Made by a program: the position numbers and the translations under genes. The notes under the pieces are model-generated. The model had not been told where the DNA came from. It did no database searches and worked only from the letters and a program-made list of their open reading frames with translations. A stretch of DNA of 63,864 nt, filler included, from Platydemus manokwari (Eukaryota): assembly GCA_037951405.1 (NCBI GenBank). It is 6 parts of 6 records of this genome, joined end to end, with 100 filler letters (N's around TTAATTAATTAA, not from the genome) between each part and the next. Parts side by side here need not be neighbours in the genome. Positions count along the whole stretch, not along the records: positions 54,230 to 63,864 come from JBBMOY011223988.1; 5 more parts are not named here. One strand, 5' to 3'. This document shows, piece after piece, positions 1 to 63,864 of this stretch; positions within the stretch are counted from its first letter, which is position 1, and each line of letters starts with the position of its first letter.

Positions 1-1731
1 CTGACTTATATATTTATTAAATAATATTTTAATTTATTTTAAAATTATTCTACAGAATGGTAAATAAGGTAAATGGATGTATTTAAGATGACCTTTAATG
101 AGAGATCAAGTAGAATCATAATATATTTAATTTTCGCATCTCATTTACATTAATCAAGATGAGTCATTTTTAATTTCTATTTTTAGTAAGTCATTAAAAT
201 TTTGTTACTAATTATAGTTTTGTTCCAAATTATTTATGAATAATTATTTTTTCATAATTATTTATCGTTCTTTAATTTATTCACTTTTCAGAATGTTTTG
301 AATAGATTAAAAACAGTCCATTTTTAACTCTCGAATAATTTACGGGTTGGCAACAATATACTCATCATTTTGATTCTATTTTGAAACTAATATTTTTCAA
401 TAAATCACAATTTTTGAAATAAAATGAAAACATTGCAATTGATTTTTATAAAGCTTTTCATAAAAACTTTTCACCGATTTTAATTCATCAGTTTTATAGC
501 TAGACTTTGAAAATATGTTGATTTTGCGTTCAAATATGCTTCTCATTGTCTATATATGGGTAATATAGTAAAGAATAACTGCAATCAAGTTTATATAAAT
601 TGACAATTCTACTAAGATATAAATCGTTCTGTTATCCGATAAGATATTATTAATGCGTTCTTTATCAGTGTTGTTTGCTTGTAGTCAAGAATTGATTGAA
701 ATTCGAAATATTATTCAATATGTGTTTTCTTGATTATGTGATATTGATAATAGTTGAACAATAGGTAAATATCTCTTTCGATCTCTTTATTTATTGTTTT
801 GTCATATTGATATAATAAAGAAGTATTTTGTTGTATTTGAACTCAAATCGAAAGTCTTCACTTGGAAACCGGTAAAAACAGTCCACAATCGCCTTTCTTC
901 TATGATTTTAATTATGATTGATGTGTTAGATGCTTATAAGGCTTACTTTTGATAATTTTTAAAACAAATTTTTTATGGGAAAAAATCTAAAATTGAAATG
1001 TGTTTTGATTTAAGATTTAAATTATTTCGTATTAATGAATTTTGTAATGGGTCAACTGAACTGATTTGATATTCAGAAATTAATCATGTATTTTTATTGA
1101 TTAAAGACAATTAATCCTGCAATCTATGAGATAAAACTAAGTCTAATTAAAACCTTCTATTTAAATAAATTTATAAAATTATTAATGTAAACAATATTGT
1201 AGTTAACCAGATTATTACTTTTAATATCTCTTCAATAAAATTAAAGATATTTATATCACGTCTTCCAGTCTTTCCATTGCTGCAGCATGTATTCTGATCT
1301 TTTGATTTAATTTTTTCCTTATTGGCTCTCACATGAATCTTTTAGAAAACTAAAATGAACTGTATTTCTAATTATCTTATCATCGACATGTTTAAATGCA
1401 CAAGCTAAGGGTTACATGCGGCAAATATAAGGTATTCAAAAATTTGTTCCAAAATCCAAAATTCGACACAATAGAGCTCATCATAAATATCTTAACTGCA
1501 CATCGTATTTGTTATTTTTAAATTTTTAACAACAGTCAAAATAAAAGATAATTATGATTGAAATCACAAAAATAATATAAGTAAAATTATCTATCCATCA
1601 TTTATTTATTAGGGGATAAATAAAAGTAATTAATGGAAATAATAAGGAATCATCATTTATTAATATTTCACAAGTGATAATATCTATCAATTTATTTCTA
1701 TTTTTCATAATTTGTTGTTAAACAATTCTTT

Positions 1732-2091
1732 CTAATGAGTCTTTTTTGGAATATATCTATGTGACACATGGCTACGATAATGGTGGCGAAGATCGATTTT
1801 CATTAAAAATCTCTTACCACACATTTCACAAGAATGGCTTTGATAATTTCTCAAGAATTTTATTTTTGGAAATTTTATAACTTGAAATTTCGTTGGAAAC
1901 GGGTTTTTAGATGGGTTCTTTACCACCCTACTTTTGGTTATTGGACTCGTACTTCTTGCAATTATCCCGTTTAATTTTTGATACCGAATATCTTTATGTA
2001 AACAAATAGGAATGGTTTTATCATTCACCTGTAATAAAAATAATAATCTTAAAGTTAAAATTAAATTAAAAAAATTTACCCATTCATTCAT
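1732..2091 (-). CDS. Small single-C2H2 zinc-finger protein (102 aa if spliced: exons 2091-2080 and 2028-1732)
   Basis: CEMCGKRFLMKIDLRHHYRSH is a canonical C-x2-C-x12-H-x3-H finger. The hydrophobic stretch VNFFNLILTLRLLFLLQ of the 119-aa ORF is a 51-bp in-frame GT..AG intron (gtaaat...ttacag, 2079-2029). Confidence 0.6.
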   Translation of the reverse strand: MNEWVNFFNLILTLRLLFLLQVNDKTIPICLHKDIRYQKLNGIIARSTSPITKSRVVKNPSKNPFPTKFQVIKFPKIKFLRNYQSHSCEMCGKRFLMKIDLRHHYRSHVSHRYIPKKTH

Positions 2092-2121
2092 TCATAAATA
2101 ATGTATAATAAAAAGATAATA

Positions 2122-2700
2122 GGCTTAAATTAAGAAAAAGGGTCCTTTGACCTCCTTTTAATGTAATGATTTTTCGTGTATTATTTAATTTCAAATTTTG
2201 ACTTAAAATTCAATTTTAGTCACAAAAGCAATCACAATTTAATGCCATTCAATATTTTAAATATAGAGTGATATTTTAATTTATATAGTTATCTTACAGT
2301 ACTTTCCTGTAGGATTCATATGTTGATATCTCAAATTTTATGATGTCGAATGGGAACTAAACAGAATTGCTAAAACAAGTTGCTATTCTAATCACAACAC
2401 TATTATACGATTATTTCAGTTCTTACATTTAAAATTTTAAATTATAAATCGAGTTAGTTAATTAAATACACGTTTAATAATACCATTGGTCATTATTATA
2501 AAATAATTGGAAAAGTTGAGAATATCTCTCGATTTACTTTTAACGATAATGAAGGTGACCTCATTAATTTTCAATAAATTACAATTCGACCTACTTCAAT
2601 CTATTTTTCCAATAACCAAATTTTAGGACATTCTTAAGCTCTAGTGTATTTAATATTTGATTTCAAACAACTAAAAATCTTATTAAGTACTTAAATAAAA
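2122..2700 (-). mobile_element. Dispersed repeat family B, probably Penelope-derived, degenerate copy
   Basis: Aligns by eye with 8388-8762 (same strand) and with 32757-33130 and 53808-54129 (opposite strand). Shared blocks include TTTTAGTTGTTTGAAATC and GTGATTAGAAT. Residual FSCLKSNIKYT, LLDVL and KPxLN-like words resemble Penelope RT/GIY-YIG. Confidence 0.5.
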
Positions 2701-3420
2701 AATTCCAAACGTTTTTAAAGAATATCATTAAATAAACTAAATAGATTGTTTCAATACACTCATTAAATCAAATGATATTTTCACATTTATTTCATAAGTG
2801 TCTATCTCTAATATATTTTGAAAATTTAATGATCCATAGTTCAATGGGATGAGGTAAATGTGGTATAAGGTTTAAAATGATCATATCGAAATTTTATTTA
2901 TTTAAGGAAATCGATGTATTTGTTATGAGTATTGAAAAGAGATTTCATATAAGTAAAATAAAGGTTTAAAATAAATTTAAACTGAAAAAATATATTTTAT
3001 ATAAACATATAATTATTCTCCATGCAGTGGCAGACGCCCCACATCATTTATACAGTATATACAAACTTTTGCTAAGTCCGGTGAGTTCTTGAAGAGGTTT
3101 GTCAAATTTGAATCCCCTCTTGTCCAAAAAATCGACACTGGATAAATTATTTTGAAAATATTAATTTATTAATTCGAGTTGTCATTAATCGGGAAAAGAA
3201 TATAAATATCTTTTCCTAACTTATCGGAACTCAATCAATATAATAAGAGAAACAATTGATCGGTGAATATTATGGTTACAATACGCTATAAAGAAGAATA
3301 TTCCATTTTTAAATTTTCAATTGTCGTACCTCATTGAAATTCTCGACTTAATGATTAAATCATAATATATTATTAATATAAAATATTATTTTCTCAGCAC
3401 AATTTTATTTGGAGAAAAAA

Positions 3421-4725
3421 TCATACTTTAAGATTGGTCTGATTAAAAATGATATTAAAGATTATTTTCTCTTCTTCTATCTTGACAGGTATTTTACATT
3501 TGGTAAAAGGAAGGATTTTATCTGTGACACCGTCTTCTTTGGTTTTGGTAATTGAACAACCAATGGATATTGTTTCCGCGACTTCCATATCCACCATCGA
3601 TTGAATTGTTATTGGTTCATAATTCAGTAGTTGCGTTATCGAAACCATTTCACGCATCATGAACATCAAACATAGATCAATATCTTCAATATTCTCATAA
3701 TAATAATCAATACTATCACTACTTATCGCATTTGTCGACAACAAATAAGATCCCATCGTTTCCATGTGTGTGTTTCTCATTGATTTTCCATTGAATTTGA
3801 TGAAATTAGAAGAAAATAAACGTCGGTGTTTGGATAAATGTTTCCCATTTGTCAATGCTTGAAAGGTGATGAGCGAATAGTGCAAACAAGATGGAATAAA
3901 AACATTGGGATTAAAAATTGAACAAATAAAATTCTTTGATTGAGGAGGATAAAATACGTCGTAGATATTGATTTCTATCATCATTTGATGTAGAGAATAA
4001 TTACTATATTTAGTTTTCTGAGTATTGCGAATATAGGTGATATTCCTTTCATTGGACCATACAGGTACGATGTTACTACGATAAGTATTTGTATTTTTCA
4101 ATGATTCGTTGGGTACCAAAACAATTTTATGTTTGGAATGAAGAAAAATGGTACTTTCTTCAACAATACTATCAATGATTAGACATAAATGATCATATCG
4201 CATTCTGATTTTCGGTTCAATGCGAATCTCTTTCAAACATCGGTGTTTTCGTAAATTATCCAATTGAAACACTTTAAAATTTTTGATTTTCGAGAAATTT
4301 TTCGACATAAAAACTTTCGTCGTTGCTTTACCGACGTTCATTTTCATATCTGATAATGGAAAATCAATATCGATTGGAATATTTTTGATCCATATGTAAG
4401 GTGAATGGGATTTGTTAAAAAGTTTTTTTTTATTACCTGTTGTTTGACAATGAATATTGTCTCCATAAATAGATTTGTTTGATGAGATTGTATCATCGTG
4501 ATTAGGAAAACATTTAACTATTGTATTAGTTGGGATATTCTTTTCTGTTGACTTAACAAATAAAGATGTGTTTTATTTAAAAAAAAAGATGAAATAGTTC
4601 TTTACTTTGAAAGTCTCACAGTCTGTCTCTTTTAATGAATTAACAATATTCAAGTCAATGTCTAAATTCCTTTGTCTAAATTTGTCACCATTTTTCGTCA
4701 TATAATCAATTGAGGAATGAGACAT
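3421..4725 (-). CDS. Three-exon orphan protein, 387 aa (exons 4725-4606, 4551-4437, 4349-3421)
   Basis: The 308-aa ORF is extended in frame by two upstream exons through canonical GT-AG introns of 54 and 87 bp, with consistent phases (0 and 1). No family motif recognised. Confidence 0.7.
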
Positions 4726-5157
4726 CTTAAAATCAATAACAGATAGAAAATGTATAAAATAATTTATCAAATTCTTTATACATAATTTTTACGGATAAAT
4801 CTAAACATCTAACATCGGCACATTTCAAATCAATAGATAATACATTGGTGAGAAAGTTCAAGAAATTCTGGATTTACGATTTCAATTTGGTAAAATATTT
4901 GTCAGAACAAATACAACTTTATACAGCTACATAATTTGTCATTTAGTGAACTCATTAAATTTTCAGTGAAGCTTTCAGATAAATTTGTGTATATTCATAA
5001 AAAATAATTGAAAAAAACCATGAGATATTGGAAATACGAATGAATTAGCTAATATAAAGACTTCGTCTTTACAACTCAAATAAAACAACAGTAAGAACAA
5101 ACTAAATGTATTGAGTTACTTTAATGTACAACAAAACACAATAACATTAAGAACAAA

Positions 5158-5700
5158 TAATAGCGACTGTTCAAAATGTTCATCATGATGCTGCTAACAG
5201 AGATTGCATTGTTTCCTGAAGTTTGAATAATATTTACGGACGATTTCTTGATTGACGTTTATTAATTCATGTGAGATTGCTTCTTCAAGTCCGTTGAACG
5301 TTGTATAATTGTTATGGATTACATTAACTCGATCTTTGATTTAGCTCCATAGCCCAAATCCAATATCGTGAGATCTGGAGATCTTGGTAGCCATTGCTTT
5401 GGTCCTCTACCACCAAACCATTTTGTTGATGCTAATGTTGATTATCATTTCCAATAAAGAACAGCATTCTCTTACAAAATTTACCACCTTTTTCTTCATA
5501 ATTTCATCAGACGATTTTCCTGATCGCAACATAGTAGATAAATTTTCAGTTTCTTCTAACTTCTGTTTCCAGTATTGCACTGTTGTTCTGAATGGTGGTG
5601 CACGATTGAAGTGTTTCTGAAATTCTAGGTAAGCTTTGGCACTACTCTGGCACACTGCTACATAGCTAACTAGAAACAAATTTAACATAACCATCTGCTT
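5158..5700 (-). mobile_element. Internally deleted Tc1/mariner-superfamily transposase relic (DUF4817-type HTH)
   Basis: N-terminal EFQKHFNRAPPFRTTVQYWKQKLEETENL..RSGKS HTH is joined to WLPRSPDLTILD (WPPRSPDLxPxD catalytic motif) and a C-terminal EHFEQSL. Frameshifts and stops present. Confidence 0.75.
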
Positions 5701-6187
5701 CCGCCATATTGTAATAATGCAACTGATTAATATGAAATAAGAAATAAAGTGAATAATAATTAATATCAATGAGAATAAATTATATTGTGTTTTGTTACTT
5801 TATTTTAGTTTTAGAGACGGAGACTTATAAATCGCACGATATATTTGGAATTAAAATTATTAATGTAAAAATAATTTAAAAGGTGCAATTATTATTTTTG
5901 CAATTTTATTACTCTTTACAGCTTGTTTCACTCCAATTCTCGTTAAGGGAAACAGTGAACATTTTGTTGATGTGAGTTCATTCTAGGGCAGAACTTATTC
6001 GAATTTTTAATTTTAAAGCGCGTCAGGTATCCATAAAACATGAAATTAGTTCTAAATTGTTTCGTGTTTTGAAGGCATATACAACTTAAACTCATAAAAC
6101 CGTTTGAATGATCGATTCTATTCAATTCAAAGACAACCATTTCTAAAAGATTCCATTCAATAACACATGTTTGCAAGACTATCAAAT

Positions 6188-6480
6188 ATCTGGATTCGAA
6201 TCAGAGAATATCTATAGCATGAAAATGTGAAATACTAGATCGATAGATAAATTCTCAATTAGAGAATTTTATTTAGAGATAATTATGAATACATATAAAA
6301 TCAAAGATTTAAAATAAGGAGGACGGGTGGATTTTAAAATGTATTAAAATTAAAAGGATTTGCAAACAAAATTTATTTAAAAAATATTAATTTGTTTAAA
6401 TAATTTGGTTAAAAATAATTTTATATAGTGCGACTTTTTGATTCGTTTTCAATGTGATTTAAAAATAGTAACATCATACA
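6188..6480 (+). mobile_element. TRIM family A copy: internal region, PPT and 3' LTR, degenerate
   Basis: ATCTGGATTCGAATCAGAGAA internal signature, PPT AAATAAGGAGGA at about 6312-6323, and an LTR ending AATAGTAACATCATACA. Confidence 0.6.
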
Positions 6481-8387
6481 ACAGCAAACGAATGAAATAA
6501 TTATTAATTATAATTGAAATTGAAATAATATTTAATCGTCAATATAATGAAATATTGTTAAATTTTTGGCTAATTTTTTCTTTATATTTAGATTGATATA
6601 ATTATAAATCAATATATTTGATTATAAATTTCAATGAAGTGCAATAATATTGATTGCCGATTTATTATTTAATAACAATTCTACAACTGCTTCTTGTAAA
6701 TAATCTACTAGCATTCTATAATGCCGTTATTGGCTGAAATTTCATAGACAGTAAATAATGAAATATTAATAACTTTCGTTGAATTGAATTGTTAATTAAA
6801 CTTAATGGAAGTGAATGCTTCGTTCTAATTTATAGAGTCAGAAATAGCAAAATAAGATGCGTTCTTGTGTCATGTTTTTTATTAGTTTTATTCAGAATAT
6901 TTATCCAAAATTTAATCCCAGCTGTAACAAAATATTAAACAACTCACTTGATCATCAACAAAATCTTTAGATGAATCTATCTTCTCATTTGCATTCTGAA
7001 ATTGTTATCAAATAAAAATTTCTAAACAATTCACTTTAACTATGTTGTATAAAATTTCAACACAAGCACAAAATTCATCTAATTGAAAAACAAGAATTTA
7101 TTATAATAATCGTAAAGGTCATGCCGATAGCAAACGCAATTACAGCAGATATTCACGTTCTAGATGAAAATAATAATCAAAATGTTACAATGTTTGTGGA
7201 TTCGACATTCCTTTCCAGTGAATTATCCAATGAGATTGCTTATGTTTCCATCAATGAACATTCATAAGAACTTTTAATAAATATTATTTATTTTAATAAT
7301 CAACATTATATTTTTGTTTATCGAACGAATAAAACAATTAATCACTCAAAAAGTTTACATTGTCTCGCCCGAATTCTTGTTTAGAAGACAACTGAAATAA
7401 GAAAATTTCATTATTAGAATTAATAATTTTAAATTAACTAATAAATTTTGATCATCATTTTGGTCGAATATTTGGTTTGTTATTTCGGGATATGTCTGAA
7501 TAAATAAAATTAATTATATTATAATAAATAAATAATATTTTCCAAAATATTTAATAAATAAAAATATTCGATCTTGAATGGAGTAAAACTGAAATTTAAT
7601 AAAACAATACTTCACAAATATTAGGCTCAGAATCAGTGGAATTTTGGATGGAGAGAAATGCATTTGATCTACGCCATCTCTAAATATGAAACTTATGTAA
7701 TTTTATTTTCGTATTTAATAAAAAAAATTACACAACGATTTAAAACTTCATCAAAAATATTGAAATACAAAACTTACATAAATTCGGAGAAAATATAATT
7801 ATGAAGTCAGACATGTGAAAATTTGAGAGGAATAAAAGAGAATTTATTCCAATTATCTAATGTAAGCGATTATGGAATGGTTTGGAAATATTATTTTTTT
7901 GATCATCGGTTTCATATGAGAATCAAATTTGAAATAAATAAATATTCATATTTTATGAAACAACAAATTATTCAGAAAATGTAAATTAAATAAAATAATC
8001 GATTAAATTTTAATGAAAACAATTTTAATTGAATTTTTGAGAAAAATTATTTGTGATTCAAAAAAGTATATTTTTCATTTAAATATAGAAAACTTAATTT
8101 TACACATATTATTACTAATACTATGAACTATAAGCTGATATGGAATCAAATGCAATGACAACAAGTATCCAATGCCTATTGGTTTGAATTCATTATTAAA
8201 TGTTTAACTCGATATCTTATATCTGATATTGAATATATAGGATCAGTTAAACTTACTGAAAGATAAAATATATAATCTAATTTACCTCTCAACTAATCAT
8301 ACTTACAATGACAAGATAATTAAAATCTCCAACCCGGTTGATCAGTTTTATAACTTTGTCATTCAGCAAAAACTCAAGCATTTAATT

Positions 8388-8762
8388 CGGCTTAAGTTAA
8401 GAAAAGGAGTCCTTTGACCTACTTTTGTAATGATGAAGTTTGACGTAAGAGAAAATTTTATAACTTAATTTGATATATAATTGTGCTTTTTGATTTATTC
8501 TTACTAATCAGATAATAGCTCACTTTTTAAGATAGGTACAAAACATGATTTTATTCTAATCACACACTAATCACCTTTATATGATTATTTGAGTTTTTAA
8601 ATTTCAATTCTTTTAATTATAAATTATAACTACAGATATAATTAATAATATTCTTGCTTGTTTTTATAAAATAATTGTAAAAATAGAGAGTACCACTCAA
8701 TTTCCTTCTAATGTTAAAAAGAGGTCCTCACTAATTTTTAATAAATTGCAATTCGACCACAT
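8388..8762 (-). mobile_element. Dispersed repeat family B copy (Penelope-like)
   Basis: Similar to 2122-2600 (GGCTTAAxTTAAGAAAA..GTCCTTTGACCT, ATTCTAATCAC, AATTCGACC). Confidence 0.5.
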
Positions 8763-8859
8763 TTCTTCCCTGGGAATCATAGTCTCTTTAGTCCGTCCAG
8801 TGTATACCTTCCGTTTAGCACAAATATCACAATTCCGTACTTCATGTTCGATGCTTCGT
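8763..8859 (-). mobile_element. Ty3/gypsy integrase zinc-binding fragment, cut by the contig end
   Basis: Translates RSIEHEVRNCDICAKRKVYTGRTKETMIPREE, the CxxC half of the integrase HHCC domain. GC content is higher than the flank. Confidence 0.55.
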
Positions 8860-8959
8860 NNNNNNNNNNNNNNNNNNNNNNNNNNNNNNNNNNNNNNNNN
8901 NNNTTAATTAATTAANNNNNNNNNNNNNNNNNNNNNNNNNNNNNNNNNNNNNNNNNNNN
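8860..8959. other. Artificial 100-bp contig linker (N44-TTAATTAATTAA-N44)
   Basis: Palindromic all-frame stop 12-mer inside Ns, identical at five places. Confidence 0.98.
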
Positions 8960-10344
8960 TGACTGCATTAAATTATCAATTAGTTTTATTTATTATTTCT
9001 AAAGAGCCTAAAATTTTACTTGAAAATATGAAACCAACCTAAAGCTTTCAAATAAAAACTATATTAAAACATGACTTTGTTCAACAATGTTCTAGCCTAG
9101 TTTATAATTTTGACATAAGAACCTGTTTACACTTGTAACTCATTCAATTAGATTTATAATTCATAGTAACAGATATATGAATTAATCATTTTATATATCA
9201 TAGCATATATAATGATTAATTCAATGACTTACATGCGTAAGTTCACATATCAAATTTATGACAATCAATGGAACATTTTTTAATAATATTAATTGTTTAT
9301 TTTCGAAATACATCTGATAATTTATTTGATGAGACTACCAATGGCCAGTTCGATCTCAGGGAGTAGGCAAATCAATTTAGACACGGCAAATACCAATAAG
9401 TGTATCGCCACAAAAGATATATTATAAGGTATACTTTCCGAGATTTAAAAAGAAAAATCATTCTTTGTGTCATTTATTATAGTTGTTGTATTAGTTTTTC
9501 AATGTTATTAAAGATCTAATGGGATCTTTTTGATTTTGTATGATTTAAAAAACATTTTTTATTCTAATGATGTTTTCCAGAATGATATTTTTAAGTAGAG
9601 CCTAAAATAAATACTTTATTATCTGAATCCAGTTTTTAGTAATCTTCACAAACAATCATCTTGATTTACACTTTAAACATAATAAAAGTACTCATAAATG
9701 ATATTTTCTGGAAATTTTATAAATTCATCCAATTTTACATCAGATACTGCTTCTTAAATAGCTAGATACTGTATGATATACATTATAATTAAAGGCATGC
9801 TTCAATTTTCAGAAATAAACAAACATGACAAGACAAGGACATATTTATAAATTAAGGAAGCTAGATAAAATCAACTGACTACAGAAATTGGATTCGTATT
9901 TATTATAAATGAGCTAGATATTTTGAATTGTAGGACTATTTAGAAATTTAATCAATTACAATTTCTGGCGACGTAAAGACAAAAACATAAAAAATAAGAA
10001 AATTTTGAAAGCTAATATAAGGTGAAAAAACTGGAAGAAAAATAATTAATTTTATGTATTTGAAATTTATGAAGTATAGATAAACAAACATCAGGAAAGG
10101 TAAAAAATATGTAGCAATTTTTTTTAATTTTTGCAAGAATCAAAAATAATTTTATTATTTTTTAGTTGTTTTACTTTCGGTATATACTCTTTGTAAATAA
10201 ATTAAGAGTAGTCTTGAATCGGCCATTTCAAAATAGATATAATATATGTAACTTCTTTTTAATTATCATTGGAGTTAATACTTAACAAGAAATATTAAAG
10301 AAAATTAAAGAAACAAATACAGTGGATATATAAATATTTACTTT

Positions 10345-10871
10345 TATAAACCAATACCTACTATTACGCATTGAAAACGAACTGAAAAGTCACGACACCG
10401 AATTCTGTGTTTAAATACATTTATATAAACAAATTAATATAATTTTACATAAAATTAAATATTTCAAAATTTGATTCAATTAAAATTTCTCAAATTCCTC
10501 ATTCTTTAATATTTTTGATTTTCTTTATATTTTTAATTGACATTGTATCAAATACTCTTCATATTGATCTACGTAAAAATCTCTAATTTTTCTATCTTTT
10601 TAATATCTTCTCTACATGTTTATATATTCTCTATAAAGTCTCAACATCTTCCTCGTTCTTTTCAATGATTTTCAGGCATTGATCTTCTCAGAATCGAATA
10701 CAGATGCATGATCGTCATGCTACCGCTACTATTGTATAAATTACGCATTGAAAACGAACTGAAAAGTCATGACACAGAATTTTATATTTAAATACAATCA
10801 TATACACGAATTAATATAATTTTATATAAAATTAAACATTTAAAAAATTAATTCAATTAAAATTACTCACA
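10345..10871 (-). mobile_element. TRIM family A, two-LTR copy
   Basis: Direct repeats at about 10345-10494 and 10718-10871 (TACGCATTGAAAACGAACTGAAAAGTCA...), decayed PBS TGACGATCATG next to the 5' LTR, and the internal TCTTCTCAGAATCGAA signature. Confidence 0.8.
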
Positions 10872-10943
10872 CTGACTATTATTTGTAAATCGTTGAATTT
10901 AACAATTATATATTTTCATTTATTTCGTTTATTTATTTATATT

Positions 10944-12037
10944 TCAATTATTATCATTGTTCCTATTGCTGCGACTTCGTAATCAGGCACAATATAAATA
11001 TGAATATCATTTTACCTTAACGATCCAAAATCCTCCTGAACCTAAACGACCGATTAAATCGAACAAATATAATCAATTAATTATCAAAATATAATAAAAT
11101 TTCTAGTGAAATTAAAACACAGGAATTGATTAATATATAAATAAATTAAAACAAAATAATTCAACAAAATCCACCTGATCAATCTCGAGTTGTGATGAAA
11201 CAAAAGGTTGAAAAACTGATGGATTTTCATTGGTTAAAAATCGATTACAATATTTAAATCGCGGTGAATGAGATCGATAATGATCAGTATAGATATTTGT
11301 CGGTGTTTTATCAAGATCGACAGATGAATTATCATTGTAATCATTAGCGGAATAATGAGAATGGTGAGTTGTTTTCATAAAACGAGACAATGATGGAATT
11401 GAAATATCATCTTTTCTGCTATCAGATTCATAATTAAAATGTTTATTTGACTGGTGGTTATCAAATATCAAATCATCTCTCTGTCCAGGTGAAATATTTT
11501 TAAAAAATCTCAACGGTCCAATTTGTTGTTTGGGATGATTCTGATTATTTAATGAATATCTATTGGTGTCTGGTTTATTGTTTCTTATATTAATTGAATT
11601 GAGCCTAGGATCAATGCTCCTTAATGATATTGAATTTTTATCATGTAGATATATTTTGTACCTCTTCTTGACCTTGTGTAAGAAATCCTCGATAATTTTA
11701 TCAACTTTACTTGGTGTTCCGTTTCTGGAAATCTCCATAAATATCGTTTATTAATTATAATCATATAAAACAACTTGATCACATGTATTGGTTTCGTATC
11801 AGTTTTGTACTAAAATAAAACAAATGAAATGAAGTGAAATGATATCAGATTTACATGAACAATGTTTTTCACGATTAAATTTTCGTTATTATTTCGGCTA
11901 GCAAAACCACTGGTAAATTTCCTTATAAAACATATAATAATAAACCAAACATTTCAATTATCATACGCATTTAATACAGTTTGGCTTAAAACTGCTTGTA
12001 AAGAACTATTTGTATAAAGTTCATTACTTTCTTTCAT
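10944..12037 (-). CDS. Six-exon orphan protein, about 258 aa (exons 12037-11967, 11921-11855, 11809-11673, 11619-11175, 11041-11016, 10974-10944)
   Basis: Canonical GT-AG introns of 45, 45, 53, 133 and 41 bp join into one 777-nt frame, with an in-frame stop just upstream of the ATG. Includes most of the 202-aa ORF. The last exon is least certain. Confidence 0.6.
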
Positions 12038-12679
12038 AAAATAAAATTATCTAAAATTGAGAAATGAATAACATTAAACATTATTTCCACTAAACAATAT
12101 TTCAATCTTTATTACAAAATGTAACTTATTGTATAAAATTGTATAAAATTATTAACATAAAGTAAATCGAAGTATGATTTACAAACATTTAAAATGAGTT
12201 TATGTTTCGATAAAACAAAAGTCCGTATTTGTTATTACATTCCAATAATAAAATGCTAAAGCAATTTTAATTCGTGCAAGATTGAAGTTGTAAAAGTCTT
12301 TAAAGTTAAATAAAACTCATAACTTCAATTATATTTTTATGGCATACATTTCAAAATAATTAAAATAATTGAAATTCAAACTTTACTGAATCTCAAATTA
12401 AATGAATTGCAATTCATTGTTACTTCCAAAAAATTGGATCTTTTTGAATTATTTCTTTATGTTAAAGTTCCATTACTTTATCGCATATCTTAATGATCTA
12501 GCTTTGTGTAGAAAAATTTTAAAACAAATTTGTGAAATGAAAGTAGAATTACTATATTTCTCTTAATAAATTACATTCTCAAACCAAAGATTAGCAGTAG
12601 CAAATATTAAAATTTTCACAAATAATATCATTGATAGATTTTATTAATCGCCTCCATAGTCTCAGAGTACATGATAAAA

Positions 12680-13120
12680 TGAATCGATCCCGATTTCAGG
12701 AAATTTTAAACTTCAAACTCATCAGGTCAAAACACCAAATTGGTATTTTTTCAATTATCTGTTTATTTGTCAAGATTGTTAGCGGTAGGAGTTTTAGCCA
12801 AATGATCTAAAAATAAATTTAGTAGAATTTAATCTAATAAACAGATATTGATACAAATTTTCTAAACTTTAAAAATAATGTTTTTGTAGAGGTTTTGAAC
12901 AGAATAATCTTAGTATCCAACTCAGAAAAGTTGGGTGGTGTCCCAAAGAATAATACGTCGCGACAATTTATCTGCTTACTCGCTATAAATTTGTTTAATA
13001 TAGTCACTCAGGTTATTATAGTATGTAGCACAGACACAAATGTTCTACATTCTCTAGATTTAACACTACCGTCGGTTTCACCTTCCAGGTGAACATCGAT
13101 TACCATCAATATAATCCACA
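12680..13120 (-). mobile_element. Penelope-like 3' remnant (GIY-YIG region)
   Basis: Decayed GETDGSVKSR..EH resembles YIGETxRxLxxRxxEH and is followed downstream by a hammerhead-like CTGATGA...GAAA core. Confidence 0.35.
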
Positions 13121-13679
13121 AAAAGACTAAAAATACACAATTTATTGTAATAGTTATGAATTAATAAACGTAGTAATATCAGTGCAAGATATTTAATTGT
13201 TTGATTTAGTATAATATGATTTAATATTATTAGAAATATTCAATATATGTTATTATTGGAAGAGTCATAAAATAATCAATAAAAGTTAATATAAGAAAAT
13301 AAACAAATGTGTATTTGTTATAAAAGGTATTTCTTTTATTTATAAAATAAACGGGAGTATATTTATCATAAAATAGAATAATGATAAGGAAAAAGAATAA
13401 CAACTTCAAATGCAATTAAAATTTAAAAATGAGGCATTCATTATTTTCTTAAAACCAACAGGAAAACTTTGTGTCAACGCTACTCTTAGAAATCAAGGGG
13501 AATCATAAAACAATGAACAATTACTGATGCAGTTAATCGCTCAAAAAATCTCTATATATGCAGATTGATCAGCGATAGAAAACATACATGCATAGAATAC
13601 ATATCTGTCAATGCTAAATTATTCGTGGAGATGAAATTAAATAAATATTGCAATTTAGAAAGTTCGAATTTTTCCGATG

Positions 13680-14511
13680 TCTTCACAATTCTATTATCTT
13701 AAAAAGAAATTCATTGATCTAATGTGAATCTGTATGGTGGGGTGAGAAGAGCGTTGGAATCTTAGGTTTTGCATCTTTAATCTCCTTACATTACCGGCTA
13801 CTCAGAGCTTCATCTAATACTCTGGTAAATATGCCGCTTTCTGCAACTAACTTTGGTGCCACCATATTAGGATTAGTTATCATCATGACCATTATGTTCA
13901 TTAGTGTTTCATGATTTAATTTTCAATAATCTAAAATAACTTCCTGTTATATTTTTTCTACTGCATTTTGACTTAGAAGAAATATATAATCCTATAATCC
14001 TCTAATCTGAAATAGTTTTACATCTCTGTTGTGCATTTTTTCTTTTGCTTTTTTCAAAATTTGACTTGGAGCTATACAAATCTTTATAGTTGGTTTGATC
14101 GATCAATTTCCTACATTTCGTTACATATAGAGTCTTTTGATGAATCGTATTTCATCCTGATGGCCGATATTAAAACTATTGCAGTTTTTTTCACTTTTGC
14201 TGAAACAATTCTCTTACTTTCCTGTGACATTCCCTTTGAAGTTATTAAGTCAATAAACTCGTCTATACGTTCTTAGCGAACCCTAATAAAATGATTAGTT
14301 TTAAAAAGGCTAAATGGCAATCAATTAATTTCACGTTATGAATTAATTCAGATTTTTCTATTTGACACCTTTTGATTTTGAATTACAGAAATAATGAGTT
14401 TGCACTTATCCAGTTATTTCATCAAAAACATCAGCGGAATATTCCGCTATTACGAAGGCTTTATCGATAATTTCTCTAAATTTTGTACGACTCAAAATTA
14501 AGTACACTGTC
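13680..14511 (-). mobile_element. Possible Transib transposase 5' relic
   Basis: Decayed minus-strand translation (IDEFIDLITSKGMSQESKRIVSAKVKK..IRMKYDSSK; APKLVAES..; PPYRFTL) resembles my recollection of Transib N-terminal regions. GACAGTG at 14511-14505 resembles the CACAGTG terminus. Confidence 0.3.
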
Positions 14512-14899
14512 TACGTTCATTGCCATTGCAGTAGACTTAAAAGAATGTATAACCTGTATTTGGTGCTATATACTAAAAAGAATTTTAGTTTTTCTTATTT
14601 TAGTTTATTTTGTACTAATTTTATGGTATTTTGAAATGAATTTATATCAATTTTGAATAAAGAATAAAAAATTAAACTGATTGAAAAGAAAAGTAAATGA
14701 ATTCAATATCAATAAAAATAATTCATAAGTTTTATTAATCAAGTGTAAAAGATTACAAAACAAAGTTAATTCGTCGCTCATTCGATAGTAAATTGGTTGG
14801 CTTCTTCAGTGTTCACATTTTTAGTACTTCTCGAAAACAATAGGAAGGAGATTAAAAAAATTTCGGTATGAAGTCTCCACGAGTTAGGAGGACTTTTCT

Positions 14900-15950
14900 G
14901 ATTTTAACTAAAAAAAGATTTGGATCCTATTATTCTTTAGCCTAGCTTTTTCCAGAACGAGATTAAATTGATTTTCAAGGCTGTGATAAAGGTAGAAAAC
15001 TATCGACGACAATCAACAAATTTCAGTCAAGCAACTAGAAGCCCAAACAATCAGTTAAACATTCCATAAACTTAAGAAAGTCCAGTACTAGCAGAACGAA
15101 AGCCCTTCGTTTCCTTCAGCTGTATCACGTACTCCGGGAGTTAACCAATCGAATTTGTGCTCACAAGCAAGTGAATTTGGCACATTTGGATCAGGGACCA
15201 TATCACCATGGAAATCATATTGTTGAGTTCAAACAGAAATTTCGCATTTCAATCATGTGGTTAGAATATATTCAATACCAGGATGTCAAGAAACGTCAAG
15301 ACGGGGATCGTTCATTAAGCCAATTTCAGTAAGAGCTCAACTTACTGGACCAAATGTCACAATATTCAATTTATTGACAAGTCTGGAATCCCGAGAGAAA
15401 CCCGACTGGACCATAAAATCAACAAAGTCTTTCGTCCTGGATAACAAAATTGGTATTATTCAGCTTAATTTGAAGACTGCTAACCATCTGAAAAGAACAA
15501 TTTTTCGTTTTTAAAAAATTTATTTTATAACAATTTTAATTTTGCTCCTATGGGAATTGGGCATAATTAGTCTTCATTTGTATTGGATATTGACAGTGTA
15601 TTCTGAACCAAGAGAGGTTTCTTTTCAACACATTGTCTCCTGCTAGCTCGAGTTAGTGGAGCAGTCGGCAATATCACTCCATTATGTTTCTTCCAGCACT
15701 CCGGTATTTTACACGATTTTTTTTGTTCTCATTAAATTTCTTGGAATACTAATTCACAGAAGATGTTGTATAAGAAGGTAGTTCATTTAGGATATGTCCA
15801 GAGAAGTCGTAGTCCATTATTGTCGAAGTTAATGTTATAGTTTGTAAGAATCTTGATCCACACATCTCGTTTCACACCTCACAACTCGGTCCAAGTTGCT
15901 TAGAGACCACTTGGGCACAATGCCAACTAGCATTGTCTGATCGCACGGCA
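14900..15950 (-). mobile_element. Probable 5' (zinc-finger) part of an RLE non-LTR retrotransposon, decayed
   Basis: Elevated GC with broken Cys/His words (CEV.NEMCGSRF, KSCKIPECWKKH, CQIHL) on the same strand as the RLE 3' half at 17600-18955. Confidence 0.3.
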
Positions 15951-16949
15951 CAGGAAGAAAGATGTGTTAAAGAAGATAGAACAAGACCGACAAGTAAAAT
16001 CGAACCTCTTGGACAAACCACTCCTTTACATTAAAGTAGATAAAAAGGTCAAGTCGAAGTACTTTTACAAAAACCTATACCATATAAGGAAATGAACTAC
16101 TTATACAAAGAGGAACTACTTATATAAAAACATACTGACCATCTCATTAAAAATATAAAAAGTAAACACAAAACTGGCCAAAAACCCTATATAACCTAAA
16201 TATATAAATATTATTTCCACAGGCCATTGACAACAAGCTCAAAACCTGAGCTGAAACACTGCATTGTACAAATAATAGAACCCACATTCAGTGGGACCAC
16301 ATGGAGGGATGAATAGGTCATAGTGTAGCTAAATAAAGTTTAAATGTGTGTTATATTAATTTAAATGTAGAGATTTTTAGTTTAGAGATTTTGAAATTTT
16401 ATTTTAGGAATGTTTTAAATTGAATTCCAAATTTAATATGATTAAATAGCCCTAATGATAAATTAAAATTGTGTGGTTTAAGAAATAATTATTAATACAA
16501 ATTTAATAGTTCGAAATTAGTTATATTGTAAAATCTAAGCAACAATGAATTTTAAAACAAGAGTTACTTAGATATTGACTTAGAAATTTTAAAATTTGGA
16601 ATTTATAAATTCTAATTAAGGAAGTAAAAAATTACAGAAAAATAAGAAATTAATTTGACAAAGTCTTAAATAACAAAATTAAGTTAAAATAAAGCTTAAT
16701 TAGAATTAAAAGCGTAACCAAAAATTTAATTAAGAAATAAATAATTAAGAAGTTTATTTAAGTTACTTAATTAAGGTTAAACAAAGTGAATTAATTTGAC
16801 ATATATGATTTTGTACTAAAATCATTTGGATTTTAATCAAAATAAGCAAAATTAATTAAATTGTTACAAAGAATTGCAATAAATCAACTTCGAGTTGATA
16901 AGCCAAAAAGGGAGCTAAAAAGAGGTAAAACGATGGTAAATCATGACTT

Positions 16950-17400
16950 ATATTGACATTATTAAAAATAGTTTAGATCATGATTGCAGCTTAATTTTTA
17001 GTTAATTTCAAATGTAATAAAATATATTGATTGATAGTATAGATTTCAATAACTACATTATAATAGTAATAATATTTTGGTGTATAATAAAAATATTGAA
17101 ACTAATTCAGATCAAGTAATTAATTCTGATATGATGTTTTAAGTTAATTTCAAGGAATATAGCATAAAATTTAAGAGTATAGATTTCAATAACTACATTC
17201 TAATAATATGAATACTTTAATGCATAATGGAATAATGAAACTATCCATGATCAAGTAATAAATTCCAATTAGTGATCTAAAGTTAGTTGGAAACAATAAA
17301 CATAATAAATAATATAATGATGGCTACCTTATCACAGTATGAATATTTTTATGTATAATACTTATAGTGAAATTAACGATAGTTAGATTAAATTTTGCTT
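16950..17400. repeat. Degenerate tandem repeat, 140-bp period, 2-3 copies
   Basis: GATTTCAATAACTACATT at 17042 and 17182, GATCAAGTAAT repeated at a similar spacing, and a weaker third unit near 17320. Confidence 0.7.
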
Positions 17401-17599
17401 AGTAAGAAGACATTTATAAATGCAAGTATGAATAAATAAAGATACAAAACATGATAATAAATGATAATACGATAAATGTAAATAAATAATGAGGGATAAA
17501 AAGGAGAAGTGAAAAAATGTTTAATTATGATTAATTAGCAACTACAGTAAAGTCAAGTTCCGAAAAACAATGCCCTATTGGGTTTGGATGCCAGAACCA

Positions 17600-18955
17600 A
17601 GTATAACAAGAGAATCACGAGATTTCCCTGTGATGTGTGACAAATAAATGTTATAAGATTCTTTAACCAGTGGTAGTTAGAAGAGTGACAAAGGAACTAA
17701 GATTTTGCTTATCTTAACCAATTTTCGAAAGGACTCTCTCATTTGTTGGTTCCCAACTACCAAGGCAGCCAACATTGATGACATTGATGAAAACCTTATG
17801 CCTATTGTTCTTATCTAATATCCCACCAACGAATCCATATTTGGCATCATCCTCGGTCCTATTTCTCTGAAAGTTGAGATCTGAGCCAAAGTGACTTTCA
17901 TATCTAAAATGTGAGTCATATGTTTTTTGATGTATCTAACTATGATATCTGGGCGGAGAGTAGTTTCTAATCCTACGGGCCTACAATCAATGTCGGCATC
18001 AAAATCTAAGTCATGAAGAAAGTACTCAGAATATCTAAAAGAATGTTATCCTTACGGGTCGCGGTGTATAGTGTTGCAGGGCAGTAATTTAAAATATGAG
18101 CTGCAGTCTCCACATGAATGCTGCAACTACGACAATTTAGCTCAAGAGATTTAACTAACCTAAAAGTACGGTATTTTAATTAAAGGTTATTACATCTAGC
18201 CCTGAAAATGAAACACCGTACGGCTTCAGAAAGGTTATTTCCCTGCAACATTAAATTGGAGCTTGATGAAGATGAAAAGCAATCGAAAACTAGCCCCTAA
18301 GATTTCATTTTGGACCACTTCTCCGCATATGTCAACATGATGGAGTCGTGAAGGATCTGACAAAGGTCTTTCCATTTTTATGATTAAATTGGTAGGTCTT
18401 AACTCCTTTAAACCAACTTTTATAAAATTTTCATCATTTACTAAGAAAAATATACGGTCAGTGCCCTTTGACCTCAGATCTCTGCATGATTGCGTTACCT
18501 TAGACCACCACGGGGAAGCTGAGTGGTAATTTGGATTGACCGTAGCGCTCAGCCATGACAATGCCTGTGTCAAGTTGTTAGAATGTAGTGGAGTACTTAT
18601 AATTATAAACATGCAAGAATTCCTTAATTGCAAAAACCAGAAACATGAGGTCTGTACTGATAAGAAACCTAAAGGTAACAACTATATTCAGTCTGCAGTA
18701 ATCATCCGAGGTAGAGACTATACCAAGACCACCAAGCTTAGGTGAGGCATGGATGAACGAATTGTTAAACGACTGCAGCTTACCCACATCAACAATGGTT
18801 TTGATGAGAGCTCGGACTTTCTCATGAAACCCATGTTTGGAAGGGTAATGATGGAAAATGTTATGGTATTCGGCGCTGATAATATTAGGTTGTCCCATAT
18901 GAAATGTCCGATTTTCATGCACATATTTGAAGAAGCATAACTCATAAGAAAATAT
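17600..18955 (-). mobile_element. RLE-type (R2/NeSL-like) non-LTR retrotransposon, 3' half, pseudogenised
   Basis: HASPKLGGLGI post-RT motif, CCHC knuckle CRSCSIHVETAAHILNYCP (about 18135-18078), and restriction-like endonuclease LRPDIIV...ILDMKV (about 17960-17890). Frameshifted, and truncated by the linker. Confidence 0.85.
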
Positions 18956-19055
18956 NNNNNNNNNNNNNNNNNNNNNNNNNNNNNNNNNNNNNNNNNNNNT
19001 TAATTAATTAANNNNNNNNNNNNNNNNNNNNNNNNNNNNNNNNNNNNNNNNNNNN
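18956..19055. other. Artificial 100-bp contig linker
   Basis: N44-TTAATTAATTAA-N44. Confidence 0.98.
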
Positions 19056-19520
19056 AATTCTTCATGTGATTTCATAGAAAAATTTAAAAAATATCTAAGG
19101 AATGTTATAAGTTTGACATTTAATGCTACCATGCTGATAGCCACTTTTGGATTGGTATATCTGTACGTTTATCGAGAATTAATACGAAGTCTGTTTCATT
19201 CGTGAAAGCAACTAATGAAATTCACATTTTTGCAATCCCATTGGGGAGGCGGTAGTACTTTCATCTCCACTCCATCGCAAAAGTTTTGAACGATCTCACA
19301 AATTTGACTCTGTTCTCATCAATTAACTAATAGGGCGATCTTCAATTAATTCTATTATTTCTCTTAATATATCAAATCACTGTTAATTTCCCACGATTTA
19401 ATCTTTCAGAAATCCTATCTATGTATTATTAATTAAAACCATAATCACCAATCTAGTTTGCTTAATTATATCTTCGTTTGCCAAGTAGATTTGATTCATC
19501 CTGTATTAATCTTGAGAAGT
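19056..19520 (-). mobile_element. Penelope-like RT remnant
   Basis: KYYRLPNGIA (compare YxQxxGxAMG) and FLD-like words on the minus strand, heavily decayed. Confidence 0.35.
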
Positions 19521-20370
19521 AAATTTTAATGCATATTTCCGTTGCTGCATTTCTTTATGAACTCTTTAACTAACTTTAGATGCACATAAAAGAAATGGAA
19601 TTCTATTCTTTTAGGAATATATAACATTATCAGGGATTCTATGAAGTTGAAAATATCTATCCACAGAGATTCTTTAGCATACATTTGCTTTGTCCATAAT
19701 TTATGATGTCTATTTCATGTATCATTAATTATATCATCTACGCTTATCCTATGACTCAAATATTTCATTTCCAATATCAGATATGAAAGATCTTCTAAAT
19801 CAAGGAAAACAGTTCGAAAGAAATGATAAAACCATATTAAGTGAAGATGGTAAGATCAAATAACCCATCTTTAAATTTTATTGATGATGTATATATAGTC
19901 TGTTCAAAATATCATAAAAACTAAATTTCTCAAATATACGATCAGTTCCAAAACATACATGTGGTAACAGATGTTACTTCCAATGAGCAAAAAAAGTAAA
20001 AAATTCTCTAAACGTCAAAATTAAAGAAAGATTTTCTAAAGAACCGGTTTTAAATATCTATTGAAATAAATTTAAAATTTTTTAGAAAGATTTTGATAAT
20101 ACTTATGTCGTTACCTTATGATCTTACTCTTTTGCTTATTGCAATTCCAAACCCTTCCGGGTTTTGCTTTATAAGCTAATGTAATATCAAAGTCTGTCAT
20201 TAAGGCAGAAAGTTTCATTTATTTTATATATCGACGAAATTTTCAATGAAAATAGAAATCAAAAAGCTAATTAGCAGTCTTATTAAGAACACGATTGATA
20301 TACAAAATATCTTCAAAATTCGAATTAAACAACTTCTAATTTTTCTGAAATTAATCAATAACCAGTTTTC

Positions 20371-20436
20371 CATTATAACCGACAACTTAATTTGTTAACA
20401 AATCATTTTCATTTACCAATCAAATTATTTAAATTT
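20371..20436 (+). promoter_or_regulatory. Conserved upstream block with CCAAT box (GPCR copy 1)
   Basis: About 65 bp shared with 26091-26156. CCAATCAAAT starts at 20416, about 75 bp before the ATG. Confidence 0.5.
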
Positions 20437-20492
20437 ATCGATGATGCTATTTCTTAAATATTCGGTGATAATTCTTATTTCGCTAAAAATTC

Positions 20493-21410
20493 ATGAATGT
20501 TGTAATATTAATAGAAAACATTTTATTATCCGCATCGTTAATCATCAATTTATCTTTTGGAACTGCAATATTTTTCTGTCCGTTTCAATCGCGAGTAACC
20601 TCGAATTTAATAGCTCATCAGAGCATAATAGATGCAGCTATATCCTTGATTAATCTCTTAATAAACCTCTTACCTGACTATATTTTCCTTGAACGTTATG
20701 ATGTTCTAAATAGATTCATGTGTCATTTTTGGATCACCCAGTGGATATTTTGGAACACCGTTGTAATATCAGTTCATAATCTTGTATGTATTGCATTCGA
20801 TCGATATATTGCTGTAATAAAAGCCTCAGTTTATCATGAGAAACAGAAATATATTCTGATTGGTTCTTTTATATACATGTATACAATATCATCTGTAATA
20901 TGTATTCCAGGAGCGCTGAATTTCTACTACTTCAACAATACATGTCTACCAATATCGAATTTGAAATCAATGACAGTCGATTATCTTTTCAAAGCTCACG
21001 GGATTTTGTGGTTTTTGGCATGTTATTTGTTACCAACATTATTTTTCATTTGTGTTTATGGTCGCTTGATAAAAATGATGAGAAAATTAAATTCATCAGG
21101 CAATGAAAATAGATTAAGAAATAAATTCACGTTGTCAACTTTTATTATTATATGCTTTTTTATTATTTTATTTTCATATGATAGCATGTTGTATTTGTTG
21201 AACGCAGTGGAAGTAGCTAGTTATGACATTGGTTCATCGACACAAAAAGTGGGCGTAATAATGATTACTATGAATAGTTTTGCAAATGCTCTTGTTCATT
21301 TGACATTTATGAGAAGTATGAGACAGAGATATTTGAAATTTTATGTGGATTTATTTTGTCGTTGCTTGAAAGTCAGGCGACAATTCCGTGTAAGCAATAT
21401 GACACAATAA
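20493..21410 (+). CDS. Intronless class A (rhodopsin-like) orphan GPCR, 305 aa
   Basis: Seven hydrophobic segments, TM2 HQSIID, TM3 Cys and FDRY, ECL2 Cys (NNTC), TM5 LP...VY, basic helix 8. Confidence 0.92.
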   Translation: MNVVILIENILLSASLIINLSFGTAIFFCPFQSRVTSNLIAHQSIIDAAISLINLLINLLPDYIFLERYDVLNRFMCHFWITQWIFWNTVVISVHNLVCIAFDRYIAVIKASVYHEKQKYILIGSFIYMYTISSVICIPGALNFYYFNNTCLPISNLKSMTVDYLFKAHGILWFLACYLLPTLFFICVYGRLIKMMRKLNSSGNENRLRNKFTLSTFIIICFFIILFSYDSMLYLLNAVEVASYDIGSSTQKVGVIMITMNSFANALVHLTFMRSMRQRYLKFYVDLFCRCLKVRRQFRVSNMTQ

Positions 21411-23232
21411 TATTTGTTTCTATCATTTGATGATACATTGGATTGTAGAATAATTATATATTAGTTTTTCAATGTGGATATAAAATCGATATGTTTCAAT
21501 TTTATCTTTTGAATTCACCATCTGAAGTTTATTTTAAAAATTAATTAATAAAATTGCATATCAACACATTTTTGTCTGGAAAAATGAGTTACAAGCACTT
21601 CATTATTGTTTCTGTAAATTGATTTGTAAATTTTAATATTTATTGTTTTGAAATTATCTTTTGGCATTTCTTTTCATCTTAAATAGTTGTTAAAAATAAT
21701 AAAATAAAGATAATTATTTCCTTTTCAAGTTTTCGTCAGTATCTTAATAGAGGGATACATAAAGCTGCAGAAGTTTTCACTGTTATTTGTTGCTTTATTC
21801 TTAATCGAATAATTACTCTGATAATTCCAACGAAAAATTGCTTCTTGAAATGAATTTTTATATCCAACTGATTTATTTGAAATAGCACATTCCAATCGAG
21901 TACATTTGGAATCAGTGATTAACGACGTTAATTGTCTTAATAATTTAAAATTGTTGTAAAATAATAATATTAATTACTTCGGTTGATACAATCAAATAAT
22001 TTCAGATAAAATATGAAACCAATAAAATAAAACTCAAGTTTTAATTATATAAAAATCATTTAATTAAAAAAATCAATAAATAAAATCAACAATTTCTAAA
22101 TATATCTTTTTAAAATCGCCTGTAACTTGCAACATTTGTTAGTGGGACATATTAAGTAGCTTAATTTTTGGGATTAACTTATTATTATTGATCAAACAAG
22201 AAAGATATCATAAATTTTAGAAAAATAAGAATTTAATGAAGCATATTAAAATGGATAATCGGGGAGAAACACATTTATTGGAAAATCATTTTGGTCGAAT
22301 ATTTGGCGTATGCAGTGAACTCAATCGATTTATAAACATTTCGTTCTTAAATTAGTTTATAATCTTGTTAATGTTGTCGTCATTTGATATGATGAGATTT
22401 GAAAAACCCAAATTCATTGAGAAAAAGAAAAGATTTGTCTATGTCTTGGATTTATTTATATATTTATACTAAATAGTTAGCAATTGCAAGCAATGATAAA
22501 TTTTTCTCGTAAGGGATTCATTGAAACTAACATTATTGGACTAACATTAAATAATAATCAATGCTAATTAAAGAGGTCATCATAGGTTTTGGCTTTTTGT
22601 TTCTTTATTCCAATAATATTTTCATAAATGATAATGATTAAACAATGGGAAATATGTTAAACATCTAGTTTTTGACATTTCTCCACAAATGATAAATGAA
22701 GTCAAAAATTATATTAAATAAAATCAATGATTTACTGTGTTATATTTATAAAACATAAATTTAGATTAAATAAAATATAAATAATTTTATTATAAAATTA
22801 AATCTCAAGTAATATAATAAATAGATTTATACACTCGTATATGGAATATCAAAAATTAAAAAAATTTCATAAATAATAAATTTCAATTTATTTCAATTAA
22901 TTGTTAAAATATTAAGTGTAATTAATTTGATTTTTACAATAATAATTTAAATATTATTTATTTAAAATATTTATTTTAAATATGAGTTATGTAATTTCAT
23001 TTGAATCAAAGACTTTCCTACATATAAAAACTTTAAAATTCAATAATAATGTTGATCAATTTTCAGTGACAGAAGTCTTTTTTTAACACCGGTTTTTATA
23101 TTTCGAGATAAAATTACACTTAAATTTAGACCCGAAACTGCCGAGGTAATGCGTTTCAAAATTGTATTTCTAAATGCAATGGTGTTTCAATTTGATTTTT
23201 GACACTCTTGTCATAAAACCATTGTCTTATAG

Positions 23233-23458
23233 CAGGGATCTCCAAAGTACGGCCCGCCAAGCTTACTATGAAACACACGAACATTATGACAAAATTAAGC
23301 GATACACATATTTATTAAAACTTTTTGAAAATATCAGGATAATTAATAAAAAAATATTTTGGCTAATTTGAGTTTTTTAAACCTATCATAGTTTTGGCCC
23401 TCCAAATTTTAAAAAATCAGCAAGGTGGCTCTTTGCTGAAAAGGTTTGGAGACCCCTG
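23233..23458. mobile_element. hAT-superfamily MITE, 226 bp
   Basis: TIRs CAGGGATCTCCAAA and TTTGGAGACCCCTG (13/14 match), with a perfect 8-bp TSD TCTTATAG (23225-23232 and 23459-23466). Confidence 0.92.
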
Positions 23459-24013
23459 TCTTATAGGGTAAAAGAGCTAGAATCATTTTCTAGCAAATAG
23501 TAACTATTGTCGTAACTTATCAGGTTTGTGATTAATATATTTTAACTATTTATTAACATCTTATTGCTTCTTTGGTGTGATTATTTTTTTCTTTATACAT
23601 TCAAAACGAAATTTATTTAAGTGTACCTGCAGTCCAAATTTACCACAAACATTAATTGAGAAGAATATTTTATTTGTTATAATCTAATGTGTTGAAAAAT
23701 AAATCTACTAAATTGATTCTAATTACTTCTAATATCATTGCTTCTATCAGGTCTGAATTATCATCCTTTAGCTCATAGTTATCTGATCATAACCTAAACT
23801 GTATTGAATTTCATATTCGATGTAAATAACAAATCTTTTGATCTGACTTTTACTTCGCAGTAATTGATGTTCTCTGAAAGTCAAATCATAAAATCTACAC
23901 ATTAAAATTTTGTTTTTACGTGAAAAATAAATTGACAAACTTTATTATTACAATCATAACAATCATCACGTTTTAGTTTCTCTTCTTTGAGCTATGTTTA
24001 CATTGATTATATG

Positions 24014-24173
24014 TGTTGAGAGGATTTTAAATTAAATTACGTTTGAGAGAATATAAAATTACATTTTCTAAAAATAACAATTTGTTTAAATAATTTTGAT
24101 TTAGATGTACTCTAGTGTTATAGCTATTTAGTTCGTTTAAAATGCGTACTTTATTAAATAGCATCGGCTTACA
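24014..24173 (+). mobile_element. TRIM family A solo LTR
   Basis: TG..GAGAGG start, AGTTCGTTT..AATGCGTA core, and an end ATAGCATCGGCTTACA matching the LTR end TAGTAGCGGCTTACA. Confidence 0.65.
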
Positions 24174-26090
24174 TGTATATTGTACGTTTTTTAACTGTAA
24201 CGACTAGATCAACTTGATATATCAATTAAAGATAAAAATAATAAAATGCAATATCCATCGCGGATAAAAGAAGTTAAACATACCGTATGATATTTTAAAA
24301 ATGCAAGCCACTACTATATGATAAAACAGGCATTGAAAGAATTATATTTAACTAAAATCATTTAAATAAATCAATATTTTTAAATATAAAATCGAATTAT
24401 AAATCTTTTAAATTATTTTTTTAAAAATCATCATTATAACTTAATAATCCTTACACAAAATTAACTATTACCACAAACAGAAATTGCATAAGAAACGTTT
24501 TCACTAAATTAATTTTATGAAATATAAAACTTTGATTTATTTTTTGAAATCATTCTGAAATTTTCATTGTTATTTATAACACAACATCACGTGTCCCTTA
24601 TTATGACCCCCAAACTCTAAATTTATTTAATTTTTCGAATGAAAATGACCGACGTGGTAAGTAATAAGTTTACCTTATACTTACCAGAAGAACATTTTAT
24701 AATTATTATTCACAACTAATCTAAAACTAATAATTCAACTGAAATGTTTAATCACTCATTATATTTGCACATCAAATGTCATAAATTATCTAACAGATTA
24801 TCTTATCAGACTTAAATTTACTTACCAGTTAGTACTATAGATGCTATTTAAAAATTTTCAAAATGAATTTGTAGCAGACGTTATAAACAGCATAATTTCT
24901 TATTATTTTATTAGTTTTTTCCCTAATTTAGATTCAGTTTTTGTATGCATTTTAACCATATTTCCTTTATACTTAATTCAAATTTTCAATTAACATGCTA
25001 AGTGGTTGTTATGATTATCGCTACTTCAGATAAGGTGCCTACAGGTGCTCAAAATGATTGAAATTAATGTTAAAATTAATGAGATAATACTATCAATTAC
25101 TGACTATTTAAATTATATCAAGAACATTATAATAATTTAATGGTATTGGCAAATAACAAAAAAGGCCTCCTATTAACTGAGACTTTACTACTCATACTTG
25201 TTACAATAAACTCAAAAATTTTCTCATTCATTAATATTCTAATTTAGTATTTAATAATTTAACAATATATGTTGAGTGTTTCACGACTTCCATACCAGTA
25301 GAATATTTTCTTTACTATTTGAAATATTACTATTATGAAAATATTGTTCACAAGTGGTTTTCTTTTTAATAAATCCATTTCAATAGACCAAAAGTAAAAC
25401 AATAACGAGCTCAGACTCCTATTCTCCTCTCAATATGATATTAATTAAAAGCAATAATTACGATAGCAATAAACAAACAAAAATATCTAAATATGTTATT
25501 ATGCAGTATGTAAGCCTGCACTGATTCATAAAAGAAGTATTGAACATGAATTTCAGAAACCCCGACTCAAAAAATTTATATTTAACCAGAATATTTAAAC
25601 AAATTATTTAAATGTATTTAAAATGTTAAATTTAAAATGATTTTTTTTAAATATTAAAATTTTTACAAAGCTTGAATTGCAGGTTAATTTAATAGACAGA
25701 CATTACCCATATCAATAGATGTAGGTTATTTCAGTTTCTTACATTTAATTATTTTATCAAATACTTTACATATTCGTGCTAAACTTTACCTCATATTATT
25801 TCGATCTGGCTAATTGAATATTAAATTTGAGTTTTATAAGATTTGAAATTCATTTTTACAATATTAAATTTGTATATAATTTATGAGGCCTCAAACTAGA
25901 TAAACAGATTTAACGATAGCCCTTTATTATAAACTTCTAACAAATGGTCGTCTTAATCTCTAATTTGGAATGTAAAATCCTCTATATTGCACAAATATTT
26001 TACTGAATTATTTCACAATATATAAAATGACGCAATAATGACTCAATTGGATTTAATAAATTTCTAAAATCAACCTAAACTGTTATTTTT

Positions 26091-26156
26091 ATTACTACCG
26101 GCAATATAATTTGTCAACAAATCATTTACATTTCCCAATCAAATTGTTCAAATATT
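26091..26156 (+). promoter_or_regulatory. Conserved upstream block with CCAAT box (GPCR copy 2)
   Basis: Homologous to 20371-20436. CCAATCAAAT starts at 26135. Confidence 0.5.
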
Positions 26157-26210
26157 ATATTGAAAATTATTATTTAAAAATTATAAATAAATTAATTTTT
26201 CTCTGAACCC

Positions 26211-27128
26211 ATGGATGCTGTTATATTGTTCCAAAATATTTTGTTATCCACATCTTTCGTCATTAATTTATCTTTTGGAACTGCAATATTCTTCTGTCCA
26301 TTTCAATCCCGAGTAACGTCATACTTAATTGCTCATCAAAGCATAATAGATGCAGCTGTATCCTTGATTAATCTTTTACTTAATACATTACCTGATTATG
26401 TTTTCGATGAACGTCGTGAGGTTCTAAATAAATTGATTTGTCATGTTTGGATCACCCAGTGGATATTTTGGAATACCGTGGTAATCTCTGTACATAATCA
26501 TGTGTGTATTGCATTTGATCGATATGTCGCTGTGATAAAAGCTTCAGTTTATCATGAGAAACAGAAATATATTCTGATTGGTTCCTTTGTTTATGTTTGG
26601 ACTATTACATCTATTTCTAATTTTCCTGGAACTTTACATTTCTATTACGTCAACAATACATGTCAACCAGTATCAAACATGAAAACGATGACAGTTTATT
26701 TTCTTGTAAAAATGTTTGGTATATTGTGGTTTTTAGTGTGTTATTTTTTACCTACATTATTTTTCATTTGCGTTTATAGTCGCTTGATAAAAATGATGAA
26801 AAAATTAAATTCATCTGGAAATGAAAATAGATTAAGAAATAAATTCACGTTATCAACTTTTATTATTATATGTTTTTTTATTATTTTATTTTCATATGAT
26901 AGCATATTGAATTTGTTGGGCTCTATTGATGTAGCAAGTTACGACATTGGGTCACCGACACAAAAGGTCGGAGTATTAATGATTACAATGAACAGTTTCG
27001 TTAATGTTCTTGTCCATTTGATATTTATGAGAAGTATGAGACAGAGGTATTTGAAATTTTATGTAAATTCATTCTGTCATTGCTTGAAAATTAGACGACA
27101 ATTTCGTGTAAGTGTTTTCACACAATGA
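26211..27128 (+). CDS. Intronless class A orphan GPCR, 305 aa, tandem paralog of 20493-21410
   Basis: Gap-free alignment with about 62 of 305 residues different by hand count (about 80% identity), same motifs. Confidence 0.92.
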   Translation: MDAVILFQNILLSTSFVINLSFGTAIFFCPFQSRVTSYLIAHQSIIDAAVSLINLLLNTLPDYVFDERREVLNKLICHVWITQWIFWNTVVISVHNHVCIAFDRYVAVIKASVYHEKQKYILIGSFVYVWTITSISNFPGTLHFYYVNNTCQPVSNMKTMTVYFLVKMFGILWFLVCYFLPTLFFICVYSRLIKMMKKLNSSGNENRLRNKFTLSTFIIICFFIILFSYDSILNLLGSIDVASYDIGSPTQKVGVLMITMNSFVNVLVHLIFMRSMRQRYLKFYVNSFCHCLKIRRQFRVSVFTQ

Positions 27129-28143
27129 TGTTATTTATTGTTTTATTTAATTTACAACAAACTGATGCGCTTATTTGTTTTTAAACATAGGAACAGTTTG
27201 TGGTGTCGTTAATCAAATTGTTAAGTTTTTGAAGGTATTTATATAAAATTAATAAAATTCTTTGGAAATAATGTTTTTTTTTCCAATTTTTATTAAAAAT
27301 ATCGCCAATTTGAAATAGTAACAAGAAATGAGCAGAAAATAATACATACACATTTTAATTAGAATTTAATTCAAAATCCAAAATAAACAATCAGTGAGAA
27401 CATTTTTCTTCGTCGTGACATCAGTAAAACTAATTATTTCTGTGTACACAACTTTGTATACGGGACCTTGTTTGTTCTATTCATATTAAAATATATTTGG
27501 ACATTGATACAACTTCCTATTTTTAAGAAAACCTATTAATAACATAAACTATTATTTCCATTTACTAAGGATATTGTTGATATCAAGTTAATATAATTAC
27601 GAGATGTGTTATATTTACTAAATTATTGACAAAGATTAATTGAAATGTGGTCAGAATATTATGTTGTTTTATTTTCATCTATAACTAAGAATGGTAATCA
27701 GTTATCGTTTGAATATATTTAAACAAGTTGCCAAATCTAAATTAAAATACTAATAATAATTTAAGGTTTATTCAAGTTTATTTCTACATAAAAATTAATC
27801 CTTATTTCAGTGTTATATTTATTTTCTCAAATCTATACCAATTTCATCAATATTGGCAAGAAATATTTGAACCTATTATAATGAAAATTGCGTTTAATAA
27901 TTTTAAGAATTTAATACTGAAAGAATTTAATAAACATATAAAATGTAAAAGATGAGAATAAAGTTTGGTAATGATTGATTATATCAAGTTGAAAATACTA
28001 TGAAATTCCTTTGCTTCCTTTATTGCAAATGGGTGAATATAAGATACAATTTTCCCACCTTCAGATGCTAATAGAACAAAAAAAAGATTGCTTAAAATAA
28101 TAACGGAATTTATTACATAAGTAATCGTACGTTAGTGGGTTGA

Positions 28144-28243
28144 NNNNNNNNNNNNNNNNNNNNNNNNNNNNNNNNNNNNNNNNNNNNTTAATTAATTAAN
28201 NNNNNNNNNNNNNNNNNNNNNNNNNNNNNNNNNNNNNNNNNNN
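28144..28243. other. Artificial 100-bp contig linker
   Basis: N44-TTAATTAATTAA-N44. Confidence 0.98.
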
Positions 28244-28449
28244 GTTCAGCGTTATAACAATTTGTGTTAATAAAATACCTGCATAAAAACATGAATAACT
28301 TTTGACTCAACCTGGTAGCTTTAAGAGCTACTGAGACTCCATTTATAATAGAATAAAATTATTATTTCACGAGTATTCCAAGCAAGAGCGGTGGATGCAC
28401 ACGTTAATGACTATTGTTTTCTGAACTGGTATTTCGAAATTGTACCATG

Positions 28450-30130
28450 AGTCGATTCTTGTTTGCTGATCAATTAGATGCAAGATTTTTGTTTGGAATT
28501 CATCCCATGGTGATTATTTCATTTAATAATTTAAATATTTCATTTACTCAACATTGATTTTCAAATATTATATCGAATTTTACTACAGTATTATTTAATC
28601 CCATCAATAATCCATCATTTCTCAGAAAATAGGTTGCGCATAATTTAATTGAATATAGATAACAATGATAACTTTATTACCGACGAATGGAAAATACCTA
28701 TGGCGACGGCAAATATAAAATGTACACCGTAATATTTTTAGTAGCACATTGACATGAATAAATTAATTTATACGTCATCCGAAGATCTAAATTGTTCTGG
28801 ACTGATTTTAAAATATTTTAAAAACAATAAATTTAAACTTTGGTAACTTAAGATTGTAAAAATAAAATTACTTTCATTGTTTTAATATTAATAATATTAT
28901 TATTATTGTTATTATTAATAATATTATTATAATTATTAATTCTATTATTATAATTAGTCTGGATTTCATTTTCTATGGATTAAATAATCATATTTTATCT
29001 GGATTAAATAAAGTAATTGTTGCAAGACACAAATCAATATTTATGCCATCAAAATAGCAAAATGGCTACTGTAAACATCATGATCGATAAAATTTTGTTT
29101 TCCTCCGTCTGTATCCTGAAGGTAGATTAAATTTTATTACCACTAGTATTCATAAAGGCATAAAATATTATCCTAACCTCCTTTGTTAAAACAACTTGTT
29201 ATCTAGAATAGTCAGCTTGAATATATGTGTGTTGTTCTTAAATATTGTCTGGTAGTCTTAGATTATCTGGGAAATTTACTAGACATATCGAAAGCACGGC
29301 AACTATTTATATTAACAATTATTATAATTTAGTATTATAATAATTTCCGTTATAATTATAAACTTTATTATTACTGCTCTCATTTTAATTTTTATTATTT
29401 TCATTAAATTGATGTCCGGTCTCTACTATTTTACAATCTTTTTTGACTATTAATGATTGATTGAAAATATTCTCATGATGCTTTTAATCAATATTATAAC
29501 TGTTATTATTTTTTGTCCTCATTATTTGAATTTATTATCATTATTACATTTCTTTTATTTATCAAGTTTCAATTGGAATTATCGATTTTCTGTGATCAAT
29601 ATTGGTTTATCCTTGTGTGTGTTACTGTGTAGTTGTGTAATTTTTTCGAATTAGAATCGTTCATTAGAGTCTCCTCTGAATGACCGGTTGCTATGCTTAG
29701 ATGGTTGTGTAAGTATGCATATTCTTAAGGTGACGAAATAAAGACTCCAAGATCCAAAATCGTTTTTCTTTTTGTGAAAATTCAACTTTAGTCATAATAT
29801 CAAGTGATTTATATCTAAAATATTTAATTTAATTTTCAATTTAATTTTCGACCAATCATTTCTCCTCTAAGGTATTGTAATTTCCCAGTTCTTTATTCTT
29901 CAATATTGTATCCAAAAATTAAAATGAATATTCTCTATTATCAGAGTAATTATCCTTATAAGTTTTCATAACGACTTTAATTAGATAATTGTTTTTATTT
30001 TGATGGATCATATCCACAAGTCTTTGGAAAAGACTGTCCGTATTTGGTACAAATTTGATATTCATGGATACATGTAAATAATTTATTCAACATTTATCCA
30101 ATTTCTCTTACCACATCGAAACTAATCAGA
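28450..30130 (-). mobile_element. Penelope-like RT remnants (fragmented)
   Basis: Minus-strand words FRSSDDV (RYVDD-like), VAIG (AMG-like), ATYFLRNDG and, near 29900-30090, CIHE-IKF and FLDT. Many stops and indels. Confidence 0.4.
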
Positions 30131-30898
30131 TATTTTCAGTTCCCTGAAAATTATTATTTGCTTCTCATTTATTCTGGATCGAATTAGCAATCATTATTCC
30201 GAATAAGTGGTTTTTCTGAGAGGATTTGAGAATTTATTTCGTTTGTTTGTTTTGAATTTTTGTTTTAATAATATTCTCAAATTTTCTTCTTTATATTTAT
30301 ATTCAATAATAACACTAATAATCGATAACAAATAATTTGTGTTTTCTTCAATTAATAATAAAATTCAATAAATCCAATATTTAAAAATGGAACAGTCACT
30401 TTGTTACCTTATTTTATTTCGGAATAATCGAGTCGTAGGCATTTATTCGATTCATTAATTTTTAAATGGACCCTTTATGCTATCACCAATATCTAATTAG
30501 TTTGCGCAAAAATCATAAAAAGTGAAACACATACCTTCAGAGATTCCTGGTTTGATGAATCAATTTCCTCAGTCAATGGATGTAATACTGTAATGGAATA
30601 CAACATAACACAAAATCACTCGTTGCTCTACCATGATCCCAGAGCATAAAATGTTTAAATTGGTTTGTACATCGTTTATTTGAAATTTTAATTTTCAAGT
30701 GCGATACTTGTTCGAATAAATGTCTTTAACAGATCAATTCAAATTATTATCAATTCAAAAGATACTTAAAGGTTAATTTTGAAGTTTTTTCTAATGAAAA
30801 TTAAGGTAGATTTTTGGTAAACACAAATACTAATAATAAATTCCACTTATCAAAATTACAAGCTGTGACTATTTGTATTTATTACGAATTTAAACTAG

Positions 30899-31244
30899 TA
30901 TGAGAGCATTTTAAATTAAAATAAATATTTTAAACATTTAATTTTGTATAAAATAACATTAATTTGTTTGAATTATTATATTTAAATATATAATTTAATG
31001 GCGCGTCCTTTCAGTTCATTTTTCATGCGTGATTTATAAAATAGTAGCGACATGCATGGTGTCCACACATCTGGATTCCATTCTGAGAAGATCAATGACT
31101 GAAAATTATGGAAAAGAAGGAGAAAGATGTTGAGATGATATAGAGAATAAAAAATAAGATGTAGAGGAGACATAAAAAGATTGGATTAATTTGTGTTTAC
31201 AGACCGTTTTCGATGCATGTTTTATAAAATATTAGCGGCTTACA
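30899..31244 (+). mobile_element. TRIM family A copy with partly deleted 3' half
   Basis: 5' LTR 30899-31056, PBS-like TGGTGTCCAC at 31057, internal ATCTGGATTCCATTCTGAGAAGA, and 3' end TTAGCGGCTTACA. Confidence 0.75.
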
Positions 31245-32756
31245 TTCTGTGTGTAGTCAGACTAAATAGAGAGTTTATTTATCGAAACAGCTACCAGGAA
31301 AAATTTTGGCTTTTATAATTGTTATCGTAGAGTCCAACTACCATAGACTTTGCTTGCATTGTATCAGCTTTATAAATTGTAGTTGAATATTTGTAGTTAA
31401 TGAAATTTGATTTTTATTGTACAATATAGGGCGAGGTGTTATATATACCAGATCAGTTTTATTTTAGATAATTTTCGTGGATTTCCTAAATAAAAACCAA
31501 TATATTTTAGAATTTACTTAATTATTCCAGAAATCCTAGCGTAAAAAAATCCGTAATCAGAAGCTGTAGTCAGTTAAGCTTTTAAAAAGAACCAGTTCGG
31601 TTATCAGTTAATAAATAAAATCCGTTGCCAAAATATGATGAAGGTTAATTAGCTGTGATAATTTTGCTAAATTTTCGATATAAATTGCTTATGATTGACT
31701 TGTTCGTGCAATAAATTTTTTATAAAAATGCTCTGCAATAACAATGTGAATTGGTGGTCAAATATCTCTTTCAGATTCATGTTCAAAGGGAATTGCAACT
31801 TAAACGTTATTTCTATTCCAAAAATTCAAAACTTTTCCCAGAAAATTTTAATCAATTTTATAATTTTGTGAAAAATTAAATTAAATTTTATAAATGACAA
31901 TCTTAATTCCCGAGATTGGAACAAAAAAACAATTAATTATTACATTAACAATTTAAGCCGTTATTCTCCGGGCTATTTTTATCTTCTTGCTTGGTTTACT
32001 GAGCCAGAACGAGTAAATAACTATTATTAGTCGAGTCACTGACTACAAAATAATAATCAAAAAGATACAAACATGGTATTATGTATGTTTACAACAAGAT
32101 GGTGTTTCTCATAACTACTGTAGGGGTGAACAGGCACTTTATTCTTTCATCGGTATGCCGATGGGAAGAGTTTAGAAGGCAATCAACATCGATTTCCTAC
32201 TAATAAGATGTACAAGTCGATATTATTCAAGTTGTACTCCTTTAAATACTTGGTAGTTTAATATCATTCTGATTGAAAAACCATTTCTCCTATTTTATAG
32301 TAAATAGTTTCACTTAAATTATTCTCGAATTATTTTTCTTAATACCATCAAATATAGTTAAATTTTGTGGGCTCGAATGAAGGTCAGATATTGTTACATT
32401 GTAATCTATTAAATATCTCCACAGATAAAAATATTTTAAGTTAGATTGAGAATTTCCGTTCGACTAATTATGATCACTGACAAAACATAGGTAAATGCTA
32501 ATTTTAGATGTCATTGTGATTCTCATTTTATTCCTTAATTCATATTTACCAGTTTCCAGAAATTTGAGAAAGTTTTATGACAAACTCAACAGATTATACC
32601 AAATAATTGAGTTCTTTTATATCTGGATTATGCAAGCGTTAATTTTAATGAAAAAACAATTTAGTTAAAAAACCTAAAATAAAATTGTTAGTGTATTGCA
32701 AAAATCGATATAATTTATTTAATTATATTGATTATAACCTTTTGAATTTTCCATTC

Positions 32757-33130
32757 AAGTATCTATAAAGAGTTTTAGTTGTTTAAAATCGAAAATTAAA
32801 TATACAGAAATATTGAATAAATTAAATAATAAATGATTATTAAATCTCTTAAACGTTGGTTATTGGACGTATTAAAATAGATCAAATTTATTGAAAATTA
32901 GCCAGGATCCTTTATTCAATATTCGAAGTAAATTGAGAAAACAAATTAATAATATGAGGCTATTAAACATGTCAGAAGTTTATTAAGCCAATTTATAATA
33001 AAAAACTTAAATTTGAGAAATCAAAAAACCTTATAGGGATGTCGTGATTAGAATAGAAACTTGGCTTATTTTGATAGTCAATGATATGGCATTTGTTTTG
33101 AATATGTTTTCCTGGATATCTTAAATCAGT
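32757..33130 (+). mobile_element. Dispersed repeat family B copy (Penelope-like)
   Basis: TTTTAGTTGTTTAAAATCG... and GTGATTAGAATAG shared with 2122-2700 and 53808-54129. Confidence 0.45.
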
Positions 33131-33896
33131 CTTCAAAACTTTGTTCATTAACGTGGCTCGGTTCACCTTTTAAATTACTTTACGAATCACCGAAACATAG
33201 AGATTTAAAACCAGAGTAATGATAAATAACTAATTCACATAATTAGAATTGAAATTAAAAATTTATATTTGATAATATTTTAAAATTATATCCAATTATA
33301 AAATTATATTAAAACTAAATTTATTATTCCAGAAATTTGTATTATTCATTTAAAAAATAATGAAAGTAATCTATTTTGATAATATTATTAATAACAGCCA
33401 TGCATATGATAATGATAGCGATCGTTTTAAATAATTTTATTATAATTATAATGTTCGATCTATCGGTAAGAATGTTTGTAAAACTTCTCTACAATCATTA
33501 TTCACAAGAATGATTAGGGGATTATATATGGAAGAGTATTTAAATTGTCATGGTTTCGTTATTATTATGGAGATATTCATAAATTTATAAAGCGGCGTGA
33601 TATAAGAAAAATTAATTTCGAAACATTTGATATATCCCAAACGGTCGTATTGACTGAGTTCGGCAGTCTATTGAGAATAGTTTCTCCTCAAGGGCAATTT
33701 CCGCATAAGATCCAGTTACCTTTAATTATAGCGTTACATGTTTAATATCCGTCGTCAATTGGAAACACTAGGCTATTGGTATGGGTACCATAACATATCA
33801 AATTTCTAAATATCATTTCTGTATCTTTAAAATTAAATGTGTTTGCTACGAAATTTAAACATGGTTTAAAATTATTAACAATGATCTTACTCTCAG

Positions 33897-34715
<819 letters not shown>

Positions 34716-37700
34716 CACTTACAATTCTATTCCAAAGATTTATGCCATTCTCTTGCTGATGTTGATTTATTTTCGTTATGTAAATAAATTTTTCATATAC
34801 CGCATTTTTGTCGTCTCAAAATTGTTATCAAACAAAAATCGTCAATATTTAATTTTCATCGAATTTCTCTGAAAATTTCTCAAACCGATTTCAAAATTTT
34901 ACCACTGAATTCAACTTACTGATTGTTTCTATTAATCATTTGAAATAATAACTTATCAGTAGCAAGAGCTTAATCAAAACAATAAATGTAATTAAATCGA
35001 TTTTTTGGTGTTGTATAAGATAAGGAGTTCTACCGGAACTTGCATCTTCGTTAATATCACATTAAAACGAAATTTTAAATAGCTGATTTTAATAATTTTA
35101 TTTTCTGATTATCCTATTGTAGGAAACAAATTTATTTTATTTTCATTTATACTTTGTTTCTTATATTTTGTTTATAAAAATATAGTCTTCGGGCTTCTTT
35201 CTCATGATTATTATTACCAATCTGCGACTAACTGTATTGCGTGTCATAATTTATCATTACCACAGCTTTAATTCCGAGAAAGATTAAGATTAGTTGAAGA
35301 TTATTAGTGACTATAATAATTTTGCAAAATAAATTTGAAATCTTTAACACCTACTAAGTGATTGCAAATTCGTCTCTGTACTGAAGTCTAACAAGCTAAG
35401 AGATAAATATTGAGCTTCCAAACTGAAATAAGCTATGGAAGGGAGAGGATTTGTTATTTAATTTAATTTAATTTAATAATAAAGTAATATAATTTTGCTA
35501 TGGAATGGCCTTCAGGTTGAATTGAAGAACGAATCCATACATTGATTCAATATAAGATGTTTCTTCTTGTTGGGATTCACACAATTAATTAAAATTTGAT
35601 TTGGCTTAATTCAATTATTGATTTGTAGACCTTATGTCATTCTTTGAAATTGTTTATGTGTGGGGGTTTCCAGAAAATTGAAAATACTTCAATGAATAAT
35701 AACATTATCTTTTGTCAAGCATCGATAATTCATTAAGCATGCAGGAATCATTCGCATGATTCATCACATTTGTGTAAAATTGTGTTTTCTGTTTATTGTC
35801 AAAACATATGTGGTCATTTATTGTGTCAATAATTTTTAACTGTAACGATATTCTCATGAACTGATATTTGTAAGAAATTTTATCAATTAATAATTTATAT
35901 TTTTATTTTTATCTGTTGACCAGAATTAAAAATAAATTAATTAAAAAATATAATAATAATTAAAAATTAATATATTAAAAGAATGATTAAACTAAAATAT
36001 TTTCAAAGCATCTTTCTATAATAATTCTAAATGCGATATAAAAACCTCGATGGAATTTGCAACTGAAAATAAATTAAGATATTAGTTTTAGCCGTTAATA
36101 TTAAAAGATTGTTCTCATTAAGTGGAATAACAATGAAACAATAAATACCCAAATTTCAAAGGAATTTATATGAAGTTGATGCAATAAATAATTGATTGAA
36201 GAGATAAACGCCCACGAAGAACAATCGTATAAATATGGAGAAGATCGGTGGTCGATGTCCATTAGTGCTTAAGAAACCCCTAGCTCAACTCTCGTTCGTA
36301 TACGTGATCAACTTTACAAGAAAATTTACCTCAATTTGTATGGAATTTTAGATTGCCACTTCATTTGCCAATAAGTCTAAAAGGCTAATTAAGTGGTAAT
36401 TCATATAAACTATTGATCTATATTATAATCATTGTTTATCTCATAATATGGAGATTTGTCTCAAATTTTTGAGGCAATTGGTTTTGCTCCAAAAGTGTGG
36501 GGTTTATTAACAGTCACTTGTTCCAAGAAGTTCTTAAGGTTCTCGTCACAGGATTCAATATATATATATATATATATATTGTATTTAAAAATCAATTTGT
36601 AACTTTTTATATTGGTGTTATATTGGTAGTTTGTTTACAATAAATGTTTTATTTATCCAGCGTTGTTTTTGATCGATTAAATTAAACTGAGACTGTCAAT
36701 AATATTAAGGCCCACGTTTCTTATTTTTGATATTATTCTAAGTTTTGATATTAAGACTGATAGTAAATTATTATGGTTTTCATTTAGCATTGTAGCGTGA
36801 TGTGAAGAATTAACTCTTACACGGTAAAATAACATCTGAGACCATAACCAGAAACTCACGGAAACTGATTAAGACAATGGTGATCTTAAATCCAAATCCA
36901 TTCAATAAAATATTAATACAAAAACCGTTAAGGCCCAAAGGCAACATATGTATATTTTTTGAGTAGTTTTTCAGTTGTACTTGTCGTCTCTCTCTTTTAA
37001 CACAAAAATATCTTTTAACACAACCATTTATTATCCGCTCATATTTATATACATATTGTCGACTTATAAATTATCTGAGTCTAACTCGGTTCTGATTATC
37101 TGTTTCCTATATGCTTAGATTCATACACATGATAGTGGTAATGTTGAACTCTATTCAAGACAATTAGTGATTCCGACAAAGAACTATTCTTGGCCGGTAC
37201 TCTAAACTATAGTCCGCCCTATTGGTACTACATATCAATACAGCAAGGGCTATCTTATGTCTATAATAAGCATTCAAACTCTACTGTGGAATTACAAATC
37301 ATAACAGTATTCCCACTTGATTCATTAAAAATTTGGCATCACTCGCAAATGTATTTTGTTATTAACAGTGAATATTTCTGCACAATTTTCCAGTGCTATA
37401 TAACGAAATTCAATATTATTTTTTTATTGTTTTAAATTCATTTTTTTCTCATACGCTGCATATTAGATAATCATTTACACGTGGATCCTGATCAACTTCT
37501 GGAATGGGTTACTGAAACCAAATCGATCCATTCAAGTTAGCACATGATACGCTTTTGAAATTTATATAGAATAATTATAGATTTTTATGCCTGAAATCAT
37601 ATGGCAGCGAGGATTATTAAAAAATTAATTAAAAAATTTGAAAAATGTAAAAATGAAATTTTAACTCAATATTAAAAGTTTAATTTAAAATAATAATATT

Positions 37701-38103
37701 ATTATTAAATTATTTTAAATTATTTTAAAATTATATAATTTATATTTATAAAATTCAAGTTCTGATGAACGCAGATATTATTTTTTTGCGGAATTGAAGA
37801 ATTAAGAGTAAGTTTGGAAACATTGTATCAATATAATCAATCCAACCGCATAAAGAATAGTTCCGGTTGAATGACTTGAAAACATTATCGATACATTGTG
37901 TATCAATTTTGCTAGTAAATGTATAATTGTAACAATCCTTTTATGGTAACAATTGTCTATGCATAAAATGTATCAATTTTATCTCGTTTAAGTGTATAAT
38001 TGTATCAGCTTTTATTTTGGAAAAAACAATGCAATGTTTTCATGTTGAATTGGAACAAGCTTTAAAGAATTAATTTTTTAATTGGAAAAACTTCTGGATA
38101 AAA

Positions 38104-38134
<31 letters not shown>

Positions 38135-38399
38135 TTGATTTTAAAGGGACATGGAAATGATTATGAAAAGTTATAATTTCAAGGATATTGTGCGATAATA
38201 GATAAATAGTTTAATATATTATATTATAATGATGACCTACAGTAGAAATTTTATTCCATAAAATTTAACATCAAATCCCCTTGGAATAAAATAAAATCTA
38301 CGAAATTATCTATAAAGCATGGCGATTAAAATCTAATCTCGAAATCGTATAAATAGGGGGATAAAACATCATAATTTTGCCCATTAATTTACTGAAATC

Positions 38400-38660
38400 A
38401 ACAGCCCGTAGTGCGTTAAGCCCTTTGTTATAAGAAACCACTAGAGAAGAAATTAATACATATTTGCCAGAAACATTCGTTCAAGTCGTTCATTTCAATA
38501 CTATATGCCATTGTAACGTGAGTTCGATCATTATATAACAAACTGATCGGTATTATAGACATCTCGAATATATTTTATTATCGAGTTTTATCTCATATCG
38601 TTGAAGGAGGTTTTGCTCCAAGAAAAGGAGTTTATGAACCGTGTCCTTATCCGGAAGTTT
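38400..38660 (+). mobile_element. Penelope-like GIY-YIG remnant
   Basis: ICHCN..II.QTDRYY resembles CxCxxxYIGQTxR. Shares GGTTTTGCTCCAA with 36481. Confidence 0.3.
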
Positions 38661-39099
38661 TGATAGGTACATTTCGTGTAAACTGCATTGTTATTTAACC
38701 ATTGTTTTATTTAGTGTTATTTGTAGTAATTTATATTGGTGTCCAAGTGTAACAACTGTTTTATCAATAAACTTTTTATAAAACCCAAATTGTCTTCATT
38801 GATTGAATTTAATAAAATCATTAGATCATTGTTGCCGTTTAGCATTGTCCTCATACAATATTAAACGCGAGTTTATAAAGAAATAATAAGGTTCAGTAGA
38901 TCGTACATCGAGCTTGATCAGAATTCGACCGAGACTGATTAAGACAACAGTGATTTACAACGAGTTAAAATTTGAGAAGAATAATAATCAAAAAAAATAC
39001 AAGCAAACCCGAAGCGCATCATTTTAAAACTCTATTAGAATGTTGTTTAAATAATGTGTTTAAAATCTTTATTGAAATTAATGTTTATGATAACTGTGT

Positions 39100-39386
39100 T
39101 ACCACTGTTGAGAGTGACTCTTAATGACTCTTATGTAGGAAAGGAATTGAAAAAATAATTGGCATGAATTATACCGTGAACTTTGTGAATCAAACGGCTT
39201 GAGCTCATACACAAGCTATCGAATCTGGCACGTCTAGGAGACGCATAATAAGCGTCAATGCGTAGCAAACACTGACCTTTAGTGGACAGCTACTTTTGTG
39301 GGTTTGTTCGGAGGCAAAAGTACCGAAATACGGACCTTTTCCAGCGAATTATTAATGACTTGGCCTATTTTCATCCTTTTCAATAA
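39100..39386 (+). mobile_element. Merlin (IS1016/IS1595-like) transposase C-terminal relic
   Basis: TVNFVNQTA*AHTQAIES...LVDSYFCGFVRRQKYRNTDLFQRIINDLAYFHP matches the Merlin pattern NFVDPxTGAHTQxIES..LDSYLxEFxWR..DxF..YP. Confidence 0.8.
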
Positions 39387-39427
39387 AAACTAAAAGTATT
39401 TGTTCCTTATACTCTGTTTTATAATAA

Positions 39428-39527
39428 NNNNNNNNNNNNNNNNNNNNNNNNNNNNNNNNNNNNNNNNNNNNTTAATTAATTAANNNNNNNNNNNNNNNNN
39501 NNNNNNNNNNNNNNNNNNNNNNNNNNN
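39428..39527. other. Artificial 100-bp contig linker
   Basis: N44-TTAATTAATTAA-N44. Confidence 0.98.
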
Positions 39528-39762
39528 ATGCCTGACATTCATAACCAAGATTTTTATATAGTCTTTTAAATTTCTTTTCTAACTTATTCATTTCATTTTC
39601 TCTTACTATTTCATCTACTATTTGATGAGTAGGTAAATTAGCCATATCAGAATATACTTCGTTTTTATGCTCCTTGGATTTTTCATGAGCTATTTGTGCT
39701 GTTTTTGTTTTAAAGTATTTATTACATATTTCACAGTAAAATACAGTTTTGGTTTCGTTCAT
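39528..39762 (-). CDS. N-terminus of a C2H2 (JAZ/matrin-type) zinc-finger protein, truncated by the linker, possibly the first ORF of a Polinton/Maverick
   Basis: FYCEICNKYFKTKTAQIAHEKSKEHK (C-x2-C-x12-H-x5-H). Open and intron-free up to the gap. Confidence 0.6.
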
Positions 39763-39831
39763 TTGTATATTTAGTTTTTTAATTAGCTTCTTTTTTTATG
39801 AATTTTTTTTGACTATTTTTTTTAATAATCA

Positions 39832-40009
39832 AGTGATGAGTAAATGGATAGTTAAATCCATTTATATTGTTTTTAAAATTGGTTGATTGCAAATTTGTGC
39901 AATTTTAGGGGTGGATGTGGTATGGGGGATAGAAAAATAGAGAGTTTTTTTTAATTGAAAATATGTTGGGTTGGGGGTGGTGGATTTAACTAGCCATTTA
40001 CTCACTACT
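39832..40009 (-). mobile_element. Putative Polinton/Maverick terminus with an internal inverted copy of its terminal 29 bp
   Basis: Minus strand starts AGTAGTGAGTAAATGGCTAGTTAAATCCA at 40009, with an inverted copy at 39832-39860 (26/29) and a C-rich spacer between. Confidence 0.4.
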
Positions 40010-40250
40010 AGGAACGAAATGAAAAATATATTATTTGATTTACTTCTTTAATATATAGGGAATCTGGAAAAGCACTGTTAGCTGGAAAACTTTAATTAAT
40101 CCAGATACAAAGTCCCCATTTTCTATTCGACCTTCAACATTTATTAATGTAAGATTTGTGATAATTAATATATTTTCGTATAAATGGGTTTCAGTAGTAT
40201 ATACTATATCATTAATGAAACCGATTATACAACAGATCCACAAATACTAA

Positions 40251-40290
<40 letters not shown>

Positions 40291-43005
40291 GTTATTAACA
40301 ATTATTAACACACTTGTTGAAATCAATTGCTGTTGTTGTTGATCAATTAATAATACATAATTTTTTTTAATTTCAGGTATTTAATTATAAATGGTTCGAC
40401 CCAATTCGTTCAGAAATGGTTCTTTTTTATAAAAATTTTATATATCCCAATTTATTTAATTTTATTAAGGCACTATTTATTGAATTCTAAACATTGTTGT
40501 CCTCTTTTTCTTATCTGCTGTTAATTTTCTTAACTCATAAAATAAATCTGTTATATTCGCCTCTGGTGACGACTTTAGTTGATTTTGAAAACCTCTTTAT
40601 GATTTATGTTTTGTTTTTTTTCTATTTTTATATCTTTTCCTTCATTTTGTAATAAATTTATCAAATACTTAAAATCTTTTCAAGTTATATAATTGGGTTG
40701 ATTTGTTAACTTATTGTTATCTGAAATATTTTAAAATAGATTTCCATGTCTTTTTTCAGTTTTATTTGTGTGGCCCTTCTACCAATTATTGGTTTCCATC
40801 TAACTCTACAATTGGTTGATTGCCATGACTTTATGGTTATCCAGACATGCGAATGCTTAAAGTGCTAAAATCAGGGTTCCAAGTTGCAAATCCGTTTTAT
40901 TGCAAGATTTCGTCTCACTCAACAATATTTTACTATATCTTTTTTGTTTTTCACCTGGAGGGTGGTGAAAATTCTTTTTTATTAATTTCAGGATCTAAAG
41001 TAAAACACCCATGGTTCCTACTACTAGCTAAAATCGCATTATGTATCCGCTTCGTCAACTCTGGCCAAACACGTCAACAAATGAAAACAGTGTGCGCAGC
41101 TGTATAGCAATTTAAAATTTTTAAATATGGAATCAAGAGAATTATAAGAACACTATCAAGAAATTCACCAAGAAAGGTTGAAATCTGTAATATTTTGTCT
41201 GAGCTATTTGAAATTGAAAGGCAATATATTAACTTACTTTGGCAGAAGAAATTTAACCATTTTATAAAGAAAAACAATGACGTGGCACCAGTGGAGAATG
41301 ATTGATTTTTATTCCAAAAAATGTTAAACATTAAGATGAAGGAAATATGGTTTATATCACACTCTTTAATGCCCGTTGTTTAAAATGAACGTGGTTCAGG
41401 TGTTGCTAAACCAATTATTAAGATTATTCTTAAAGTTTATTTATTTGTTTAAATTTATTTGCTTTCATGACAATTGGAAAATCACCTCTACAACAAATCT
41501 CCAAAACATTTCCCTCTCACACTCTTAACTTATTGATAATATAATTATAAAATAATTATAGAATTCCTATAAACTTTAATTATAAATCATCAGCCTTATA
41601 CTTTAAACATAATTTATGCATTTTCATCATTTTATTTTAAACCTTGAAATCATATTCCTATATCACGTACTCTAATGAATTTTAATGCACTATTCGCCCA
41701 ATAAGAGACAGTAGGCAATGTTATGAATAAATATTTATAATGATATTCAAGGTATACGAAAACAGAATGTCGCCGTTAAATATCAATAATTTGACTAACA
41801 GTTATTGATAGGCAGAATCCTTGATCAATATAATTATATCAAGTAATTATATCTGTGATAAATAATTCACAGAAGAGAATTTAAAACGAGATTAAATTTA
41901 GTAGTGAATACAATGATCTTTTGACTTTTAATATTGAGATTGTAGAAATCTTAATCATAGAAATTATATGATCTTACAATTGCTCGATGGATTGAAAATA
42001 GGTATCCACTTTGAATGTAAATTATGTATTGAATTTATTAGGTTCAAATTTGAGGAAGTTTTGCTTGTGTTGTTTGTCATAATATTTTTGTTTAAACGTA
42101 GAATGTAGAAGTTGGATGTTTATAAATATCCTAAAAACCATAGAAGACGCGTGGAAAAACTCAGTTTTTCTTTGAGAAAATAGCAACTTTATATTACAAG
42201 GACAAGAAAGTGTGCGTAACTTTGAAAATCTATTGACCATTTCCAAAGAGCAATGATGAAATTTCTATATTACTTTTTGTATAGATTCTGGGCAGTTTTG
42301 GGTGTAATTACAACCTTGATAGGTAATTAGTCAGTGATTGTGGTAATAAAAGTATTATTAAATCAATATTATAAGCTGTATTCCTTTTCATAGCCTATTA
42401 ATTGATGTGAATAGAAAAATAATAAACGAAGGATCATTTGAAAATGGAAAAAAAGTCAAATCATAAGGGAATTATTAATTATTCAAAAGCCAATAGGTAA
42501 CGAACGGATGAAAACGATGTGGAGTAGATTAAAAAATTAAAGAAGATCAAGAATCTAGAATAGAATCTAGTCCTATCAGAAACGAATCTCTTCAAAGAAC
42601 TATGTTTGGAAAAATTATGTACCTTTTCAATTCTACAGAAATTCAATGCACAAATAAAGAAATGGAAATTAACGAATGATGTAAGAGTTATCAAGTGTTA
42701 AATGAATGATAATAATAGCAATAACAAAAGGTGAAAAGAAATATTGAAGATACTTATTGAACTCAACAAATAAATGTTACAGAAATAAGTGAAATTATAT
42801 GTTATATCCAAACAATTTTATGCAGCCCTCAACAATTGTTTTAGGCTAAATTAAAGGATCGCAAAGAATATCATTTGCCAAAAAATGATATTGGATAACG
42901 AAAGTTAACATCTATAACAGATAATTCATCACTTGCATAAACGTCGTACCTAATTTTATTTGAATCCATTTTAATAAATCTTTATATAAAATATTATTTA
43001 TTTTT

Positions 43006-43246
43006 AGTGGTCTCAGGGTATAACTCGAGGGTATATGAAAAATGTTTTTTCTATTTTTAAAAAGAAGGGGTATGTCAAAAATATTTTTTTATTTTTCAAA
43101 AAGAGGTATAAGTCTAGGTTTTTTATTTTTGTTTTTTCCAAACGGGAGTTAAGTCTAGATTTTTATTTTTATATTTTAAAAGGAGGGGTATCTTTTTATT
43201 AATATTTTTTTGGGGTGTGTGCTAAAATAGTAGTGTCCCCATTACT
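43006..43246. repeat. Array of about 40-bp units (T-tract followed by AAAAGRGGGGTAT-like motif)
   Basis: Motif near 43059, 43098, 43140 and 43178. Confidence 0.55.
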
Positions 43247-44420
43247 TTCGGTAGTCAAATATTGAATATAAAGAAGAAGTGTGATATTCTTTTATGAATT
43301 ACCTGTATTATTAACAAATATAAGAGGTAAGATTTGCATGCTACTATAAAAAATTTGTTTCAAATTGTGCTTTATGCAACTTATTGTTGGATATACATAC
43401 ACATATAGTTAAAATACATGCAGTTATAAGCAATTATAAAAATAATGAAACATATAATTATATTGATGGAGATAATTATTATAAAAATTTAGAAAAATGG
43501 AGTTATCATCATGATTGAATTATATTGTCATGGAAATAATAAACACATTCATAGCAATTCAAATTTGAAATCCAAATCACCATTGGAAATTAGAATAGAA
43601 AATATCAAATGATTCATAAATCCCACAAATACACACTATCACGAATAGAATAGAAAATAATTCAATTGCCAGTCAAAACCGTCCAATAATTTAGATACAT
43701 CGTAAACAATTTTTTATAACTGCTGTGAAAATTATCCAAGGAATTTCATTGCAAATTCCATCGAATTTTTAATTAGCCATGGTAAATTTTTTTCATTACA
43801 TTTTATCAGTCTCCGACAGGTTTTAGCTATAAATTTGTAATCACTAAGTCGCCGTCCAAAATCAAAATTTCCTTAGTTTTACATCGAGGTAGGACATCAC
43901 ATACTCCAGTCTGTCAATTTTTCATTTTTGAGGTCGCCTCATTGCTTTCTTTTAGCGTCACGCATCATACCTTTGTCAAATGGTACATTCGCATACATTT
44001 TTATATTGGGTATTAATATTTATTTTGATTACTAGTAATACACATCTAATTACCTGTTACTTGTCAAATCTTTGGTGGAAACATTAATTATCTGCCTTTA
44101 ACTGCTTATAAATCATTCATGGTTTAAATCATCATGAATATCTTGCGGATTTAAATCTACAAAATCCACTTGATTGAATTCCATCATTATCAACAGATGA
44201 AAACATTAAAGAAAAATTGAAAATTTACTAACAATTTAAAATGATAAAAATTTTAAATTGTGCATACTTTAATGGGAAAAATATTGGGTTTTTTAGGTCC
44301 CTTTACGCGTCGGAGCAATACGATCATTATCATATAATTCAGTAATCGAGATATTAAAATCAATTTCTTCGTGACTTTTCGATCTACTTTTCAAGAAAAA
44401 TATAAAAATCAAATTCAAGC

Positions 44421-44571
44421 CGTGAGGAATTTAAAATTCAAAGATTTAATAACAGATTTTATATAAAATTATATTAATTTATTTATATAATTATAGTTAG
44501 ATATATAATTTTATGTAGTGACTTTTCTGTTGGTTTTCAACGTGTTCCTTAATTAATCGTATCAGCTTAAA
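44421..44571 (+). mobile_element. TRIM family A solo LTR, degenerate
   Basis: ATTTTATATAAAATTATATTAATTT..GTGACTTTTCTGTTGGTTTTCAACGTG..TCAGCTTA, the reverse complement of the 10718-10871 LTR. Confidence 0.6.
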
Positions 44572-45615
44572 AACGTGATAATCAATAGCAATCAACGAAT
44601 TTTAATAAAAACTATTTTAAAATCTATCTGAAGATTTATTATTAGTGATAAATTCTTCGAATTATATTTTAAATTTTTGTATCCTTTTCCGCACTCTATT
44701 TAAATGTGATTTTGTTTTAATTGGCTTTTTTAATTTATTTACGACATCAGTTTATTGCATAATTTACAGAATGTTCTATACTCTATAAATCAATTGTGGT
44801 TGTTATCAAATAAAATAATATTTATAATCATGAAAATATTCCCTCATCATGTAGGACGTTATTCATTGGCAAGTCAGATCGATTTTAATAATCTAATAAT
44901 ATATTCCAAACTATCGATCGATTGAAAAATAGAGAATTCACATAAAAGATGTTTGGAAAATCATTTTAAACAAGAATTAATTTGGATAATTATTTTGTGG
45001 AAATCTTATTATTATACTATAGATTTGTTATGAACCCAATAAACAGAAAGTAAATGGATGTGAACAAATGATTGGGTATCAATGGAAATGAATTATTTTT
45101 AGTAAATCAATATCTGCACCATATTATGTCATTGGTTTGATCCATAGAACTATTTTCGTTTCACTACATTGTGTTTAAATGAATCAATTAGAAATATTAT
45201 CGATCCAGTTATATAATGTCAATAAATCCAATAGAAAATTGAACGCCATTCACAAATGCCATAAAATATTTTAATCTCAAATTAAAGTTTTTAAACAATA
45301 TAATCACCATCGATAACTGTTAACAATGAGATCTTGAAAAATTGAAAATATCAATAAAGACAGTTTATATAATCACGTGGAAAATGTTTTTTTTAATTTC
45401 AAGGTTATTCTAATAAAGTTAAACAAATATTTTATTTTAATGTAAATGGATTATTTATAATTTAATTTAATACGAAACCAAGTTGTTAATTTTAATTGGA
45501 AAAAAGTATTTTAAAAATAATTTTTTTATCTTCCCTTGGCGAGCTAATGACACCAAATTTCTTTCATATTAAAACCGAAATCAATATGACAAACATTAAA
45601 ATGTCCTTATAAATT

Positions 45616-45627
45616 AGCCAATCAAAT
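45616..45627 (+). promoter_or_regulatory. Canonical NF-Y CCAAT box upstream of the P450
   Basis: AGCCAATCAAAT about 120 bp upstream of the ATG, with a CRE-like GACGTCA at 45663. Confidence 0.4.
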
Positions 45628-45741
45628 ATCAAATTATATTATTCTTGGTCTCGATAATGTAAGACGTCATTGATTTCACAACGAAACATTGGACTCTAAA
45701 TAAATATTCATGATGCTATCAAAATATTCATTTGGAAAACC

Positions 45742-47265
45742 ATGTGGTCAGCAGCTTATTTGTGTTTGATAGCCTTTATTATCACCATCATTTTATGTAT
45801 ACAACATGTGAGAAAACGCAGTCACCATCCACCAGGACCCATTGGACTCCCATTTGTTGGACTTCTACCATTTCAGGTTATTTCGTTAATGTTTCCAAAT
45901 ATATTTCCTAAAATATCTCAAATTAAATTATTTCAACAAATGAGAAACCAATATGGCGACATTTGGTCCATGGAATCAGGTAGTCAGAGAATTGTGACAT
46001 TTGCATCAGTTGATGTCATCAATGACTCTTTTAAAAACAATGCTCATTTATTTTCTGGAAAACCTCTGAATGATTTGTTTAAACTTTTATCGGATAGAAA
46101 AGGACTATTCTTGAGCGATGGCCAATTATGGAAAGAACGTAAACAATTAAGTATCAAAGCATTGAAGAAGATGGGAATGGGTACAAGTGAGTTAGAAAAC
46201 ATGATTGATGATCAAAGTAATTCAATAATAAACCATCTACTTAAGAAATGTGATCATCCAATGAGCACGACAATTTTTTTCTCGGAAGTAATTATGAATT
46301 TTGTAACCAAGCTCCATTTTGATGATTATATCGACCATGATATTGAAACAGTTCACAAATTAATAACTGATATTGATAATTGTGTAATGACTGAGATAAA
46401 TTTCGGCTTGTGTGTGGTATTTCCGAAATATTTCGCAAAAAAACAATTTAGAAGATTGTTTAAGGAAGAAGGTAAATTATTTCAAGCATGGGAGAATATG
46501 TTCAGCTTTGTCTCAAAGAAATGCCATGAACGAGTACGTATTCTAACTGTAAACCAAACACCGAAGTGTGTTTTTGATTATCTTTGGATTGATTTTGATA
46601 AGATATCTATCGATAAAGATATAAAAATGAAGAATATCATTCATACAATGGTAGATTTATATCTTGCAATTGCTGATACGATCAATAGTTTTCTCACATT
46701 TTGTACTTTAATGTTGGGTCGATATCCTGAATTACAAAATGATTTGAGAAGTGAGATACGCACTTTAACTGATGATTATAAGAGTATCGATATGAGTATG
46801 AGAAAATATTGTCCAAAATATTTATCATTTATTGATGAGATCCACAGATATTGTTGTATAGTAACTGCTACTGTAAATAGAGTGACAGAGTCGTGTAGAT
46901 TTCGAGGATATGATCTTTACCCAGATGATATTATCATTCTAGATTATGAAACATCTAATCGAGACAAGAACTTTTACAAAGATCCTGATAAATTTGATCC
47001 TTACAGATTCTTGGATGAATCGCATACTCGATATATACACAATAAAAATCTCTTCCCATTTGGAGTTGGTCGCAGAGTTTGTATTGGTGAAAGTTTTGCA
47101 AATACGGAAATATTTCTAATTCTGTGTAAAATAATTCTCGTATTCAATATCTCATTGCCCAATGATACTTTGAATAGATTTGAAAATATTTTAGAAGGTA
47201 AAGTAGGCTTTATCCACGGGACATTGGATCATTCAGTTAATTTACATTTAATGAGTACCACTTAA
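45742..47265 (+). CDS. Intronless cytochrome P450, CYP2 clan, 507 aa
   Basis: N-terminal anchor, PPGPIGLPFVG hinge, K-helix EIHR, PYRF (PERF-like), and heme motif FGVGRRVCIG. Confidence 0.95.
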   Translation: MWSAAYLCLIAFIITIILCIQHVRKRSHHPPGPIGLPFVGLLPFQVISLMFPNIFPKISQIKLFQQMRNQYGDIWSMESGSQRIVTFASVDVINDSFKNNAHLFSGKPLNDLFKLLSDRKGLFLSDGQLWKERKQLSIKALKKMGMGTSELENMIDDQSNSIINHLLKKCDHPMSTTIFFSEVIMNFVTKLHFDDYIDHDIETVHKLITDIDNCVMTEINFGLCVVFPKYFAKKQFRRLFKEEGKLFQAWENMFSFVSKKCHERVRILTVNQTPKCVFDYLWIDFDKISIDKDIKMKNIIHTMVDLYLAIADTINSFLTFCTLMLGRYPELQNDLRSEIRTLTDDYKSIDMSMRKYCPKYLSFIDEIHRYCCIVTATVNRVTESCRFRGYDLYPDDIIILDYETSNRDKNFYKDPDKFDPYRFLDESHTRYIHNKNLFPFGVGRRVCIGESFANTEIFLILCKIILVFNISLPNDTLNRFENILEGKVGFIHGTLDHSVNLHLMSTT

Positions 47266-47759
47266 ATTAGTTTGTGTTCTGTAGCTTGCCTATGGGAAAT
47301 TTGATAAAATTTTTGATATTATCAATTCCTGCTCTGTAAATACAAAACAGTCATTTGTTGTATCAATTATCGATTATCATTGATAGTTAAAATCGAGATT
47401 TCAGTATCGAGAGGTTAGTAATATACGTGTTGAGTTCCTGAGCTTTAGTGTTTCTATTGATTAATCATTAAATTTATAATTGATAACAATACAATCTGTA
47501 TTGTGATCTGTGGAACACGAGTGAAAGCGTAATGTTTATTTGTAATACATGCGTGGAGGAATTTAATTTTTTTTATAATTACATTTTGATACTCTTTAAA
47601 TCCTTGCATACTATTACATTATACCATGAATCATAATAATATATTAAAATATGTGAACCCAAGTCAAATTAATTAAATAATTTCGAAGTAAGGTCACGAG
47701 TGGGTTCAAAATAATTTAAGATATATATATTTACACGAAAGATTACCTACCATAAAAAT

Positions 47760-50600
47760 GCTAATTCCTTTCGTGAGCCACGTCGTTTCATGTATGGATT
47801 TGTTGGTAAATCTTTCTTCTCAAATTTAGTCTGTAGATATTGTTATACGTCTTGTCATTATTTGCAAATTACTATGTCCCTTGCTGTAAATATGCACCAA
47901 TTGAATATCCCATTCTAATTAGTATTTCGATTTGATAACTTCTAACTGGTTACTGACATGTGTCTGTTTTGTTTGTATATCAACCGTTTCAGAGAGTTGT
48001 TCGAAATTCTTTAATCAAATTTTTACTGGTCCATTTTATCTCATTGTATACAACACTAATTGTTGACAATCTCGGGGTAAACTTCAACCACAATTGTTGA
48101 AATAGATATCTGTTCAAATTTAATAGTCCATTGTGGCATATAAACAATTATCACTGGTGATCATAACACTTTTACAAGGTGAAATCAAATCTCAACAACC
48201 TTCACGTTAAGATAAAACCTTAATTATATTGCGGGCTAATTTCGTTAGTTTACAGAACATAATGGCCTTTACGTGATCAACAATAATAGTACCAGATAAA
48301 AATTACTTTAAAAAGCAAGTTTCTTAACATCATCATATACTATTTGGTAGAATATGAAATTAATGCTTATACGCACCACATTGTATTTTTATCAATAAGG
48401 CATGAGCGGAGCCTCGAAATGAGTTTAAATTTAATTAATTTAATATTTCTATTTTCATTTAATAAACCGTTAGAAATATTTATATCTATCTTTGTTATTT
48501 TATTTATTATTTATCATGAAAAAATGGTTTGAATATTATTTAAGATGTCGTAAATTGGAAAATATTTCATACGATTGGTAATGAAAATGGGTGATGGAAA
48601 GAATCAATATAATTAATTAAGGTTTTCGACGAATCATGATTGTAAGCCCCTATTATTTTTAAAAATCGCTCAATGAAAACAAACTGAAAGTCACGATATC
48701 CAATTATACTTAGAAATACAATTATTTAAACCAAAATTTGATTTATACAAAAAAATTTATACCTAATTAAATTCTAGATAAAACGAAATTTTATATAAAA
48801 TTTAATTTGTAGAAATTTTAATTCAATTTAAAATGTTCACAATGACAGAATCAATGAACAAGATTAACGAAAAATATGCAGAATTGGTTTTGATTTTTTA
48901 TTGATTTGTGAGAGAGGTAATTTCATTAAAGCAAAGTTGAATATAACATGATCTATAATCTTTATAGAAGAATGCGTTCCCCTTGTATTTCCTGCCCTAA
49001 CTGTAACAGCAATGTACGTTTATCATTATATGTGCAATCCTGCACTGGGCGAACGTTTTGTTGTAAATGTTTTCCCTACACATGATTGTTTACTGAGGGG
49101 TTTTGACATGAACGTTCTATATGACCAAAATGTCCACATTTGTAGCATTTAATTTGTCTCTTTATACTTACGTTATAATTTTGAATAGACATACGGATTC
49201 GATATGAACTGATTTACTGTGTTTATCGCGTTGTAAATTCGGTGCAAATGCATTGACTTATTGAGTATGACCCCATTCAATGAGGTTATCATTAATGTCC
49301 TATAGCTGATTGCAATTGTTACCAAAAGTCTTTGTCGACGTATTTTTCCTTAATTGTCATTGTTAGTATTGTTATCTATATTGTTATTTGTCTCTTATTA
49401 TCACTTTACCATTTATTATTTATTATTAAACTTATTCTCTTTAGTTGCTAGTACTGTTTCGTTATTGTTTAAGTTGGAATATTCAACTTGTGCTTCGTTG
49501 CTGAAATTCGTAATCTATATGCAGATTTAATACTGTTTAAATGTTTGGAGCTAATACATCTTCAAAGTTGGTTTTTGATCATTACTTCTTTATCGTCATC
49601 TCACACAGTTCTTGGACCGAAGGTTCTTTCTACTTGTTAATTGTTAATTTGTGCACAAATTCTCGTATATATTCTCCTAGTATTCCTCTTTTTAATCTGT
49701 TTTTCTTATGATTTCTATGATTTGTTTGCCCTTCACAAGTGGAAAGTTTATATCTTTTCTACCTACTTTTATATCTTTTTCCAAATAAAACATTTTCTTC
49801 TATATCTTCTGCTTATATATATTCTAAATTGTTTATAGCTTAAAAGGTCATTTTTTTCTCCAGTTCATTTAAACTCAATGTTTTCATTGGTTGTCGAGAA
49901 TATTGTTAGTTTGAGACTGTAATATAAACTCTTAAAATCCGATAGGTAATTACATTAAATGGATTACACTCGGCTTGCTGCAGTGCCATTAAAATATGAG
50001 TTTATGCATTATGGGCTCCAAATATCTTTTATGTTATTATAAATGAAGGTCAATTTTCTCGTGCTTTTCATCTATTTACATATCAACATTCCCCACTTAT
50101 TCGTCCAAAAGTATTTTGTTCCATTATTATTGGAGTTGTAACATCAGGCTGAGTTGTCGCTATAGCCTAAAGGTTTCTCAACTTCTCTTTGACTGTTAGA
50201 CAGTCATTAAAGATCGTTATTTGATATAGTTCAAGTAATTGGAATCTGAAATTATGACTTTTACTCTGTAATACATAATTTATGTATTTGATCATCTTAT
50301 CAATAAGTAATTTCGGAAATAATTTACTTGAAACATCATTTCTTCGTAGATGAGTACTGGTTTTCTTTTTAATAATCTTTTCATGTCTATAGGTGTCAGA
50401 AAAATAGGTAGATTACTCTGTTTATGATTTTACTCTTCAAGCTTTTTAAGTAATTTATCTTTTATTATCTATTTAGCAAAATTTAGTATCAATCCACAAT
50501 TTTAGTTGACAATTACTACTAAATTGGGGCTCTCTAGTAACTGGCATAGTTACTATAAATAGCTTGTGGTTTGATTTTTTCTGCAACCATTAGGTCAATA
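47760..50600 (-). mobile_element. Decayed Ty3/gypsy-like LTR retrotransposon (gag knuckle and pol scraps)
   Basis: Intact CCHC knuckle CYKCGHFGHIERSC at 49147-49106. Flanking frames are broken and boundaries are approximate. Confidence 0.55.
48641..48841 (-). mobile_element. TRIM family A solo LTR with target-site duplication
   Basis: TGTAAGCC...TTCACA termini, GAAAACAAACTGAAAGTCACGA core, and flanks ATGAT / ATGAC. Confidence 0.75.
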
Positions 50601-51476
50601 AAACAATTTAGCTTTTGATATGTTTAAACAGCTGTCTACATTTTTTAATATTTTGATGATTTTTCGCGCCGAAGTGTTTTTAATTTCAGGGAAAAATTTT
50701 CTGATATTATTTGAAAAAATTTTTATATTGATTTTTGTGAAAATTTAATGTTTTTTGCAAAAAGCTTTATGTTATGTTTTATTATTTATTTGTTAGTATT
50801 AAATGGTTCCCAAATGATTCCCCTCAACAAATAGCTTTGGAAGTCTGTTGGTCAATATCCACGATACATTTTCTCGTTTTCAATATTTAGGAAAACCTAT
50901 GCAAGTTCCATCTGCTTTGACGTGATCGGCTCTAGTAATACATTATGCCATGATTGCTCTTACTTTAACTGATGAATGTAGTCTACTCATTATTTGCAAT
51001 TTTCTAGTGAGATTTTTATAATCTTTGATATAATTTTAGTGTTACGTAGTACTTAAAAACCATTGTTCGATTGCAATCCATTCCTTGATGTTTTGGCCTT
51101 CTTTATAACTTGATATGAATGTATGACTAGGCAATCTGTAAAATATAAAGGTGAGTGAAAGGCTCATCATTTTGGTTTGAAACAATGATAAGCTGTAAGA
51201 ATAGATGTTTTTTTATAAATCCTAATATTATTACGTGTTTGAGTAGGGCTCCTATACGGCCTATTTGATTCAGTTATCTTCTATTAAATTTTCCAAACCT
51301 CCGTTGATTTAAATCCAACAACTTTAGAGAAAACCTAAAAATTGTAAATACACATAAATCGGATAAACGCATGTGCCATTAACCAATAAGATTTGCTCTA
51401 ATGTAAATCCATATTTAGTAGCTAAGAATCGACAGGTACATACCTACAAATAGCAGCAAGCTCAAATATCCGTCAA

Positions 51477-51804
51477 TGTCACGAAAGATATAAAGAAAAT
51501 CTCAAGTAAATCGATCCACGAACAAATCTAGCTCATAGAAAATGAAGATCCGTGACAACGGGAGGTGGACACATCCCATAGGACTATAAAATAGGTTGAG
51601 TTCGATTGATTTCTGCCAGTCTTTTTCAATCGGTAACTTTAGTGCTGAGCTTATGTGTGATTTAGTAATCAGTCTTTTTGATTACTTTTCATTCTTTTTT
51701 GACTTTCGGGTGCTGATCCCATCTTGAGTAATTTTCTTGTGAATTACATAAAGATTTACTGTTATTGTTGTTGAGTCTTTGAGTGTATTATTTTAGTTAA
51801 TACA
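51477..51804 (+). mobile_element. Possible solo LTR of another family
   Basis: TGTCACG...TAATACA with an internal TATAAAA and a T-rich R/U5-like tail. No TSD found. Confidence 0.3.
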
Positions 51805-52149
51805 AATTTTCAGATCGAAATTGTTGTTTGATAACCCAACAAATTGATTATTTGGTGCACTGTTTAAAGCAGGTATCTTGTAGTTTTTATTTTACTTAAT
51901 ATGTGAGTGCTATTTTTGTTCTGGATTCAGTTAATCAGTCATGAACTAATTCAGATATGAGAATTTATGAATTGTTGTCCCTACCACAGGTTAAAGATTT
52001 TTGATTAGTGGAAGATATTTCTTAAGCTCTTTTATTTGGACATGCTATCCTCCGATAAATCCCATATGAAGATCAAATTGAAAGTTTTATTGATATTTCT
52101 TTAATATTAAATTTGACGTAAGGCATAAATAATGATTGTTATGTATCGT

Positions 52150-52950
52150 AGAATTTAGCTTTTCAGTTGGGATCGAGATTTTTAGGTATTACTTTCAAGC
52201 CATCTTGTTCAATATGTAATGTTTGATGACCTTCAATATATTTTTCGGTGGCTAAGGAGTGTGTAGAGGCGCTGTGTCTGTTACTAGATTTGCGAACGGA
52301 GCTGATTTATATTAAGATAGTTATTAACAAAAAATACCGAATCAAAAATGTATAGGCGGCTTTATCCGACATACGTCTAGTGTCTTTTGTTTCGTTGGTG
52401 ACTGAGACCGTAATAAATTTTATTTTAAAGTTATCGTAAGTTTTTGAACGTTTCTGTAAACATCTATCTCTTTCTTCTCGTGTGACGAAAAGTTTCCGTT
52501 AGATTTATAAAAAGTGCTAGTTGAGACTAAAATGTTAGTGTTCCTGTCGAATTTGTAGTCTTTGGAGTATTTGTTTGAGTTCGTTGTGTATTTGTTTTGA
52601 ACCTCTATAAATTGGCCATTGTTTTCTTTGAAATTATAATCTTGAGCTGTGCAAACATTTTGACGTACAGTCTTTTGTCCTTGTGTGGCTCAAAATCCAC
52701 TCTAAGACCATGGAATAAGCGTCTTAAATTTAAATTGCCTCTTATTGTTTATTTTATCTTGTTTTGTTATTTTTGGTATTTGGATCGACAGACATATCTG
52801 GCGTAAATTCATTTGTCACCTGTAAATTAAAACATGGTTCGTGCTATCATATTTATTACTTTTAATGAGATTGTCATTAATGTCTTTTGTAGATTTGTAA
52901 TCACTGACATGATGTCCAGTATGGAGACATCGTTCACATCATACATTTCT
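52150..52950 (-). mobile_element. Penelope-like RT-end and GIY-YIG remnant
   Basis: SILDIM (FLDV-like), TYVG*SRLYI (YVGxTxR-like) and TLHI (ExLxI-like) occur in the expected order. Confidence 0.4.
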
Positions 52951-53807
52951 TTTATTATTATAAATATTTGTTTATATTGTTTATTCTTATTTTTTTTAAT
53001 TATAACTTATTTTTAGATTTGGCTGTTTTCGTATGATTCATTAAAAGCTAACAAATGTTTATATATAATTATTTATTATTAACTGTTTGGGGTCTCAACA
53101 AACAATTGATTAGATATGGGTTCAAGTTTTTGTAAGTGTATGTGTCATAGAGATTTCTGAAATTAAAATATGTCTTGACAAATTGCCATTAACATCAAAA
53201 ACACTCTAAAATTATATTTAAATAGGGTCACTACATTTAATAATTCCTAAAATATTATTGCAAAGTATATTTTGACGAAAACAATAAGTTGGTTGGAGAC
53301 GAAATAATAGATTAAGACATATTTAATGAAGTAATATCTAATGAAAGGTTGTCCAGAATGAAACATATCACAATTATTTAAGATCTACATAAGTTACCGT
53401 TTAATATAAACACTGAACTTTAAAATTCATAAATTTAACTTAAATAACTTTTATAAAATTATAAAATAATACCAATCAAAATGTTGAATACATTTAATTA
53501 AATAATAATTTATCTTATTCTCAATCTCTAAATGCTCTCAGTCAATCAGGTTATTGTTGAAGTGATAGTACAATAATTTTATTTTTTACAAACAACATTC
53601 ATTCCATAGAATTATCTAATGATCTTCATAATTTTACTGTACATAACAAACTAACATATTGACTCATTGGTAAATATTGTTTTTATTACACGACTAAAGT
53701 TAAAAAAAAAGGGTTCTAAAATGAAATTTTAAAATTGTTTTGTGTATTTCAAAATTCTTTATAGTTTATTTAATTATATTCTTTAAAAACATTAAGAATT
53801 TTTTATT

Positions 53808-54129
53808 GAAGTACTTAAGAAGAATTTTAGTTGTTTGAAATCAAATATTAAATACATTATAGCCTCAAAATCTCCTAAAAATTAATTATTTGAAAAAGGG
53901 ATCAAAGTAGGTGGAATTGCAATTCATTGAGAAATAGCGATGATTCATTTTTCATCATTAGAAGCAAATTGAGAGATATTCTTAATTTTTACAATTATTT
54001 TATAAAAATAACCAATGTTATTATTAAACATATCTGTAATTAACTTGCTCGGTTTATAATTATAAAAATTTTAATTTAAAAACTCAAATAATCATATAGA
54101 AGTGTTGTGATTAGAATGGGAACTTGGTT
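53808..54129 (+). mobile_element. Dispersed repeat family B copy (Penelope-like)
   Basis: Reverse-complement match to 2380-2695, for example TTTAGTTGTTTGAAATCAAATATTAAATACA. Confidence 0.6.
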
Positions 54130-54229
54130 NNNNNNNNNNNNNNNNNNNNNNNNNNNNNNNNNNNNNNNNNNNNTTAATTAATTAANNNNNNNNNNNNNNN
54201 NNNNNNNNNNNNNNNNNNNNNNNNNNNNN
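54130..54229. other. Artificial 100-bp contig linker
   Basis: N44-TTAATTAATTAA-N44. Confidence 0.98.
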
Positions 54230-54799
54230 GTTGGAGGCGATATTTAATTATATTAACAAATATATAGTTATTGGAATTTATTGATATTTTCTATTTATTT
54301 TGAAGAGAAATTAATGAAAAGTTCATATAATATTTACTGATCCAATATATTTTCGATCATAACGATATCAGTTGTTTTAATTGAATGACAAATATATAAA
54401 TGACATTCTTCCAATAATAAAACAAGGATAAATATTCTAAATGACTATCATAGACAAATTAATATATCAGCAATACTTCACATTCTGATTACCTGATTCA
54501 TGGAGACAAGAAATAATTATGGAGGATTCTGAGATTGCCCCATTTAATCTTATCTATGCTTATCTATATTAAAAAGTTAAAAGGCGTATATTTGAAACAT
54601 TGATTTAGATTGAGACTGTGCTGTAAAAACTACCAATCAAATATCAGAAATAGTAACAACCACACACACACAGACATACATACATATATATAATACTCTG
54701 ATTAAAAAGAGGTGTATGCGTTGTGACTTCAATTTCAATGTCTCCCTTATAAATCAGCTGTGACTTACGTACTGCCAATTTGACCAATTTGACTTCGAT

Positions 54800-55006
54800 T
54801 TTGAAAAGATCAATTTCAGAGACGTCTAGAAGAGAATTGGGAGAATATAGAAAATATATAAAGAAGATATAATGAAAATATAATGAAGATGGAAGATATA
54901 CGTATTTATAAAGATAAATATCAAGCAAATTCCGTGATAGGGATTTCATTGAGAATAATAAATAAAATCAAAAGTTTGAAGACGGGCAGATAGTAGCGGC
55001 ATACCA
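54800..55006 (+). mobile_element. TRIM family A deleted copy
   Basis: Purine-rich internal region (ATATAGAAAATAT..AAAGAAGATATA..AAAATCAAA) followed by the LTR end ATAGTAGCGGCATAC. Confidence 0.5.
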
Positions 55007-56132
55007 ACATGTTAGTAGATAATGAAGCTATGACATCGTGTATCAAATATCATTTTTTTGTGAGGAAGTGCAATAAATTTTCCTATTCCTGTAATATCTA
55101 TCATTATATAAATATGATGATAAGGTTTTATAAGCCACAAAATAGCAAAACAAATTGACCAACGAAACTAATTATAGACGGTTTAAATTAAATAATTGTG
55201 TAAAATTTCTCATTAATATCCTCATGACAGACCAACCATGTAAATCAATAGGGTGAGCCGATAATTTATCAGAAATAGAACCAATCGATAGAATCACAAT
55301 ATTGTTTACCATATCATTTGTTATACCATGACGATATCGAATGAATAAACGATAATATGAATGCTGTATGTATATCATCTCTTAATGGCGATGATTCATT
55401 GGCAAGTTTGGTCATGTTCAATGGGTTACGACGCATGAGATAGCAGACCAGTGAGTAAAGTTATTGTGATTGAATTAAGCCAGTCGTTGATTAATGTTCT
55501 AGTAAGTCTAATCGTAATTAGAAAGTGAATAATATCTGCAGGATTTCCACGAATTTCTTGTTCAACTCAATTTGTATCATTTTTCCAATTCCGATTATTA
55601 TCACTGCTATAGTGGCACGGTTACGATGGTGACAATAATCGATAATTTGTTACGCTTTGTTTCCAATGATCTGTCATTTGTTAGATCATCATATTCTAAA
55701 CATGACTAACAAATCATCATCCCGAGAAAATACTACACAGATCAACGCTCTTGGGAGTTATTTATATATATTTTCCTCCAACCAGATTACTCATGAAAAT
55801 TTGCATATTTTTCGGTGAAAATTTTATTAATAATGTTATATTGGTTATTCGGAAGTAAATAATTTGATAATAAAATGCTTATTTTTGTACAAGAAAGATA
55901 TGATATTTTCATAAACAAAACAGAAGCAGTAGTTAATCTTTTCAATTCAAATCGAACGATTTCCTTTGATCGACACTTATCCTATTTGTACCTGAATGAT
56001 ATATTAATAGCGGAGATTCTTATCTCATATTGTGGTCATATGTTGATCTTTCTCCATATTCTAAGCTCTCCAATCAAATTATAAAATTTTGACCTCTTCA
56101 TTTCCTATTTATTATTATGTTATTATAATTTC

Positions 56133-56168
<36 letters not shown>

Positions 56169-56169
<1 letters not shown>

Positions 56170-56669
56170 GTAAGCCGCTACTATTTAATAAAAAACGCAT
56201 CGAAAACGAACTGCAAAAGACTCGACATTCAATTCTCGTCAAAGACAATTATTTAAACAAAATAAATAAAATTTAATATCAAACTAAATTCAATATAAAT
56301 TCAAATTCAAATTGATATTCTCACATCCCCCTTATTAAAATCTTTGATTTTCATTGTATTCTTGTTTGGCATTTTATCGAATACTCGTAATATTCATCTA
56401 CGTAAAGCTCTCTTATTCTTCTATCTTTTATGGCTTCTCTATATCTTCTTTATATCTAATCTACATCTTTTTATATTCTTTGCATATTTTCTATATAGTA
56501 TCACATCTTTCTACTTCTTTTCCTGAATTTACAGTCATCAGTCTTCTCAGAATCGAATCCAGATGCGTGTTCGCCATGTAAGCCGCTACTATTTAAAAGA
56601 ACAAAATAAATAAAATTTAATATCAAACTAAATTAAATATAAATTCAAATTCAATTTGATATTCTCACA
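56169..56669 (-). mobile_element. TRIM family A, best-preserved copy (501 bp)
   Basis: TG..CA LTRs at 56169-56325 (157 bp) and 56577-56669 (93 bp, internal deletion). PBS TGGCGAACACG abuts the 5' LTR, PPT AAGGGGGA abuts the 3' LTR, and the 251-bp interior is non-coding. Confidence 0.9.
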
Positions 56670-58916
56670 AAGATGATCTTATATTAATAAAATTAATCAA
56701 AGTATTTTACTATCCAGTTAAATTTATCATTAAATTAAATTATTGAGACTCACTTTTCGACAAAATAACGAATTATTGCAGTCGAATCCATTGTAATTAT
56801 TTATTTAATTTATTTTAAATTGCCTCTGACCAACTGAACAGTAAAAGATAGATATTTTAAGGAAGCATAGTTCAATGGGTTTTCATTTTTATTCGAAATA
56901 ATTTGTTTAAATTTATTAACTGCTTCATTTCTATCGGTATTTATAATTTATGAGATTTCTCGTTTTTGCTGGAAAAGAAAATATTTGATTTATTTTTTAT
57001 TCATTAAAACAATTTTCATTCATATATAAACACAAAATAGACAAGTATATTTATTTATTTTTTTAAAAAATATTTATTAGAATTTGTTGATAAAATCTAT
57101 ATTTCAAATAATTATAGAGAAAAAAAGCACATAGAAAATTTTTCATCGAAAGAACTGTCCGCTAAAGGATATTTGTTCACAAGTAGAGTGTATAAGAAAT
57201 GAACTCATTGGACTATATCCAATACAATTCGGTTTATTATAGGATCTTTTCAATGATATTATGTGTAGAATATTTGACTGTGTAGAATCAAATTCTCAAG
57301 TTGCTGCATCTGAAATCATCAGAAATTATTATATTTAACGAAATTAATGTAAAAATTGATATAAAATCTACTTGCTTTATGTTTTCTTAAGAGATATAGC
57401 GGTTGTTATTGATGTTTCTGTATTTTTTTGTTATTTAATATAAAACATGTGCCACATAAAATCAGCTGATTATATGAAACAGTTTTTTATCCATCAACAC
57501 GTTCAAGTTGTTTCAAATTTTCGGTATCAAATAATGTATTGATCGAGTGAGATTTGATATGCAATGATTGTACATGGTACATTTGTTTATATGATTGGAT
57601 TAATTTTAATATTTTTCAAAATTTATAAAAATATTTTCAAGATTCTTGTCTAAATTAATAGAATATACCAATAGAATCCATTAATAGAATATACCAATAG
57701 TATATACAATATGAAATTTAATGAGAAAATATTTCCAATTCTGTTTAATCGGATTGTATTTCAACAAGATGGATGTTTTGGAAAAATATTTCTATATAAT
57801 ATTTTATAGATGATATATTATAAAATTAATAAATCGATAAACTAATTTATAATATTTTACGTATTATTTATTGTTAAAATATTCATAAGATCTGAAATGC
57901 CACCATTTTTATGTAACAACATTGATTGTTTTTGAAGTTGTTTGTTCATTATTCTCATTGTAAGGGTTTTTATTGCTGTTTCGCTTTATTTTATATATTT
58001 CTCTTAATATCTATTCATTAATGTATTTTAAATTTAATTCCTATTAAGAATTTAATTACATAAATCAAATATTAATTCTGTTCATGTTCGTTTCAATAAT
58101 TTAATAGATAATAAATTATATGTTGTGTGTTTTTTTCTAAATATTTTCTAAATGACTAAATTTTTGTTTTATATTATCAAGTAGTGTTTTTAAATAAAAA
58201 TTGATTGGATTATTATATTCTTTATGAAATGAAAAAATTTCTTTTAAAATAAAATTTTTGTTCATGGGAGCTCTTAACTGCGTTAGAACCTGACTTTGCT
58301 TGTATTACAGCTTTGCTTCACATTTTCTCTTTGGTTCCACTTGTTTGATTATTCGTCGTCGTCATGGTGATTCGACAGTTTTTGGAACTGGTCGTCATTG
58401 TCTTCTAATTCACTTGGCTCTTGATATTGCAGTAATTTCTCAAACATTGTCTTTGTTCTTTTTGGGCCATCATAAGACTGGAATAGTGTAACTCAATTTG
58501 ATGTATGAAGTTATAGAATTCTTTATAATTTCTCTAATGGTATTGTTGTTATCACGATGATTACAATTTATTACCCGAGGCTTCAATAATGAAGAATGCT
58601 TCTTCCGTTAGCAAATATCATATTCTTTATAGTTTCAAATGGGCATTTAATGGTAATGAAGATCTTCTTTTCTGTTTGATTGAAACTTTGCCACTAAATC
58701 TGTACAGGTTACAGTCCTTGTTGGCATGGATCATCATTTCGGTATATTTGATAATTTTTATTTTACGATATCAACTGTAATAATCTTACAAAATCCAAGC
58801 CTATAATTAAATTGAAAGCTGTACACTGTAGATTTTTTAATCTATTTTTCGATTCATATTAATTTTTTTAAAACCTAAGCTTAAAATACTTTAGTTCACT
58901 TTAATGTTGTGTTTAG

Positions 58917-61003
58917 GTTTTTGATATTCGCCAATGTCATCAACAAATGAAAAAAGCCAGCTCTGAAGCACAGCTTGCATGGGTACGTCAAGCAGCCGTT
59001 GTTGCTGGTAGTAGCAATTCAATTACACCATCAGTTGGAAATCAAGGATCGAATTCCATGAATAATCTTAGTGCTGCTGGAATTGGTGTCGATGACTTAA
59101 GTCCGTTTTGTGTTTTACGTTTAAGTTTCGTGAAAGGTTGGGGTCCTGACTATCCTCGACATAATATCAAAGAAACTCCGTGTTGGATAGAAATCAAATT
59201 AAACAGGTTACTCTTGATAAATTTTCAATAAATTATGAATTAATTGCTCAATATACGTCATCAAACGAGTTAAATAAAAAAAATCGATAAAAAATATTAC
59301 TACTTTAATAATTAATAAATAATAATATAATCTCAGATATCCAAGCTTCCATTTATTTATTACAGACAATTTTTTCTATAAATAAACAGGCTTAACAACA
59401 TTGAATCTGTAATCATCTCAAATATTATTTCCATAATCAATGAAATTTAGCCATTAAATCAATTTCTTGCAATATATTTCTTTTCCCAATTCGGAATTGT
59501 TTTGTCTATTTTATTAGTTTCTTGTTTTTTCTGATTTTATAAATCGAAACTCTCAGCCGATGGCAGCCAAAATTTGTCGTCAATATTTTCTCTATAAATT
59601 TGTAGTTGTTATTTCCAAGAAATTTAATGAGACTTGGTTAATTAAAAATTTATTGTCAAAATTTGTTTTATTCATATGAATTATGGGAATATAAAATTTT
59701 GTATAAGAATTTTATGTATAAAGGAGTTTTATTTTTATAAAAAATTTAACGGTGATTCAATGTCAATGAAAACGTGGTGTTTAATTTGAAGTGGGTGTAT
59801 TTTTACTTTATAAATGGTGAGGCACAATCGATACCAATAGATGAATATTCTCGAAATAATGTGAATATTTTATATAACAACATTTTACTACTGTTATTTA
59901 GATAATATTTATCAAATCATAAAATATAATTAAAATCGTATAAATGTATCTTAACTCTTTCACGGTGACATTAGGAATATGTAATACGTTTCATATTTTC
60001 ACGGGATTATCTATATTGTGTAATTATTACGTAAACAGAAATATAGCCGTAGCATGTGATAAAACCGATACTAGTTAACAATAAAATATGTTTTGAATTG
60101 CTTGTGTGTTTGCTGAAGCGGTAGTCAAAGAACTAAAGATAATCATTGAAAATTTTATTTAAAAAGTTAAAATCTAAAATATTATCACAAGTCTATTCAC
60201 CTTGAATTATTAACACGAGTACTTATTTAATATTCTTTCAAAAATGTTAGAATTAATCATTCCCAGTCTTTAAAATCGAATTTACTTTTAATATATTTCA
60301 TGGTTCCATTATTAATGTTAACAAATTATCCTTATAGCTTTATAAAAAGAGAATGATTTGGTTTAATTTATTAGGTAAATATGATTTAATTTAATCAGAA
60401 CCGGATAATACAGTGATATTAACAGAATCTATTAAAAAATTAATGAAATTAACTAAAACAGTTAAAACTTAATTAGAAACTCCTATCAAACAAGTATGGA
60501 TTTTGTCACCTGTTGGCATAATCAGTCTGAGTTCATCTTTATATGTTTTTATAAATTGTGATAATTTTTTTCAATCACTGAATATTTTCTGGTAATGCAG
60601 CCAAGCAAAAATTTGTTGTAACATATGTAAAAATGATATTACAATTTTCTAAAAACACAAGCTTTTAATGATAATTAATGAATATGAATATTAAGCGATG
60701 TGATGTTAAAATTAATAAATTACCACGGGCCTCTGATAAAAAAAGTGGGTTTTCAATTAGGTTGATATTAACCGAGTTTGACTGTATTCCAATTTGAAAA
60801 ATTATTAGAAATAATATTTATTTTATTGAGAATTATAAAACTATGTATTTCATTACTAATCATTTAGGCCATTGCAGTTACTCGATGAAGTTCTTCAGTC
60901 CATGTCCGTCAATGAATATAAACCAACGCGTCATTTCTTTGCCAATTATTATAATCAATCACAATCAGGTATGGGTCCCAGTGGTCCTATTCATCCAAAT
61001 TAA
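58917..61003 (+). CDS. smad4: Smad4/Medea co-Smad, last two coding exons (58917-59206, 60868-61003)
   Basis: [11 protein letters not shown]...[42 protein letters not shown]|[12 protein letters not shown] is the Smad4-specific MH2 C-terminus. It has no SSxS tail and spans a phase-2 GT-AG intron. Confidence 0.95.
60759..60786. mobile_element. Orphan pogo/Tigger-type TIR in the Smad4 intron
   Basis: Reverse complement TA-CAGTCAAACTCGGTTAATATCAACC. Partner TIR not found. Confidence 0.4.
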
Positions 61004-61721
61004 TATTTTGCAATCAGTCAGCTATAACAATTTAGTTTAAATAATATATATTGTTTATATTCGCGTCGACTTCAATCAAAGCGTTGTTCGACAATATGAT
61101 GATTTATTTAGCCATTATCCAATAATAATAATAATCATGACGTACCGATTTATAAAACGATGTTTTACTTTTTTCAAATGAATGAATACTACTTGTAATA
61201 TTTGTAATTAAATTGATTTTGTTTATTTTTAAATAAATTTGGTTTTTCATAAATAGAAAAATTCGTTTTCTATAACAAAATATGCATGACATTGAAATAG
61301 ACCATCAGTAATAATTGTCTTCAAATCAACATATGGTGATATTATTTGGATTGTTTATTAGATTAATATCAACATATTTACACCGATTCAGAAATAAACA
61401 AACTTTGTAAATAAAAAACCATAGTACGAAAATAATAGTGAAGGCACATTAAAACATAAAATATATTAAATTACAATAACGAAAAGATAAATTTCAGATT
61501 AACGAAAAATGTATTTTGTTACATGATTACATAATTGTTCACACAATTATTGTAAGCTTATACTTTATTCTTGATGAGATATTTTGAAAAGATTCAATAA
61601 TAATTGTATATATCGGTAAGGATAAGAATGATTTTTAATAATCTTAACATTTGTAAATGACATTTAAATAGAATGATCAAATCGAAAAGCGCATTGATGT
61701 AAATTTTATAAAAAATAAATG

Positions 61722-63661
61722 TTAAACAATTTTGGTGAGATCTGATATTTGTTCTCGATTTGTATCTTCAATGTTACTTGGATGATCATCAATCATTGTT
61801 GAATTATTCACACTATTTGATGTTCCAGGTTGTGATTCATCTATTTCGAAAGACAGATTTTCTAAAAATCATTAATGCAATTCGATATTAATTAGAATAT
61901 TGAAGTGAAAATAAATCAGAGATATAAATGTGTAAATGACATAATTATAAAAGACACAACATACATTGAAACCAATACATGATCATATCGTTTATAAAAT
62001 GACGCTTAACATCATCGAAATGGTTGACAAAAAGGTGGTCAACATTAAATGATATAGTTGGTATTCGTAAATACCAATGACTTCTTATTCAATCTGGTGA
62101 CAGGTTTATTATACATGAAATTAGTTTACGAGTAAATTGCACATCCGTGACGCAGGGGTTTGATCAGTATGTCTCTTTCATTTGGCTAATTTATTTATCA
62201 TTTATTTTGTAAAAAAATCAAAAGATTCAGTATTGTCAAATAAAACTACAAAATGGATTTTAATTGTCACAAATGTCGTTGCAAATATAAACAAATAATA
62301 ATTATGGAGACTCTAATGAATATATTTTTCTCGATAAAAGTTTCAGATCGATTGAATGACTCTGCGCGTAATAGAAGATTTTATAAATGATAAACAATAA
62401 TAAATTTACATTTATTAACGGAATGGTATTAATAAAATCACATTAAATTCGCTATATAATCGCAAATATAAGGGGCATGAAACAAAAATAAAGCTCCAGC
62501 ACGTATTCCTGATCGAGTGGTAAGTATTAAGTAAATATTGCTAAAAAATGACCGTGGATTATTATCCAAAAATTATCGATTTTTTAAATGTAAAATTAAT
62601 GTTCATATCTAACATTGATGAGTAGCAACGACTAATTAACTGGACTATCGGTGGATTAATGGAATGATATTAATAGAATCGTTCACATTAAATTCGTTAT
62701 GTAATCACAAATATAAATGGATATGAAACAAAATGAAGTTATAACATATATTGATGATTGGATGGCAAATAAGGTAAATATTGCTAAAAAATGACTGGAT
62801 TATTATCCAAAAATTATCGATTTTTTAAATGTAAAATTAATGTTCATATCTAGCATTGATGAGTAGCAACGACTAATTAACTGGACCATCAGTGGATTAA
62901 TCGTTCACATTAAATTCGCTATATAATCACAAATATAAAAGGACATGAAACAAAATGAAGTTATAATACATATTGATGATTGGATGGCAAATAATAAGGT
63001 AAATATTTCTAAAAAATGACTGGATTATTATCCAAAGATTATCGATTTTTCAAATGTCATATTAGTGTTCCTATCTAATATTGATGAGCACCAACGACTA
63101 CTTAACCCGACTATCAGTGGATTATTTGTTGCAAATGTCATTGGTTCACAATCAACAAACCATAACCACTCTTAAAATTCCTTTTATTCATTGTCAGTTG
63201 GTCTTATATTTATAAAAATATGTTTTTATTGAGATTTATATTGTATTATTAAATTTCTATATTTCTATAACATTAATAATAATCATATAACAACAATGTA
63301 AACAACGCGTTTCAACACAAATCATATTTAATCCAGATCAACTCCATATAGCGATAAGCAAATACAATAACAGAAATATATCAACTAAATCTACCATAAC
63401 AATTATTTGAAACTTGATTTTGTTCTTCTGGAATGAATTGTACATCGCTTTCATTGTTGCTTACATAGCTTGATAAACTAGGAATTCGAGAATTGATCAA
63501 TGGTGTTTGCTCATTAATAACGGTTTGACGACTTTGTTGTGGAGAACCATCTCCACTATCCGCATCATCATCACGTCCTGGAATTTTAATTCTGTATTTA
63601 CATATTGGGCAATTCCGTTTCTGTCTCAATAGCCATGGATCAATACAATTGCAATGATATG
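61722..63661 (-). CDS. RNF13/RNF167 (godzilla)-like RING-H2 E3 ligase, last two exons (63661-63395, 61861-61722)
   Basis: AYHCNCIDPWL.RQKRNCPICK RING-H2 half, acidic/Ser tract, and EQTPLI dileucine motif (compare RNF13 EHTPLL). A phase-1 splice leads to ENLSFE...LTKIV*. Confidence 0.8.
62420..63125. repeat. Tandem repeat, three copies of about 220-245 bp, in the RING-gene intron
   Basis: CACATTAAATTCG at about 62439, 62684 and 62906. TGGATTATTATCCAAA, ATTGATGAG and CAACGACTA recur in each unit. Confidence 0.9.
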
Positions 63662-63864
63662 CTAAATATTAAAGCAAATTGGTGGTGAAATATTTAATAT
63701 AGCAATTTATATCAATATTCATTTCATTACAATCATATCATGAAATTATTAACAATGGAATATATATATATATATATCAACGTATCAATAAAGAGCAGTC
63801 ATTTGTGATTTTATCAATTATGCAATATATTAATGTATACATTTATACTTTCCTATATTGTGTA

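What the first reader, a model, noticed from the sequence alone, without database searches (positions are those of the whole stretch)
56169..56669. Miniature non-coding LTR retrotransposon (TRIM) family present on all six independent pieces
Seen: a 501-bp element with TG..CA LTRs, a PBS, a PPT and no ORF. Relatives lie at 6188-6480, 10345-10871, 24014-24173, 30899-31244, 44421-44571, 48641-48841 and 54800-55006, about one per 8 kb, as full, deleted and solo-LTR forms. The PBS consensus of three copies (TGGCGAACACG, TGACGATCATG, TGGTGTCCACA) is TGGCGACCACG. Knowledge: this complements the CGUGGUCG-CCA end of some Arg tRNAs. TRIMs are common in plants but rarely described in animals, and the taeniid ta-TRIM is expressed in stem cells. 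Inference: a very high-copy, possibly undescribed, parasite of an Arg-primed gypsy element.
Basis: partly seen in the sequence, partly recalled or inferred. Interest (0 to 1): 0.78.

Follow-up and report, generated by a model that had tools for sequence, protein, structure and literature searches.

The report
Small non-coding LTR retrotransposon (TRIM) copy
This is a decayed 501-bp copy of a miniature, non-coding LTR retrotransposon (a TRIM), with a much older relative 1.2 kb away. It is an ordinary genomic parasite of a kind already described in several animal groups.

Summary
The element spans 56169-56669 and reads on the minus strand.

- **Repeats:** two terminal direct repeats begin TG and end CA. 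They are unequal, 93 nt and 157 nt. They differ at 2 of 93 aligned bases, and 64 nt are present only in the longer one.
- **Primer site:** TGGCGAACACG abuts the 5' repeat. It matches 10 of 11 bases of the complement of a published human tRNA-Arg(UCG) 3' end.
- **Purine tract:** AAGGGGGA abuts the 3' repeat. It holds the only G5 run in the 9.6-kb piece.
- **Coding:** the element has no coding capacity.
- **Second copy:** an older relative at about 54722-55006 (+) is about 65% identical. It is collinear through the repeat end, the region after the primer site, the interior and the purine tract. The compact interior is therefore a family trait.

It is not ta-TRIM, PbTRIM, Helenus, Cassandra/Ajax or a retrozyme. 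Arg-primed animal TRIMs are already published. Verdict: probably a new member of a known kind, of modest interest.

The parts
56577..56669 (-). 5' LTR (short form, 93 nt), starting TGTGAG and ending CTTACA
   Evidence: Direct repeat of 56169-56325. There are 91 matches and 2 mismatches over the 93 aligned positions. Similarity stops exactly at the TG and CA ends.
56566..56576 (-). Primer-binding-site-like sequence TGGCGAACACG, flush with the 5' LTR
   Evidence: Read directly. CGCCA occurs only twice on the + strand of the piece. The site matches 10 of 11 bases of the complement of a human tRNA-Arg(UCG) 3' end printed in bioRxiv 10.1101/2021.02.06.430044.
56326..56576 (-). Internal domain, 251 nt including PBS and PPT, 68% purine on the sense strand, non-coding
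   Evidence: ORFs are 21-77 aa and low-complexity, with no Pfam hit. The RNA fold z-score is only -1.5. The domain is collinear with copy 2.
56326..56333 (-). Polypurine tract AAGGGGGA, flush with the 3' LTR
   Evidence: It holds the only G5/C5 run in the 9,635-base piece. The per-position chance of a G5 run is about 3.7e-5.
56169..56325 (-). 3' LTR (long form, 157 nt)
56189..56256 (-). 68-nt span in the 3' LTR holding the 64 nt that the 5' LTR lacks
   Evidence: The global alignment places the missing 64 nt as one or two gaps here, with 4 aligned bases between them. The span has no Rfam or tRNA match.
54722..55006 (+). Second, ancient and degenerate family member. It has an LTR-end-like CTTACG at 54764-54769, an interior, a PPT-like GAAGACGGGCAG at 54978-54989, and then only the last ~17 nt of an LTR (ATAGTAGCGGCATACCA, 54990-55006). 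The start is tentative.
   Evidence: blastn gives 67% identity over 147 nt (E 7e-10) and 62% over 239 nt (E 2e-6). The alignment score is 129-142 against a shuffle maximum of 101.5. The LTR-end motif is exact.
56109..56168 (.). (ATT)n microsatellite abutting the 3' LTR end. It is flank, not element.
   Evidence: TRF reports period 3 and 20.7 copies. It may have erased a target-site duplication.

Best explanation
The interval holds one structurally complete but decayed copy of a terminal-repeat retrotransposon in miniature (TRIM), a non-autonomous LTR retrotransposon.

**Inferred life cycle** (from the established LTR-retroelement mechanism):
1. An RNA runs from the 5' LTR into the 3' LTR.
2. 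The RNA is packaged by the Gag/Pol of an autonomous LTR element encoded elsewhere in the genome.
3. A host tRNA, most likely an Arg isoacceptor, anneals to TGGCGA(A/C)CACG and primes minus-strand DNA.
4. The AAGGGGGA tract primes the plus strand.
5. The partner's integrase recognises the TGTGAG...CTTACA ends and inserts the cDNA.

**State of this copy:** it is probably dead. Its LTRs differ by 64 nt of indel, its PBS has one mismatch to the Arg pattern, and it lacks a target-site duplication. It may be a recombinant of two elements.

**Family age:** a much older family member lies 1.2 kb away in the opposite orientation. The family has therefore lived in this genome for a long time.

**Shown versus inferred:** the anatomy and the second copy are shown here. 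Transcription, trans-mobilisation, tRNA identity and the partner element are inferred.
For: - The two repeats are bounded exactly by TG and CA, and their ends form an imperfect inverted pair, TGTGAG and CTTACA.
- TGG follows the 5' LTR with no spacer. The composition-based chance is about 0.006.
- The single G5 run in 9.6 kb lies inside an 8-purine tract flush with the 3' LTR.
- The element is 501 bp with a 251-nt interior, and its ORFs have no Pfam match.
- Copy 2 is collinear across the LTR end, the region after the PBS, the interior, the PPT and the LTR end. Its alignment z-score against shuffles is about 6.
- The PBS matches a published tRNA-Arg(UCG) 3' end at 10 of 11 positions.
- The size and layout fit the published TRIM definition (PMC6934838; PMC10886601).
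Against: - Neither copy has a target-site duplication. The 5-nt flanks match at 3 of 5 positions, which is chance level in DNA that is 74% A+T.
- The LTRs are unequal in length.
- Only two copies could be seen. Family size, solo LTRs and young copies are unverified.
- The tRNA match is to a human sequence, not the host's, and it does not extend beyond 11 nt.
- No autonomous partner was seen.
- Other LTR-like matches in the piece (54240-54302, 58010-58130, 59230-59370) score no better than the A+T-rich background.
Confidence: 0.8

Rival explanations
1. The copy is a recombinant or chimeric TRIM. It arose by recombination or gene conversion between two family members that carried short and long LTR variants. 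It would then not be a pristine single insertion. This refines the best explanation and does not replace it.
For: - The LTRs differ by 64 nt of indel yet by only 2 substitutions in 93 aligned positions.
- The flanks show no target-site duplication.
- Inter-element recombination is the classical cause of both features.
Against: - A post-insertion deletion in one LTR could explain the length difference.
- Growth of the adjacent (ATT)n microsatellite could have erased the duplication.
- No short-LTR or long-LTR subfamilies could be sampled.
Confidence: 0.3
2. The element is a one-off internal-deletion remnant of an autonomous LTR retrotransposon. It would not belong to a dedicated miniature family that transposes as such.
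For: - Internally deleted LTR elements are common.
- No young sister copies or duplications are available to prove that the 501-bp form itself transposed.
Against: - Copy 2 is about 35% diverged and in the opposite orientation, yet it has the same compact interior between the PBS-side and PPT-side sequences.
- The interior shows no trace of gag or pol in ORFs or in Pfam.
Confidence: 0.1
3. The element is not a retroelement. It would be a chance or local A-B-A partial tandem duplication in A+T-rich, low-complexity DNA.
For: - The repeats are A+T-rich, and similar-scoring A+T-rich matches occur elsewhere in the piece.
- There is no target-site duplication.
Against: - Several independent features coincide exactly at the repeat boundaries: the TG and CA ends, TGG plus a tRNA-like 11-mer, and the piece's only G5 run inside a purine tract.
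- A separate diverged copy keeps the same order of parts.
Confidence: 0.04

Closest known systems
PbTRIM of ants (Pogonomyrmex barbatus; PMC3532108)
   Same: An animal TRIM of 480-781 bp with short LTRs (152-184 bp) and a non-coding interior. The PBS is flush with the 5' LTR and the PPT lies before the 3' LTR. It inserts in A+T-rich DNA.
   Different: PbTRIM has a Leu-tRNA PBS of about 15 nt and clear 4-bp duplications, often ATAT. Here the PBS is Arg-like, the LTRs are 93 and 157 nt, and no duplication is present. No PbTRIM sequence was available for a sequence comparison.
ta-TRIM of taeniid cestodes (PMC4558846)
   Same: A non-autonomous LTR element in an animal, with TG..CA LTRs, a PBS and a PPT. 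It has many decayed copies and solo LTRs.
   Different: ta-TRIM has LTRs of about 198 bp and an interior of about 590 bp. Its 9-nt Leu-tRNA PBS lies 4 nt from the LTR, its 15-nt PPT lies 3 nt from the LTR, and it makes 4-bp duplications. It was reported as restricted to taeniids. None of these specifics fits here.
Helenus / Ajax / Cassandra (TRIMs with a pol III promoter; PMC10886601)
   Same: TRIM architecture. Hymenopteran Helenus families include tRNA-Arg-primed ones, with an Arg-primed Gypsy counterpart (Gypsy-31_NVi).
   Different: Those families carry a tRNA-like or 5S-like sequence in the LTR. ARAGORN and Rfam find none here.
Plant TRIMs (as summarised in PMC6934838 and PMC3532108)
   Same: Total size under 1 kb, terminal direct repeats of about 100-250 bp, and an interior that starts with a PBS and ends with a PPT.
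   Different: Plant TRIMs use a Met-tRNA PBS and make 5-bp duplications. The host here is an animal, as the conserved Smad4 gene shows.

Membership tests
TRIM (terminal-repeat retrotransposon in miniature) | Total length under 1000 bp | tested here: met
   501 bp, 56169-56669.
TRIM (terminal-repeat retrotransposon in miniature) | Two terminal direct repeats of roughly 100-250 bp that begin TG and end CA | tested here: met
   The repeats are 93 and 157 nt, with 91 of 93 aligned positions identical and TG..CA ends. The short one is slightly under the usual range, and they differ by 64 nt of indel.
TRIM (terminal-repeat retrotransposon in miniature) | PBS complementary to a tRNA 3' end, directly downstream of the 5' repeat | tested here: inconclusive
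   TGGCGAACACG is flush with the LTR. It matches the complement of a published human tRNA-Arg(UCG) 3' end at 10 of 11 positions. Host tRNAs are not available, and the piece has no tRNA gene.
TRIM (terminal-repeat retrotransposon in miniature) | Polypurine tract directly upstream of the 3' repeat | tested here: met
   AAGGGGGA is flush with the 3' LTR and holds the only G5 run in the piece.
TRIM (terminal-repeat retrotransposon in miniature) | No coding capacity in the internal domain | tested here: met
   Only short or low-complexity ORFs, with no Pfam hit at E<=1.
TRIM (terminal-repeat retrotransposon in miniature) | Target-site duplication of 4-5 bp flanking complete copies | tested here: not met
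   The flanks are ATCTT and ATAAT in sense orientation. Copy 2 has none either. Only one complete, non-young copy was available, and one flank is a microsatellite. This weakens but does not exclude membership.
TRIM (terminal-repeat retrotransposon in miniature) | Dispersed multi-copy family sharing the same interior | tested here: inconclusive
   Two copies lie in 9.6 kb with a collinear interior. Genome-wide copy number is not testable. Two metagenome scans gave 0 hits, and the genome-contig scan gave only hits on bacterial contigs, at about the number I estimated by chance.
TRIM (terminal-repeat retrotransposon in miniature) | Autonomous partner with the same LTR ends and PBS | not testable with these tools
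   No other sequence from this genome was available. The piece contains no reverse transcriptase or integrase.
ta-TRIM (taeniid cestodes) | LTRs of about 198 bp, a Leu-tRNA PBS 4 nt from the LTR, and an interior of about 590 bp | tested here: not met
   Here the LTRs are 93 and 157 nt, the PBS is Arg-like with 0 nt spacing, and the interior is 251 nt.
PbTRIM (ants) | Leu-tRNA PBS of about 15 nt and 4-bp duplications | tested here: not met
   The PBS differs and no duplication is present.
Helenus / Ajax / Cassandra (TRIMp3) | tRNA-like or 5S rRNA-like sequence inside the LTR | tested here: not met
   ARAGORN found 0 genes. Rfam at E<=5 has no hit inside 56169-56669.
Retrozyme | Hammerhead ribozyme in the terminal repeats | tested here: not met
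   No hammerhead match in the Rfam scan at E<=5.

The most novel reading that the evidence does not exclude
This may be one copy of an uncatalogued, abundant, tRNA-Arg-primed TRIM family in an A+T-rich animal genome. The lineage may be one where TRIMs have not been described. The family would be long-lived, since an ancient copy and a fairly recent one sit side by side. Like ta-TRIM, it might still be transcribed and might influence neighbouring genes such as Smad4.
Probability: 0.3. Interest if true: 0.45.

Novelty: new member of a known kind. Interest (0 to 1): 0.3.

Why it matters
If the family proves abundant and uncatalogued, it would add one more animal lineage to the short list with described TRIMs. 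It would also provide a handle, through the LTR ends and the Arg-type PBS, for finding the autonomous element that mobilises it. TRIM copies and solo LTRs can donate promoters and splice sites to nearby genes. A dense family would therefore matter for annotating this A+T-rich genome. As a single decayed copy it changes nothing about how LTR retroelements are understood.

Tried and rejected
No runs were therefore available, and read laying was not used.

**Searches that found nothing**
- Exact-pattern scans for the LTR end and for the PPT/LTR-start junction gave 0 hits in metagenome contigs.
- An 18-mer of the LTR end gave 13 hits in genome contigs, all on bacterial or MAG contigs. This is about the number I estimated by chance (roughly 17, my own arithmetic). 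The one contig with two hits is a bacterial hairpin.

**Attempt to identify the host**
- A word search with the Smad4 exon found only MH2 fragments of at most 85% identity and no near-identical protein.
- The organism therefore stays unknown, and I could not compare the element with a species repeat library.
- I did not run the large representative search, because the protein is not open.

**Ideas tested and dropped**
- A third LTR fragment at 54240-54302, and LTR-like matches at 58010-58130 and 59230-59370, all score within the A+T-rich background.
- The GGATTCGATTC stretch after the PBS could be extended complementarity to a tRNA T-arm. It is out of register by 2 nt with a canonical tRNA, so I do not claim it.
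- The interior RNA has no unusual stability (z -1.5).
- A further upstream Smad4 exon was sought with relaxed tblastn. Only weak, probably chance matches at E of about 0.1 appeared.
- The sigma-70 promoter scan is irrelevant to a eukaryote.

I built no consensus of the family.

Full report
**Scope.** Only places 54230-63864 of the window were available. That is 9,635 bases with 26% G+C and no N. No other sequence from this genome could be obtained.

**1. The observation**

Reading the sequence and the repeat finder show a direct repeat at the two ends of 56169-56669. The element reads sensibly on the minus strand, as follows.

| Part | Coordinates | Detail |
|---|---|---|
| 5' LTR | 56669-56577 | 93 nt, TGTGAG...CTTACA |
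| PBS-like site | 56576-56566 | TGGCGAACACG, no spacer after the LTR |
| Interior | 56576-56326 | 251 nt including PBS and PPT, 68% purine |
| PPT | 56333-56326 | AAGGGGGA, no spacer before the LTR |
| 3' LTR | 56325-56169 | 157 nt, same ends as the 5' LTR |

- A global alignment of the two LTRs gives 91 matches and 2 mismatches over the 93 aligned positions. A further 64 nt are present only in the 3' LTR, placed as one or two gaps within 56189-56256.
- Similarity ends exactly at the TG and CA.
- The junction features are not chance. C5 on the + strand (G5 on the element's strand) occurs once in the whole piece, at the PPT. CGCCA occurs twice on the + strand, once at the PBS.
- Composition-based chances are about 0.006 for TGG and 3.7e-5 for G5 at a given position.
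- ORFs in the element are 21-77 aa, low in complexity, and have no Pfam match at E<=1.

**2. The second copy**

- blastn of the element against the piece finds one region clearly above the A+T-rich background, at 54746-54986 on the + strand. It gives 67% identity over 147 nt (E 7e-10) and 62% over 239 nt (E 2e-6).
- A local alignment scores 129, and 142 in the best window. Dinucleotide shuffles give 74.5 +/- 8.8 with a maximum of 101.5. All other windows of the piece, on either strand, score at most 96.5.
- The alignment is collinear. It runs from an LTR-end-like CTTACG (54764-54769), through the region after the PBS and the interior, to a PPT-like GAAGACGGGCAG (54978-54989). Then comes only the last ~17 nt of an LTR (ATAGTAGCGGCATACCA, 54990-55006).
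- The motif TAGTAGCGGCNTAC occurs three times in the window, twice in the element and once here, where 0.00 are expected.
- The copy probably starts at a TGTGAC near 54722, but that part is too decayed to be sure.
- Its PBS is unrecognisable, and it contains a 9-bp tandem duplication.
- This ancient copy shows that the compact interior is a family trait. It is not a private deletion in one element.
- Other LTR-like matches (54240-54302, 58010-58130, 59230-59370) score no better than the background, and I do not count them.

**3. What argues against a clean insertion**

- No target-site duplication is present. In sense orientation the 5' flank ends ATCTT and the 3' flank starts ATAAT. A 3-of-5 match is chance level at 74% A+T.
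- The 3' flank is an (ATT)n microsatellite that begins exactly at the LTR end (56109-56168).
- Two readings fit the unequal LTRs and the missing duplication. The first is a deletion in the 5' LTR combined with microsatellite growth over the duplicated site. The second is recombination between two family members with short and long LTRs.
- I cannot separate these two readings with one copy.

**4. The primer**

- The piece has no tRNA gene, and the host tRNA set is out of reach.
It also found the matching Arg-type PBS tggcgaccacgaagggac discussed for HERV9 (PMC4724089).
- This copy's PBS complements it at 10 of 11 positions. The match does not continue into the T-stem part.
- The stretch GGATTCGATTC after the PBS resembles the complement of a T-loop, but it is 2 nt out of register with a canonical tRNA. 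I leave it as an unexplained resemblance.
- Arg priming is a reasonable inference. It is not a result.

**5. How it most likely works**

From the established LTR-retroelement cycle, as summarised in PMC4558846 and PMC10886601:

1. Transcription runs from the 5' LTR into the 3' LTR.
2. The RNA is packaged by proteins of an autonomous element encoded elsewhere.
3. A tRNA primes at the PBS.
4. The PPT primes the plus strand.
5. Integrase acts on the TGTGAG...CTTACA ends.

All of these steps are inferred. Only the cis-anatomy is shown here. Nothing here points to gypsy rather than BEL/Pao or another superfamily. This copy is probably inactive.

**6. Comparison with known families**

- The element fits the published definition of a TRIM: under 1 kb, terminal direct repeats of about 100-250 bp, and an interior starting with a PBS and ending with a PPT (PMC6934838). 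The exception is the missing duplication.
- It is not ta-TRIM. That family has 198-bp LTRs, a Leu PBS 4 nt from the LTR, an interior of about 590 bp, and is reported as restricted to taeniids.
- It is not PbTRIM, which has a Leu PBS and 4-bp duplications.
- It is not Helenus, Ajax, Cassandra or a retrozyme. ARAGORN and an Rfam scan at E<=5 find no tRNA-like, 5S-like or hammerhead sequence in the element.
- TRIMs are on record from Hymenoptera, taeniids and bivalves. The same paper adds nemerteans (Ajax) and fish (Helenus). Hymenopteran Helenus families include Arg-primed ones alongside an Arg-primed Gypsy (PMC10886601).
- An Arg-primed animal TRIM is therefore a new member of a known kind at most.

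**7. Context and host**

- The piece carries the last two exons of a Smad4 gene on the + strand, at 58917-59207 and 60866-61000 (Pfam MH2 E 1.9e-18).
- It also carries a RING-H2 exon on the minus strand, at 63384-63668.
- The element lies 2.2 kb upstream of the penultimate Smad4 exon, antisense to it. No earlier Smad4 exon was found in the piece. Whether the site is intronic or intergenic stays open.
- The word search with the Smad4 exon found no near-identical protein. The best hit was 85% identical over half the exon. Full-length alignments were to trematode fragments at about 47%.
- The organism is an unidentified animal, and no species repeat catalogue could be consulted.
- Exact scans for LTR-end and PPT/LTR-start strings gave no metagenome hits and only bacterial-contig hits, at about the number I estimated by chance.

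**8. Verdict**

- The structure is real and is best read as a decayed TRIM copy with an ancient sibling nearby (confidence 0.8).
- The lack of a duplication is a genuine weakness.
- Interest is modest (0.3).
- I built no consensus of the element.

Noticed in passing
window 58917-59207 and 60866-61000 (+): These are the last two exons of a Smad4 (co-Smad) gene. The first matches the Pfam MH2 domain at E 1.9e-18. The intron sits at the conserved ...LNR|PLQLLDEV position. The C-terminal tail after LQSMS is unusually long and divergent.
   Followed up: partly
window 63384-63668 (-): An exon encodes the end of a RING-H2 finger (HCNCIDPWL...CPICK; zf-RING_2 E 4e-4) followed by an acidic, Ser-rich C-terminal tail. 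It converges on the Smad4 3' end.
   Followed up: partly
window 62438-63124: A tandem array of 2.9 copies of a 225-bp unit (82% matches, TRF score 858) lies between the Smad4 and RING genes. It has no ORF of note, and its nature is unknown.
   Followed up: no
window 56109-56168: An (ATT)n microsatellite of about 20 units starts exactly at the element's 3' LTR end. It may have overwritten the target-site duplication.
   Followed up: partly
window 58352-58492 (-) and 61725-61868 (-): Two open frames have coding-like amino-acid composition, with an ILFYNK fraction of about 0.35 against 0.5-0.7 for the background. Neither has a Pfam match. They may be exons of unannotated genes on the minus strand.
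   Followed up: partly
window 55575-55706 (+) and 61648-61710 (-): Weak tblastn matches (E about 0.1) link Smad4 MH2 fragments to these sites (IDNLLRFVSNDLSFVR; YKIYINALFDLIILFKCHLQM). They are probably chance. Decayed Smad4 exon or retro-copy fragments are not excluded.
   Followed up: partly
window 56544-56565 (-), just after the PBS: GGATTCGATTC, which is conserved as GACTTCGATTT in copy 2, resembles the complement of a tRNA T-loop. It is 2 nt out of register with a canonical tRNA 3' end. It may be a relic of a longer PBS or a second tRNA contact.
   Followed up: partly
window 57657-57711: A 13-bp unit (AATAGAATATACC) is repeated 4.3 times in tandem.
   Followed up: no
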